Positions 1 to 64,000 of a DNA stretch of 64,000 nt are shown piece by piece; within the stretch, counting starts at the first letter, position 1, and the number at the start of each line of letters is the position of its first letter. The stretch is from Heterodontus francisci. Taxonomy: Eukaryota. The notes beneath the pieces were generated by a model, which saw only the letters and a program-made list of their open reading frames with translations, did not search any database and had not been told where the DNA came from. The position numbers were made by a program, and so were the translations under genes. The stretch is taken from positions 27,199,914 through 27,263,913 of the forward strand of contig NC_090383.1 of the NCBI RefSeq assembly GCF_036365525.1, written 5' to 3'.

Positions 1-309
1 GTACCTGTAGAATCTTTTACAGTCCACTTTAATATTTTTTGCTGGCTTACATTCATATTTTATTGTCCCTTTCTTTATCAGTTTCTTTGTCCTCCTTTGC
101 TGTATTCTAAAATCCTCCCAATCCTCAGGTTTACTACTATTTCTGGCAACTTTGTAGGTCTTTTCTTTTAATCTTATAAAATCCTTAACTTCCTTTGAAC
201 TATGTATTTTGTTTAGGAACTCTGGGACTATCCAGGTGGACTGAGAGATGATCTTTACTGATCCTGGCCATTCCTATAACTGGTCACTGGAACTAGATGA
301 CTAAACTAT

Positions 310-512
310 GGCTATTATTTATCCCTCAACCAACATCACTAAAATAGTGACTGATCATTATCACATTGCTGTTTGTGGGAGCTTGCTGTGTGCAAATTGC
401 CTGCTTTATTTCCTATATTATATGAGAGACTGCACTTCCAAAGTACTTCATTGGCTGCAAATTGCCATGCAAGATCATGGAATACATCATATAAATCAAT
501 ATAATCTTTCTT
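310..512 (+). mobile_element. Deu-domain SINE (SacSINE1/AmnSINE-like), 3' part
   Basis: tatttatccctcaaccaacatcactaaa...gtttgtgggagcttgctgtgtgcaaattg...aagtacttcattggctg motif, shared with many other copies in the window. Confidence 0.7.
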
Positions 513-820
513 AACTTCATGTTTCCTGTAACATTGCTGTTCTTGTCCTCTATGGTAAAGGTTGCAGGCTGGGAATGTCTTTCAAAGTCAGTTCGGTGAA
601 TTGCTGCAGTGCCAACCTGTAGATAGTATATACAGCAGCCACAGTACACTGGTGGTGGAGGGGTGGATATTATGTTCAATAGCAAGGACATTGATCAAAA
701 GAACTGCATGGGTCTTGCTGCACCCATTCCAGTGAGTAGTGAGTATTCCATCACATTGCTGATTTGGTTTCCATTGATTCTAGTGATTCACATCAGCCTG
801 ATGGGTATTTAATTCAGGCA

Positions 821-1447
821 TGGCAGCGAGGCCTGGACAACGCATGTCAGCCAAGAGCGATGCCTCAACTCATTCCATCTTCGCTGCCACTGGAGAATCC
901 TTGGCATCAGGTGGCAGGACCGTATCTCCAATGCAGAAGTCCTTGAGGCAGCCAACATCCCCAGCATATACACCCTACTGAGCCAGCGGCGCTTGAGATG
1001 ACTTGGCCATGTGAGCCGCATGGAAGATGGCAGGATCCCCAAGGACGCATTGTACAGTGAGCTCGTCACTGGCATCAGATCCACCGGCCGTCCATGTCTT
1101 CACTTTAAAGACGTCTGCAAATGTGACATGAAGTCCTGTGACATTGACCACAAGTCGTGGGAGTCAGTTGCCAGTGATCGCCAGAGCTGGCGGACAGCCA
1201 TAAAGGCGGGGCTAAAGAGTGGCGAGTCGAAGAGACTTAGCAGTTGGCAGGAAAAAAGACAGAAGTGCAAGGAGAGAGCCAACTGTGTAACAGCCCGGAC
1301 AACCAATTTTATCCGCAGCACCTGTGGAAGAGTCTGTCATTCTAGAATTGGCCTTTATGGCCACTCCAGGCGTTGCTTCACAAACCACTGACCACCTCTA
1401 GGCGCTTACCCATTGTCTCTCGAGACAAGGAGGCCAAAGAAGAAGAA
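821..1447 (+). mobile_element. RTE-clade LINE, 5'-truncated 3' fragment
   Basis: RMEDGRIPKDALYSEL...CGRVCHSRIGLYGHSRRC C-terminus and (AAG)n tail; near-identical to 25705-26346 and 49303-50576. Confidence 0.9.
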
Positions 1448-1679
1448 TGCAATCCAGTCAATCTATTCAGAACTGACACTTCAGGAAGACTAACCAATAT
1501 ATCATGAAAATGAATTGTCCTGCATTATAAGATTGGTCATTTGTTCCTGACCTTTCCTTCTGTATTGTGTATTATTAAGTGTTGTAGTAAGACTTTAGCA
1601 TTATTGATAAATTTGGAAATGAAAACTGGCACAACCTTAGGTTTAATACAATCTTGGAAAAATTCGATAGACAGCTTAC

Positions 1680-2290
1680 CTAAGGCCGTCTTTTTTGGGT
1701 CTGAAAAGTGCCCAGTCTACCTCAAATTACCCTGGAAAGGTATCCCAAAAATTCGAGCAACGGGTAAAGTTAGCTGTTTCACGCTGCTACTATGCAATAG
1801 CAACACGTGTGGTGTTTGCCACTAACAGGATGCTGCCGTCAAGTCAAAAAGACGTTCTGCCTATCACACAAATGAGTAATGAGATATATGAATTTCAATG
1901 CCAGTGTGATGCTAGGCCGTACGCCCCAAAGACTGGCAGATCGTATCAAACAACATGGCCCTTCTGCTGTTTTCAAAGGGCAAGGTACGGGCCGTACACA
2001 ACCAGCCCGTGCTTGCAAAACTCAAAACACAGTGTCCAACATTAGCTGTGATTCCGCAATTGGACAACATTTGCTAAATAATCCACAGTGTGCTAAGAAT
2101 TATGCTGACAACCAATTTAAGATTGTCAGTAGGGCTCGCAGTGTGGCACATTTGTGCAAAATGGAAGCTACATATATTAATACACAGGACCCTGTTCTTT
2201 GTAGACAGAAAGAATATGTACAAACATTGCGCCTGTTTCAGCTGAACAAAATAAGAGACAGCCATTCGCTGGTTCATTCCCTCAGGGCAA
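1680..2290 (+). mobile_element. Penelope-like element, GIY-YIG endonuclease region (left part, split by a LINE)
   Basis: VYLKLPWKG...IYEFQCQCDAR/GRTPQRLADRIKQH...SAIGQHLL...EATYI is a frameshifted GIY-YIG signature. Confidence 0.85.
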
Positions 2291-5200
2291 GGGGAGGTGG
2301 CGGTGTAGTGGTACTGTCACTAGACTAGTAACCCAGAGAGCCAGGGTATTGCCCTGGGGACAAGAGTTCGAATCCCACCACAGCAGAAGGTGGAATTTGA
2401 ATTCAATTAATAAATCTGGAATTAAAAAGCTAGTCTAATGAAACCATTGTCGATTGTTGTAAAAACCCATCTGGTTCACTAATGTCATTTAGAAGGAAAT
2501 CGACTGGCCTACATGTGACTCCAGACCCACAGCAATGTGGTTGACTCTTACATGCCCTCTGAAATGGCCCAGCAAGCCACTCAGTCGTACCTATAAAAAG
2601 AATGAAACAGGACGGACCACCCGACATCGACCTCGGCACCGGAAACGACAATGGCAAGCCCAGCCCTGTCGACCCTGCAAAATCCTCCTTACTAACATCA
2701 GGGGGCTTGTGCCAAAGTTGGGAGAGCTGTCCCACAGACAAGTCAAGCAACAGCCTGACATAGTCATATGCATGGAATCATACCTTACAGACAATGTCCC
2801 AAACACTGCCATCACAATCCCTCAGTATGTCCTGTCCCACCAGCAGAGGTGGCAGCACAGTCGTATACAGTTGGGAGGGAGTTGCCCTGGGAGTCTTCAT
2901 GGCATCAGGTCAAACATGGGCAAGGAAACCTCCTGCTGATTACCACCTACCCCACTCTGTCAGCTGATGAGTCAGTACTCCTCCATGTTGAACACCACTT
3001 GGAGGAAGCACTGAGGGTGGCAAGGGGGCAGAATGTACTCTGGGTGGGGGACTTCAATGCCCATCACCAAGAGTGGTTCGGTAACACCACTACTGACTCA
3101 GTCAGCCAAGACCTAAAGGACATAGCTGCTAGACTGGGAACACAGCAGGTGGTGAGGGAATCAACAAGAGGGAAAAACATATTTGACCTCATCCTCACCA
3201 ATCTGCCTGCCGCAGATGCATCTGTCCATGACAGTATTGGTAGGAGTAACCACCGCAAAGTCCTTGTGGAGACGAAGTCCTGCTTTCACATTGAGGATAC
3301 CACCCACCACCACCCCCCCCCCACCCCCACCACCACCAAGCTAAATGGGATAGATTTTGAACAAATCTAGCAATGCAAAACTGGGCATCTATGAGGCGCT
3401 GTGGGCCATCAGCAGTAGCAGAATTGTACTCAACCACACTCGGTAACCTCATGGCCTGGCATATCCCCTACTCTACAATTACCATCAAGCCAGGAGACTA
3501 ACCCTGGTTCAATGAAGAGTGCAGGAGGGCATGCCAGGAGCAGCACCAGGCATACCTCAAAATGAGGTGTCAACCTGGTGAAGCTACAACACAGGACTAC
3601 TTGCGTGCTAAACTGCGTAAGCAGCACACAATAGACAGAGCTAAGCGATCCCATAACCAACGGATCAGATCTAAGCTCTGCAGTCCTGCCACATCCAGCC
3701 GTGAATGGTAGTGGACAATTAAACAACTAACTGGAGGAGGTGGCTCCACAAATATCCCCATCCTCAATGATGGGGTGCCCAGCACATCAGTGCGAAAGAT
3801 AAGGCTGAAGCATTTGCAACAATCTTCAGCCAGAAGTGCTGAGTTGCTGATCCATCTCAGCCTCCGCCTGAAGTCCCCAGCATCACAGATGCCAGACTTC
3901 AGCCAATTCAATTCACTCCGCGTGATATCCAGAAACGACTGAAGGCACTGGATACTGAAAAGGCTATGGGCCCTGACAATATTCGGGCAATAGTACTGAA
4001 GACCTGTGCTCCAGAACTTGCTGCACTCCTAGCCAAGCTGTTCCAGTACAACTACAACACTGGCATATAACCGGCAATGTGGAAAATTGCCCAGGTATGT
4101 CCTGTACACAAAAAGCAGAACATGTCCAACCCGGCCAATTACCGCCCCATCAGTCTACTCTCAATCATCAGTAAAGTGATGGAAGGTGTCATCAACAGTG
4201 CTATCAAGTGGCACTTGCTTAGCAATAACCTGCTCAGTGACACTCAGTTTAGGTTCCGCCAGGGCCACTCAGCTCCTGACCTCATTACTGCCTTGGTTCA
4301 AACATGGACAAAAGAGCTGAACACAAGAGATGAGGTGACAGTGACTGCCTGTGACATCAAGGCAGCATTTGAAACAGTATGGTCAAAACTAGCAAAACTG
4401 AAGTCAATGTGAATCGGGGGGAAAACTCTCCGCTGGTTGGAGTCATAGCTCGCGCAAAGGAAGATGGTTGTGGTTGTTGGAGGTCAATCATCTCAGCACC
4501 AGGACATCACTGCAGGAGTTCCTCAGGGTAGTGTCCTAGGCCCAATCATCTTCAGTTGCTTCATCAATGAGCTTCCTTCAATCATAAGGTAAGAAGTGGG
4601 GATGTTCGCTGATGATTGCACAATGTTCAGCACCATTCGCAACTCCTCAGATACTGAAGCAGTCCGTGTAGAAATGCAGCAAGACCTGGACAATATCCAG
4701 ACTTGGGCTGATAAGTAGCAAGTAACATTCGTGCCACATAAGTGCCAGGCAATGACCATCTCCAACAAGAGAGAATCTAACCATCAACCCTCGATATTCA
4801 ATGGCATTACCATCGTTGAATCCCCCACTATCAATATCCTAGGGGCTACCATTGACCAGAAACTGAACTGGAGTAGCCATTTAAATACCGTGGCTACAAG
4901 AGCAGGTCAGAGGCTAGGAATCCTGCAGCGAGTAACTCACCTCCTGACTCCCCAAAGCCTGTCCACCATCTACAAGGCACAAGTCAGGAGTGTGATGGAA
5001 TACTCTCCACTTGCCTGGATGGGTGCAGCTCCAACAACACTCAAGAAGCTCAACATCATCCAGGACAAAGCAGCCCACTTGATTGGCACCCCATCCACAA
5101 ATATTCACTCCCTCCACCACTGACGCACAGTGGCAGCAGTGTGTACCATCTACAAGATGCACTGCAGCAACGCACCAAGGCTCCGTAGACAGCACCTTCC

Positions 5201-5503
5201 AAACCCGCAACCTCTTGCAACTAGAAGGACAAGGGCAGCAAATGCATGGAAACACCAACATCTGCAAGTTCCCCTCCAAGTCACACACCATCCTGACTTG
5301 GAACTATATCGCCATTCCTTCACTGTCGCTGGGTCAAAATCCTGGAACTCCCTTACTAACAGCACTGTGGGTGTACCTACCCCACATGGACTGCAGCGGT
5401 TCAAGAAGGCAGCTCACCACCACCTTCTCAAGGGCAATTAGGGATGGGCAATAAATGCTGGCCTAGCCAGCGACGCCCACATCCCATGAATGAATTTTTA
5501 AAA
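2291..5503 (+). mobile_element. Apparently full-length but decayed CR1-group LINE (APE+RT, no ORF1) with a tRNA-like 5' head
   Basis: A-box 2298-2311 and B-box 2364-2376. ORF from ATG 2535 enters an APE domain (TNIRGL, PDIV..ESYL, GDFNAH, DLILTN). RT motifs YRPISLLS, GVPQGSVLGP, FADD. Tail cccatgaatgaat. Many stops and frameshifts. Confidence 0.88.
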
Positions 5504-5757
5504 TTGCCTCGACCAATTAGAGTCAAGCTGCCTGGTTTAAATTTTAAACAAAGCTTGGAAGTTAACTGTCAGTCACCGTATACTGGTGCATTTGCCATGG
5601 CAATGCCTTTACCAATCAGAGTTCATTTGCCAACCAATCAGCACTCTCTTCTCATGCACTTTGTGTTGTTGTTTTCCCTCACATTGGTTATTCTTGCGAT
5701 TGTCCTGATGATGAAAAGCTTTGACAACATGTCTCTATTTTCAGCAATACTCAAGTT
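5504..5757 (+). mobile_element. Penelope-like element, 3' terminal part (continuation of 1680-2290)
   Basis: Appears to resume the element interrupted at cagggcaa|...|tgcctcgaccaat. Contains a shortened hammerhead-like CTGATGA..GAAA core at about 5705-5717. Confidence 0.6.
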
Positions 5758-6284
5758 GTTCTAAGAACTTTCTTTGTGTTGTATAATTGCTATTTTTTGC
5801 TTGTGTTTGTGTTTTTCATTTCCATGGTACTGTAAGCTGGGACAGTGGACAAAGCTCACCTCTTATTGGTATAAGCAGCCCTTTAGATGATGTTAGACAT
5901 GATATTCTTTGCCAATATGGCAGGTTGGCTAAGTCAGCACAGAGAATTGTCTGTTGAAACTATTAAAACATTAACCAAATTAACTCATGCATTTTTAAAC
6001 AGTGTGAGAATACCCTAAGGCACAATAAAAACAATTTTAAAATGTCTAATCCAATGCAACACTTGTTATCTAAAGTGCAAAATGCTCACCTGCTGCCGTA
6101 AAATATTCATTATTAATAAAACAGTCCATGGTTATTATGTATACACATCCCAACAGTTTTTCTTTTTCTTTTCCCTCAACAATTTTATCCCCTCCTTTCC
6201 TATAGCATTGACTCCTAATTGGAGCACAGTTACCATCGTACATGTCAGGCTTGGGTATGGCACGCTTTACACCTGCTATTTGTT

Positions 6285-6460
6285 TGTCGCTATCGCTGGG
6301 TCAAAATCCTGGAACTCCCTTCCTTACAGCACTGTGGGTGTACCTCCCTCACATGGACCGCAGCGGTTCAAGAAGGCAGCTCACCACCACCTTTTCAAGG
6401 GCAATTAGGGATGGGCAATAAATGCTGGCCTAGCCAGCGATGCACACATCCCTTGAACGA
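6285..6460 (+). mobile_element. 3' tail fragment of the tRNA-headed CR1-group LINE family
   Basis: Near-identical to about 5325-5490. Confidence 0.85.
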
Positions 6461-6710
6461 ATCTCAGCCCAGTCCGATCCGGTCCTTTCACACCATTCAC
6501 ATGCAAGCATTCCCAGCAGGGGTCACTGGTTGGCTGGAGAGCCTGCCCATTTTTTTTCCTCACTGTGCACAATTTGGCTGCCGCATTTCCTACATTACAA
6601 CAGTGACTGCATTTCAAAAATACTTGATTGGCGGTAAAGTGTTGTGGGGCATTGTGAGGTTGTGAAAGGTGCTAAATAAATGCAATTTCTATGCTCTCTA
6701 TTTCACACCA

Positions 6711-7360
6711 TGGGGAGGATTTTAAGGCTCCACTGGGGTGGCGGGCAGTTGGAGAATTTCACACCGCTGGCCAGCATGTCAGTTCTCTAGCACTATCCCG
6801 TCCCCGGACCATTTTCCTGAAGGTGGGAAAGGGGGGGGGGGGAGAGGGGGCAGCAGGACTACCATAGTTAAGGGCCTATTAAGGCACCTTGAAGGAGGCC
6901 AACTGGGGCTTTCCAGTTGGTCTCCAGGTTTCCAGAGGTGGCGCGGTCAGTTTAGTTGCCTGAAGGCTGCTTCCCAACGGCAGACCAGGGAGGCCAGTGC
7001 TCCAGGCAGGCTCAGAGGCCCTCCATGCCTGCCTGGGTGCAGCAGCAGCAGTAGAATGCCCTGTAGCGTGGTTCCCATCCCACAGCAATGGTCTGCTGCA
7101 AAGTTAATTTTTTATTTTAAGCTTAAAGAAGTTGGAGAGAGGGCGCCTGCTCCCTCAATTACCTGCCATGGCATCCTGCTGTCGCTTCCAAGCTGGCAGG
7201 CCTCTGATTAGCCCTCCAGCTTCAAGAGCCCACCCACCATCCTTAACTGGACAGTGAGCCCACCATGTGGCTATTAATGGAGAGAAAATCACACTGCTTC
7301 CCACATAGTGCAGGCTTCTGACGGCGGGACTCAGACGCCCACAGGGAAAATCCTTGCCCC
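6711..7360. mobile_element. GC-rich non-autonomous DNA transposon (MITE-like)
   Basis: Imperfect terminal inverted repeats ggggaggatttt...aaaatccttgcccc; no credible ORF. Confidence 0.5.
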
Positions 7361-7441
7361 ATGACTTATCGTGGCTAGCTGCTATTTGAATCATTTAGTA
7401 AGAATTCTAGTCCACCTATCACACCTGAGCAAAATAAACTA

Positions 7442-7714
<273 letters not shown>

Positions 7715-8682
7715 TTAACGGGGAAGGCAGAGCAACGAATTAGACACACCGTTAGATTCATTACCTGAGCGACCGCAAAGTATCCGAAGGATGTTAAAAA
7801 TACCAGAAGGGTCCCCATTTTCCCGGAAGTTTTAAATAATGCAAGCCTGTCTAAATAAAGAACTAATCCAAACGTGACCTTGGCGAAGTTCTTCCAGTGT
7901 AAAGGCGATTTCAGACTATGCTTAACCGAACCTCTTTAGATTTAACGATATTTAGATACCAAAAATAACAAGTGGCTGTACGCTGAAAGCCTTGTCGAGC
8001 AGGAATCAGTTTTCTGTCTTCGCTCCCCCCACTCCTTAAAAAAGTTATATTTCTACAAATAATTTGGTCTTGCTGTCAGGACCAGAACTCTCTTTTTCAA
8101 TGTTGTTGGTGCATTTTAAAAGGGTTAATTTATTTTATCATATTTATCAATCAAATAAGGTGGGAGTGTACAGTGACACTACAAGTTGTACAGGGCCTTT
8201 TAGGCTGGCTTCATACTAACATATTATAAAAATACTGTAATATAATAAAGTTTCTAACAGTATGAAAATATTATGCATACTATATGGTGCACGAAATTGT
8301 AATGTTTACGTGTATTACACAATATATATAAACTGAAATAATGTAACGTGTATTACATTTGATTTATTAAACAATCTGAAATAATACAATGTGTATTTTA
8401 TTCATATAATTTCAAATTATACATTATGTTAAATATATTTAGCATAATGTATAATATAAAATCATATAATTTCCTTTTGCTGGGCAGTATTTGCTTTATT
8501 CTATTCCAAGAAGAGCACCTAATGTGAACTTCTTTTAAACTGGTGACAGTCCGCCTACATGTCTTACTGGCCCAGTAAGCACGTTCCCATTCGGGGTCTC
8601 GTTCATGGCGCCGACCAAATTTTCTCTCTCTGCTGATCTCGCCGGGCTATGTTTAACCGGAGCCTGGGGGAACCCTGCTCAC

Positions 8683-8885
8683 CTTGATTTTCGTTCGCAA
8701 AGCGTTGCGCTTTTTGAATTCCGGTCCCAGAACTTGCTCCTCCGCATTCTCCTGCTCCGGTTCGGTCTTGTAAGGGAGGCGGCGCTCGTCTGAATCGTTC
8801 AGCAGTTTGTCCAAATCAGTTGTTCCGGGTGCTGGATCCTCGCTCGTTCGTTTTTCTTGGTAACTCAGGAAACAACTCAGATTGA
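8683..8885 (-). CDS. OVOL2: OVOL2 coding exon 2
   Basis: Acceptor ttttatatttccag and donor AAG|GTGAGC. Open 203-nt frame VNLSCFLSYQEK...KKRNALRTKIK ends in the OVOL-typical RxKIK. Phases fit exons 1 and 3. Confidence 0.9.
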
Positions 8886-9711
8886 CTGGAAATATAAAAA
8901 TAAAATCTTAACACAATAGTCAGTTAACCAGCAAGGGATGGCCTTGTGTCTTAGACCAGTTTAAACAGTGGGACTGAGCTGTTTTCTTTTTCTTGGCTTG
9001 TTTGAGTTTGGGGTGTTGTCTGGCTCTGCAGGGTTTTTTTAAAATCAATGTTTCACTGAAAGGAATGCAACGTGATACAAGCAATGGATTCAAACTTTAA
9101 ACGGCGGCGGTGGGGAAGGAGTAGGATCCCGGGTTCCGTTATGTTTACACTGGGAAGATGCAGCCAAAGCGAGAAGGGGGGCCCCGTTTGAAAGAATCAG
9201 AGTCTGTCTCGGTGCTGCTAACAGGTTGATGACTGATGGAATCAGAGAACACAAAGTACACCCCGTAATGTAAACACAGCCCGCCTTTTTACAGGATTCC
9301 TGAATCCGGGAGCATTTTTAATACATGACCTTTATAAGCATGTTGTCCCCTCTTGTGAGAGAAGCCTGTCCAAATGAGAGGGGTCTGCCTTCAGAGCGGA
9401 TGAAGCGTTCGCTGTTCCGCAATGTTGATCAGCATGAGATTAAGGCGCCTGTTGCACAGGGTTGATTTGCAATAGGTGTTGGACCTTGTATTCAAGCTCC
9501 GAGCCCTCGGAAGAGAGAGGTTGCAAAGTTGCCTACAACAAACCCATCCTGTGATCCCATATTGAAGGGGCTATTTTATTGTTTGGACCTGATTGATCGC
9601 TCTCCCAATTTCCTGCGTCTCTCTGCCCACCACACCCCCCCTCCTCTCTCTTTCTTTCTCCTTACCCCGGTCAAACCCGTTCGGTAGAAGACTCTCCCTG
9701 TTTTGTTTCAC

Positions 9712-9811
9712 CTGGTATGTAGGTGTCGGCTCGCTCCTCGTCGGGCAGTTCATTCCAGTCGCGGACCTCCGGATAAGGGTCCTTCCTTTTCACCAGGAAG
9801 GCTCTGGGCAT
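9712..9811 (-). CDS. OVOL2: OVOL2 (ovo-like zinc finger 2) coding exon 1, SNAG motif
   Basis: ATG at 9811 gives MPRAFLVKRKDPYPEVRDWNELPDEERADTYIP: an N-terminal SNAG motif plus the OVOL2-type WxELPDExRADTYIP. 100 nt, phase-1 donor CAG|GTGAAA. Confidence 0.95.
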
Positions 9812-10330
9812 GTTGCAGGCGGTCGGCGGTGATGAAGAAGAAGCCGGATACCCTACTCCTTCCACCTGACCCTTTTTTTTTCATACAAACCGGATCCTTC
9901 CCAAAGCAAGGCCAGGTGTTTTAGAAGACGGTGGCTGTTCCTGAGATTTTCTTAGTCCCTTAATTGAACTGTTGGCGTTTTTTTTCGGGGGGGGGGGTAG
10001 AAGAAATGGTGTTTAGTTAAGATCCACTCACACCTGGCGAGCTACCTTTGCGGTAACAGGAAAAGTTTGCTCCAGTAATTGAAAATACAACAGGAAATTT
10101 GGGAGGGCGCATGCGTGCTGAGAAAATAACGGTGTCAACAAGCCCTTGTACCTGTCGGACCGGTTGGTACAGCTTTGCCTAGGTTCCCTGCCCCTCTCAC
10201 ATATGAATGTTTGCGAAACGTCCAACTCTGCAAAGACCTTTGTTGGTTTTTCCGTATTAGATAATGTGTGAATATGCTTCTCCGGACACAGAATCGGACA
10301 GGAATTCTCAGAAATCGACTGAACAATGCT
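9812..10330 (-). promoter_or_regulatory. OVOL2 5'UTR/proximal promoter region
   Basis: Repeat-free, CpG-retaining DNA upstream of the ATG. Motifs: CACCTG 10031-10036, GCGCATGCGT 10107-10116, TAACGG 10127-10132, GACCGGTT 10158-10165. TSS cannot be determined. Confidence 0.55.
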
Positions 10331-10662
10331 AACATTAATCATTAAACTTTTTTACTCTTTCCAACCTTCTCTCTTTCTCTGCTCAATATTTTCCTATAAA
10401 GTTCTCTGAAATTATTTAAAATCCAGACAAGCTGGCTAAACTGAGTTGCGTTCACACTGTTGGGGATTTTCAAATGCTGGATTGCGCTGGGGTCGAGTAC
10501 AAGCACTAAAGATGCATACCTGGATTACAAATGCCTCGGAGGGGTTTACAGACATGCAGCAGCCTTCCTGTGAAGATGAAATCTGAGATCATATCACCTC
10601 TTGTAATAGGGCTGGCCCATCTAGGAGACAGGAAAACGGTTCACGGCAGACAATATTACAAG

Positions 10663-11034
10663 TTTTTTTTTAGATTAGAGATACAGCACTGAAACAGGCC
10701 CTTCGGCCCACCGAGTCTGTGCCGAACATCAACCACCCATTTATACTAATCCTACACTAATCCCATATTCCTACCAAACATCCCCACCTGTCCCTATACT
10801 TCCCTACCACCTACCTATACTAGTGACAATTTATAATGGCCAATTTACCTATCAACCTGCAAGTCTTTTGGCTTGTGGGAGGAAACCAGAGCACTCGGAG
10901 AAAACCCACGCAGACACACTGAGAACTTGCAAACTCCACACAGGCAGTACCCGGAATCAAACCCGAGCTGTGAGGCTGCGGTGCTAACCACTGCACTGCA
11001 AACCACTACGGTGCTAACGACTGCGTCACTGTGA
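10663..11034 (-). mobile_element. HE1/V-SINE-like tRNA SINE with CR1-type tail
   Basis: Reverse complement of the copy at 24987-25318; the head end is partly duplicated. Confidence 0.85.
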
Positions 11035-11958
11035 AGTTTGTGAAGCTTTCTCCTCAGCTTAAACCCACAATATATCTTCCAGAAACCTAATTCTAAAACA
11101 TTATTTTGTCACGGATCACGTGTAAAGTTTTCAACAGTGGATACTTGTGTCTAAATAAAACACACACTTTTTTATGCATCCTATTTTAAAAGCCGCCAGG
11201 GTGTTCGGTAAATGCACACAGTTGGTTAAACGGGATAAGTCGACACTCGTGTAATTATTTCAGTCTCCCTCTGGAGCTTTCGCTGAAAAAGAGCTCCCTT
11301 TCCCTGGAGCAGGACACATGACTGCTTTGCTTAGCAAATCATCCTTGGTTTGTTCATGCATTGTGCTGGTTCCAAACCTGCAGTTGCAGGATATCAGGTA
11401 GTTCCACCCACTCACCACAGTTTAACTCAGATGGATTAATTGTTTTCTACATGTACACGCCGAGTAATTTATACCTTGGACTCCTGGCATATTTTTCCTA
11501 AAATCTAATATGTTTCTTTGTTAAATCGACACAGTAAAATTGACACCTATAATTGGGATTTAAGGAGTTTTGACATACTAAGGGTAATCCCCAACGTCCC
11601 AACCTAGTAACGGATTCATAAACTTACATTTCCATGTAAGATATGCCTCCCTTTTAAACGCTATTCCACGTGATTTGTCTTTTTATTTAACGGACAGACA
11701 ATAACCGTCCGGTGTTGCTGGTGGTCTGGAGAATAGATTGTTTTGTTGGATCAATATTTAGCTCATCCAAAGTTTTTTTTTGAAATGTTGCACGAATACA
11801 CAAAAATAATAAATCGCAATGTAAACACTGCATTTGATTAAACAAATTAAACACACAAAAACAATCTTCCAGCATGCAGGAAAGCGTCTTCCCAGATAAT
11901 TTTTTATCGGAACTTGTGATAAAAACGAATTAAAAGAAGCACATTTTATTGGAAATTC

Positions 11959-12189
11959 AAAAGCAAAATACTGCCGATGCTGAAATAAAACCGAAAAAGC
12001 TGGAAATACTCCGCAGGTCCGGCACTATCTGAGAGGAGAGAAACAGCGAATCAGGTTTGTGACCTTTCATCAGAACTGATGAAGGGTTCTGCGAAAAGGT
12101 CACCGACATGAAACGGTAACTCTGTTTCTCTCTCCACAGATGCTGCCTGACTTGCTGAATATTTCCAGCATTTTCTGTTTTTATTGCAC
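11959..12189. repeat. Palindrome made of two inverted Penelope-like terminal segments
   Basis: 11981-12048 is an imperfect inverse of 12120-12189. Central hairpin cctttcatcag-aa-ctgatgaagg. Resembles the element ends at 32450-32550 and 18765-18890. Confidence 0.7.
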
Positions 12190-12286
12190 ATTTTATTGGA
12201 TCGTGTAGAAAGCAGGGTAGTGAACAACTCGCATTGTCAAACAAAACAACTTAGTAAAAAAAACAAATTGGAAGCGCACATGATCG

Positions 12287-12780
12287 TTTCTCCCCAAAAT
12301 ATACTTTATTCATAACATGTGTTAAAATACATTACATAACAATGCACATTTGACATTACATAAAGTGCAATACAGATCAATTTCTTTCAATACAATATAC
12401 GAGGTGCCTGACTATACTTGCCATTACAGGTTATATTTGCAATGCATATTTACATTTCATGTCAAACATTCACTGCTGCATACAACCCAAGGGGTTTTTA
12501 CACGGTTTCCAACCCCTCGGTATACAACGGCGGGTGGGCCTTACACAGTCTTCTTTCCCCATTGAGTCTTTGTGGCAGCTGCCTCAAGCTCTAGTGTCTC
12601 CCTCAGTAGATTGTCCTGAACCTTGGAATGTGCCAGTCTGCAACACTCGGTCATGGGCAACTCTTTGCACTGGAAGACCAGCAAGTTTTGGGCAGATCAA
12701 AGAGCGTTTTTCACTGTGTTGATGGTCCTCCAGCAGCAGTTGATGTTTATCTCGATGTGCGTCTCTGGGAAAAGAGTTGG
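12287..12780 (-). mobile_element. L1/Tx1-like LINE 3' fragment
   Basis: Minus-strand reading resembles ..ININCCWRTINTVKNAL*SAQNLLVFQ.. (L1/Tx1-type ORF2 C-terminus), with AATAAA (tttatt at about 12305) near its 3' end. Confidence 0.6.
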
Positions 12781-13060
12781 TTAGTTGGGAGAATGTGCTA
12801 AACACATTGAACTTGCCACTACAATAAGCCTTGTAAACGGGGTTGTAACCTGCTGTTCTGAAACAGTATTGAAATTCCTGAAGAATGGTTTACATGAGCT
12901 AATCTTCAACCCGGTGATGATAAAGTGATAACTACAGCCAGGTAATGGTTAACAAACTGCTCTAGGAAATGACCTGCATTTATATAGCACCTTTAGGAGG
13001 TCTCAAAATGCTTTATAGTCAATGAAGTATTTTTGAAGTGTAGTCACTGTTGTAATATGG

Positions 13061-13899
13061 TGTAAACCGTGGCGCGGAGTCAACTCCCCTTTGGCCCCTT
13101 TATTCCCTTCACCCACTTGATCCTGGCCGTCACGTGGGACTAAGTCCTCTTAATTCAGGCTCAGGCTGGGTGTTTGGGATATCGGGGTTACAGGAGAGTC
13201 ACCCTCCACCTAATCCACCAGCTACGGTTTAATGGCTTAGTACAAAGAGGAGGAAACTCAGTCCTTTCTTTAACTATCTATTTACTTTATTCACATTGTT
13301 GTACAATGTAAGAATGAGGCTTATACACTTGGTTAGACAAAAGCATGCAACTCAAACTGGGTTATACAGTTAATAACAAAGCTAGCTAGAATTGATAAGC
13401 ACACCTACTAGGTTCCTCTGACCTTTCCCTGACCTAGTCACAGAAAACAAAGGATAATACCTGAAAAGGGGAGAGCTGACGCTGGCCAGGCGTTCCGTTC
13501 TCTCTCTCTTTTACGTCGTCGCCGCGTTGCTCACGCGGGGTCTTCCACTTCCGAGATGGTTGGCCTCTGGAGTTTCTCGCTGGCTCCATGCCCGAGATTC
13601 TCCATACTTATTCTCTTTCTTATCTATTCAAAACTGTGCTGTTTCTTTCCGGTTGATTTAGGCCTGCTCACCCTGTTCGTATCTTCTCCTTATTGGCCCA
13701 GGCCCAAAGACCCCGGTATCACACCGTGTCCAAATAAGGCTCTATTCCTGTGATCATTCCCTTGTCTTGTCACATAAATTAATTAGTTCAAACTGGTTTT
13801 TACCAGCACAGGCCAGTGTCTGAGCTCAGGTTACTTTAGTTCATGAACTATCCAGCAATTTGTAACAGATTCTGTACTTCTTGCAGCCTCTGGCCAACA
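13061..13899 (-). mobile_element. Solo LTR (839 bp) inserted in a Deu-SINE
   Basis: TGT...ACA termini and a 4-bp TSD ATGG (13057-13060, 13900-13903). AATAAA on the minus strand at about 13285. The flanks are two parts of a minus-strand Deu-SINE (about 12975-13060 and 13904-14185). Confidence 0.8.
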
Positions 13900-14999
13900 A
13901 TGGTGCATAGAAAGGTTCCAACAACAACAATGTAATAATGAACAGATAATTTTTTGCGATGTTGGTTGAGGGATAAATGTTGATCAGGACACTCGGGGAA
14001 AACTCTCCTGCTCTTCTGCCAACAATGCAATGGATTTTTATATCCACCTGAGAGGACAGATAGGGTCTCAGTTTAATGTCTCATTCAGAGTATCGGCCCA
14101 GATAATGTGATCAAGCCTCTGGAGTGGTACTATGAACTCACTGCCTTCTGACTCAGTCCACAGCACTATCAACTAAGCCACAGCTGAAACCAAACTGTTC
14201 AACAATGGGCGTGTACATGATAGTATTTTATTCTCACTAAGCGATTTCTAGTACCCATAAACAAACTCTTTTGACTCCATATTAATTAACTATCGAAAAT
14301 GTCCCCAAAAGGTTTTATGCTTTGCTCCAGAGTAACATATTATTTCATTAGTGCTCAAGTGCCTGTGTATATATATATGAAATGTTGAATGGTGACATTA
14401 TCTATTTTAATATATTACTGCATATTTTGTTCCCTAAAACTGATAATCTTTAAATTCCAGAAGTGTGACCAAAGTTCATGAAAATCGAGATTATACCGGA
14501 TGGTTGGATTAATAGATTCAGCAGCATGCCTGAAACCTGCAACCATCAATATGTAGAAGGACAAGAGCAGCAGATGCATGGAAACACCAGGACCTCCAAC
14601 TTCCTCTCCAAGTCACACACCATCTTGACTTAGATATATATTGGCATTCCTCCATCTTCACTGGGTCAAAATTCTGGAATTCACTACCTACCAGCATTGT
14701 AGGAGCATGTTCAGGACAAGGACTCCAGCAAATCAAGAAGAAAGCCGAGAAATGGGTAATATAATGCTGGCCTTGACCATGATGCTTAAACCCCAGAATG
14801 AATAAAGAAAAAGATTCTAAATCAATTTGTCATCAGTCATATGACCATTTTATTAGTTATTTATCTACCAATTAGCAATTTTAAGATCTGGTATTGCATA
14901 GTATCTACAACACAGAAACAGGCCATTTGGCCCAACAGGTCCATGCTGGTATTTTTGCTCCACAAGCCACAAGGCAACCAGGATCTATGGCATCTGCCC

Positions 15000-16022
15000 A
15001 GAATTTCTCAAGAACCAGGAACTAATTAGATGGATGTGGCTTGCTAAACTCATCTGCAATATCCTTGACACTGGGAGAATCCCAGAAGTCTGGCACCATT
15101 CCAAAGTCATTGCCATCTTAAAGCCAGGAAAACCAGCCCACAATCCCAAAGGCTACCGTCCTATCGCCCTTCTGTCTACAGTCTACAAGGTGGTCAAACA
15201 GATCATCCTTAACCAGATAAAACTGATTTTAGAAGCTGCCCTCCCAAACGAGCAGACGGGTCCAGAGAAGGAAAAAGTTTCTCTGACCTCGTCCTTACAC
15301 TCACTACCAACATTGAAGCAGGTTCCAGAAGCAGCTGAAGACTGGAGCTGCCTTCATAGGCTTGTCATCAGCATACAACACTGTTTGGTACCAAGGTCCA
15401 CTACTGAAGTCTTCAAGAATAGTTCAATGCCTCAAAACCCTTCGACTTATCAACAACCTAACGAGCAACTGTAAGTTCTGTGTTTATCTTGGTGACAAGA
15501 CCAATTGAACATGGACATTCAACAATGGTGTTGATGTTCATACTGGGCTTTTTCAACATCTATATATAATATATATAATAGTGCATTTCCTGCACTAAAT
15601 CCCAGACATTGGTCTATGCTGATGACATAACATTGCTAACGCAAGCACCAATGCTGGAGGAAGCAAGTAGGATGCTTGGAAGTGACCTGGACCACCTGGA
15701 CTGATACTTCCAGACCTGGCGCTTTCGCCCCAATCCAGAGAAGACAGTTGTGTCAGCATTTCATCTGAATAATAATGCCAATGGGAAAGAACTCAATGTT
15801 TCCTTCTGTGGAATGGACCTACCCATGACCCCCATCCAAAATACTTGGCTGTCACCCGAGACAAGCCTCTCACCTATTGGCCACATCGCATCTACACCAC
15901 CAAAATGTAAAAACCATGGAGAATCTGGGTCCAGAAACGCACTGGAACATCATGGGGGGAAAATAGCCACAACACTTTGCACTGCAACAGTGGCCCTAGT
16001 CTACACTGCTGCAGAATATTGC
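15000..16022 (+). mobile_element. Vingi/Ingi-like LINE RT fragment, decayed
   Basis: IPEVWHHSKVIAILKPGKP...YRPIALLS, YADD at about 15616, and SAFHLNN / ALVYTAAEYC motifs. Confidence 0.7.
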
Positions 16023-16289
16023 TCTGTCTCAGGATAAGGGTTCGATCATTTAGGACTGAGATGAGGAGAAACTTCTTCACTCAAAGGGTTGTGAATCTTT
16101 GGAATTCTCTGCCCCAAAGGGTTGTGGATGCTTCATCATTGAGTATATTCAAGGCTGAGATAGACAGATTTTTGGTTTCTCAGGGTATCAAGGAATATGG
16201 GAAGTGGACGGGAAAGTGGAGTTGAGGCAAAAGATCAGCCATAATCATACTGAATAGTAGAGCAAGCTCGAAGGTGCCATATGGTCTAA

Positions 16290-18510
16290 GATGATAAGAA
16301 ATTGGAGAAGGAGTAGGCCATTTGGCCCCTCATTCCTGCTGCATCATTCAATAAGAACATGGTTGATCTGACTGTGGCCTTAACTCCATTTTCCTGCCTG
16401 CCCCCAATACCCTTGACTCCCATGCAGATCGAAAATCTGTCTAACTCAGCCTTGAATATATTCAATAATCCAGTTTCCACTGCTTTCTGGAGAAGCGAAT
16501 TCCAAAGGCTAATGACTCTCAAGAGAAGAAATTCCTCCTTATCTCCTTCTTAAAAGGGTGACCCCTTATTTTGAAACTGTGCCCCCTAGTTCTAGATTTC
16601 CCCACAAGGGGAAACATCTTCTCAGCATCTATCCTGTCACGCTCCCGCAGAATCTTGCAAGCTTCAATAAGATCACCTCTCATTCTTCTAAACTCCAGTT
16701 AGTACAGGAACAACCTGCTCAACCTTTCCTCATAAGACAACCCTTTCATCCCAGTAATCAGCCTACTGAACCTTCTCTGAACTGCTTCCAATGCAAGTAT
16801 ATCCCTCCTTAAGGAAGGAGACCAAAACTGTATGCAGTACTCTAGGTGTGGTCTCACCATGCCCTGTACAGTTGTAGCAAGACTTCCCTACTTGTATACT
16901 CCATCCTCCTTGCAATAAATGCCAACATTCCATTTGACTTCTTAGTTACTTGCTGTACCTGCATACTAACTTTTTGTGAATCATATACAAGGACACCCAG
17001 ATCCCTCTGTACCACAGCATTCTACAGTCTCTCTCCAGTTAAATAATATTCTGCTTTTCCATTTTTGCCACCAAAGTGGACAACCTCACATTTTCCCACA
17101 TTGCATTCCATCTGCCAAATTTTTGCCCACTTACTTTACCTATCTATTTATACCTCTTTGCAGACACTTCTTGTCCTCCTCACAACTTGCTTTCCCACCA
17201 ATCTTTGTATTGTCAACAAATTTGGCTACAATACACTTGCTCCCTTTATCCAAGTCATTAATATAGATCCTAAATAGTTGGGGCTCCAGAAATGATCGCT
17301 TTGGCATTCCACTGGTTACAGTTTGCCAACCTGAAAATGTTTCATTTATCCTGTCTCTCTGTTTCCAGTTAGCTAGCCAATCCTCTATCCGTGCTAATAT
17401 ATTATCCCCAACACCATGAGCTCTTAAATTGTGTCGTAACCTTTTATGTGGCACCTTATTGAATGCCTTTTGGAAATCCAAATACACTACATGTACTGGT
17501 TCCCCTTTATCCACTCTGCGTGTTACATCCTCAAAGAACTCTAATAAATGTGTCAAACACGATTTCCCTTTCATAAAACCATGTTGACTCTGCCTGATTG
17601 CATTATGATTTTCTAAATGTCCTGCCACTACTTCCTTAATAATGGATTCTAGCATTTTCCCAATGGCAGATGTTAGGCTAACTGGCCTACAGTTTCCTCC
17701 TTTCTGCCTCCCTCCTTTCTTGAATAGAGGTGTTACATTTGCAGTTTTCCAATCCACTGGGGCCTTTCCAGAAACTAGGGAATTTTGGAAGATTACAACC
17801 AATGCATCCTCTATCTCTGCAGCCACTTCTTTTAAGATCCTAGGATGTAGGCCATCAGGTCTAGGGGACTTTCAATCTTTAGTTCTATAAGTTTTCCTAG
17901 TACTTTTTCGTCAAATGATAGTGATTGTTTTAAGTTCCTCCCTCCCTTTTGCCCCTTGATTTTCTACTATTCTTTGGATTTTTGTGTGTCTTCTTCCATG
18001 AAGATGGATACAAAATACTTGTTCAAAGTCTCTGCCATTTCCTTGTTTCCCACTATTAATTTCCCAGTCTCATCCTCTAAAGGACCAACACTTACTTTAG
18101 CTACTCTCTTCCTTTTCATATATTTGTAGAAGCTTTTACTGTCTGTTTTTAGATTTCTTGCTAGTTTACTGTCATACTTTGATTTCTCTCTCTTTTTTGT
18201 CATCCCCTGTTGGTTTCTAAAATTTTCCCAATCTTCTGGCCTACCACTGATTTTTGCCATATTCTCAATGGAATATATGTCTTTGTTGAAAGTTATGAAA
18301 TATTTCCTTCAATGTCTGCCACTACTTCTCTACCATCTTACCTTTTAACTTATTTTCCCAGTCCACTTTAGCCAACTCTGTCTTCATACCCTTGTAATTG
18401 CCTTTATTTAAGTTTAAGACACTAGTTTCAGACCTAAATTTCTTACCCTGAAACTGAATGTGAAATTCTATCATTGTTCTGATCACTCTTGCCTCGAGGA
18501 TCATTTGGAC
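16290..18510 (-). mobile_element. CR1 LINE ORF2 (RT), long fragment
   Basis: ORF 17140-17826 contains DWKTANVTPLFKKG...RPVSLTS...QHGFMKGKSCLT...YLDFQKAF; CR1 3' tail near 16290-16400. Confidence 0.9.
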
Positions 18511-18529
18511 TGGGAAGAGCAAGTTATCT

Positions 18530-21240
18530 CAGGTCAGAAAAGCAAATGAATTTCTTGAGTGCATTCAAGAAAGTTTTCTGGAGCAATATATTCTGGAACC
18601 AACAAGTGGTCAGGCTTTACTAGATTTAGTAATGAGTCGGATTTAGTTAATAATATAATGTGAAGGGATCATTTATCTAAGTGATCATAATATGATTTAA
18701 TTCAATGTTAGGTTTGAAAATGTGAAATGTAATACAGTTACTAAGGTTCTGAAGAACTAAGGTTCTGAAGAAGAGTAATATCTGATTTGAAACAACAACT
18801 CTGTTTCTCTTTCTGCAGATGCTGCCAGACCTGCTGGGCATTTCCAACATTTTCTGTTTTTTTTTCAGATTTCCAGCATCCGCAGTATTTTTCGAGGCTT
18901 TGGTAAAGCCAACTTTAATGGGATAAGAAGGAGACCAACGACAGCAAACTGGTTAAAACTGTTATCAGGTAAAACTACAGATGAACAATGGGGGGTGTTC
19001 AAAAATGTATCGTGCTGAATGTAGGATTTGTATATATTCCAAGGAGCAAGAACTCTACTTACCAAATAAAACAGACATCGTCAACCAAAGAGATTAAAGA
19101 CAACTAAAACTAAAGGAAAGAGCATACAAAACTGCAAAAAATAGAGTAAATCTAAGGAATTGGAAGAGATGTAAAGAACAAAGGGAAACAAAAAAAATAG
19201 TAAAAGCTGCAAAACGAAATATGAAAAAAAACATGCGAGAGAGACCAAGATTAACACAAAAAGTTTTTACAATTACATTTGAAGAAAAATAGTAGTCCAA
19301 GGGTTATTTGGGCCCTTTATAAACAAACACGGGTAATACTGCAAATGAAAATGGGAAATGGACATTAGTTAAATAATTACTTTGTCTTTCTTCACAGTAG
19401 AGGAAAAGCCTCCCCTCTTGTGTTTATATACTCATTTCTTGAGTTTCATCTCACTAGCAGCTGCCACTTTTATTCGGCCCACGCCTTGAGTTGGTGTCCG
19501 TCCACGTCTGCTTGCCTTTCCAACTAGGATTGCAAATGGTTCCCAACGTTTCGCTGTCCACTGTAGTTTCATCAGGGGAAATGGATTCTCTGGCATCACT
19601 TGGACAGTCACAATGGAAGGCATGACATTCCAGAGAAATGAATAACAAATCAAGGACTGGAACTCACTAAAGTTAACATAAGCAAGGATAGAGTATTAGA
19701 AAAAAATAATGGCACTAAAGACTGAAAATCCCCAGGACCCGATAGTTTCCAAACCAGGGTTTTAAAAATGAATTAGGAAATTGCAGATGTTTTAGCCATA
19801 ATCCTACAAAGCTCTCTTGATTCAGGGATAGTCTCTTTAGATCGGAAAATAGCAAATGTAATTCCATTATTTAAGAAAGGTGAGAGAGAGAGAAACTGGG
19901 AGAATATAGACTTGTTAGTCCAATATCTGTCATGGGGAAGTTATTGGAATCTATAATTAGGGACAAAATGGCTGAGCATTTAGAGAAATTTGAACTGATT
20001 AGAGAGAGGCAACATGGATTTGTAAAGGATAGATCATGTCTAACTAACCTCTTTGAATTTTTTGAGAACGTGGTAAAGCAGTAGACAGGAGAATGTCTTT
20101 GGATGTAGTTTTTATGAACTTCAGAAGACATTTGATAAGTTCTACATCAGAGACTGATAACTAAAATTAAAGCTAAATGAATTGGAGGCAAATTAATGAC
20201 CTGGTCAGGAGATTGGTTAGGCAGTAGAAGACAAAGATTAGGGATCATGGGTATATACTTGAATTCGAAGGAAGTGTTCCCACAATGATCTGTGCTGGGG
20301 TGGCAGCAGCAGCAACAGCAACAACAACTTATATTTATACAGCGCCTTTCACATAATGAAACGTCCCAAGGTGCTTCAAATGAGCATTATAAAACAAAGT
20401 ATGACACTGAGCCACAAAAGGAGATATTAGATCAGATGACCAAAAGTTTGGTCAAGGAGATAGCTTTTAAGGAGTGTCTTAAAGGAGGAAAGCCGAAGTG
20501 GAGATGTGTAGTGGTGTTGGGAGGGTATTCCAGAGCTTGGGGCCGAAGCAACTGAAGGTGCAGCCACCAATGGCAGAGGGATCACGAGGGGGCAGAATTA
20601 AAGGAGCGCAGATATCTTGGAGGGTTGTGGGGCTGGAGAAGATTACAGAGATAGGAAGGGGCGAGGCCAGGGAGGGATTTGAAAACAAGGATGAGAATTT
20701 TAAGATCAAGATGTTGCTTGATCGGGAGCCAATATAGGTTAGCGAGCACAGGGAAACGGGACTTGGTGTGAGTTAAGATGTGAGCAGCAGAGTTTTGGAT
20801 GACCTCAAATTTACGGAGAGTAGAATGTGGGAGACCAGCCAGGAGTGCATTGAAATAATCATTCCAGAGGTAATGAAGGCATGAATGAGGGTTTCACCAG
20901 CCTCAACTATTCACTATATCTATTAATGACTTAGATAACATAATATAGAACTGTATATCCAAGTTTGCTGATGACACAAAGATTGGTGGTATAAGTAGTG
21001 TATACGGGAGCATAAAATTACAGAGATACCAATAACGTGAGTGAGTGAAACTGTAGCAGATGGATTTCTACACTGGTAAGTGCGAGGTCATTCTTTTTTG
21101 ATCAAAAATAGATCCGAGCTTTTTTCAAAAGGGTGAAAAGCTAAGAGCAGTGGAGTTTAGAAGAGATTTAAGGGGCCATGTACACAGATCACTAAAATGT
21201 AGACAGTTTTAAAAGTAATGACAAAGGCTAATGGAATGGT
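18530..21240 (+). mobile_element. Old CR1 LINE carrying nested inserts
   Basis: Degenerate CR1 ORF2 motifs (QHGFVKDRSCLTNL near 20010, FADD near 20965). Interrupted by a Penelope end (18765-18890) and an L2 fragment (20303-20898). Confidence 0.7.
20303..20898 (-). mobile_element. L2-like LINE 3' fragment
   Basis: Minus ORF reads ..FSCFGPKLWNTLP..; tail (caa)n-cttatatttatacagcgcc; splits a CR1 at ctgtgctgggg|cctcaactatt. Confidence 0.7.
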
Positions 21241-21752
21241 ATTAGTGACTGGTTCACTAATAGTCGGAGATCCCTGGATATCTCCAGCATGTACCCATTG
21301 AGTATATATTCCACATTACTTTTTACTTTGTCAGATTTCATCAGCATCTTTACCTACATTAAACTGTACCTGCTATTCTCCCCTCCCCCTCTCCACTTGC
21401 AAACTCAGTCTCTCCAAATCCTTCTAAATTTGTTTACACTGGGGCTCAACATTTATACTTGCCAACTGCAAGTTGACAGCTTTAAGCAGAGCTCTTAAGT
21501 TCTTTAGACAGTAGTAGTACCAACACTAATTGAGTTGCTCACAACTAACAATGGCATTCACAGTCAGATGTCTTCTCTTTACTATGACACATTGAAAGAA
21601 AACAAATAGTCATTTTTCTATTCAGTTCAATACATCCAGCAATTCCAATGGCCTTTTATTTGGGACCATCTTTTATTTGGGAATGTGTCCTGTTTAAAAG
21701 ATAAGTAACATCCATTGCCTTACGTGTACACAGAGATTTAGGCGCTTATTTT

Positions 21753-22140
21753 TCAGCTGTGGCTTAATTGGTAGCATGCTCCTCTCTGAGGTAGGAGGTT
21801 GTGGGTTCCAGTCGCACTTCCAGAACATTGAGGGAGTGCTGCACTGTCAGAGTTGCCATCTTTCAGATGAGATTTTAAACTGAGGCCCTGTCTGCCCTTA
21901 CAAGTGCATGTAAAATTTGGCTTTGATTCAAAGAATGGCAGAGGGCCTGGTGTCCTAGCCAACATTTATCCCTCAACCAACAGCAATAAAGGAATTATCT
22001 GGCCGTTATCACAATGCTGTTTGTGGGAGCTTGCTGTGTACAAATTGGCTGCTGAGTTTCCTTCATTACTTCATTGGCTGTAAAGTGCTTTGAGTCATCC
22101 TGAAATTGTGAAATATACCATACAAGTGCAAGATCTTTCA
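21753..22140 (+). mobile_element. Deu-domain tRNA SINE, near full length
   Basis: tRNA-like head (gtggcttaattggtagc...gggttccagtc), Deu core and L2-like tail. Confidence 0.75.
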
Positions 22141-22562
22141 AATGCTCAGCTGTGATGAAATAAATAAACCCACTCTCGCTGGGTGCACTGATGTTAATTG
22201 AGAAGCAGAAAACGTAATTAGGAAAATATTTCAACCATGCAGCTGAGTTCCATTTCCGAAGATAATTACAGCTCCTCAATCTCACTTCAGGCAAATCCAG
22301 TGGGTGGTCCCATTTCTATTTAAAGCATATATATTTGCTTGGGAATCTCTGGATAATATTCTCACTTGTTAAATAGTTGCATAACTTCACATTCACAGCT
22401 CAAAGCTTCCATGCACATATCAGCACTCCAAGACCTGTGAACATACAAAATTGACAGGCAGGAAAAGACCAGCTGGTCCATCAAGCCTGGCCCACACTCA
22501 AGACCAAATCCTCCCATCTCTCCCTCTCCCAGCCATGTAATGACCTGGGAGAGGCAAAAACC

Positions 22563-24270
22563 CAAAGACAAGGCTGAAGCATTTGCACCCTTTCATGCAG
22601 AAGTGCCGAGTGGATGATCCATCCTGGCCTCCTCCTGAAGTCCCCAGCATCACAAATGCCAGTCTTCAGCCAATCCGATTCACTACGCATCATATCAAGA
22701 AATGGCTGAAGGCACTGGATACTGCAAAAGCTATGGGCCCTGACAACATTCCGGCAATAGTACTGAAGACTTGTGCTCCAGAACTAGCCATGCCCCTAGC
22801 CAAGCTGTTCCAGTACAGCTACAATACTGACATCTGCCCGGCAATGTGGAAAATTGCCCAAGTATGTCCTGTACACAAAAAGCAGGACAAATTGAACCTG
22901 GCCAATTACCACCCTATCAGTCTACTCTCGATCATCAAAGTGATGGAAGGTGTCGTCGACAGTGCTATCAAGCGACACTTGCTCAGTAATAACTTGCTCA
23001 GTGACGCTCAGTTTGGGTTCTGCCAGGGTCACTCAGCTCCTGACCTCATTACAACATTGGTCCAAACATAGACAAAAGAGCTGAACTTCAGAGGTGAGGT
23101 GAGAGTGACTGCCCTTGACATCATGGTCACATTTGACCGATTATGGCATCAAGGTGCCTTAGCAAAACTGGAGTCAATGGGAATCTGGGGAAAACTCTCC
23201 GCTGGTTGGAGTCATACTTAGCACAAAGGAAGATAGTTGTGGTTGTTGGAGGTCAATCATCTCAGTCCCTGGATATTACAGCAGGAGTTCCTTAGGGTAG
23301 TGTCCTAGGCCCAACCATCTTCAGCTGCTTCATCAATGACCTTCCCTCCTTCATAAGATCAGAAGTGGGGATGTTCGCTGATGATTGCACAATGTTCAGC
23401 ATCATTTGCGACTCCTCAGATAACGAAGCAGCCCGTGTCCAGCTGCAGCAAGACTTGGATAACATCCAGGTTTGGGCTAATAGGTGGCAAGTCACATTCA
23501 CGCCACGTAAGTGCCAGGCAATGACCATCTCCAACAAGAGAGAATCTAACCATTTCCCCTTGATATTCAATGGCATTACCATCGCTGAATTCCCCCGCTA
23601 TCAATATCCTAGGGGCTACCATTGACCAGAAACTGAACTGGAGTAGTCATATAAATACCATGGCTACAAGAGCAGGTCAGAGGCTGGGAATCCTGCGGCA
23701 AGTAACTCACCTCCTGTCGCCCCAATGCCTGTCCACCATCTACAAGGCACAAGTCAGGAGTATGATGGAATACTCTCCACTTTCCTGGATGGGAGTAGCT
23801 CCATCAACACTCAAGAAGCTCGACACCATCCAGGACAAAGCAGCCGGCTTGATTGGCACCCCGTCCACCACCTTCAACATTCACACCCTTCATCACTGGC
23901 GCAGTGGCAGCTGTATCTACCATCTACAAGATGCGCTGCTGCAACTCACCAAGCCTCCTTTGACAGCACCTTCCAAACCCGTGAACTCTACCACCGAGAA
24001 GGAAAAGAGCAGCAGATGCATGGGAACACCACCACCTGCACGTTTCCCTCCGAGCCACACACCATCCTGACTTGGAACTATATCCTTCGCTGTCACTGGG
24101 TCAAAATCCTGGAACTCCCTTCCTAACAGCACTGTGGGTGTACCTATGTCCCAAAGGTTGCAGTGGTTCAAGAAGACCGCTCACCACCACCTTCTCAACA
24201 GAAATTATGGATGGGCAATATCTGTTGGCCTAGCCACTGATGCCCACATCCCATGAATGAATAAAGAAAA
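22563..24270 (+). mobile_element. 5'-truncated copy of the tRNA-headed CR1-group LINE family
   Basis: Colinear with about 3795-5495 (MWKIAQVCPVHKK, GVP.GSVLGP, FADD, same tail). Confidence 0.9.
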
Positions 24271-24399
24271 CACAGGGCAAACAAAGAAAAAACATATTGG
24301 GAACTTTCTCTCCAAACTCCCACTGCTTTGCTTACTTTCTTCCATTTGGTAGGGCTGTCAATGAGCCACGCTCAACATTCCTATCCATTCGCCTGATAT

Positions 24400-25480
24400 A
24401 GTTGACTCCCCTTGACTTTCCAAGTTGGAGCTCGGTTGCTTTTGTCCAGATGATCTGCTGTCCTCAGCTGCTTGATGTCTCTATGTGAAAACACAGCATC
24501 TGGTGCTCAGTTGCTCATGACAGGGGATCCAGACTATTACTAGTCGTATGGGAGGTAAAGCTTATAATGGGGTATCTAGTTTGGCTATCCATTCAACGGC
24601 CTCCTGAGATGCCGAGTGGAGAAATGAGGTGCTTCCTGCAACAGATTTCAGTGGGGCAAGTTGATATATAGTCTGGGACTTGTGACCACATTCACACTTC
24701 AGGCCTTCTACTTGTGCAGCAGATGGCCTCGTCATCCATGCAGATTTGGTTGAACGCTGTCCACTGTATTCGTGGGAGGTTGAAGCTAGGGACCTGCTTC
24801 TGAGTCAGTGATGAGGTGTTGGTTCTTTATGTTGCATACATCCTGTGATTCATTAATCTAGATTGTGGGTTGATAGCAGCTGCATGAGTTTTAGCTGCTA
24901 TTTCCCAGAAACGATTTTAAATGCTTTCGTGGTGGATTTTTAAACTCTTCGTAAATGGGATGGTTGGTGTTGTTCATGATTTTTTCGGGCAGCACAGTGA
25001 CGCAGTGGTTAGCACCGCAGCCTCACAGCTCCAGGGACCCGGGTTCAATTCTGGGTACTGCCTGTGCGGAGTTTGCAAGTTCTCCCTGTGACCGCGTGGG
25101 TTTTCGCCGGGTGCTCCGCTTTCCTCCCACTGTCAAAGACTTGCAGGTGATAGGTAAATTGGCCATTGTAAATTGCCCCTAGTGTAGGTAGGTGGTAGGG
25201 AATATGGGATTACTGTAGGGTTAGTATAAATGGGTGGTTCTTGGTCGGCACAGACTTGGTGGGCCGAAGGGCCTGTTTCAGTGCTGTATCTCTAAATAAA
25301 AAATAAATAAAAATAAATCTCATGGAGCACAATGGTACTACGGCAGATGAGAGACGGGGCAATGTGGGATAGCACCGGGAGCCACTCAGTTGGAGTGGAC
25401 TTGAGCATCTCTGGAACAGACACTCAAAGGCTGTTCCTTACAATGCCATTCAACACACCATTAATGAAGACATCAGATGG
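24400..25480 (-). mobile_element. Decayed Vingi-like LINE 3' region interrupted by a V-SINE
   Basis: Minus reading near 24750-24800 resembles ..FNLPRIQWTAFNQI.., and near 25330-25400 ..LKSTPTEWLPVLSHIAP.. . Confidence 0.45.
24987..25318 (+). mobile_element. HE1/V-SINE-like tRNA SINE, full length
   Basis: tRNA head gggcagcacagtgacgcagtggttagcacc...gggttcaattc, V-like core cgtgggttttc..ccgggtgctcc..tttcctcccac, CR1-type tail gggccgaagggcctgtttcagtgctgtatctc(taaa)n. Confidence 0.9.
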
Positions 25481-25704
25481 GTGATAGTGGACAACCTTGC
25501 TCCACACTTCTTTCAAGAGAGATTGGTTCACTGAGTCTCCCATTGATTCTTACCCAGAATACACATCTGATAAAAGCCTAAAATTCAGCCAGGATTTCCA
25601 ATACCTAAACAGCCTTTTTATGATAGTCGCATGATGTCAAAACTTCTTTATCCAGAGAGTGTATAGGATGTGAAATTTGCTACCAAAAGGAGGGGAGGTA
25701 TATT

Positions 25705-26346
25705 CTTTCTTTCTTTCTTTGGCCTCCTTATCTCGAGAGACAACGGGTAAGCGCCTGGAGGTGGTCAGTGATGTGTGGAGCAGCGCCTGGAGTGGCTATA
25801 AAGGCCAATTCTAGAGTGACAGACTCTTCCACAGGTGCTGCAGAAAAATTTGTTTGTCGGGGCTGTTACACAGTTGGCTCTCCCCTTGCGCTTCTGTCTT
25901 TTTTCCTGCCAACTGCTAAGTCTCTTCGACTCACCACACTTTAGCCCCGCCTTTACGGCTGCCCGCCAGCTTTGGCAAACGCTGGCAACTGACTCCCACG
26001 ACTTGTGATCAATGTCACAGGACTTCATGTCGCGTTTGCAGACGTCTTTAAAGCGGAGACATGGACGGCTGGTGGGTCTGATACCAGTGGCGAGCTCGCT
26101 GTACAATGTGTCTTTGGGGATCCTGCCATCTTCCATGCGGCTCACATGGCCAAGCCATCTCAAGCGCCGCTGATTCAGTAGTGTGTATAAGCTGGGGATG
26201 TTGGCTGCCTCGAGGACTTCTGTGTTGGAGATACGGTCCTGCCACCTGATGCCAAGTATTCTCCGGAGGCAGCAAAGATGGACTGAATTGAGACGTCGCT
26301 CTTGGCTGACATACGTTGTCCAGGCCTCGCTGCCATAGAGCAAGGT
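25705..26346 (-). mobile_element. RTE-clade LINE 3' fragment with 18-bp TSD
   Basis: ORF 25765-26343 (LYGSEAWTTY...HSRRC). TSD AAGGAGGGGAGGTATATT at 25687-25704 and 26347-26364. Confidence 0.93.
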
Positions 26347-26599
26347 AAGGAGGGGAGGTATATTGCATAGATGTATTCAAGGGGAAGTTAGATAAGCACA
26401 TGAAGAAGAAAGGAACAGAAGGATAAGAGGGGTGAGAGGAGGCTTATGTGGAGTATGAAGACCAGTTTTAGACCTGATGGGCTGAATAGACTGTTTCTGT
26501 GTTGTAAACGCTTTGTAAAACATTTCAAAAAGTCATGAAAGCAGGATTGATGGATTTCCTTTGAACCTTACACCATTCCGCCACCTCATTTAAAGGCTC

Positions 26600-27770
26600 A
26601 ATCATTGAATCATACAGCACAGAAGGAGGCCATTCAATTCAATATGCCTGCATCAGCTCTTTAATAAATCTATCCAATTAATCTCACTCCCCACATAGTT
26701 CCAAGGCCCTACAAATTCTTCCTTTTGAAGTATTTACCCAAATGCCTTTTGAAAGTTACTGTTGAATTTGCTTCCACCACCCTTTCAAGCAGTGTATTCC
26801 AGAACACAACAACTTAAGAACATACGAAATAGGAGCTGGAGTAGGCAGTATGGCACCTTGAGCCTGCCTCATCATTCAGTAAGATCACAGCTGAACTTCT
26901 ACATCAACTCCATTTTCCCACCCTATCCCCACATCTCTTGACTCCCTTAGTGCTTAGAAATCTATCAGTCTTACTCTTGAATATACTCATCATCTCAGCA
27001 TCCAAAGATTCACAACCGTCTGAGTGAAGACATTTCTCCTCATCTCAGTCCTAAATAGCCAACCACTGAACTTGAGACTATGACTTCTAGATCTATACTC
27101 TCCAGCCAGGGGAAGCAGCCTCTTAGCATTTACCCTATCAAGCCCACTAGGAATTTTATATGCTTCAGTGAGATCACCTCGCATTTGACTAAAATCCAGA
27201 GAATGTAGGCCCATTCTACTCAATCATAGGGCACTTCCTCATAGGACAGCCCTCTCATCCCAGGAATCAATCTAATGAACATTCATTGCAACCCTCCAAG
27301 ACAAGTATATCCTTCCTTAGGAAAGGAGACCATAACTGTACACAGTACTCCAGGTGTGGTCTCACCAAAGCCCTATATAATTGCAGAAATTCTTCCTTAC
27401 TCATACGCCAAGTCCCTTGCAATGAAGTCTGATATATCATGTGCCTTCATAATTGCTTGTTGTACCTGCATGTTAACGTTCTGTGATTTGTATACAAGGA
27501 CTTCACAATCTCCCTGCATACCAACATTTATCAATCTCTCGCTTTTAAAAAAAATTCTGCTTTTCCATTTTTCCCATCAAAGTGAATATTTTCACACTTC
27601 CCACATTACACTCCATCCACCACCATCTTGCCCATTTAATTGTTCTATATCCCTTTGCAGCCTCCTTACATCGCCTGTGCTGCTTACTTTGCCACCTAGC
27701 TTTGTATCATCAGCAAACTTGGAAATATTACTCTTTGTCCCTTTATTTAAATCACTGAATACAGATTGTG
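26600..27770 (-). mobile_element. CR1 3' fragments
   Basis: ISKFADDTKLGG (ORF 27592-27804) and FRTEMRRNVFTQTVVNLW (ORF 26990-27223). Confidence 0.8.
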
Positions 27771-27879
27771 TGAGGTCTCCAAGAAATAATCCCCCCCCCC
27801 CCATTTTGTTTATTTTTTCTTTGACATTCTGTGTTTAATATGTAATTTGTTGTAAATATATCTTCTATTAGCCTTCCTG

Positions 27880-28041
27880 CTCCTGGGCAGACTGGTTCAT
27901 TGTCTCTATGGGTGAATTTGGTTGTGAATTGACTTTTAAGAGAATAGAATCATAGAATTTATAGGGTCTATGACTCTTTTCTCTTAAGTCAATTCACAGC
28001 CAAACTCACCCATTGAGACAATAGACCAGTCTGCCCAGGAG
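27880..28041. repeat. Long inverted repeat/hairpin (about 75-bp arms, 10-nt loop)
   Basis: ctcctgggcagactgg...aagagaatagaatcataga-atttataggg-tctatgactcttttctctt...ccagtctgcccaggag. Confidence 0.9.
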
Positions 28042-28639
28042 AGGGACAAACTATGCCTGAAGTAGCAACTTTATCACTTCTTTAAGCTACTCTAGCTAAC
28101 AAACAGTGTCTCTCCTGTTTTACTTTTGTCTCAGGTAAGATGATATATTTCTGATCAGAAATTGTTGTTAAATACTCTATGTTATTATAGCCTATCCTTT
28201 TTGTGATAGCAAGAGGATTATTAGAGACATTGAAATCAGAGAGTAGATAATTTTTCAGTTACATATAAGAAATTGTGTAAGGGATCAGCATAGATTCGAG
28301 GCAACAGAAGAGTTTAGAGAGTGAGTGCTGTGTAATAAGTGTTTATTTGTAGAAAAGTATTTGTTGTATAGTATAACCAAGCAAGAAAGATGTTTACTCG
28401 AGATATAAATTGGATTATGTTTAAGATGTTCGGGACAGTCGCTACCTCATATTTCACATTGACTTTACTTAGAAAGTTTGGTATTACTCCATGCATTGAA
28501 CCAATTTACGATTTTATTATTTCCAATGCCTAGAATAGCCATTACGCATGTGTTAAGGTATATTTCAGTACTGGTATATTTGTTTAGAATCATCTCTCGT
28601 CTGATTCTTTTACCAATTAAACTTAAATCCAGTCTTTTC

Positions 28640-29330
28640 CTCAGGATTACACGTGGATATTCAAAGGAAGCCCCAGAGTTTGGCCAGTTGCTTTATGGTG
28701 CTGTTGCTCCTGTCTGGGAGTTGACTCTTGGCGCCTAAGGTCTCCATGGTGACAGTGCTTCGTTTCGGTTGGTTGTGCCTGGGATTTCCCCGTTCTCTGC
28801 ACTCGGCTGTTCATGTCTGGAATCTCGCTCTCGACTGCCCGGGTCTCGGTCTCTATGGTGACGGGCCGGGTTTTCCAGGCCGCAGGATGTCGACGGGGTC
28901 TAAGGTGGTTCTCGGTGTTTCTGTGGCGCTGACAGCGGGGACCGTGGCCGGAGTCCATCTAAAACAGCAGCTGGACAGAGAGGTGGGTATTTCGAGCTAC
29001 TGAGAGCGAGGTCTAGGCCCGCACGCAGCCTCGGATTGGAACCTCAAGCTTGTTGTCTCCCATTAATGGGGCCCTCAGGATGAAATCCTTTAGGCGGGGA
29101 ATGTGCATTTAATGCCGGTGGCGTTTTAATTTGACCCTGCTGGTTCTGAGGCGACCGTTGGGACACGTGACGTGGGGGAGGGGAATTCTTTATAGGCGCA
29201 TGTGGCCCAGTTTCCTTCGGAGCCCGCGCTGCCTCGGCGAGCGGCCCGATTTAGCATCTGAGGCTGTCCCGATTCCGTTCACGCGTCTGGTCGCCGTTTA
29301 TTCTTTCCTTCTGATCAGCCCCGTAGCTTG
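28640..29330 (+). promoter_or_regulatory. CpG-rich promoter/first-exon region of the PET117(-KAT14) unit
   Basis: Local GC/CpG enrichment around the PET117 ATG. Two X-box-like motifs (28740-28753, 28849-28862) and CACGTG E-boxes near 28649 and 29164. Confidence 0.7.
28887..28982 (+). CDS. PET117: PET117 cytochrome c oxidase assembly factor, coding exon 1
   Basis: MSTGSKVVLGVSVALTAGTVAGVHLKQQLDRE matches the vertebrate PET117 N-terminus. Phase-0 donor GAG|GTGGGT. Confidence 0.95.
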
Positions 29331-29384
29331 GAGTGGAGAAACTCCTATTATAGTGTTTAAGGGTCTGCACACCAAACAACAACA

Positions 29385-31370
29385 ATCATAGAATGCGTAC
29401 AGTACAAAAGGGGGCCATTCGGCCCGTCGTGTCCATGTCCCCTTTCTACAAGAGTAACTCACCGAGTCCCAATCCCCTGTCCTTTCCCTGCAGTCCTGCA
29501 TTTCCCCCCTTCTGATAATTATCCAATTCCTATTTGAAAACCACGATTGACTCTGCCACCGCTTCCCTTTCAGGTAGTGCATTCCAGATCCTAATCACTT
29601 GCTGCGTTTTAAAAAAAAAAAAGTTTTACCTTGGATCACTTTTGGTTCTTTTGCCATTCACTTTGAATCAGTGTCCTCTGTTTTTCACCCCCTTCTGCCA
29701 ATGAGAATAGTTTTTTTCTGTCTCCTCTGCCCAGACATCTCATGATTTTGAACACCTCTATCAAATCTCTCAACCTTCTCTTTAAGCAGAACAACCCCAG
29801 CTTTTCCAATCTATCCATGTAGCTGAAATCCCTCATCGCTGGAACTATTCTCAAACCTTTTCAGCACCTTCCTAAAGTGCAGTACCCAGAAATACACACA
29901 ATACTCCAATTGTGGCTGAATGTGTGTTTTATAAAGGTTCATCATAACTTAGTTGCTTTTGTACTTCATGCCACTATTTATAAAGCTCAGGATCCCTTAT
30001 GCCTTTTTAACCACTTTCTCAACCTGCCCTGCCACCTTTAGTGATTTTTGCTCGGGTTTCTCTGTTCATGCACCCCATTTAGCATTGTATCCTTTAGTTT
30101 ATATTGCCTATCCTCAGTTTTCCTACCAAGATGTATTACTTTGCAGTTCTTTGCATTAAATTTCATCTGTTATGTGTTTTCTCATTCCAGCAGCTGGTCT
30201 GTATTCTCTTGAAGTCTATCTCCTCTTCCTTCCAGGTTTTTATTTATTTATTTTATTTTATTTATTTAGAGATACAGCACTGAAACAGGCCCTTCGGCCA
30301 CCAAGTCTGTGCCGCCCATCGACCAGCTATTTATACTAATCCTACATGAATCCCATATTCCTACCACATCCTCACAATTCCCCTACCACCTATCTATACT
30401 AGGTATATACTATACTAGGGGCAATTTATAATGGCTAATTTACCTATCAACCTTCAAGTCTTTGGCTGTGGGAGGAAACCGGAGCCCCCGGCGGAAACCC
30501 ACACGGTCACAGGGAGAACTTGCAAACTCCGCACAGGCAGTACCCAGAATCGAACCCGGGTAGCTGGAGCTGTGAGGCTGCGGTGCTAACCACTGCGCCA
30601 CTGTGTGTATCATCTGCAAATTTTGAAATTATCCTCTGTACACCCAAGTCTTAAGACATATCAAAAAAAGCAGTGGTCTTTGTACCACCCCTGAGGAACA
30701 CCATTGTAAACCTTCCTTCAGTCTGAAACAACTGTTTATCGCTGCTCTCAGTCACTTAGCCAATTTAGTATTCATGCTGCCACTGTCCCTTTTATTCCAT
30801 GGGCTTCAACTTTGCTGGAAGCCTATTGTATGGCACTGTTGAAAGTTCTGAACACACTTCAGAGACTCTTTCCTCTCTCTGCAGTTTATATTATCATCCC
30901 AGTCTACATTAGGATAATTAAATGCCCCCATTATCACTACAGTATAGATGTTGCACCTCTGTAATTTCCCTGCAAATTTGCTTCTCTATATTTATCCCAC
31001 TATTTGGTGGACTATAGAATGCATCCAGTCGTCTAATAACATATATTGTTTCTTAACTCTGTAAACAAATAGATTCTGTCCTCGACCTCTCCAAGAGATT
31101 CCCTTCTCTCCAGCACTTTAATATTCTCCTTAATCAATACTGCCACCCCTCCTCCTTTCTTTGCTTCCCTGTCTTTCCTGAACACCTTGTATCCAAGGAC
31201 ATTTAGTACCCAGCTCTGTAGTTTTTTGAGCCAGGTCTCTGTTATTCCTACAGCATTGTATTCCCATTTGGCTACCTGCGTCTGCAGCTCACCAACTTTA
31301 TTTACCTCGCTTTGTATGTTTTCATACATGCACTGTAAACCTAATTTAGACCTTCTTGTATTCTCTTCTA
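29385..31370 (-). mobile_element. CR1 fragments (3' end, RT, APE) with a nested V-SINE at 30236-30605
   Basis: VGITETWL...RKDR...GGGVAVLIK (APE, ORF 31033-31329) and RLEKLGLF (ORF 29636-29854). The SINE matches 24987-25318. Confidence 0.8.
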
Positions 31371-31472
31371 GTTTGACCCCTCTCAGTGTCTACCCTGAGA
31401 TTACCTATTAAATGGTTCTAAGGTATTTGCTGCCTCTACCCATGAGTTTTTTTTACTCTTGGTTTTTTAAAA

Positions 31473-31794
31473 TTTTATTTTATTTATTTATTTAGAGATA
31501 CAGCACTGAAACAGGCCCTTCGGCCCACCGAGTCTGTGCCGACTAACAACCACCCATTTATACTAACCCTATAGTAATCCCATATTCCCTATCACCTCCC
31601 TACACTAGGGGCAATTTACAACGGCCAATTTACCTATCACCTGCAAGTCTTTTGGATGTGGGAGGAAAGCGGAGCACCCGGCGAAAACCCACGCAGACAC
31701 AGGGAGAACTTGCAAACTCTGCACAGGCAGTCCCCAGAATCGAACCCGGGTCCCTGGAGCTGTGAGGCTGCGGTGCTAACCACTGCGCTGCCCA
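31473..31794 (-). mobile_element. HE1/V-SINE-like SINE
   Basis: Reverse complement of the 24987-25318 copy. Confidence 0.9.
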
Positions 31795-31859
31795 TTATGG
31801 TCTTATAAATATATTTTGTTAGTCTGGACCATCTCCATTTGTTTTACTCCTGTAATGTT

Positions 31860-32379
31860 TCAAGAGATCACCCAGTCGGCACTTCTGCCTGAAGATGGTT
31901 GCAAATGTTTCAGCCTTGTCTTTTCCACAGAGGTGCTGGGTTCCGCCATCATTGAGAATGAGGATGTTTGTGGAGCCTCCTTCTCCAGTTTGTTTAATTG
32001 TCCACCACCATTCACAGTTGGATGTGGAAGGACTGTAGAGCTTTGATCTGATCCGTTGGTTGTGGGATCGCTTAGCTCTCTCTGTAGCATGCTGCTTTCA
32101 CTGTTTAATATGCACGTAGTGCTGTGTTGTAGATTCACCAGGTCGGCAGCTCATATTTAGGTATACCTGGCATGCTCTCCACCATTGAAGCAGGATTGGT
32201 CCTCTGGCTTGACAGTAATGGTCGAGTGAGGGATATGTCAGACCGTGAGATTACAGATTGTGGTTGAATACAATTCTGCTGCAGTTTATGGCTTACAGTG
32301 TCTCATTGATGCCCAGTTTTTAGTAGCTGGATTTGTTCTGAATCTATTCCATTTAGCATGGTTGTAGTGCCACACAGCA
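31860..32379 (-). mobile_element. Internal fragment of the tRNA-headed CR1-group LINE family
   Basis: Reverse-complement similarity to about 3335-3855. Confidence 0.75.
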
Positions 32380-33835
32380 TGTCATGAAGACCCCCACCTG
32401 CCAAGAATGAGGCATATTAATTTTGTCATATGGACATTAATTTTAAACTAAAACAAGAAATGATGGAACCAAACAGCAGGTCTGGCAGCATCTGTGAAAA
32501 GAGAAGCAGCGTTAACGTTTCGGGTCAGTGACCCTTCTTCGGAACTGACAAATATTAGAAAAGTCACAGGTTATAAGCAAGTGAGGTGGGGGTGGGGCAA
32601 GAGATAACAAAGGAGGTCTAGATTGGACCAGGCCACATAGCTGACCAAAAGGTCACGGAGCAAAGGCAAACAATATGTTAATGGTGTGTTGAAAGACAAA
32701 GCATTAGTACAGATTAGGTGTTAATACACTGAATATTGAACAGCAGCAAGTGCAAACCTGAAAAAAAATAGTGGGTAAGCATACTGAACAAACTAAGATG
32801 AAATGAAATAAATGCAAAAAAAAGATGGTAAAAAATGTAAAAAAGAATGAAAAAAAGAAAAAATAACTAAAAATGAAAGTAAAATGGTGGGCTGTCATGC
32901 TCTGAAATTATTGAACTCAATGTTCAGTCCGGCAGGCTGTAGTGTGCCTAATCGGTAAATGAGATGCTGTTCCTCGAGCTTGCGTTGATAATTTTAAACT
33001 GTTGCTGGAGTGAAGAAATGACTTGTTTTACAAGAGATCACCAGACACTTGGTTGGAAGAACATTTGCATACTAAGAGACGGTGCTTGGAGGGACAAAGA
33101 ATTGCTCACTGATTCAGTTAACAGATTGGGCTGGGCAATGGTGATCCACATCTTTGGGCAAGAGACAGCACTACACAGACCCCTCCCCCCCCCCCCCTCA
33201 CCACCACCACTGAGAGCTTTAGAATCCACAAACGCAGAAGTGGTTATACCAGCTGGTCACATGACAAACCTGCTGGTCCAAGCTTTTTGAACAAGACACA
33301 GGCCAGCTTGGGGCCAGACTGCAGATTGTAACTGAACCTGGAACCTGGCTGGCGCTCTCACTTTCTCACACGCCTCCGGATGCACTGCAGACATGTAAAT
33401 CTCGAGAGAAAAGGCTCCTACATCAAAACAAGTTAAAGCGTGAACAGCAAGACTTACCGGCAACCAAAGACTCCCCATTGAACTCAAAAGACCGTAAATA
33501 ACTACCAGATGTTGCCTCAAACTTTTCCCCTTTATTCTTTCTAGGTTTTTTGTCTCTAACAGTGTGTGTGTTTATCATGTATGCATGCTAGCATGGTTGC
33601 GTCGCATATTTGTAGTCGTTAACTGAATTAGAGTTTAAAATTAATAAACTTCCACCTTCCTTGTTTAAGAAAACCTGTCTAATTGATTTCTTTGCCTTAC
33701 AATTGGAAAGTGGCGAACAAGGATTCACTGAGGGGGAGCTAAAACACAGTGTTTCTAAAATTAAACCCTGTTATGGTTAAACCAGGCAAAGGCTGAGAGG
33801 GAACCCCTAGACCCTTTTCTCACCTGGTTATAACA
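32380..33835 (+). mobile_element. Solo LTR interrupted by a Penelope fragment
   Basis: TGTCATG...ATAACA termini and AATAAA at about 33643; no clean TSD. Confidence 0.65.
32450..32988 (-). mobile_element. Penelope-like 3' fragment with 12-bp TSD and hammerhead-like core
   Basis: TSD TAATTTTAAACT at 32438-32449 and 32989-33000. Minus strand reads ..RKLEEQHLIYRLGTLQPAGLNIEFNNFR (Penelope EN end) and contains TCCGAAGA-AGGGTCACTGACCC-GAAACGTTAAC. Confidence 0.85.
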
Positions 33836-34643
33836 GTATCCTTGGTGTGAAGATTGAGTAAACTAGGCCTATACACCCTGAAGTTTTGAAGAATGAGTTG
33901 TGTTCTAATTTATATAAAATTCTTAGGAGACTGGACAGGGTAGATGCAGAGAAAATGTTTCCGCTGGCCAAATGGCCTCCTGTGCTGCAAAAGTTCTATG
34001 TTTCTAAAACTCTGCACCTTTTAGTGGGGCCGCCATGGAATGAGGTATGGTGTGCCTACTCGTTTTGTTATCTGGGAGATAGCGCAAATGCACGCACTCA
34101 TTTTATGTTGAGCTGCTCACGCTGCCAGTCAGGTGATGTTTCTAGTAGCTACTGTCCATCTAGTAAGGACTCCAACCCACTCTTACCAGTTATCTAATGA
34201 CCAACTAATTAATATTCAGATTTCCTTGTGGTTGACTTAAATAGATCAAACACTGCATAAGAACATAGGAAATAGGAGCCAGAGTAAGCCATTTAGCCCT
34301 TCAAGCCTGCTCCACCATTCAACAAGATCATGGCTGATCTTTTACCTCACCTCCACCTTTCAGCACAATCCCCACATCCCTTAATTCCCATAGTGATGCT
34401 CCACACCTTTTGGTATCAAGCATTTATTGAGTATTTACTTGCCTTGTTTGCTGTCTCCAAATGCATTACCCGACGTTTCTCCGGATTAAATTCCATTTGC
34501 CACTTTTCTGCCCACCTGACCAGCCCTTTAATATCTTCCTGCAGTCTACAGCTTTCTTCCTCACTATCAACTATCAATTTTTGTATCTACTGACTTCTTA
34601 ATCATGCCCCCTACATTTTAGTCTTATTCATTGATGTACACCA

Positions 34644-34862
34644 GGGGGGCCGGTTAGCTCAGTTGGCTAGACACCTAGAGTATGATGCAGAAAGACACCA
34701 ACAGTGTGGTTTCAGTCCCCGTACTGGCTGTGGTAGCTCATGGAGGCCTGCCTCTTCACCTTACCCCATGCTTGAGGAGTGGTGAGCCTCAAGCTGTACA
34801 TCACCAACTGTTTCTCTGTAATGGTGAGAGATGCCGGTGGTCCTTTGGGACTATGGCTAGAA
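34644..34862 (+). mobile_element. tRNA-derived SINE with 15-bp TSD
   Basis: Head gggggccggttagctcagttgg...ggtttcagtccc; TSD CATTGATGTACACCA at 34629-34643 and 34863-34877. Confidence 0.85.
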
Positions 34863-35499
34863 CATTGATGTACACCACAAATGGCAAGAATTCTAGTTCT
34901 GAGCCCTGCGGAATCCCATTGGCTTGCAATCACAGAAAGACCCATCCATCATTGCTCTTTGCGTCATGCCTTTAAGTCAATTTTATAGAGTTATACAGCA
35001 CAGAAACAGGCCCTTTGGCCCACTGTGTCCATGCCAGCCATCAAGCACCAATCTATTCTAATCTGATTTTCCAGCACTTGGCACGTAACCTTATATGCAA
35101 GTGTTTCAAGTGCTCATCTAAATACTTCTTAAATGTTGGTTCCTGCCCAATTGCCTTTGGACTCAATGAGCTCTTATCTTTCTGACCAGTCTTCCATGTG
35201 GGTCCTTGTCAAAAGCTTCACGAAATCCACATAGACTACATCAAACATGCTACCCTCCTTGTTGGCTCCTCTGAAAATACAATCTATTTAATCAAACACA
35301 ACCTTCCCTTAACAAATCCATGCTGACTGCCCTCAATTAATCTGTGCTTTTCTAAATGACGATTTATACTGTCCCTCAGAATTTTTTCCGACAATTAACT
35401 GGCTTATAATTAGTTGGTCTGTCCATTGCTCCCTTGGTTAAACAGCAGTACAATGTTAGCAGTCCTTGGGCACCACACCTGTAACCAGAGAGGATTGGA

Positions 35500-36690
35500 A
35501 AATGGTGGTCAGGCGAAAATGGCAGTAGGTGATCCATTGAATGTCAAGGTCGTTGGTGAGGAAGAAAACCTTATCGTGGTTCTAGGAGGTGGGGAAAGGA
35601 GTGAGCAGAAGTGTGGGAGATGGCACGGACACAGTCGAGGTCCCTGTCAACGAACGTGGAGGGGAATCCTCAGTTGAGGTAAAAGGAAGACATATCGGAA
35701 GTGCTGGTATGGACAGTTGCAACATCAGAACAGACCCGCCGTTGACTGAGAAACTAGAGGAATCGAATAGAATCCTTTAAAGCAGTCAGGTGTGAAGAAG
35801 TGTAGCCGTGGGAGTCAGCGGGCATAGTGAATATTGTTTGATAACCTATCCCTAGTAATAGATATAGAGATATGAGGAAAGGAAAAGTCCCCACAACCAT
35901 ATGAAGGCGAGGGAAGGGTAGAAATTGGAAGTAAAGTTTGATGAAATTTTCCTGTTCAGGGCGAGAGCAGAAAATGACACCAATGCATTTATCAAAGTGA
36001 TGGTAAAGAAGTGAGGGAGGGGCCCCAAGTAGGATTTGAACAGAGAATGTTCTATGTATCCTATAAAAATGCAGGCATAGCTGAGATCCATATGCATTAC
36101 CTACCATAGCGATGCCTTTTATTTGGAGGAAGTGAATGGAATTAAAGGAGAAGTTGTTCAATGTGAGAACAAGTTCAGTCAGGTGGAATAAACCAAACTG
36201 GTGGAGGATGGAGGTGTCGAAATATTGGATGTCCATGGTGGATATAAGATGGTTAGGGCTTGAAAACTGCTAAAATGGTGCAGTGTGTCTCAGAAGCATC
36301 CTGGATGTAGGTGGGAAAAGACTGGACAGGGGAGAAAAAATGAGAGTCGAGATAGGAAGAAATTAGTTCTGTGGAGCAAGGATAGTGAGTTGGTGCCGCT
36401 GAAAAGAGAAATTGAGAGTGTGCATGTGGTGGCATATGGCATTGAGTGTTGAACTCTGGATGCGATGAGAGCAGTGGTTGGAGGAATGCTGAATATCTTG
36501 GAGATATATGTAATCATGGCTGGATGGGAAATATTAAAGGTGAAATTTCAGTTGGATTCCACATGGAATAAGTTGGAGTGGAAGGCAGTTGTTGAGGAAG
36601 GAAATGTGGCTATGAAAGCAAGTTTTAATTGCTACCTTCCTACCCCAGTTGATTTTAGTGGCTGTTATGATTGTGATCTGTTTGACTGAA
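35500..36690 (-). mobile_element. Penelope-like element RT region, decayed
   Basis: LTELVLTLNNFSFNSIHFLQIKGIAM and M.LSYACIFIG motifs of Penelope RT. Confidence 0.75.
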
Positions 36691-37799
36691 CATCTGTTTA
36701 TTTTTCCCATCTGCAGGTGCATTCTCTTGGGCATAGTATGTATCCTCATTAGAATCCTTCCACAGTAAAATAAGTTTGCCCTTAAACAGAATTCTTAATG
36801 TTGCTTTTTCAGATCCCAGTCAATTGTAGCCTCAAAGAAAGGCTATGATACTTGCTTTCATTTAATTCAAGAGCCCATAAAGGTATGGTATTGCAGCATT
36901 GGAATATCATTGCAGTTTTCCCTGGTTTTTATCACCAGCATGGTACACACCATGTGTGGGTTCTTTGTAAAGAAACAGGATTCCTGGGACTAACTGGGAC
37001 ATCTCTTCCTCCTTTCTTTTGGCATAAGAGGCCGAAGGTTCTTCCATTATTGTATTGTGCAATATGGATTCTTCCTGAAGCCATCATATTTTAGGTAATA
37101 TTGAGCTCAGTTAAGGATGACTCTTGTCATTATAAGATTTAGGGTCTTCACTTTTTCCAGATAAATGAGGATACTCTTGCTAAAATAGCCCATTGCTGAA
37201 GCGAATATGTTCTCATGTGATCTGCATAATTTTCAATACAAGAATTGTGGTCTGCGGGATAGATTTTTACAAGGCGCTGCACTGGACACATTTGGCATTG
37301 ACAATTTGTCAGTGCTATCATCATATATACATGTGAAGGGACTTCATTCATGAAATTGCAACTCTGAGATTGCTTGCAGCTTCCAAGCTTTTAGAATCTA
37401 TTGCTTTTTATTAAGTTACCTCCGTTGAAGCTACTGAAATAACCTTCAAAGTCACCGCTTGGACACTTTTGTTGAGGCTACCCCACGATCATCTTCATGC
37501 TCTTCTGCAGCATTCCATGTGATCTCCACCTTGACAGAGGAGATACTTGTGACAAGTTATTAGTACCAGATCATGTTTATGACGCGCCAACTTTGAATCC
37601 TTTCATCTTGATCGGAGCAATGGGCCAAATGTGTTGTATGATTCTAGCAAAATGCGAATGATTCCACTTTCTGATACATTATGCTTTTTGCAGACTGAGA
37701 TCTGATGACTGGAATTTTTATTTCACTATTACGGAAATGATGGAGCTTCCAGTTATGAATTGTGTCTGCAGCAAAATGCAATACTGTTCCTAAATATAT

Positions 37800-39995
37800 G
37801 GAATCGGAGAATGGTTATAGCATAGAAGGAGGTCAAAAAGCCTACCGTGTCCATGCTGGCTCTCTGCAAGAGCAACTCTTCTAGTCCTACTCCCTTGCCT
37901 TTTCCCCATAGCCCTGCAAATTTGTTCTTTTTAGATAATTATCCAATATCCTTTTGAAAGCCATGGTTGAATCTGCTACCACCACACTCTTGGCAGTGCA
38001 TTCCAGATCCTAACCACTCACTTTTGAAAGAAGGTTTTTCTTCATGTCGCTTTTGGTTCTTTTGACAATTGCGATCAATCAGTGTCCTCTGTTCTTGACC
38101 CTTCTGCCAATGGGAACAGTTTCTCCCTGTCTACTTTGTCCAGACATGATTTCAAACACCACTATCAAATCTCCTTTTAACCTTCTCTTTAAAGTGAACA
38201 GCCTCAGCTTCTCTAATCTGTCCTTGTAACTGAAGTCCCTGATCCCTGGAACCATTCTTGTAAGTTTTTTGTACCGCCTTGAATACCTTCACATACTTGC
38301 TAAAGTCTGGTGTCCAGAATTGGAAACAATACTTCAGTTGAGGCCGCACCAGTGTTTTATAAAGGTTCACCATAACATCTTGGCTTTTGTACTCGATGCC
38401 TCTATTAATAAAGCCCAGAATCCTGTATGCCTTATTAACTGCTTTTTCAGCCTGCTCTGCCACCTTATTTGTGCACATATACCTCCAGGTCCCTCTGCTC
38501 GTGCACCCACTTTCGAATTGAATCCTTTTATTTTATATTGCCTCTACTGGTTCTTCCTCCCAAAATGTGTCACTTCATGCTTCTCTGCATTAAATTTCGT
38601 CTGCCGTGTGTCCTCCTATTCCACAGTCTGTATATGTCCCCTTGAAGTCTGTCGCTATCCTCACAGTTCACAATACTTGCAAGTTTTCTGCCACCTGCAA
38701 ATTTTGAAATTGCATCCTGCACGCACATCTCTAGGTCATTAATATAGATCAAGAAAAGCAGCGGTCCTAATACCAATCAGTGGGGCCCCCCACCTTTCTC
38801 CAGTCCAAAAAACAACCATTCACCAGTGCTGTCTGTTTCCTGTCACTCAGCCAACTTCGTATCCATGCTGCTACTGTTCCTTTTATTCCATGGGCTTTAA
38901 CTTTGCTGACAAGTCTGTTATGTAACACTTTATAATTAATCATTAAAATCAAGCAAAAGACATTTCATATTCATTATTTTAATATCAATTTTATGACTGC
39001 TCATCCTTAGCTACTTAAAATTGAATTTGTTTCAGATAAAGACGTCTTAAAGACTGAATTATTTGCTCCACCAACATAGGATTAATTACATATTCATTGG
39101 CTAAATACAGAATCTATTGAAACCACACTAGTTGAAACGTCATCACAAAGTCTTTGGGCTAACAGTTAACAGAAATTACTGTCGACAGCAGTGATTGGAA
39201 AAAGAAGCAACAGTGACACGAGAAAAAACTTTTTACGCAGCAAGTGATTAGGTTCTGGATTGCACGGCCAGAGAGTGGTGGAGGCAGATTCAATCGTGGC
39301 TGTCACAAGGGAATTGGACAATTGTCTGAAGAGAAAAAATTTGAAGGGCTACGGAGAAAAGGCGGGTGAGCGGGACTAGGTGAGTTGAATGGCCTCCTTC
39401 TGTGCTGTAACTATTTATGATTCTTTATCAAATGCCTTTTGGAAGTCCATGTACGCCACATCAACTGCATTGTCCTCATCAACCCTTCCTCATCAAAAAC
39501 CTCAATCAAACATGATTTGCCCTTAAACCTGTGCTAACATTTGAGCCTAGTGACTGTTAATTTTGTCCCAGATTATCGTTGCGAAAAGGTTTCCCACCAC
39601 CGAGTTTAAACTCACTGGCCTGTAGTTGCTGGGCTTATCTGAAGGCGCTTTTTGAACAAATGTGTAACATTTGCAATTCTCCAGTCTTCTGTCCCATTCC
39701 TGTATCTAAGGAGGATTGGAAGATTATGGCCAGTGTCTCCGTAATTTCTACCTTCCCTCAGTATCCTTGGATACATCTCATTCAGCCCTGGTGACTAATC
39801 AACTTTTAGGCAGAGCTAGCCTTTCTAATACCTCCTCGTTATCAATTTTTAGCCCATCCAGTGTCTCAGCTACTTCCTCTTCCACTGTGACTTTGGCAGC
39901 ATCTTTTTCCTTAGTAAAGGCAGATGCAAAGCACTCATTTAGTATCAGCCATGCCCTCTGTCTCTATGCATAAATCTCCTTTTTGGTCCCTAATT
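37800..39995 (-). mobile_element. CR1 ORF2 fragments
   Basis: VLGPLLFLIYINDL, LYKTLVRPQLKYC and VLHNRLVSKVKAHGIKG motifs. Confidence 0.85.
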
Positions 39996-40358
39996 GGCCC
40001 CAGTTCCACTCTGTTCAGGTGCAACCTGTCTGGCCTGTACAGATCCCATCTCCCCAAAAACAGGTCCCAATGTTGCAGGATTCTAAAGTCCTCCCTCCTG
40101 CACCGTCTCTCTAGCCACGCATTCATCTGGTCTAACCTCCTATTTCTATATTCAGTAGCGCATGGCAATGGGAGTAATCTGGAGATTACTACCTTTGAGA
40201 TCCTGCTTGCTAATTTCCTTCCTATTTCCCCAAAATCTGCCTGTGGGACCTCATCACTCTTCCTGCCTATGTCGTTGGTACCGATATGGACTATGAGTAC
40301 TGACTGTTCATCCTTCCCCACCTCCCCAAGAGTGCTTTGCAGCTGCTCAAGTGACATT
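39996..40358 (-). mobile_element. CR1 ORF1 SGNH-esterase region (downstream half)
   Basis: VHIGTNDIGR...VVISRLLP...DRLHLN; joins the upstream half at 42255-42780. Confidence 0.85.
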
Positions 40359-40650
40359 AGAGTCATAGAGAGATACAGCACTGAAACAGGCCCTTTGGCC
40401 CACCAACATTAATCCCATATTCCCTACCACATCCCCACCATTCTCCTACCACCTACCTACACTAGGAGCAATTTACAATGGCCAATTTATCTATCAACGT
40501 GCAAATCTTTGGTTGTGGGAGGAAACCAGAGCACCTGACGGAAACCCACGCGGTCACAGGGAGAACTTGCAAACTCCGCACAGGCAGTACCCAGAACCGA
40601 ACCCGGGTGGCTGGAGCTGTGATTCTGCAGTGCTAACCACTGCGCTACCC
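40359..40650 (-). mobile_element. HE1/V-SINE-like SINE
   Basis: Same family as 24987-25318, with an internal deletion. Confidence 0.85.
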
Positions 40651-42090
40651 TTCATGTCTTTCGTATTCGTTTTTTAAAATCTGTATTATCATCATCATCT
40701 ACCAATTCTAGATGATCGGCCATCAATCCAATTATCCCTGCTTTTTTGGTACCTGATTTCAATTCCAACCCCAATTTCGCTGCCAATTCTTTTCATTTGT
40801 TCCTGTTAAAATTATCAAGTCACCCGGGGAAACATTCTGCTTTCCCAAAAACTCTGCTACAATCACTAATGCCATAACAATGGTATAGATTGTACCTTTA
40901 TTAAACAAAAGACCTGGTTCTTTTAATTTCTTTGTAATTGGTGTCAGATTTAGATCCCAACAATCAAGTTTCCAACTGATAAGATCTCAGACTCGCGAGC
41001 AATTAATGATGTCAATCGCAAGACCCCAAGATAAATGTTATCACAAAGACGAGTAATTACTATGATTCCAAATGTGAGCGAACCCCCAATTAAGATGATT
41101 CAAATCCACAGATGAGAAACCCAATTAATGTGTGATTCAAGTCGCAAATGAGCCCGCAATACATATGACTAACCGTTCCTGTCAAAACCCCCAATCAAAA
41201 TATTCGATACTGAGGGTGGTGGAGAGACGCACAGATATTTCAATGCCGTCGTTCCACAGATCGGCTAACACATCATTTAAAACTTTCCAAATTAAAGAAA
41301 GACCCAGCCAAATTGTACCATTTATTAACCGCCTGAATGAGGCTAACCAAACCAGGTGTCTTTAAATCAACAAATTAACTCTAATTAGAAAAACTAAATT
41401 CTTAAACACTATGAAGATATAAACAACATTTAAAATAGAAAAAATTAGGGTCCTTGCAAATTTACAGTACAATGTTGTTCAAAGTCCTCGCAGCCGTCTG
41501 GTGGGGAAAAGGTTCTTCCACGTAGAACAGTCTAACTTCAGCAGTAGGTGATGCTTCCTTCTTCGGCGATGAATTTCAACAACAACTTGCGAACACTTTT
41601 GATAGAATCAATCTGACTTTAGAGCTTTTGAGGGACAAAAGATTGCCACAGTCCAACTTCCCCTTCTTCAATTCAAATCACCAGAGATCTCTGTTTTGGC
41701 TTGATGTTTTAGAATTTTGAGAGATAATAATTAAACAGACTAAAATCCTTTTCCTTCAGTTTAAATGGTTGAGAGCTCTTTTTCAGGCATGCTCATCACA
41801 GCTGTGTCTGCTGTGCCTCTGTCTGTCTGTTAGGACAAACTGTCTCACTAAAAGCCAGTTCAAACTGAATTGTAACAAATGTATTGCATCAGGCTCACTC
41901 CCAGTGGCTATAATCTATGGTAACGAGAATGCACCCTTTGAATTGCAGTCTCTAAATGGCTGTTTCTAAGGCATCGAAAATGCACCTTCCTATAGCTCCT
42001 AAGGCTTGCTGGTTCTTAAAGCAATACTGATCCTTTGCAAGCCTTAAAGGCAAACCGCATACTCTGAGAAAAAACTACAGGACCATGACA
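40651..42090 (-). mobile_element. Gypsy-type LTR retrotransposon 5' remnant (LTR, PBS region, start of gag)
   Basis: LTR starts TGTCATG at 42090 and ends near 41164. tRNA-Pro PBS-like motifs at 40945-41160. ATG 40875 gives MALVIVAEFLGKQNVSPGDL.., then after a frameshift KELAAKLGLEL..IIGLMADHL, resembling the Gag N-terminus of fish Gypsy/Gmr1-like elements. Confidence 0.7.
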
Positions 42091-42254
42091 ATCTGCATAC
42101 TAACTTTTTGTGATTCATGCCCAAAATTAAAATCTGAAGTCCTGTCATAAGACAAAGTTGACAAGATGAAGTTAGCTTGGAGCATAGACCAATGCCTAGG
42201 TTCAAAGATAGCTGTGGAAGGTGAGAGTGTCCTGGAGTTGTTTGAGGGGCAGAG

Positions 42255-42780
42255 CATTCTTGACCCTGACACCAGGGAGGCTACTTATCATCCTGGATTC
42301 ACATCTGCGGCTGCAGAAATGCCTGTCTATTTCCCTAACTGTTGAATCCTTTGTTACTTTTGCTTTCCTAATCTTCCTCCTGCCGCCTTGTACAGCTGAG
42401 TCAGCTGTGTTGCTGTGGATTTGGCTCTGACTGCACACTTCAAAGGAACCATCACTGTTAACAGTATTCAGAACTGAATACCAGTTGGAGAGTGAGATGC
42501 ACTTGGGCCTCTTGCCTGGTCCTCCTTGACTACCTGGAAGTCACCTATTCACAATCTGCCTGCATAACCTTAAACTGCAGGGTAAGCACATCCAGAAACA
42601 TGCTATTACAAAACTCTCAGCCTCGCAGATGCACTGTAGTGATGCCAGCTGCTGCTCAGACTCCGAAACCTGGAGTTTGCGCTGCTCTAACTGACTACAC
42701 TTCCTGCATATGTGGTTGTCCAGGACACGAGAAGCATCATGGGGTTCCCACATGGAACAGGATGTGAACACCACGATACT
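42255..42780 (-). mobile_element. CR1 ORF1 N-terminal half
   Basis: SCSMWE...HICRKCSQL zinc-finger/zipper region and DSTVREIDRHFC...LPGVRVK esterase start. Confidence 0.8.
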
Positions 42781-44375
42781 GAGATGTCTTTTTTTTTAAT
42801 TGAAGGAACATAACTACTTTTAGGCTCATTCTGTGGTGAATAGTCTATTCACAACCTGAAATTAAATTTTCCACTTTGCATGTCTCGCCATCATTTCTCT
42901 CCAGTGGCTAGCAAGGTTTCTTTAGAGCCTCTTACATGAACAAACACTCGGCTTGTATGACCTCTGTTGTTTATCAAAATCTTTGGGTAGCTATGGATTT
43001 CATTGTGAAGACATGCCACGTAAGCTGCTTGGTTGTAATGTGGATTTAGCTGCTTTATGATGAATTGAAAAGGTGCAATGAGGTTGAGTTGTTAGCTTTG
43101 ACATCATAAAGATTATAATGTTTCTGTTGTGTTATCTCCCTTTCCTCTCCAGTCCTTGTCATGATCTACATTATCTAGTCCCTTTAGAATCCTAAAAACA
43201 CCAATCCTATCACCTCTCCGCTTTCTCTTCCTCACATTGTCAGTACGTTACCACCTCCATCATAGCTCACTCTGCTGTCTGTCCCTGTTCTCTCCAGCAC
43301 CCTTCTCTCTCCATTTGCTCTCCTCACCACTCAATCTTTACCTCCCTCTCCACCCATTCTGGCTGAGATTACCATACTGGTGTCACTGGTTCCACCAATA
43401 TGGCAACTTGCTCTGGGCTTCAGCCCTGCTCCAGTGCCGCACACCAGCCTTCAATTCTCTCTCTCTTCCTTCTGTTGGTATTGAATTCAAAATCTTTTCT
43501 CAATTACAAATCTCACCATGGCATTGTTGCACCCCATCTCTGCAGCAGCCTCCTTATGTCTCGTCCCATTCCCTCCAGCCGTCTGACTCTGGGATAACCT
43601 TGTTATTCTTAGTGATTGGTTCTTGGCCCTTGCTGGAAGACGAGAAGCAGGAGGGAGAAAAAGGCTGCATCTCAGCTTAGGTAACACCTCACTGGGAAAG
43701 CTAGGAACTGAGGTCCAAGAGCACTTGTAGCTACAAAAGTGAAGCAGAGGTGAGCCCCTGAGGCTGTAATGATTGCCACTTGGCTAAAAAATGCAGACCA
43801 CAGAATATTTGAGGGGCTCAGTTGCTCAACATGCCTGGTATTGAGATACAGGCTGTTTTTTCAGTGATTATTGCATTTCAGGAAAGTGTAGTGTAATAAT
43901 TGCCCACAAAATGTACTGTTGGTGCCAGGTAAGCATTGACATTGTTCAGTGTCCTCTTTATTTTGAATGAATAAGGAATATTTTATATTTGGATTAGGAA
44001 TCCGAGATGTAAGAGGGGATGTAATGTGGATTGAGACGCATGCTGGCTGTTGCTTCGTTTGTATTTGATGCTGGCTTTTTTGAATCCAGTGGAATAATGG
44101 ATCAGTAGCTAGCGTTTGATCAACCGCGTACACAGATTGACCTGAAGCACGATTCATCAAAGTCTCTGCACTCTGCTGCATTTGGTTAACTGGTTAAGGA
44201 GTTCAAGTGAGAAATTGCCTCTCTGGGCTTCCGAGCTTGAATCTTCAGTCACTTGAGTGATTAGGATATGCTTCTCTAAAGCTGCTTTGTAATGTTCAGC
44301 AAATTAATGTAATTTTTTTATATTGGCCACCAGGTAATCTTTTGAATGCAACTAAATCTTTTTTTCTTCCCATAG

Positions 44376-44540
44376 AGGTTGCGAGAAGGGGTTTTCAGAG
44401 ATCTTGAACGACAGGAGCGCAAAAAGGAGAATCTTCGAATCCTGGAAGAACAGATTAGTCTGACGAAGAAATTGGAAGCAGATCGACTTCAGAGAAGCAC
44501 CTTGTCCCCCAGGAACACTCAACAATCTGAAAAACAGTAG
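44376..44540 (+). CDS. PET117: PET117 coding exon 2 (to stop)
   Basis: Acceptor tttttcttcccatag, then RLREGVFRDLERQERKKENLRILEEQISLTKKLEADRLQRSTLSPRNTQQSEKQ* (PET117 coiled-coil region). Joined CDS is 86 aa. Confidence 0.95.
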   Translation, partial: RLREGVFRDLERQERKKENLRILEEQISLTKKLEADRLQRSTLSPRNTQQSEKQ

Positions 44541-44649
44541 TTTCATTTTTTGTATGTGCATTAATGACTTTGGATGTTTAATAGATGACGGATATTTTTC
44601 CCCTCCATAATTGTGGAAAAGACTTGATAGAATTATTTAATTTAAGATG

Positions 44650-44655
44650 AATAAA
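44650..44655 (+). terminator. Candidate polyadenylation signal for a PET117-only mRNA
   Basis: AATAAA about 110 nt after the PET117 stop, followed by a weak U/GU-rich stretch at about 44688-44706. Confidence 0.5.
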
Positions 44656-44730
44656 GCTGCTCTTTGAATACTCTTATGCCAATCTAGCTGTTGATCCTTT
44701 CTACTGTAAGTCTGCCAGAAGTTTGGGAAG

Positions 44731-44998
44731 ATGGACGATAACAGGGAGACAAAAAGCTTAACTTCTCACCAAATGGAGGATGAATGTGCAAGAATGACTG
44801 CCTCTGAAGGTTTGGAGGAAGGAGAGGTTGAAGGGGAAACTCTACTGATAGTTGAGTCAGAAGACCAAGCCTCGGTGGATCTGTCCCATGATCAGAGTGG
44901 GGATTCCTTGAACAGTGAGCTAGGTGATGAAGGGGAAGTGTCCTGGACAGAAGAGATGTCCTATTACTGTGACAAATGCCTGAAGTGGGTACCTGCAA
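44731..44998 (+). CDS. KAT14: KAT14 (CSRP2BP, ATAC complex acetyltransferase) coding exon 1
   Basis: MDDNRE...SEGLEEGEVEGETLLIVESEDQASVDLSHDQSGDSLNS...YYCDKCLKWVPA is recognisable as the KAT14 N-terminus. Phase-1 donor CAA|GTACGT. Confidence 0.94.
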
Positions 44999-47349
44999 GT
45001 ACGTATGTTACTTCTGAAATATCCATAAGAGTAATGCTTTTTGTTCATCTGAGATGAGGGTTGTAGAATTTCCACTGGCATTCCTCAATTTTCCTCAAAG
45101 TTATCATGGAGAATTGGGCGAACCTTTGTGGAAATTACTGGTAAAGTTGTTCAGTGGAAAATGGAAGGCATTCAAATTTCTTAAGTTAATGTGTTTTGTG
45201 CAGCTACTTGTAATATATATTCTCTCCTGTATTTTTTTCTTGTGAAAATTGAGTCATATGATCCATAAATCATACCAAGATCCAGAAGGTAAGACAAAGG
45301 GAACTGCCATTTGTAGGCAGGGTGCCTTATCCTGTAAAAGCTACTGTGTGCTATTAGTCTGAAACCCTGATTGGTCAGTGGAGTGACGCTGACACCATTG
45401 GTTCCTACAGTAACTGACATTATCGGAGTAGCTGGGGATTTTGCATAGGTACAAAATGGAAGGTTTCTACAATGTTTTGAAATTTGTCACAGAAATCCAG
45501 ATATACCGAATAAGCAAGAGCCATCGTAGTCATTTTGTTTTCTTAGAGAGATTGGGTAGAAATTAATATGCTTTGCGCTGATTTTTAAGGCTTAAAATGG
45601 CACAAAACATAACTATTTCAGTGAGACAACCTGTGCCCAGTCTGCAAAGGTCTTGGTCACGCTGCTGAATTCTTGGGCCCATTTATGAGACATGCCGTCT
45701 GGAAGCCTAAAACAGGAGTTGGGCTCCTTGAATAAGTTAATTAGGCACCTACTGCCTCTTGAAGTACTCCTGTGCAAAATAGTTACTGATGGTCAGACCG
45801 TCGCCACATTGAATTTATTTCACTTCCTTAAGCACGTTTTTGTATGATCTAAACACATGCTCCAGTGCAATACTAGGGGAGTGTTGTGTGTTGGAGGTGC
45901 TGTTAAGTGAATAAAACATTAAACTGAGGCTGTACATGTACATGTGGACGTTGAAGAGCTGACAGTACTATTCAGTATGCAGTAAGAAAAGCAGGCAGTT
46001 TCTTTTGATATTCCGGCTAGCGTTCCTCCTTCAATCAGCACTAGCAAAAATAAATCACTTCATTGCTATTAGTAATATTTTGCTGTGTGCAAAATAGCTG
46101 CTGCATTTGCCTACACAGCAACATTTCTAAGTAATTGTTTATAAATTCATTTGTATGTGCTAAGAGATGTGATAAATTGCTATAAGCTGCAAATTTAAAA
46201 AAAACAAATTAAAATGGAAGGATGAAATATATGTAAGGGAAATCCCATTGAGAGCATATCTGAAGTAGTACCACATGCTGATGGCAGATGTATTTTTGAC
46301 TGCACCATTGTATTCCCTCAGTTCAATCTGTTGTCCTAGAGTTACTAATGGAAACCTTCATATACCCTGAGCAATATCATATTTCAATGTTATCAGATTC
46401 TAATACATTAACAAAAGCTGCTTACTGTGCTTTATGTTCAATATAGAATTGTTAAATTGTAGCATGGATAGTACCCTAATTTTAATGCTTATTTATATTG
46501 GTTATACCTTTTTCCAAATTTAAATACCTTGTACTAACTGTTCAGTCAATGTGTTGTCGCTGAGCATTTCTGTAAGAAAATCCACATCCCATCCTGACCG
46601 CATTAGCATCATTAGGAGTGCAGTAGCCCTGCTACTAATTTCAGCATATGAAAGGAAATACTGATGCGGATACCCTCTGCACTCAATTCAAACAATGAAC
46701 AAAGCCAGGTGGTGACTGCTTGTACAAGCTGGTTTAGAGCTCAGATTAGAGATACTGAATTGTCCAGTCATGACACGGGTTTAGTTGTAAAACATTGAGA
46801 TGGATGTATACAAATATTTGCTTCATTATTCAAATCAGGTGATAACATTTGACCTCAATTGATTATAAATAAAATGAAGATTTACATTTTAAAAAATATT
46901 TTAAAATTATTGGTATGCATGATTTCCTCTTTTCTCATTTCCGTTTCCTCCTCCACCCCACCTTTTGTGATGGCACTTGCTCCTCACCAGGTACATTTCC
47001 CATGAGGACTGGTTCCTTTCCAGCGTCTCCTCAAAGTGGCCATTTGCAAATTATTTGATTGTTTCTCTCCCATCCCCACTCCACTTCAATCACTATCAAG
47101 CTCAAACTCGTCCTCACCCAGTGCCCAGTTCTTCACTCTTCCAGTAGGCACCCTGGAGAACTGGAGCTGTGGCTGATTTCTGCCTCCCTAAATCAGAGCC
47201 TCACAGGCCAATTGGTGCTACCCAAGGACAGTCCAGCAGATAGCATCAAACTCAACATTGACCAGGGATTGAACCTCATGCCTTTATGGTCTGTGTCGGT
47301 CAATAGTTTAACCACCTGAACTGTGGGGGACTTGAAAACAATTCCTGGC

Positions 47350-47790
47350 AAGGAGTGTCAGTGGGTAGTACTCCAACCTCAGTCAGAAGGTACTGCATGG
47401 GCTTGAGTCCCATTCCAGAGAATCCACAAAATCTATGCTGACTCTCTAGTGCAGTACTGTCGAAAATGCTGTCTTTAGGTGCTCTGTTGAACTGAGGCCC
47501 CATCTGCTCCCTCAAGTGGGCATAAAAGATCCCAAGGCACTAGTTTAAAGATGAACAAGGGAGTTCTCTGCAGTGTTCTGCCCAATATTTATCCCTCGAC
47601 CATTATCACTAAAACGGATTATCTGGTATTTTATTTTAGTGCTTTTTATGGGACCTTGCTGTGTGCAAATTGGTTGCTGCATTCCCTGTATTACAACAGT
47701 GACTACACTTCCAAAGTACTTCATTGGCTGTAAAGTGCTTTGTGAGAACCTGAGGTTATGAAAAGTGCTTATATAAATGCAAGTCTGTCT
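47350..47790 (+). mobile_element. Deu-domain SINE
   Basis: Same family as 21753-22140. Further copies at about 45860-46195(+), 53880-54215(+), 55575-55920(-) and 60620-61055(+). Confidence 0.8.
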
Positions 47791-48059
47791 TTTCACTGTG
47801 CATCTGCCCATTATGTACCACATATGGAAGTATTTGATGCAGATGCTAGAGTGGAGACATTTTTCATTCCCCAGTGATGAGATCACACAGCTCAGTGAGC
47901 CATCAAAACACAGATTTGAAATGAATAGATCACCGAAAGAGCAATGCTAGCTGGGACATAACCGATTTTGTAGGCAGATTGCACGGGTATGAGGTGGTGC
48001 TTAGGGCAGGGTTGAAGGGATACAGACGTGTGACTGAAATCAATTCACTTTTGTTTGAA

Positions 48060-49030
48060 TGTTAATACAGGCCAAAATGTATGAGGACATTAATAAACTT
48101 GTAGAATGGATGTGTAATTGGCAAATGAACTTCAGTATAGCTAAGTGTGAGATGGTATGTTTTGGTAGGAAGATTGAGGAAATCAGACTCCTCGGAAATA
48201 AGTGTCTAAATGGAGTCGAGCAGCAACGGGATCTGGGGTACAGGTACAGAAATCAGTAAAAGTAGTGGCACAAGTTAGTAAGGCCACAGAAAAAAAGAAA
48301 ACAAAGCACTAGGGTTAATTTCTTAAGGGATAGAATTTGAAAACCAGAGAAGCTAAATTACACTTGTATAGAACCTTGGTTAGACCATACTTGGAATCTA
48401 CATATTATAAAACGGGATATAGAGGCACTGGAAAAGGTGCAAAATATATTTAGAGTCGTAGAGAGATACAGCACTGAAACAGGCCCTTCGGCCCACCGAG
48501 TCTGTGCCGACCAACAACCACCCATTTATACTAATCCTACATTAATCCCATATTCCCTACCACATCCCCACCTACACTATTTATTTATTAGGATGATACC
48601 AGAACTGAGCGGTTATAACCATCCAGAAAGATTTATCTAGGAAAGAGAAGACCAGGGGTGAACTGATAAAGATAAGGTTATAGAAATGTTTGATAGGGTA
48701 GATGTAGAGAAAATACTTCCATTTGCAGGTGAAACCAGAACTTGGGGACCATAAATATGAGATAGTCACCAATAAATACAACTGGGAATTCAAGAGAAAT
48801 TTCTTCACCCAGAGAGTGATTAAAATGTGGAACTTTTTACCATGAGGAGTAATTCAGATGAATAATATAAGGGGAAGCTAGAAAAAACATGAGGGACAAA
48901 GGAATCGGAGGATCTGCTGATAGGGTTAGATGAAGAATCAGGGGAGGTTCATATGGAATATAATCACAGGCATGGATCTGTTGTGCTAAATAGCCTATTT
49001 CAGTGTTGTAAGTACAATGTAAAGCTATGT
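48060..49030 (+). mobile_element. CR1 3' fragment with nested partial V-SINE (about 48451-48578, minus)
   Basis: WQMNFSIAKC and LYRTLVRPYLE-like motifs plus a CR1 tail. Confidence 0.7.
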
Positions 49031-49302
49031 ATTATGTTAGATTCTTAGTAAATGAGAAGTCAGGTATATCGTATAGGGCTTTATGCTGCTGAGTATTAAC
49101 TGGTGAGTTTCTCTGTGGGAAGATGTTGACAAAATAAGAGTGGCGTCCCTTGCACAGCCTTGCATGAGGTAATATATTTTGTCAATCTCCAATCAGTTTT
49201 CATGTCATGTTTGTGGTGGCTCCCGTTTACACCCAAGGAAAAATGTAGGTTGCTTCATTTGCACTATTTCACATCTGTAATAGACTGATGTATATTACTA
49301 AT

Positions 49303-50576
49303 AAGCTACTAAGTATCATCACCTCATTCCATGACAATATGAAAGGCACAATTCAACATGGTGGCTCCTCATCAGACCCCTTTCCTATCCTGAGTGGTGT
49401 GAAACAGGGCTGTGTTCTCGCACCCACACTTTTTGGGATTTTCTTCTCCCTGCTGCTTTCACATGCATTCAAGTCCTCTGAAGAAGGAATTTTCCTCCAC
49501 ACAAGATCAGGGGGCAGGTTGTTCAACCTTGCCCGTCTAAGAGCGAAGTCCAAAGTACGGAAAGTCCTCATCAGGGAACTCCTCTTTGCTGACGATGCTG
49601 CTTTAACATCTCTCACTGAAGAGTGCCTGCAGAGTCTCATCGACAGGTTTGCGTCTGCCTGCAATGAATTTGGCCTAACCATCAGCCTCAAGAAAACGAA
49701 CATCATGGGGCAGGACGTCAGAAATGCTCCATCCATCAATATTGGCGACCACGCTCTGGAAGTGGTTCAAGAGTTCACCTACCTAGGCTCAACTATCACC
49801 AGTAACCTGTCTCTAGATGCAGAAATCAACAAGCACATGGGAAAGGCTTCCACTGCTATGTCCAGACTGGCCAAGAGAGTGTGGGAAAATGGCGCACTGA
49901 CACGGAACATAAAAGTCCGAGTGTATCAGGCCTGTGTCCTCAGTACCTTGCTGTATGGCAGCGAGGCCTGGACCACGTATGTCAGCCAAGAGCGACGTCT
50001 CAATTCATTCCATCTGCGCTGCCTCCGGAGAATACTTGGCATCAGGTGGCAGGACCGTATCTCCAACACAGAAGTCCTCGAGGCGGCCAACATCCCCAGC
50101 TATTACACACTACTGAGTCAGTGGCGCTTGAGATGGCTTGGCCATGTGAGCTGCATGGAAGATGGCAGGATCCCCAAAGACACATTGTACAGCGAGCTCG
50201 CCACTGGTATCAGACCCATCGGCCGTCCATGTCTCCGCTTTAAAGACGTCTGCAAACGCGACATGAAATCCTGTGACATTGATCACAAGTCGTGGGAGTC
50301 AGTTGCCAGCGTTCGCCAGAGCTGGCGGGCAGCCATAAAGACGGGGCTAAAGTGTGGCGAGTCGAAGAGACTCAGTAGTTGGCAGGAAAAAAGACAGAGG
50401 CGCAAGGGGAGAGCCAACTGTGTAACAGCCCCGACAAACAAATTTCTCTGCAGCACCTGTGGAAGAGCCTGTCACTCTAGAATTGGCCTTTATTGCCACT
50501 CCAGGCGCTGCTTCACAAACCACTGACCACCTCCAGGCGCTTATCCATTGTCATTCGAGATAAGGAGGCCAAAGAA
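49303..50576 (+). mobile_element. Young RTE-clade LINE, 5'-truncated, uninterrupted RT-to-C-terminus frame
   Basis: About 400-aa open frame GVKQGCVLAPTLF...LLFADDAAL...YLGS...LYGSEAW...HSRRC; candidate TSD ATATTAC on both sides. Confidence 0.95.
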
Positions 50577-51389
50577 TATTACCTTATGCTATGCAATCTG
50601 GTGTTGCAGTAGAATTTTGGTAAAGTCGGTTTCACATGATGTGTGAATGAATCTCACAATGTTAATTTTGTCCAAACGGTGTCCAGTTCTGGGTGCCACA
50701 CTTTTGGAAGGATATCAAGGCCTTGAAGAGGGTGCAGAGGAGATTTGCCAGAATGGTACCAGTGGTTAGGGACCAGTTATGTGAAGAAACTTGAGAAGCT
50801 GGGATTGTTCTCCTTGGAGCAGAGATGGTTAAGGGAAGTTTTAATAGTGGTGTTCAAATTTACAAAGTGTTTTGACAGAATAGATGGGGGGAAACTTTCT
50901 CTGCCAAAAGGGTCGGTAACCAGAGGACACAAATTTAAGATTGTCAAAGGAAGCAGAGGGCAAGTAAAGAAATTTTTTTAATGCAGCAAGTTTTGGTCTG
51001 GAATGCACTGCCTGAAAGGGTGATGGAAGAAAATTCAGTAGTAACTTTCAAAAGGGAATTACTTGAAGAGTAAAGGGCTATGGGGCAAGGGAATGGTATT
51101 CTACGAGCCGGCACAGGTTCGATGAACCGAGTGGCCAGTTCTGTGCTGTATGATTTTATGATGTGTGAAAAATTCTCACTATGTTGACTGAGCAACATTT
51201 GTGCACCATGTTTTTAGATTTGGTCCTTTTGCGTTTTGAGATAATATTAGAGTGCTTAACACTATGGCCAAGTTTTGCAGCTTGCAGATGTGTCATTGGC
51301 AGGGAAGTGATGGGATCAGTTTAAGGCAATAAATTCAGAGTACCAGATTTCAGAAAAAAATTGCAATAATAAACCATACTGGCTGGAAT

Positions 51390-51630
51390 TTTTTAAAATT
51401 CATTTATGGGGATGTGGGCGTCGCTGGCTAGGCCAGCATTTATTGCCCATCCCTAATTGCCCATGAGAAGGTGGTGGTGCGATGCCCTCTTGAACCACTG
51501 CAGTCCATGTGGGTTAGGTACACCCACAGTACTGTTATGAAGAGAGTTTCAGGATGTTGACCCAGCAACAGTGAAGGAACGGTGATATAGTTCCAAGTCA
51601 AGATGGCGTGTGGCTTGGAGGGGAACTTGG
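51390..51630 (-). mobile_element. 3' tail fragment of the tRNA-headed CR1-group LINE family
   Basis: Reverse complement of about 5265-5500. Confidence 0.85.
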
Positions 51631-52219
51631 CTGGGGAAAGTGTTTGTGGAATGTACCACTGAGGTGTTTAAAACATTAAAGCAATTCGATAGTTAAAGGT
51701 ATCAAGAGATTTTGATCTAAGTTTGGTAAATGGAGTTGAGGTACAGATCAGCCTCAAGAGGCTCAGTGGCATGTTCCTGTTCCTCTGAATATTTATGCTT
51801 GCATATGCTGCCTGGCTGTTGGAATTTTGGTGTTGAAAGACCCCCAGAGGCACCAACAAATAAAAAAAAAATACCAGGTTTTGTTTTGAACTGATCTGAG
51901 TGATGGCCAATCACTTGTCTTAAGTATGGTCACAAGTCAGGCATGAAATGTACTTGTGAAGTTGACCATAGCAGAAGATGGGAAGAAGCAGTTTGGAAAG
52001 GTGTGCAATATGTGGCATTAAGTATAAGATGTCTCAACAGCTTTACTTGTGGAGTTTGATATATTGGATCTTATCAGGACATATCCTATACATCGTGTAA
52101 AGCATCAACTTGAAATATTTTGTTACCTCGCGAAAGTGGTTTTTTTCAGTTTTGATATAAATCAGATCCTTTCTTTCCCTCTTTCAACTTCTCTGCACTG
52201 TTTCCCCCTCTATCTCCAG

Positions 52220-52341
52220 CTCAGTTGAGGGGAGAGCATCCCAGTTACTTGCGGGGCGATAATTTCTTCCGATTCAGTTGTTCAGACTGTGCAGAAGACG
52301 GGAAGGAGCACTTTGAGAGACTGAAGCTCACATGGCAACAA
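52220..52341 (+). CDS. KAT14: KAT14 coding exon 2
   Basis: Acceptor ccctctatctccag; encodes (T)QLRGEHPSYLRGDNFFRFSCSDCAEDGKEHFERLKLTWQQ; donor CAA|GTACGT; phases consistent. Confidence 0.94.
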
Positions 52342-54214
52342 GTACGTATGATCATCGAAAATATGCTCTGAATTTTATATACAAGTACAAAATATACCCA
52401 TGTCCACCAGTTTTATCGATTAAAATTACCTGTTGTTTTGCATGTTTAGGACCAAAACCTGTGTTCTGTTCCCATATCTTTTGTCTGATGTTCTACGTTA
52501 GTTGTGATTGCATTAGATTATTATTTGTGAATCCTGTGTACCATGATGTCGGCTCCTCCTAATATGGGTTGCCTCCCTTCGCCAGTTGGACTTGGTGTTT
52601 TGTGCATCTCGGGGCTTCCGTTCGCAGCCTGGCTAACCGAGAAGATGTTGCCTGAGCCGGGCTCACTACTGCTTCTTCAGAAAAAGGTGGCAAAGAAGTG
52701 CTAGTAAAACGGTCAGAATAGCTTAGAGGGTTAAATGGTGAAGACAGGTTCCATAAACTTGGCTTGTATTCCCTTGAGTGCAAAGCTTGAGGGATGATCT
52801 AATCGAGGTGTGTAAATAAAGGCATTCGATTGGGCAGATAGAGAAACTATTTCGTCTGGTAGGGGAATCAAGAATCTTAAAATTAGAGCTAGGCCATTCA
52901 GGAGGAAAATCAGGAAGCACGTTTTCACCCACAAAGTGGATTCTGGGACAGTTCAAGCTTTCAAGACTCGGATTGATAGATTTTTGGTAAGGGTATCAAA
53001 GAATATGGACGTAATATGATTAAACAGAGTTGAGATGCAGATCAGGTCTTATTTCTTTGTTTAATGAAAATCTATTTTTTAAATGGACAGAATACTGACA
53101 TTTGTGAAATTGTACCATGATGGTACGGCACCCTCGAACCCAAAGAATGATATCACAGAGTGACAGTAGCATCCCTTCACCAACTGTGGGGGTGGGAGGT
53201 CGGTGGTGTAAAACAATCATGGGCTGTTTTCTCACTGTGCCTAAGGATTCAGAGTGCATTGACGGAGATGAGAGAACAGATTGTGGTGTGGGTCCATGCC
53301 CACAAAGAACTGGGATTGAGACTGTCCCATCCAGATTCATAATGTTTGCAGCATTCATTTTCATTTCCATGTGCTGAATTTAAACCCAGGGTCTTGGAGG
53401 TGAACAACCAGAATTTGACCAGGGTACCTCTAAGCATTTCATTATTTAACAAAAAAACTCATTCAGTATTGAGAGAAGGAACAGAGAAACTGTTATCTTA
53501 GCATTCTTGGAGTCAGATAGGTAGCTGATCTTCAATTTTGTAAATGAGATATTACCTAAATTTATTTGCTAAGTGGACCTTCATGCCTGTTTGTGATGTT
53601 CTCAATGTACAGGTTTCTACAGCTGCTTAAAAAAGTTAATTGTCCCTGTGCATCATTTCTGTCCTCCTCAAATGATGACTTCTCCTCCCACATTCACCTT
53701 TTAGTGAATTTAATTTGACGATATCTTTCAAATCTTTGCAGAAGATGGCATAGATTGTGATCTCAGTCAAGCTTGTGATTCAGCAAAGCAAGTGCAGGAG
53801 AAATAGTTCCTCAATTTGAGAAGTAGCCTTGGCACTAGCAGGTATTTAGCCCTGGTTTTAAGTTTTAACCTTGCCTTTATACCCCACTCCAGAGATTTGA
53901 GCACATAATCTAGCCTGTCACTCCAGTGCAGTGCTGAGGGAGTACTGCACTGTTGGAGGTGCCATTTTTTTGGATGAAACTTTATACTGAGACCCCCAAC
54001 GGTCCTCACAAACAGATGTAAAAGATCCCATAGCACTATTTCCAAGAACAGCAGGGGAGTTCTCCCCAGTGTCCTGGAAAATATTTATCCCTCAACCAAC
54101 ATTAGTAGGACAAATGATCTGGTCGTTATCACATTGCTTTGTGGGAGCTTGCCGTTCACAAATTGACGTCCACATTTCCTACATTACAGCAGTGTCTGCA
54201 TTTCAAAATTACAG

Positions 54215-56790
54215 CTTTGTTTAGTTGTGGAGAAGGACAAGGAGCAATCTAGGATAAAGATACCAAACTGGGGACAGGCTAATTTCAGCGAATTGAGGAG
54301 GAATCTAGTCCAGGTAAATTGGAGTCAAAGACTGGCAGGCAGAAATATAGTGGAGCAATGGTTGTCCTTTAAAGAGGAGATAGTTCAAGTTACGGTCCAG
54401 ATTCCCACAAGGGGAAAGGGAGGGCAACTAAAGCCAAAGCTCCCTGGGTGACAAAGGAGTTAGAGAATAGGATGAAGCAGAGAAAGAGGGTGTATGACAG
54501 CTTGATAATACAATGGAGAATCATGCTGAATATATGAAGTACAGAGGAGAAGCAAGAAAGGAAATAAGGGCAAAGAGACAGTATGAGAACAGATTGGTGA
54601 CTAAGTAAGAGTATCTCAAGGTCTTCAGTAAATACATTAACAGTAAAAAGGTTGTCAGAGGAGCAGTGGGGCTGATTAGGGATCAAACTGGAGAGCTATT
54701 GGTGGAAGCAGAAGATGTAGCTGAGGTACTAAATAAGTACTTTGTCTCTGTTTACCAAGGAAGAGGATTTTGTTAAAGCTATGGTAAATGAGAAAATTGC
54801 TGGGATACTAGATAAGATTTTTTTTAAAAATGAAGAGTTACTAGAAAGATTGGCAGTACCTACGGTGGATATGTAAGCCGGTCCAGATGGGATGCATCTT
54901 AAGTTGCTGAGGGAAGTAAGGGTAGAAATTGCAGAGGTCCTGGTCACATTGTTTATATCCTCCTTAGCTTCATGGATGGTAATAATGAACTGAAGGTTTG
55001 CAAATATTAAACCCTTGTTCAAAAAAAGCAGAAAAGGATAAACCTGGCAATCACAGGCTAGTCAGTTTAACATCAGTTGTGGGAAAGCTTTTAGAAACCA
55101 TAATCTGGAGAAAATTAACAACCACTTGGACAAGCATGGACTAATAAAGGAGAGCCAGCATGGACTTGTTAAGGGAAAATCATACTTGACTAACTTGATT
55201 GGGTTTTTTGATGAGGGCAGTGCAGTTGATGATGTATATATGGACTTTCAATAGGTATTTGATATAGTACCACATATTAGACTTGTTAGCAATACTTGCA
55301 TTAGCAGAAAAGGATAAACCTGGCATTAAAAACAGGCCAGTCAGTTTAACATCAGTTGTGGGAAAGCTTTTAGAAATCATAATCTGGAGAAAACTAACAG
55401 CCACTTGGACAAGCATGGACTAATAAAGGAGAGCCAGCATGGACTTGTTAAGGGAAAATCATACTTGACTAACTTGATTGGGTTTTTTGATGAGGGCAGT
55501 GCAGTTGATAATGTATATATGGACTTTAAATAGGTGTTTGATATAGTACCACATATTAGGTTTGTTAGCAATATTTGCATTTATATAACACCCTACCCGA
55601 CCACTGGACATCCCAAAGCACTTTACAGCCAATGAAGTGCCTTTTGAAGTATTGTCACTGTTGGAACGTAGGCAACGCGGCAGCCAATTTGTGCACAGCA
55701 AGCTCTTACAAACAGCAATGTGATAATGACCAAATAATCTGTTTTTGTGATGTTGTTTGAGCTATAAATATTGGCCAGGACATTGTCTCGCCTTCGAAAT
55801 AGTGCCATGAGATCTTTTACGTCCACCTAAATGGGCAGACAGGCCCTCGGTTTAACGTTTTATCCAAAAGACAGCACTTCTGACAGAGCAACACTCCCTC
55901 AGTGCTACATTTGAGTGTCAGTCTAAAAAATATAAAACGTGATTCCCATAAAAGGGATGTGGATACAAAATTGGCAGGAGGTATACAGTGGAGTTCCCCA
56001 AACTTTAGAATTAAGACCATCGTTGGTTTTGATACATATTAATGACTTGGGTCTACAGGACAAAACTTCAAAATTTGCAGATGATGAAACTTAGAAGTGT
56101 GGTAAACATGAAGCTAGTATTAGACTTCAAAAGGACATAGATGGTGGAATAGCTGGACTCATAGCAGATGAAATTGAACACATAAAAGTGCGAGGTGATA
56201 CATTTTGGGAAGAAGAATGAGGAGAGACAATCCATGCTAAATGCTGCACGCTTAAAGGTGGTGCAATAAGAGTGAGACTTGGGGGTGTTCGTGGGCAAAT
56301 CTTTAAAGGTGGCAGGAAAGGTTAACAAAGCAGTTAATAAATCGTATGGGAGCCTGGGCTTTATAAGTAGAAGCATAGAGTCCCAGAGCTAGGAAGTTAT
56401 GCTGAACATATATAAAATACAAGTTCAGCCTCAGATGCAATATTGCATCCAATTCTGGGCACTACATTTTAGGAGGGACATGAAGACTTTGAAGAAGACA
56501 TTTGCTAGAATGTTTCCAGGGATAAGGGATTGCAGTTATGTTGATGACTGGAGAAATTGGAGTTGTTTTCCTTAGAGGAAAGAAGGCTAAGAGGAGATTT
56601 AAGAGAGGTGTTTAAAATCGTGAAGGGTTTGGAGTAAATAAAGAGAAACTGTTTACACGGCTGCAGTGTCAATGACCAGAGGGCACACATTTAAGATGAT
56701 TGGTAGAAGAATCAGACACGACATGTAGAAAAATAAATTTACTTAAAAAGTAGTTAGTATTTAGAATGCATTATCTGATAGAGTGGTGGA
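54215..56790 (+). mobile_element. CR1 ORF2 relic with internal tandem duplication and nested Deu-SINE
   Basis: Decayed CR1 motifs throughout; duplicated units at 55027-55302 and 55303-55581. Confidence 0.8.
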
Positions 56791-56984
56791 TATGGAATTA
56801 TAGAATGGTACAACACTGAAAGAGGCCATTCAGTCCATCGAGTCTCTGCCAGCTCTTTGAGCGTAATTCAATTAGTCCCACTTCCCCACTCTTTCTCCAT
56901 TTCTCTTCAATTTTTTTTCCTTCAACTGTTTATCCAGTTCCCCTTTGAAGGCTAGCGTTGAATCTGTATTCACCACAACTCTCT

Positions 56985-57725
56985 GTTGTCTGACCCTTGG
57001 CCAGTTTTGTTTGCATGCCACTGCTGCAACTTTTATCCCAGGGGCTTCAATTTTGCTAAGAAACCTAATATGTATATGAAAGTCCATATACATAACACCA
57101 ACTGCACTGTCCTCATCCACACTCTGTTGCCTCATCAAAAAACTCAAATCAAGTTAGTCAAACACAATTTGCCTTTAACCATTCCAAGCTGGCTCTTTTT
57201 CATTAGTCAAAGCTTATCCAAGTGGCTGTTAATTTTCTCCAGATTATTGCTTCTAAAAGCTTCCCCTGACATTAACCTGACTGGCCTGTGATTGTCAGGT
57301 TTATCCTTTTCCCCTTTTTTTTTTGACGAAGAGTTTAACATTTTCAATCCTCGAGTCCTTTGGCACTACCTCTATCTAAGGAGGTTTGGAAGATTGTGAT
57401 CAGCGTCCCTGCAATTTCTACCCTTACTTCCTTCAGCTACCTAGGATACATCCCATCTGAATTGGGTGATTTATCTACTTTAAATACTACCAGCCTTTCT
57501 AGTACCTCTTTATTTTTAGCTCATCCAGTATCCCTGCAACCTCCTCATTTACCATAGTTTTGACAAAGTCCTCTTCCTTAGTAAACATAGGTGCAAAGTA
57601 CTCACTTAGTATCTCAGTCACATCTTCTGACTCCCAACAGCAGAACTCCAGTTTGGTTCTTAATTGACCCCACTGCTCTTCTGATAACCCTTTTATTGTT
57701 AATGTGTCAAAGAAGACCTTTGGAT
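56985..57725 (-). mobile_element. CR1 ORF2 relic, inverted relative to 54640-55300
   Basis: VMYMDFH and EILSEYFAPMFTKEE motifs on the minus strand. Confidence 0.75.
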
Positions 57726-58006
57726 TCAATAGCAGCCCTCAAAAGGGAATTGAATAAATACTTGAAGGAGAAAAAAGTGTAAGGTTATGGGGGAAGGGGA
57801 ATGAGACTAACTTCCAAAGAGCCTGTGCAGGCTCAATGGACTGAACGGCCTCCTTCTGCGCTGCACTATTCTGTGATTTACTGTAAAATACTTTGGGACG
57901 TCCTGAGGTCGTGAAAAGTGCTATATTAATGCAAGCGTTTCTTTTTCTCATAAGCTCCTGTGTGGTGTAAAGTTTGATTTAAGCCCATGCTTGCTTTCTT
58001 TCTCAG

Positions 58007-58128
58007 GTTGTGATGTTGGCCTTGTACAATTTGCCGTTGGAAGGAACTGGTCGCCAAGGCTATTTCCGCTGGAAGGAAGATATTTGTGCTTTTATTGACA
58101 AACACTGGGCCTTCTTATTTGGAAACAG
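58007..58128 (+). CDS. KAT14: KAT14 coding exon 3
   Basis: Acceptor ctttctttctcag; encodes VVMLALYNLPLEGTGRQGYFRWKEDICAFIDKHWAFLFGN(R); donor CAG|GTAAAA. Confidence 0.95.
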
Positions 58129-61096
58129 GTAAAATACGAGCACCACAAAGGTGTGGATTCAGCCCGAAGAAGACTTTGCCTGAAAAATTGTAATTCTCAT
58201 GCGGTGTTGTGATAATTGAGTTGATTACAGTGTTGGTCCATTTTTCTCTAGTGTACTCATTGTTTTATGAAGCAGTATAATTGTGCTCACTGAATATTTC
58301 CAACACAAAAATGCAGTGTCCAAACAACGCAGTAGTGGAGGACTGCGGCAATTCAAAACAATGCTATAAGTAGCCATTTGTATGTCTTTAATTTGCCATT
58401 TAGGCACCCATCAAATAATGCCTGTTGCTGTGTTCTTCGTTCTTTGTCAAACGTTGGTCATTTCGGCACCGCTGTAAATTTCATATGCTACTCAGCAAGG
58501 CATGAACATGAGAACTGGATATAAAAAAATAGATGATGAAATAGTAGGTTTTGTGAGAATTGTTCCTGGGAAATTACAGTGAGTCATGTTCCTTGGGTCA
58601 AATATCTGGCGCTTGCTGCTTCCATTCCAGTTCTGCAGTCTTTTTCTTATTCCTGTTTTCTATTCAGAACCCACACCTGTTCAGACAGCTCAACAGTTTC
58701 CCCCTCTGTGTAATATATAGGTCTTCTGACACTGCAGCAGCAGCAGTCAGGGAGGATAATATTCGGAGGTTTCTCCTTTTATCCACACAAAATGATTGCA
58801 TTTCTTTTAAAGCTGGCTGCTCATTAGCAAAGTACCATGGCAAACCTGATAGCAAATTCTGCACAAAGCTGCAAAAAGAAGTAAAGAATTTCTCCTCAAG
58901 AATCACAATAATTTTTTTAATTGTTAGAAAGTACAGTCACTTTATCTCGTGATTTTTCTAAACAAGAGTGAAATCTTCCATGGCTCACTGGAAGTCGGAA
59001 CATGGCATCTCTCTCACCTGTGAGTTTGAACTCGGGTTCCAGTGAGGTTTTTGGATGGGAGGAGCAGTAGCCAGGGCACAAAGTATCTCATGCCCTCCTC
59101 CTTTGCACCACAGCTGATATTGCATCCTGTCAATCTGCACCTGCATGTCCTACATGCTACCCAGCCCCTTGTGCTATTATGCCCCTCCTCCATCACTCCT
59201 GTTTCCTATGCCATGCTTGCTACTCAACCTGCTGTTCTTTCTGCTATACTGCTAGCCTCATCACTTTCTTTTACCACACCCCGACACCTTCCTGTTTGCA
59301 CCAGCCTTGAACTTTGGGTCATGGGGCTTTGCCTCCCTACCTCTTCCTGTTCCTATTTCTTCACCCTCCCACCACTATCTTGCTGCCATTGCCACTGCTT
59401 TGCAATCGTTGGCCACTTCCTGTATCCTTCCTGACGACTCATCCATTTCCAAATCATTCCCCATGTCACTTCCTTATCCTCCTGCTTATTGCCCTATCCC
59501 TGGTGTATTCCCCATCCCCTACTCTCTGCCTAATCCTCCCCCACTGTCCCTGCCTCATCATCCTTCCTATTTCACTTTGTATGATCTCAAGCCCCCAGGG
59601 GTGACCCCAAAGGATTCAAAAAGCAAACTTGCTTGTAACACTAAAAAGTTTATTGGTGGAGATTCATTTTTTTCAAAGTTATAGATAGATGAAAGCCACA
59701 GAGAGCAGGAGTGGCAGTTGGAGACCCATAATCAGGCAAAGAGGAGGCAGTAGGCCAGGTGGGAGACAGCTCCTGGAATCTCTCAGAAGAGGAAGCAACC
59801 AGGGCAGAGAAGCCAGACAAACCTAAACGAGAGAAAATTGTGACACCCAGGTGGGTAGTATGTGTGACAATTGGAAGTGCAGGCAGATATTGTAAGTATG
59901 TGACCCAACTGTCTAATTGAAGATTCTTCAAACTCATTAACACCCACCCAATGGCAGCTGAAATTTAATACAGACAAGTGTACTGTGCTTTATGTAAGGA
60001 GGAAGAATCTAAAGAGGATTGGAATGTTAAGTGAGTACTGATGCAGAAGATTCTTGGAAAATTTCAGGAATTATAGAATGTATGAAGCCTGAAGACTATG
60101 AAATTGTATTGAGTTCCCATTTAATAATGCAGTTTTTGATATTGTAACAAGAAGGTTAATTTATCTTTACTTTTTTCTCTTGCTCAGATATAAAGGATGT
60201 ATTGAGCATCTGATGGTGATTTTGTTTGAGACGATCAGTATGCTGATGAAAAACACTGGTTTTGTTGTGAATAGGATCCAATCTGGAGTATTTATTATCC
60301 AGTTTTAGTTATTGTTGTCACTTCTCACTATAGTCCCTTCTATTTTGGCAAAGGAAATCTCTGGAACTACCTGTCCTCCTGTTGCCCAGGTTTGAATGGT
60401 ATTGGTGGCCACCTTTGAAACATTCACAGCTTGGATGGCTATGGCTTTCTAATTGAAATAGAACACAGGAAATGGGGAGATGTTAGGAGGAAAATTGAAT
60501 AAGGAAGGCTAGAGAGAAAGGTGATTATTGTATGGTTGTAATATTTTGATAAAGTGTATATGTGCAGTGGTTGAGGGACATGAAGGTACAGTAATGTTAA
60601 CTACCAGTCACGGTGTCAGCAATGGCCCAGTGGTAGCACTCTCGCCTCTAAGCCAGAAGGTTTTGGGTTCAAGCCTCACTCCAGAGCATGTAATTCAAAC
60701 TGAGACTTCAGTGCATTACTGAGGGAGGGCGGTACCGTCTTTCCGATGAGACGTTAAATTGAGGTCACATCTGCCTCCTTCGAAGGAGGATGGTAAAGAT
60801 CCTGTGACCCTACTTAGAGAAAAAGTGTATTTATTTCCAGTGTCCTGGCCAATATTTATAACCGGCATCACTAAAACAGATGATCTAGACATTATCTCAC
60901 TGCTGTTTGTGGAACTTGCTGTAGTCAAATTGACTGTCACGCTCCCCAACATTATAACAGTGAATTCACTTCAAGAAAGTACTTGGTTAGCTGTAAAGTG
61001 CTTTGGGTTGTCCTGTGAACATGAAAGGTGCTATATGAATGCGACTCTTTCTTTCTTTCTTTCACTTTAGTCATATTTGTACTCATTGCGTTTTAG

Positions 61097-61278
61097 GAAA
61101 AAGACTTCAACCTGGTGGAGCACTGTGGCAGGCTGCCTCTCTGTGGGCAGTCCCATGTATTTTCGTTCGGGTGCTCAGCAGTTTGGCGAGCCAGGCTGGT
61201 GGAAGCTGGTCCACAATAAGCCTCCTGTCATGAGGCCAGAAGGGGAGAAGCCATCAAGCACCATGCTGAAGGCAAGAG
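61097..61278 (+). CDS. KAT14: KAT14 coding exon 4 (gene continues beyond the window)
   Basis: Acceptor gcgttttag; encodes KKTSTWWSTVAGCLSVGSPMYFRSGAQQFGEPGWWKLVHNKPPVMRPEGEKPSSTMLKAR; likely donor GAG|GTGGGC. Confidence 0.92.
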
Positions 61279-63589
61279 GTGGGCTTGTGTGATTCGATGC
61301 AAGATTTTTGTAAAGGCAGAATTTAAGGGAGGGGGCACCAAAATGTACCTCCAACATTTCCCTAATAGGCTAATAGATATATTAGGAGCTTAGAAAGCTT
61401 TACAGCAACATTGTAGGCAATAATATAGTGAATGGTAGCCTGATTGAACTAGCTCATTGTTCTTAGCTGTGAGTCAGAGACAGCTTCAGTGCTGACATGT
61501 TGAGATGTTAGGCCTATCATTCCCTTTTGATACATTATGAAGTTCCACACTAAGGATCTCGCGAATGGACATCATTTTACATTCAGTCTGTTGCAGGAGG
61601 GGAAGTTTGCATAAAATGCCGACTCCCGATGTAGTTTCCGAATATCAATTCTAAGTTATTGATCAGAATAAGAAGCGGGACAGACAACTGTGATCGTTCA
61701 AGTGATATTTCCCTTAACATTTGGGAGTACAGTGCAATGCATTAGAATATTATCTCCTTTTTTTTTGACCAAGTTGAGCACCAAAATAAAAAATATGGAT
61801 AAAAAAAATCTTTAAAAAAAAAATCAGCCCTGCAAAGATGGGACATCTCATTATAAACACCTGTTTGGGAGCCAACCAAAAGTGTGTTATTAGACCATTT
61901 AAATTGTAATCTAGAGCCCAACAATCTACTATGAATTGTCAAATGTTTGGGTAACTTCCCCTTTGCCCAGTTCATTTGAGTATTGTTATAGCAAAAACTG
62001 TTTTAAATTATGCAGAAAAGACACATTTAAAAAAAATTAATGTTCTTTCCCTTTTCTGAGCCTTTCTCTCACTGCCCCTGAAAATATTGGCCTGATAATT
62101 GGACCATGTTGAGGCCATTTTGCAGGCGCAGTGAGGGCCAATTTCTGGGATCATTGTCCCACGCCCCAGAGGACACTTGAAAGATGTCCAGCCTGATATT
62201 GGGTCAAGCTATTTTTCAGGTGTCTCTGGCAGCCGCCTGAAAGATGTTAGGTCTATCATTTACTTATGTATGACACTCTTTTTAGAACCCCTGTGTGAAA
62301 TCAGGAAGCATGGAGTGGGACCCTAAGTGTGCTACGCACCAGAATCTTCAGTCGCTAAAGACTAAACAGCGGCTGCCACCAAAAGGTGAATTTTTAAAAC
62401 GCTCCTGTGGAGTAGTATGAGTGTGTTTGATGACTCTAGTGTCCTGACCACTCTACCTTTTCCCTGGACTTACCTTTGGCTCACTTGCCTCACCAGTCTA
62501 TATAAAATTTGCGGACTGCCTCTGGAGGAGTGACTTCAGGCTGGCCTGGCACCTCTTGGTTGCAGTGCACGCTGTGTACACGTTGTTGTGTATGTGTCTG
62601 AAAATGGACCATAAACATATTCTAGACCAATGACTGCTTTCTGGGGTATGATTCCATGGGAAGTGGTTGACCTCACCCAGTTGGTTGTTATTCATGTATG
62701 TGTCTTGCCAGCAGGCTATCCTATGCACATCTGATGTCCATACTCACTAGGCATTGGTGGATAACGGGGAGCAACAACCCTACCCAATTTTTCCTTCTGA
62801 ACCCCAGGGTGCTGCAGTCAATTACATTGGCCTTTAATTGCCGCCCTGGCTGAGAGCAAAGGACTTCAACAGAAATGAAAATTGGGAGAGGTGTATGATG
62901 TGCAGCTGATCTTATAAAGTCTGACTTACACTATTGCCCAATGGCTACAAAATTAAAACCACTAAATGAGCTCTATTTAGTAGACCATTTGAAGTAGTAA
63001 CATTTGTTAGCTAGTATTTGTAATTCAGTAAATGTTTTATCACTAATCAGTAAGTCTGTTAATATGCGACACTATGAATTTTTAAAAACAAACAAGGGGC
63101 ACTTAGAAGTAATCAGTTAGCCCTTTGTATCTGATGTGTTGCTGTTTTGAGGTAGCTTTGCGACTAGCAGACAGTAGTAATTTGCCCAGTGGCTAAACAA
63201 GGTCAGTACAGTTTAATGACTGAACACTGGTTGGCTGATGTGAGCAGGGTGGGGAAGAGTGCTTCAGCTGCTGCTGCCTGCAGAAATACAAAGTCAACAA
63301 GCCTGTTGGTGTAAACACTGCTGTCAAAGGTGGGATTTAAGCAATAGTTCTGCTAAAATAAGTTATTTTGGTTGTGTTCACCATGTAAGACAACAGCATT
63401 CGCACTGCATTCCACACCGATCTGCCCACAACTGTTGGACCTTTGAACTTTACCATTACTAAACTATATGCAATGAGATTAAGCAGCACCTTAATCTAGC
63501 TGCAGGTTCTGTGGTTGCAGGTTTCCCTGGACATCTAGATCTGGCCTTATGCAACTTAAAATTGTGACTCCTGATCCTCCCTAACCTAT

Positions 63590-64000
63590 TTTATTGGAAG
63601 AAACTGTAAACTTGAATACAATCAATTCCCTTCATCATTTTATAAATCTCAATCAGATCACTGCTAAATTTACACTTCTCCAAAGTGTAGCGTTCCAGCT
63701 CTTTTAGCCTAGCTTGATAATTAAGATGTTTCAAATTGGGAATGAATCTAGTAGCCCACCTCTGCATCCTTTCCAAAGCCTCAATATTACCTACCAGGTG
63801 TGGAGACCAAAACTGGACATAGTATTCCAAGTGAGGCATGGCTGAGGTCTTGTACAAGGTCAAAATATTATGTCTTGTCTAATAGCTAATGTTTCTGGGA
63901 ATGCACCCCAACACACTATTTATTTGCTGTAGCCATCACTTCCTGGCATTACTCCTGAAACTTGTGTATGCACTAGAATGCCCAGACCTCTTTGTTTCTC
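63590..64000 (-). mobile_element. CR1-group LINE 3' fragment
   Basis: LYKT..PHLEYYVQFWSPH...LERMQRWATR. Confidence 0.8.

Follow-up and report, generated by a model that had tools for sequence, protein, structure and literature searches.

The element at positions 2291-5503 on the forward strand of the window, the 64,000-nucleotide stretch of Heterodontus francisci DNA analyzed in this study, is a broken copy of elasmobranch Zenon, an ORF1-less and poly(A)-tailed LINE of the CR1 group. The tRNA-like head of this copy is the native 5' end of the whole family, sense T-runs are purged from the family beyond codon usage and beyond control LINEs, and its ORF is under purifying selection. We consider it likely, at a probability of roughly 60%, that RNA polymerase III (Pol III) transcribes Zenon from a tRNA-Thr-derived head with A and B boxes, and that its APE-RT frame is started internally at a non-AUG codon through a conserved leader core. 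The combination of a tRNA promoter at +1, a purge of terminators, and the loss of the AUG behind a conserved leader points to a coding element made by Pol III. The element is real, family-wide and a variant of a known LINE; its polymerase and its start site are predictions.

The Zenon family and its tRNA-like head

The boundaries 2291-5503 proposed by the sequence-only reading are confirmed by an uninterrupted form of the host repeat, found 35 times in the genome, in which both flanks are directly joined. This form fixes +1 at 2291 and leaves a duplication of at most 2 nt at the insertion point; no target-site duplication above 6 nt was found in 22 copies. The host repeat is presumably a Penelope relic, and a Pfam search of it gave no match. 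The window copy is full-length and 94.6% identical to the family majority. It had been described as reading directly into APE and RT, which does not hold: ten in-frame stops and four frameshifts against the family protein mark it as a dead element. Its APE domain (approximately 2690-3262, + strand; Pfam PF14529/PF03372) and RT domain (approximately 4113-4850, + strand; PF00078, E 3e-37) are both broken and were mapped to the window from copy L401. Two further members of the family lie in the window, a 5'-truncated copy on the + strand (22564-24262) and an older internal fragment on the - strand (31866-32375), and both lack sense T4 runs, as had been noted for the first and for one homologous site in the second.

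All genome-wide searches covered the 6.0-Gb genome. The query 2291-2760 returned 8,158 candidate loci, and the head continues into the LINE at 30 of 30 loci among the matches listed. A total of 39 copies were fetched, 13 of which were excluded because of a missing 3' end, a large insertion or, in one case, duplication. The remaining 26 near-full copies were aligned with the window copy, and the majority of these 27 sequences is 3,300 nt long with a single frame of 975 codons and an A-tail. Since this sample is biased to head-bearing copies, a second one was drawn with a 27-mer located within the first part of the ORF (6,441 genome matches at ≤1 mismatch, first 30 taken). The whole head was present in 22 of these 30, the copy was cut inside the head in four, and cut below it with unrelated flanks in four; no alternative 5' UTR was found among the 30. 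An older subfamily, selected by its ATA pattern described below (179 pattern matches, 30 aligned), has the same architecture as the younger one. From 150 scored copies we also fetched the 18 with the longest frames; 11 of them reach the 5' end, and none of the 18 combines an intact head with an intact ORF. Segment identities from loci selected by the leader core are biased and were not relied on.

The head (2291-2385, + strand) adopts a tRNA-Thr(AGT) fold with a long extra arm in the majorities of both subfamilies when ARAGORN is run at relaxed threshold. The Rfam tRNA-clan covariance model matches it weakly (17.8 bits, E 0.62), and default ARAGORN and Rfam found no tRNA in the window copy, so that the fold appears only at relaxed thresholds. 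The B box (2364-2376) and the hairpin at the variable-arm position (2341-2357), both recognized previously, are present, and by eye both the older subfamily and Squalus retain the hairpin, with altered pairs. The A box was also rightly recognized, although its proper span is 2301-2311 rather than 2298-2311, and it carries two decay changes in the window copy. An anticodon-arm remnant with the 7-nt loop CTAGTAA occupies 2320-2336. Across 59 head-bearing copies, similarity begins sharply at +1, 10 nt upstream of the A box. A type-2 Pol III start is expected at that distance. No upstream pair of A and B boxes was found at 43 other non-LTR ORFs, several of which have little upstream DNA.

Zenon has been described from sharks, rays, coelacanth and hagfish as always lacking ORF1 and bearing a poly(A) tail (PMC13343379). 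The elasmobranch Zenon of that paper is the same family as ours, at about 3.3 kb with APE, RT and poly(A) and without ORF1, and in the first 400 nt, compared by eye, five named consensus sequences (CarCar, HypSab, RhiTyp, ScyCan and SquAca) are nearly identical to ours: they share its head at their 5' end, and TTTT is absent from that stretch. The 5' ends of the hagfish and coelacanth elements, by eye, are different and contain T4+ runs. The head is therefore no one-off fusion: full-length copies share it across at least two subfamilies and five elasmobranch species. The family majority likewise bears out the absence of ORF1 and the poly(A) tail, with a single ORF carrying APE and RT (Pfam Exo_endo_phos_2 and RVT_1 on L401). 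Given the match to published Zenon, the single ORF is already known. In an RT tree of 37 rows with unlabelled references, the element falls outside a supported (95/92) clade that includes the canonical CR1 of the genome, among ORF1-less relatives at 38-47% identity that bear no clade labels. ORF fragments at 65-80% identity occur in shark gene models and, together with the agreement with published consensus sequences, assign the element to elasmobranchs.

In the main text of PMC13343379 the terms 'tRNA', 'polymerase', 'promoter', 'start codon' and 'translation' do not occur, and the paper gives no account of the head, of the depletion of T-runs, of the lack of an AUG or of the SINE derived from the element. 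The accessible text of a whale shark preprint names CR1-Zenon and nothing more. The literature searched, which lies outside Repbase, Dfam and subscription journals, yielded no account of a Zenon that is driven by Pol III or headed by a tRNA, and the head appears to have gone unremarked in it. Sequence matching both head and body is present in four DNA runs, each from a different organism, and sequence matching the leader and its junction in two RNA-type runs; as all are contigs, none serves as expression evidence, and strand, start and cap are not readable from the RNA-type runs.

Depletion of T-runs and the 3' end

The sequence-only reading had counted one internal TTTT (3355-3358) and a terminal TTTTT in the window copy. 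Both counts stand for this copy, which has 16 sense A4+ runs by comparison. The family majority lacks the internal TTTT; it has no T4 run and six T3 runs, compared with 45 A3, 49 C3 and 41 G3 runs. In the majority ORF, TTT occurs 4 times against 13.1 expected, a value as low being reached in none of 2000 synonymous-codon shuffles, and words with T at four of five positions occur once against 9.1 expected (P 0.001), while the numbers of A, C and G runs agree with expectation. The proposed comparison with codon shuffles thus shows strong depletion of TTT and of 4-of-5-T words, though not of T4 taken alone (0 observed, 2.1 expected; P 0.07-0.09 under codon-preserving controls). Under a first-order Markov null the result is weaker (P 0.04 for T3, 0.27 for T4) because that null absorbs the deficit of TT. 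A silent T precedes a T-starting codon at 3 of 57 sites, as against 109 of 434 elsewhere, and words of the form T2VT3 or T3VT2 are absent from the majority ORF. The older subfamily is likewise T-poor, and 14 of the 18 longest-frame copies contain no T4. Low Phe content (1.8%) was rejected as separate evidence, since two homologues have 1.6-1.7% and the loss of conserved Phe is unexceptional.

The comparison with other LINE families, also suggested beforehand, gave a clear difference. A majority of 12 copies of canonical CR1 from the same genome has 38 TTT against 42.0 expected and 10 T4 against 12.3. As a further control, 80 related metagenome loci yielded 43 ORFs of at least 550 codons, with TTT observed/expected ratios of 0.65-1.18 against 0.30 in the Zenon majority, and with 2-53 T4 runs each against none. 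TTT depletion reached P ≤0.01 in five of these 43, but was much weaker. Of the refuting conditions set beforehand, the two at the level of sequence, a head confined to this copy and T-runs at compositional expectation, did not come true.

The terminal TTTTT was rejected as an encoded terminator of the family. The 3' tail (5430-5503, + strand), common to the LINE and to a 400-bp SINE, consists of a stem-loop (5457-5471) and a short A-tail, which in the window copy has decayed to TTTTTAAAA. Among the 16 longest-frame copies with a 3' end, 14 have a plain A-tail and only one has T4; tails beginning with T4+ number 15 of 59 overall. Since decay of the tail accounts for the terminal T-run, transcription by Pol III would have to terminate in the flanking DNA.

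An open reading frame without AUG and its leader

The first Met of the family ORF is residue 285, past the APE domain; in most of the homologues inspected, a Met stands a short way upstream of the APE motif. The ORF had been thought to open at the ATG at 2535-2537 (+ strand). In the family this ATG is in the +1 frame, which ends after 19 codons, and it comes into frame in the window copy only through a 17-nt deletion between 2593 and 2594. The AUG-less ORF begins instead with an Arg-rich N-terminal leader (2594-2680, + strand), within which a conserved ATG at 2602 again belongs to the +1 frame. The frame of this ATG would have CpG at 7 of 9 silent sites, compared with 17 of 109 for the ORF itself (P 6e-5), and the ATG is ATA in the older subfamily. 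As the ATG-2602 frame fails on both counts, the Arg-rich frame is the coding one. Downstream of a conserved in-frame GCT, length changes preserve the frame in 23 of 26 copies. Between the older and younger headed subfamilies, with 55 CpG-touched codons skipped, dN is 0.019 and dS 0.123, and the resulting dN/dS of 0.157 indicates that headed elements made their own protein. The older subfamily was chosen by its ATA, and the value of 0.157 is a joint figure for the two subfamilies. A coding frame without AUG strengthens the need for cap-independent initiation that had been foreseen from the window, and we put internal non-AUG initiation at about even odds.

Upstream of the frame lies a nearly invariant leader core, which spans about 140 nt in family members and has lost part of this length in the window copy (2463-2584, + strand). 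It contains two hairpins on the + strand, one capped by a GCAA tetraloop (2527-2540) and one at its end (2559-2584). The core differs at 1 of ~145 nt between the two subfamilies and, by eye, at 1-7 positions across the five species, far less than the tRNA head. One two-sided change, in Rhincodon, and some one-sided changes fit the hairpins by eye. The last hairpin presents an anticodon-like 7-nt loop, CUAGCAA, that could form 3-4 bp with a conserved downstream GCUA; no two-sided change in this pairing was seen in the sequences compared, and a true mimic of the PKI type is doubtful. Folding of the core is no better than that of shuffles (z -0.56), no Rfam IRES model matches the leader up to E 10, and no Rfam ribozyme was found at +1, where the head folds as a tRNA and not as an HDV-like ribozyme. 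Leader motifs gave 48 matches in viral contigs, none of them head-like by BLAST, and two in prokaryote genomes. SINE derivatives, which need no translation, retain the core to position 319 or beyond, and its conservation may therefore serve retrotransposition.

The best-surviving rival, which we judge improbable but not negligible, assigns the coding RNA to Pol II, with the core acting as an internal promoter or with read-through from the host. The head would be kept for another purpose such as stability, RNase P trimming or RT binding, and T-runs would be low because of effects at the RNA level. Other Zenon-like elements do have an AUG and many T4 runs, the family tail holds AATAAA, the dinucleotides TA (0.65) and TT (0.71) are both scarce, and Pol II is generally regarded as the polymerase of LINEs (PMC5786205). 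The products of Pol III are also usually short, which counts against our reading (PMC10886601). However, transcription by Pol II does not account for a +1 placed 10 nt ahead of an intact A box, or for a purge limited to T-runs and to this lineage. It would also produce a capped RNA whose ten leader AUGs are all out of frame or in short frames, none opening the long frame.

Only marginally less probable is a rival that accepts Pol III and places the start at a leader AUG, through read-through of the UAG in AUG-GCC-UAG-CAA, re-initiation once this mini-ORF has ended, or a frameshift of -1 after a start at ATG 2602. In its favor, AUG-GCC-UAG-CAA is in frame with the ORF, has good Kozak context and is shared by both subfamilies and all five species, each of which also has the +1 ATG in its main consensus. 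Against it, each of the three consensus sequences from Squalus has an in-frame TAA six codons past the UAG, and that stretch is 1 nt shorter in Rhincodon, both judged by eye on automatic consensus sequences that can err. In two other organisms A makes up 29% of the depth at that site, to which SINE junctions may contribute. The TAA form is sporadic in H. francisci (23 copies versus ~17 with TAG), so it gives no support against the leader-AUG route in this genome; it was also discarded as a subfamily marker there. The frameshift route in particular conflicts with the CpG result and with the ATA of the older subfamily.

A derived SINE, the proposed cycle and known systems

An exact 56-mer from the head occurs 556 times in the genome. 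Among the first 30 of these loci, 22 consist of head plus tail, seven are LINE copies and one is a head without tail match. Eighteen of the 30 are a 400-bp element joining positions 1-319 or 320 to the last 80 nt, and four are other head-plus-tail deletions; all breakpoints lie at position 319 or later. Young SINE and young LINE heads are separated by four diagnostic changes in 319 positions, far fewer than separate old from young LINE heads, and the SINE therefore looks like an offshoot of the LINE lineage. Heads of older type are found on the older SINEs, which suggests repeated derivation. The weakest rival treats the headed full-length elements as SINE-LINE chimeras that lack autonomy and are mobilized in trans by an AUG-bearing Zenon with its own 5' UTR; the greater abundance of the same-head SINE and the AUG-less ORF would fit it, but it is very improbable in view of the single kind of 5' end in the 30 ORF-selected copies, the dN/dS between headed subfamilies, the identical junction in sharks and a ray, and the derived look of the young SINE head.

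Under our preferred reading of Pol III transcription with internal initiation, TFIIIC would bind the A and B boxes of the head, and Pol III would initiate at +1 and read 3.3 kb without meeting T4. The transcript would stop at the first T-run of the flanking DNA, as Alu transcripts do (median 68 nt beyond the tail). The uncapped RNA would bring in ribosomes through the leader core, and decoding would begin at the conserved in-frame GCT or close to it, some 40 codons upstream of the APE motif. ORF2p would then prime at the 3' stem-loop and A-tail, and internally deleted head-plus-tail derivatives would act as ordinary SINEs using the Zenon RT. In its fullest form, the proposal makes Zenon an autonomous LINE with a 3.3-kb Pol III mRNA translated without cap or AUG, an IRES-like core setting the GCU frame in the manner of dicistrovirus IGR IRESs, an arrangement kept since the shark-ray split, and SINEs spawned by internal deletion. 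We regard this fuller version as tentative, and as possible rather than probable.

SINEs are defined as Pol III-made and non-coding, and LINEs as coding and made by Pol II. If the proposal is true, a LINE lineage with a tRNA promoter, a terminator-purged body of 3 kb and no AUG would break the division between SINEs and LINEs. It would offer a natural model for protein expression from Pol III RNA as well as a new vertebrate element for non-AUG initiation. The head-plus-tail derivatives show a direct route from LINE to SINE.

The following comparisons refer to the accessible text of the cited papers. SINEs are stated to be unable to encode protein (PMC5786205). Like SINE2 elements, including SacSINE1 of sharks and HE1, Zenon has a tRNA-derived 5' head with A and B boxes at +1, a LINE-type tail and no terminator of its own (PMC5499810; PMC4824008). 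Unlike them, the 3.3-kb form codes and is under purifying selection, and only the 400-bp derivative is short and non-coding. A Meta-domain identity was discarded, no likeness to the bivalve sequences in the supplement of PMC4824008 being seen by eye. RTE-1_DAn and elements related to it belong to a different clade of LINEs reported to contain a tRNA-like stretch, and are compared here by description only (PMC5786205). Bipartite non-autonomous derivatives of RTE- and Vingi-type LINEs are also internal deletions (PMC5786205), as is Persaeus, which retains the 5' and 3' ends of lepidopteran Zenon (PMC6740152). Persaeus has no Pol III promoter, whereas the shark derivative inherits a putative one from its LINE, which would thus yield a SINE by deletion alone.

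The leader recalls the dicistrovirus IGR (type 6) IRES, a conserved RNA of 150-190 nt directly upstream of an AUG-less frame (PMC12221177; bioRxiv 2024.04.17.590008). GCU is the commonest first codon behind such IRESs (PMC12221177), like the conserved in-frame GCT of Zenon, and the resemblance in starting without AUG is one of sequence. The Zenon leader differs in offering only 3-4 possible pairs, without SLIV/SLV motifs, an Rfam match, PKII/PKIII domains, subtype motifs or fit to known IRES models. Among the LINEs headed by HDV-like ribozymes (R2, RTE and L1Tc), R2, which is co-transcribed by Pol I, shares with Zenon a likely uncapped RNA that needs cap-independent initiation. L1Tc, for which an IRES has been proposed beside its HDV-like ribozyme, resembles Zenon in the same respect; its 5' end arises by ribozyme cleavage, whereas that of Zenon would be a Pol III start (PMC3383444).

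Leader and 3' tail of the Zenon element and its derived SINE

The leader's last hairpin (window 2559-2584) and the 3' tail stem-loop (window 5457-5471) share a 9-mer, TGGCCTAGC, which both contain in the family majority. It is possibly a recognition motif of ORF2p that is present twice, in which case full-length and head-plus-tail copies would be favoured. A 400-bp tRNA-Thr SINE, abundant in the genome containing the window, consists of Zenon positions 1-319 joined to the Zenon tail; examples are found at L071:1429-1825 (locus as oriented in the head-selected set) and at a second locus, L072. Several further head-plus-tail deletion forms of Zenon occur in the same genome. No description of the 400-bp SINE was found in the literature searched.

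The first A's of the tail have turned into a T-run in about a quarter of the family's 3' tails (15/59), more commonly among SINE and older copies. This T-run is a recurrent shift of the T/A boundary, and the tail of the window copy displays the same shift at 5495-5503.

Surroundings of the insertion

At 3299-3340, a low-complexity CAC/C-rich stretch takes the place of about 40 nt in the window copy. The insertion splits a host repeat, presumably Penelope-like, into two parts (1514-2290 and 5504-5757), which gave no Pfam match. The end of this repeat was found in inverted arrangement at another locus, L418, and more pieces lie in the window at about 29.4, 37.8, 39.2, 50.8 and 56.6 kb. The minus strand carries a C2H2 zinc-finger exon (7439-7714; Pfam zf-C2H2), which we take to be Ovo-like, and a canonical CR1-like LINE fragment (16756-17859) separate from Zenon, which at the protein level is 21-31% identical to the majority sequence of Zenon.

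Possible T-poverty in other Zenon-like sequences

Two Zenon-like metagenome ORFs, L133:374-2239 and L138:536-3475, display a moderate deficit of TTTT runs (2 against 7.4 and 5 against 14.3, respectively) despite the presence of AUG, and neither is accompanied by A/B boxes. In the Zenon-like proteins P0003 and P0005 from other organisms, Phe accounts for 1.6-1.7%, which is as low as in the shark element, and a second T-poor lineage may stand behind them.

Follow-up and report, generated by a model that had tools for sequence, protein, structure and literature searches.

A tandem array of about six decayed units, each made up of a spacer, a tRNA-Pro primer binding site (PBS) and a short tail, occupies the leader of an old Gypsy LTR retrotransposon in a 64,000-nt stretch of Heterodontus francisci DNA (contig NC_090383.1, positions 27,199,914 to 27,263,913; hereafter the window). 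Three of the units (units 1-3) are firm and about six are defensible. The element is dead, and only its 5' part is left, up to the SINE near 40650 that cuts it. As a family trait, the array is common to other copies from three organisms. What was observed directly is that the units repeat, that they derive from tRNA-Pro, that other copies carry them in variable form, and that similar duplications are found in elements with the same LTR end and PBS. With a probability of about 0.58, the decayed spacer-PBS units arose as rare errors of plus-strand transfer and without a selected function.

Structure and genomic context of the element

The 5' LTR (about 714 nt) is located on the minus strand at 41164..41877 and is present in one copy; no second (3') LTR was found within the 64 kb window. 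The sequence-only reading had placed the LTR end at about 41164. Loose read ends at 41164-41172 confirm this position, as does a depth step, with depth in run X17 dropping from 198-667 to 8. The 5' start at 41877 is one that we infer from the terminal motif TGTTAC alone. The loose letters of other family copies finish in the inverted terminal motif, the terminal bases of the window copy being altered. As judged from read depth and loose ends, the LTR with its TG...CA termini is present in more copies than the internal region. An LTR end near 41200, with the PBS-like stretch at 41193 as the first leader unit, was ruled out by the aligned reads.

The leader is followed by a broken gag start in two frames, translated separately (40658..40875, minus strand), and by the SINE-like multi-copy repeat that truncates the element (40366..40650, minus strand; repeat families D1, D3, D9 and D11). 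No pol was found 3' of the gag fragment, and tblastn with a related gag-integrase ORF gave no match in the window. The truncation of the element by a SINE, which leaves just the 5' part, had been missed by the sequence-only reading, as had the match of only 12/18 between unit 1 and the PBS proper and the stretch in U5 at 41193, both described below.

The 45-aa gag piece had no match in sequence searches or in Pfam. The second gag piece resembles the gag N-terminus of a polyprotein with SCAN and with integrase before RT, although weakly (13/28 identical positions, pairwise E 5e-4). The gag piece ranks first among 2739 window peptides, but at E 0.46. The element is probably a Gmr1-like Gypsy, the gag link being weak at both E values. 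Gmr1-like Gypsy elements are described as having the integrase upstream of RT (PMC3587641). The window element shares with the SCAN-integrase-RT elements compared the type of LTR end, the Pro PBS and, by a weak match, a gag N-terminal motif, but is without pol.

The surrounding DNA is rich in SINE and LINE fragments (e.g. 10652-10965, 30242-30601, 40366-40648, 820-1441 and 49938-50576) and includes a two-copy, 279-nt tandem at 55027-55581. The SINE of the window presumably resembles the shark HE1 type.

Units of the array

The units start at 41158, 41123, 41088, 41056, 41028 and 41001 on the minus strand and are 26-35 nt long. All six unit strings quoted in the sequence-only reading were found on this strand where it had located them. 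Each stretch was scored with the 23-nt complement of the tRNA-Pro 3' end against dinucleotide shuffles, which gave p values of 0.001, 0.001, 0.011, 0.37, 0.21, 0.023 and 0.25 for units 1 to 6 and a proposed seventh unit. Unit 1 (41124..41158), the Pro-type PBS just inside the 5' LTR, is decayed and matches 12/18 positions, or, as the sequence-only reading had counted, 17/23 with the T-loop extension, before it continues into tail and linker; this ungapped 17/23 match is the best to the tRNA-Pro complement on either strand of the 64 kb window. Unit 2 (41089..41123) matches 19/23 with two gaps, and the two units form the two highest peaks of the gapped local score in the window. Unit 3 (41057..41088) matches 15/23. 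Unit 4 (41029..41056) is a copy truncated at its 5' end with a tail like the LTR end plus spacer, unit 5 (41002..41028) is shortened internally and unit 6 (40976..41001) is a weak copy.

Compared with shuffled controls, the whole array stands out, with a top-six score of 122 against a mean of 84.6 (maximum 110, 500 shuffles), and it still does so once unit 1 is removed (94 versus 70.6, p 0.002). Units 4-7 by themselves do not (46 versus 41.4, p 0.15). This joint value, together with the individually non-significant units 4, 5 and 7, would fit an array in which only units 1-3 are PBS copies and the remainder is unrelated leader or chance likeness. We consider this very unlikely, given the similarity among the units. 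Units 1, 2, 3 and 5 resemble each other in 6/6 pairs (p 0.002-0.01), which places unit 5 with units 1-3 at p<=0.01, and unit 4 is similar to unit 2 (p 0.004) and to unit 6 (p 0.014). The linker 'A[TA]CA..TAATT', a pattern picked post hoc, occurs four times in the array, a number reached by 0/698 window tiles, and other family copies are nearer to the tRNA at 41043 and 40987 (see below). Units 4-6 are counted in because of this mutual similarity or the read data. The proposed seventh unit (40946..40975) showed no similarity at p<0.05 to any of seven other stretches and is unsupported, so that about six of the about seven units first suggested are retained.

The array statistics and the presence of the array in other family copies bear out the proposal that the units are repeated copies of an LTR-end/PBS junction of tRNA-Pro type. 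The identity of the motif is supported by locus L089 of the related elements, where it runs into a near-whole tRNA with a UGG anticodon (RF00005, 32 bits). In units 1-2 the match continues across the T-loop as far as position 54-55, and the 3' part, GGAT/TTGA, is their best-kept portion. Units 4 and 6 are without the TGG that pairs with the CCA end of the primer. CpG decay accounts for 2/6, 1/8 and 2/10 mismatches in units 1, 3 and 6, respectively. The TGGG start of units 2, 3 and 5 fits a C73 discriminator, which we take to be that of eukaryotic tRNA-Pro. The array was not reported by Tandem Repeats Finder, no tRNA match was found on it with Rfam, and neither the window nor 10 related loci contain a tRNA according to ARAGORN.

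The self-similarity of the array is strongest at a lag of 70 (51% identity). The claim that units near the LTR are best preserved holds as a trend only (Spearman -0.72, p 0.068 for 7 units; -0.77, p 0.072 for 6 units), without a clean gradient. The U5 end contains a further PBS-like stretch (41159..41193, minus strand) in 35-nt register with units 1-3, as its start at 41193 continues the series 41158/41123/41088. It is similar to unit 3 (p 0.006) and unit 5 (p 0.036), its likeness to the tRNA being non-significant (p 0.11-0.37), and is possibly an old unit absorbed into the LTR, an unproven reading.

At 41159-41173 (minus strand), the usual terminal bases are absent from the LTR/leader junction, which resembles the tail of a unit. 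The decay of unit 1 is unusually strong (6/18 positions, binomial p 0.015-0.13). A deletion at this junction may have removed the true first PBS unit from the window copy.

The array in other copies of the family

Four public runs from three organisms were aligned to 40700-41500 at 80% likeness. In the raw reads of run X17, depth is 198-667 at 41159-41455, 8-48 over the array (40997-41158) and 58-79 in the leader 3' of it. Because depth falls over the array, either the array occurs in other copies and varies more than its flanks, or the window copy is too decayed to recruit reads. Contig pieces from three organisms reach units 4-6, with 22 differences over 130 nt in organism C and 21 differences in organism B.

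Letter comparisons were based on the 40 differences listed out of 141. Among these, other copies have the tRNA-predicted letter at 41043 in unit 4 (25/45 X17 reads and almost all of the depth in X1 and X11) and at 40987 in unit 6 (48/49 reads), and are further from the tRNA at 40996 in unit 6 (36/36 reads). Unit 2 is missing 7 nt in most contig depth and in 9/23 reads, likewise among the differences listed. In one contig, 39 nt replace 82 nt at 40979-41062, which removes sequence from units 5-6. Several contig joints jump over the array with the intervening letters unread, unit gains were not seen in the aligned runs, and LTR deletions of 41-76 nt are found in single contigs. In none of the four runs does an aligned record span the whole array, and a full-length leader that would reveal how many units another family copy has, and in which order they were added, was not seen.

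The persistence of units in copies from three organisms could indicate that the array is selected, be it for secondary tRNA contacts (in loading or packaging, like a PAS or a bipartite PBS), as backup primers or for the modulation of 3'-tRF silencing. Units 1-2 would pair through GGAT/TTGA with the seed of the 22-nt tRF3b, a would-be match that is intact in unit 2, as extrapolated from PMC7472051; the same source describes the action of tRF3a as highly mismatch-sensitive. Additional sites in cis would add targets to the element's own RNA and give no shielding. While two PBSs are described for Drosophila gypsy (PMC1635307), units 4 and 6 have lost the TGG, unit 2 is 7 nt shorter in most contigs, and folding of the leader is not better than that of its shuffles (z +0.42). 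Selection is therefore regarded as improbable. The two roles put forward by the sequence-only reading, as backup primers and as a decoy for 3' tRNA fragments, are unsupported in view of the changes in units 2, 4 and 6.

Related elements with the same LTR end and Pro PBS

A scan for the LTR end followed by an exact Pro PBS returned 2 viral and at least 121 metagenome loci. After L002 (retrovirus-like) and four loci with <150 nt downstream were dropped, 118 loci were left, which form 82 clusters among the matches listed; L124-L127 were kept out of the 82-cluster counts. The window family is not among the 123 loci listed (blastn best E 0.069). In the mixed locus set listed, SCAN was found in 5/5 ORFs scanned, and integrase precedes RT in 3/3 related full polyproteins. 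L002 is a gammaretrovirus-like viral contig, with a Pro PBS and 4 nt of further tRNA match. L124-L127, from contigs labelled as bacterial MAGs, have LTR/PBS junctions of animal type and no array by eye; they are probably host contamination.

Whole-PBS duplication is rare in these elements. It is clear in 1/82 clusters among the matches listed (L043/L116), and a downstream whole-PBS copy at p<=0.05 is found in 5/82, about the number expected by chance. Unlike the window leader, none of the 82 listed leaders has more than three recognisable whole-PBS copies, and the exact double-PBS pattern was found in 0 viral contigs. In L043 (2505-2580, plus strand; same in L116), spacer, PBS and 11 nt are duplicated with a 35-nt period, and a third remnant follows. 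The break falls exactly at the LTR end/spacer, and copies two and three are progressively shorter away from the LTR. The L043 element carries a long open SCAN-gag/integrase-first ORF.

Short stutters of the PBS 3' end, in contrast to whole-PBS duplications, are enriched across these elements. In 12/82 clusters among the matches listed, the 60 nt that follow the PBS contain at least two GGAT, compared with 3.6 in shuffles (maximum 9, 300 shuffles) and with 4, 1, 0 and 1 in four control zones of the same clusters. Of the 256 4-mers, GATA and GGAT show the strongest enrichment after the PBS in these clusters. A single GGAT or more is found in 31/82 among the matches listed (shuffles 21.5, maximum 32), which is not clearly significant. 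The frequency of exact 8-mer repeats is highest immediately after the PBS, at 17%, versus 0-12% in bins that lie outside the first 40 nt, again in the matches listed. Similarly, the junction seed is re-copied at least twice in 5/82 clusters among the matches listed, against a control mean of 1.4% (maximum 5%); re-copying at least once (13/82) is inside the range of control anchors (mean 11%, maximum 23%). A PBS relic in U5 of other elements is not enriched (3/80 at p<=0.05, matches listed). By eye, L004, L035, L047, L064, L065, L070 and L080 contain short tandem arrays downstream of the PBS, with as many as about 8 copies of a unit of about 10-20 nt that is made from the 3' end of the PBS and the few bases after it.

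These repeats bear on a more general origin, in which a 35- or 70-nt block that by chance included the PBS was doubled by slippage or unequal template switching and then grew as a minisatellite, with no link to strand transfer. The maximum of self-similarity at lag 70, as if a two-unit block had been doubled, the non-significant polarity and the 41-76 nt LTR deletions in single contigs are compatible with such slippage. It would not lead one to expect that, among the matches listed, repeats are enriched just after the PBS and not in LTR zones or further downstream, nor that the breakpoint in L043 coincides with the LTR end/spacer. We regard generic slippage as a rather doubtful explanation of the array.

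Matches that reach into the T-loop are frequent in these elements. The sequence-only reading had noted that the match in unit 1 runs past 18 nt, which is seen; no special event is needed for it, because such matches are common in related elements and conserved in lentiviruses. The motif N1-2GAA follows the PBS in 19/82 clusters among the matches listed (2.3 expected), and its variable base at the m1A58 position is possibly a signature of misincorporation or skipping. In L089 (256-359, plus strand), an LTR-like end is followed by the near-whole tRNA-Pro(UGG) complement and then by the last 15 nt of the LTR again; either the primer was read through completely before a jump back, or a tRNA retrocopy has been inserted with duplication of its target site. 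L095 and L105 have 17-20 nt of tRNA complement past the 18-nt PBS and then unrelated DNA, and are read as fixed primer-overrun products, perhaps aberrant right ends.

Proposed origin by strand-transfer errors

Plus-strand strong-stop synthesis is described as ending at m1A58, which RT can pass, with a second stop at position 54 (PMC8599865). In the origin that we favour, plus-strand strong-stop DNA would end in a fresh PBS copy, sometimes a few nt longer owing to T-loop overrun or a short first-template extension. This plus strand would be joined to a minus strand with spacer and PBS still present, right at the terminus of the latter; alternatively, it would slip back on its own template as far as the LTR end. 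By either route one junction unit would be added on the LTR side. Per cycle, only the priming site would be re-copied from the tRNA, and the units pushed downstream would decay, shorten and sometimes be lost. Because only the first PBS is re-copied from the tRNA, a rough gradient is expected passively, and the rough polarity would arise without selection for function. As a side prediction, priming at a downstream unit would shift the first unit into U5.

The strand-transfer mechanism, the addition on the LTR side and the neutrality of the units are what we infer from several lines of evidence: the array statistics, the greater variability of the array relative to its flanks, the recurrent PBS-adjacent stutter, the loci L043, L089, L095 and L105, and the 23-nt partial PBS duplication reported for MAL-type HIV-1 isolates (PMC3185550). 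Some of this evidence has other readings. The low depth over the array may partly be mapping loss on a decayed copy, the L089 arrangement could be that of a tRNA retrocopy flanked by a target-site duplication, and the retention of units in three organisms could be due to selection. Whole-PBS duplication is clear in just one of the 82 clusters among the matches listed, and single re-copying of the seed is within controls.

A bolder version of the strand-transfer origin is that RT writes a polarised tape, in which PBS units are added at the LTR side by overrun and end-to-end jumps and priming at downstream units feeds U5, so that the array dates errors and supplies tRF3b seeds. It includes a lower rate across tRNA-Pro-primed Gmr1-like elements than in the window family. 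The stretch at 41193 would then be in exact 35-nt register because the first unit moved into U5. This version is speculative and, as a whole, unlikely. If true, the array would date replication errors, LTR ends would grow by whole units and tRF3b seed sites would tune silencing.

Relation to known systems

The closest counterpart is found in MAL-type HIV-1 isolates, where 23 nt of the PBS are partially duplicated downstream of it. As in the window, the PBS was duplicated directly downstream, then underwent point mutation and was passed down in whole lineages. That report describes one partial copy, in contrast to the about six units, LTR-PBS spacer included, of the retrotransposon in the window (PMC3185550). 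In lentiviruses, a conserved tRNA complementarity is described that extends beyond the 18 nt of the PBS as far as position 54, the second RT stop (PMC8599865); as presented there, this is a single conserved site, whereas the extension is repeated with each unit in the window. Drosophila gypsy likewise has more than one PBS in a Gypsy element, but the second site is described at the 3' end of the genome and not as part of a tandem array (PMC1635307). Conserved repeats with unique spacers, as in a CRISPR-like acquisition array, were not found, as whole units resemble each other and one tRNA; by sequence likeness, this one tRNA would account for all recognisable units, with no sign that others were captured. 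No report of a tandem PBS array in a Gypsy leader was found in the open-access literature.

No function is shown for the array, and the window copy is dead. Most likely, the array is the extreme end of a recurrent tendency towards PBS-adjacent duplication and a by-product of strand-transfer errors. PBS duplication has so far been known as a single partial event in HIV-1. An inherited array of six units, together with the excess of PBS-seeded stutters in many animal elements, would point to a recurrent error mode of plus-strand transfer that is readable in genomes. Assemblies alone could then give the in vivo frequency with which RT runs past m1A58 and joins wrongly, and could tell whether 3'-tRF silencing leads to the purging of additional PBS copies or lets them persist.
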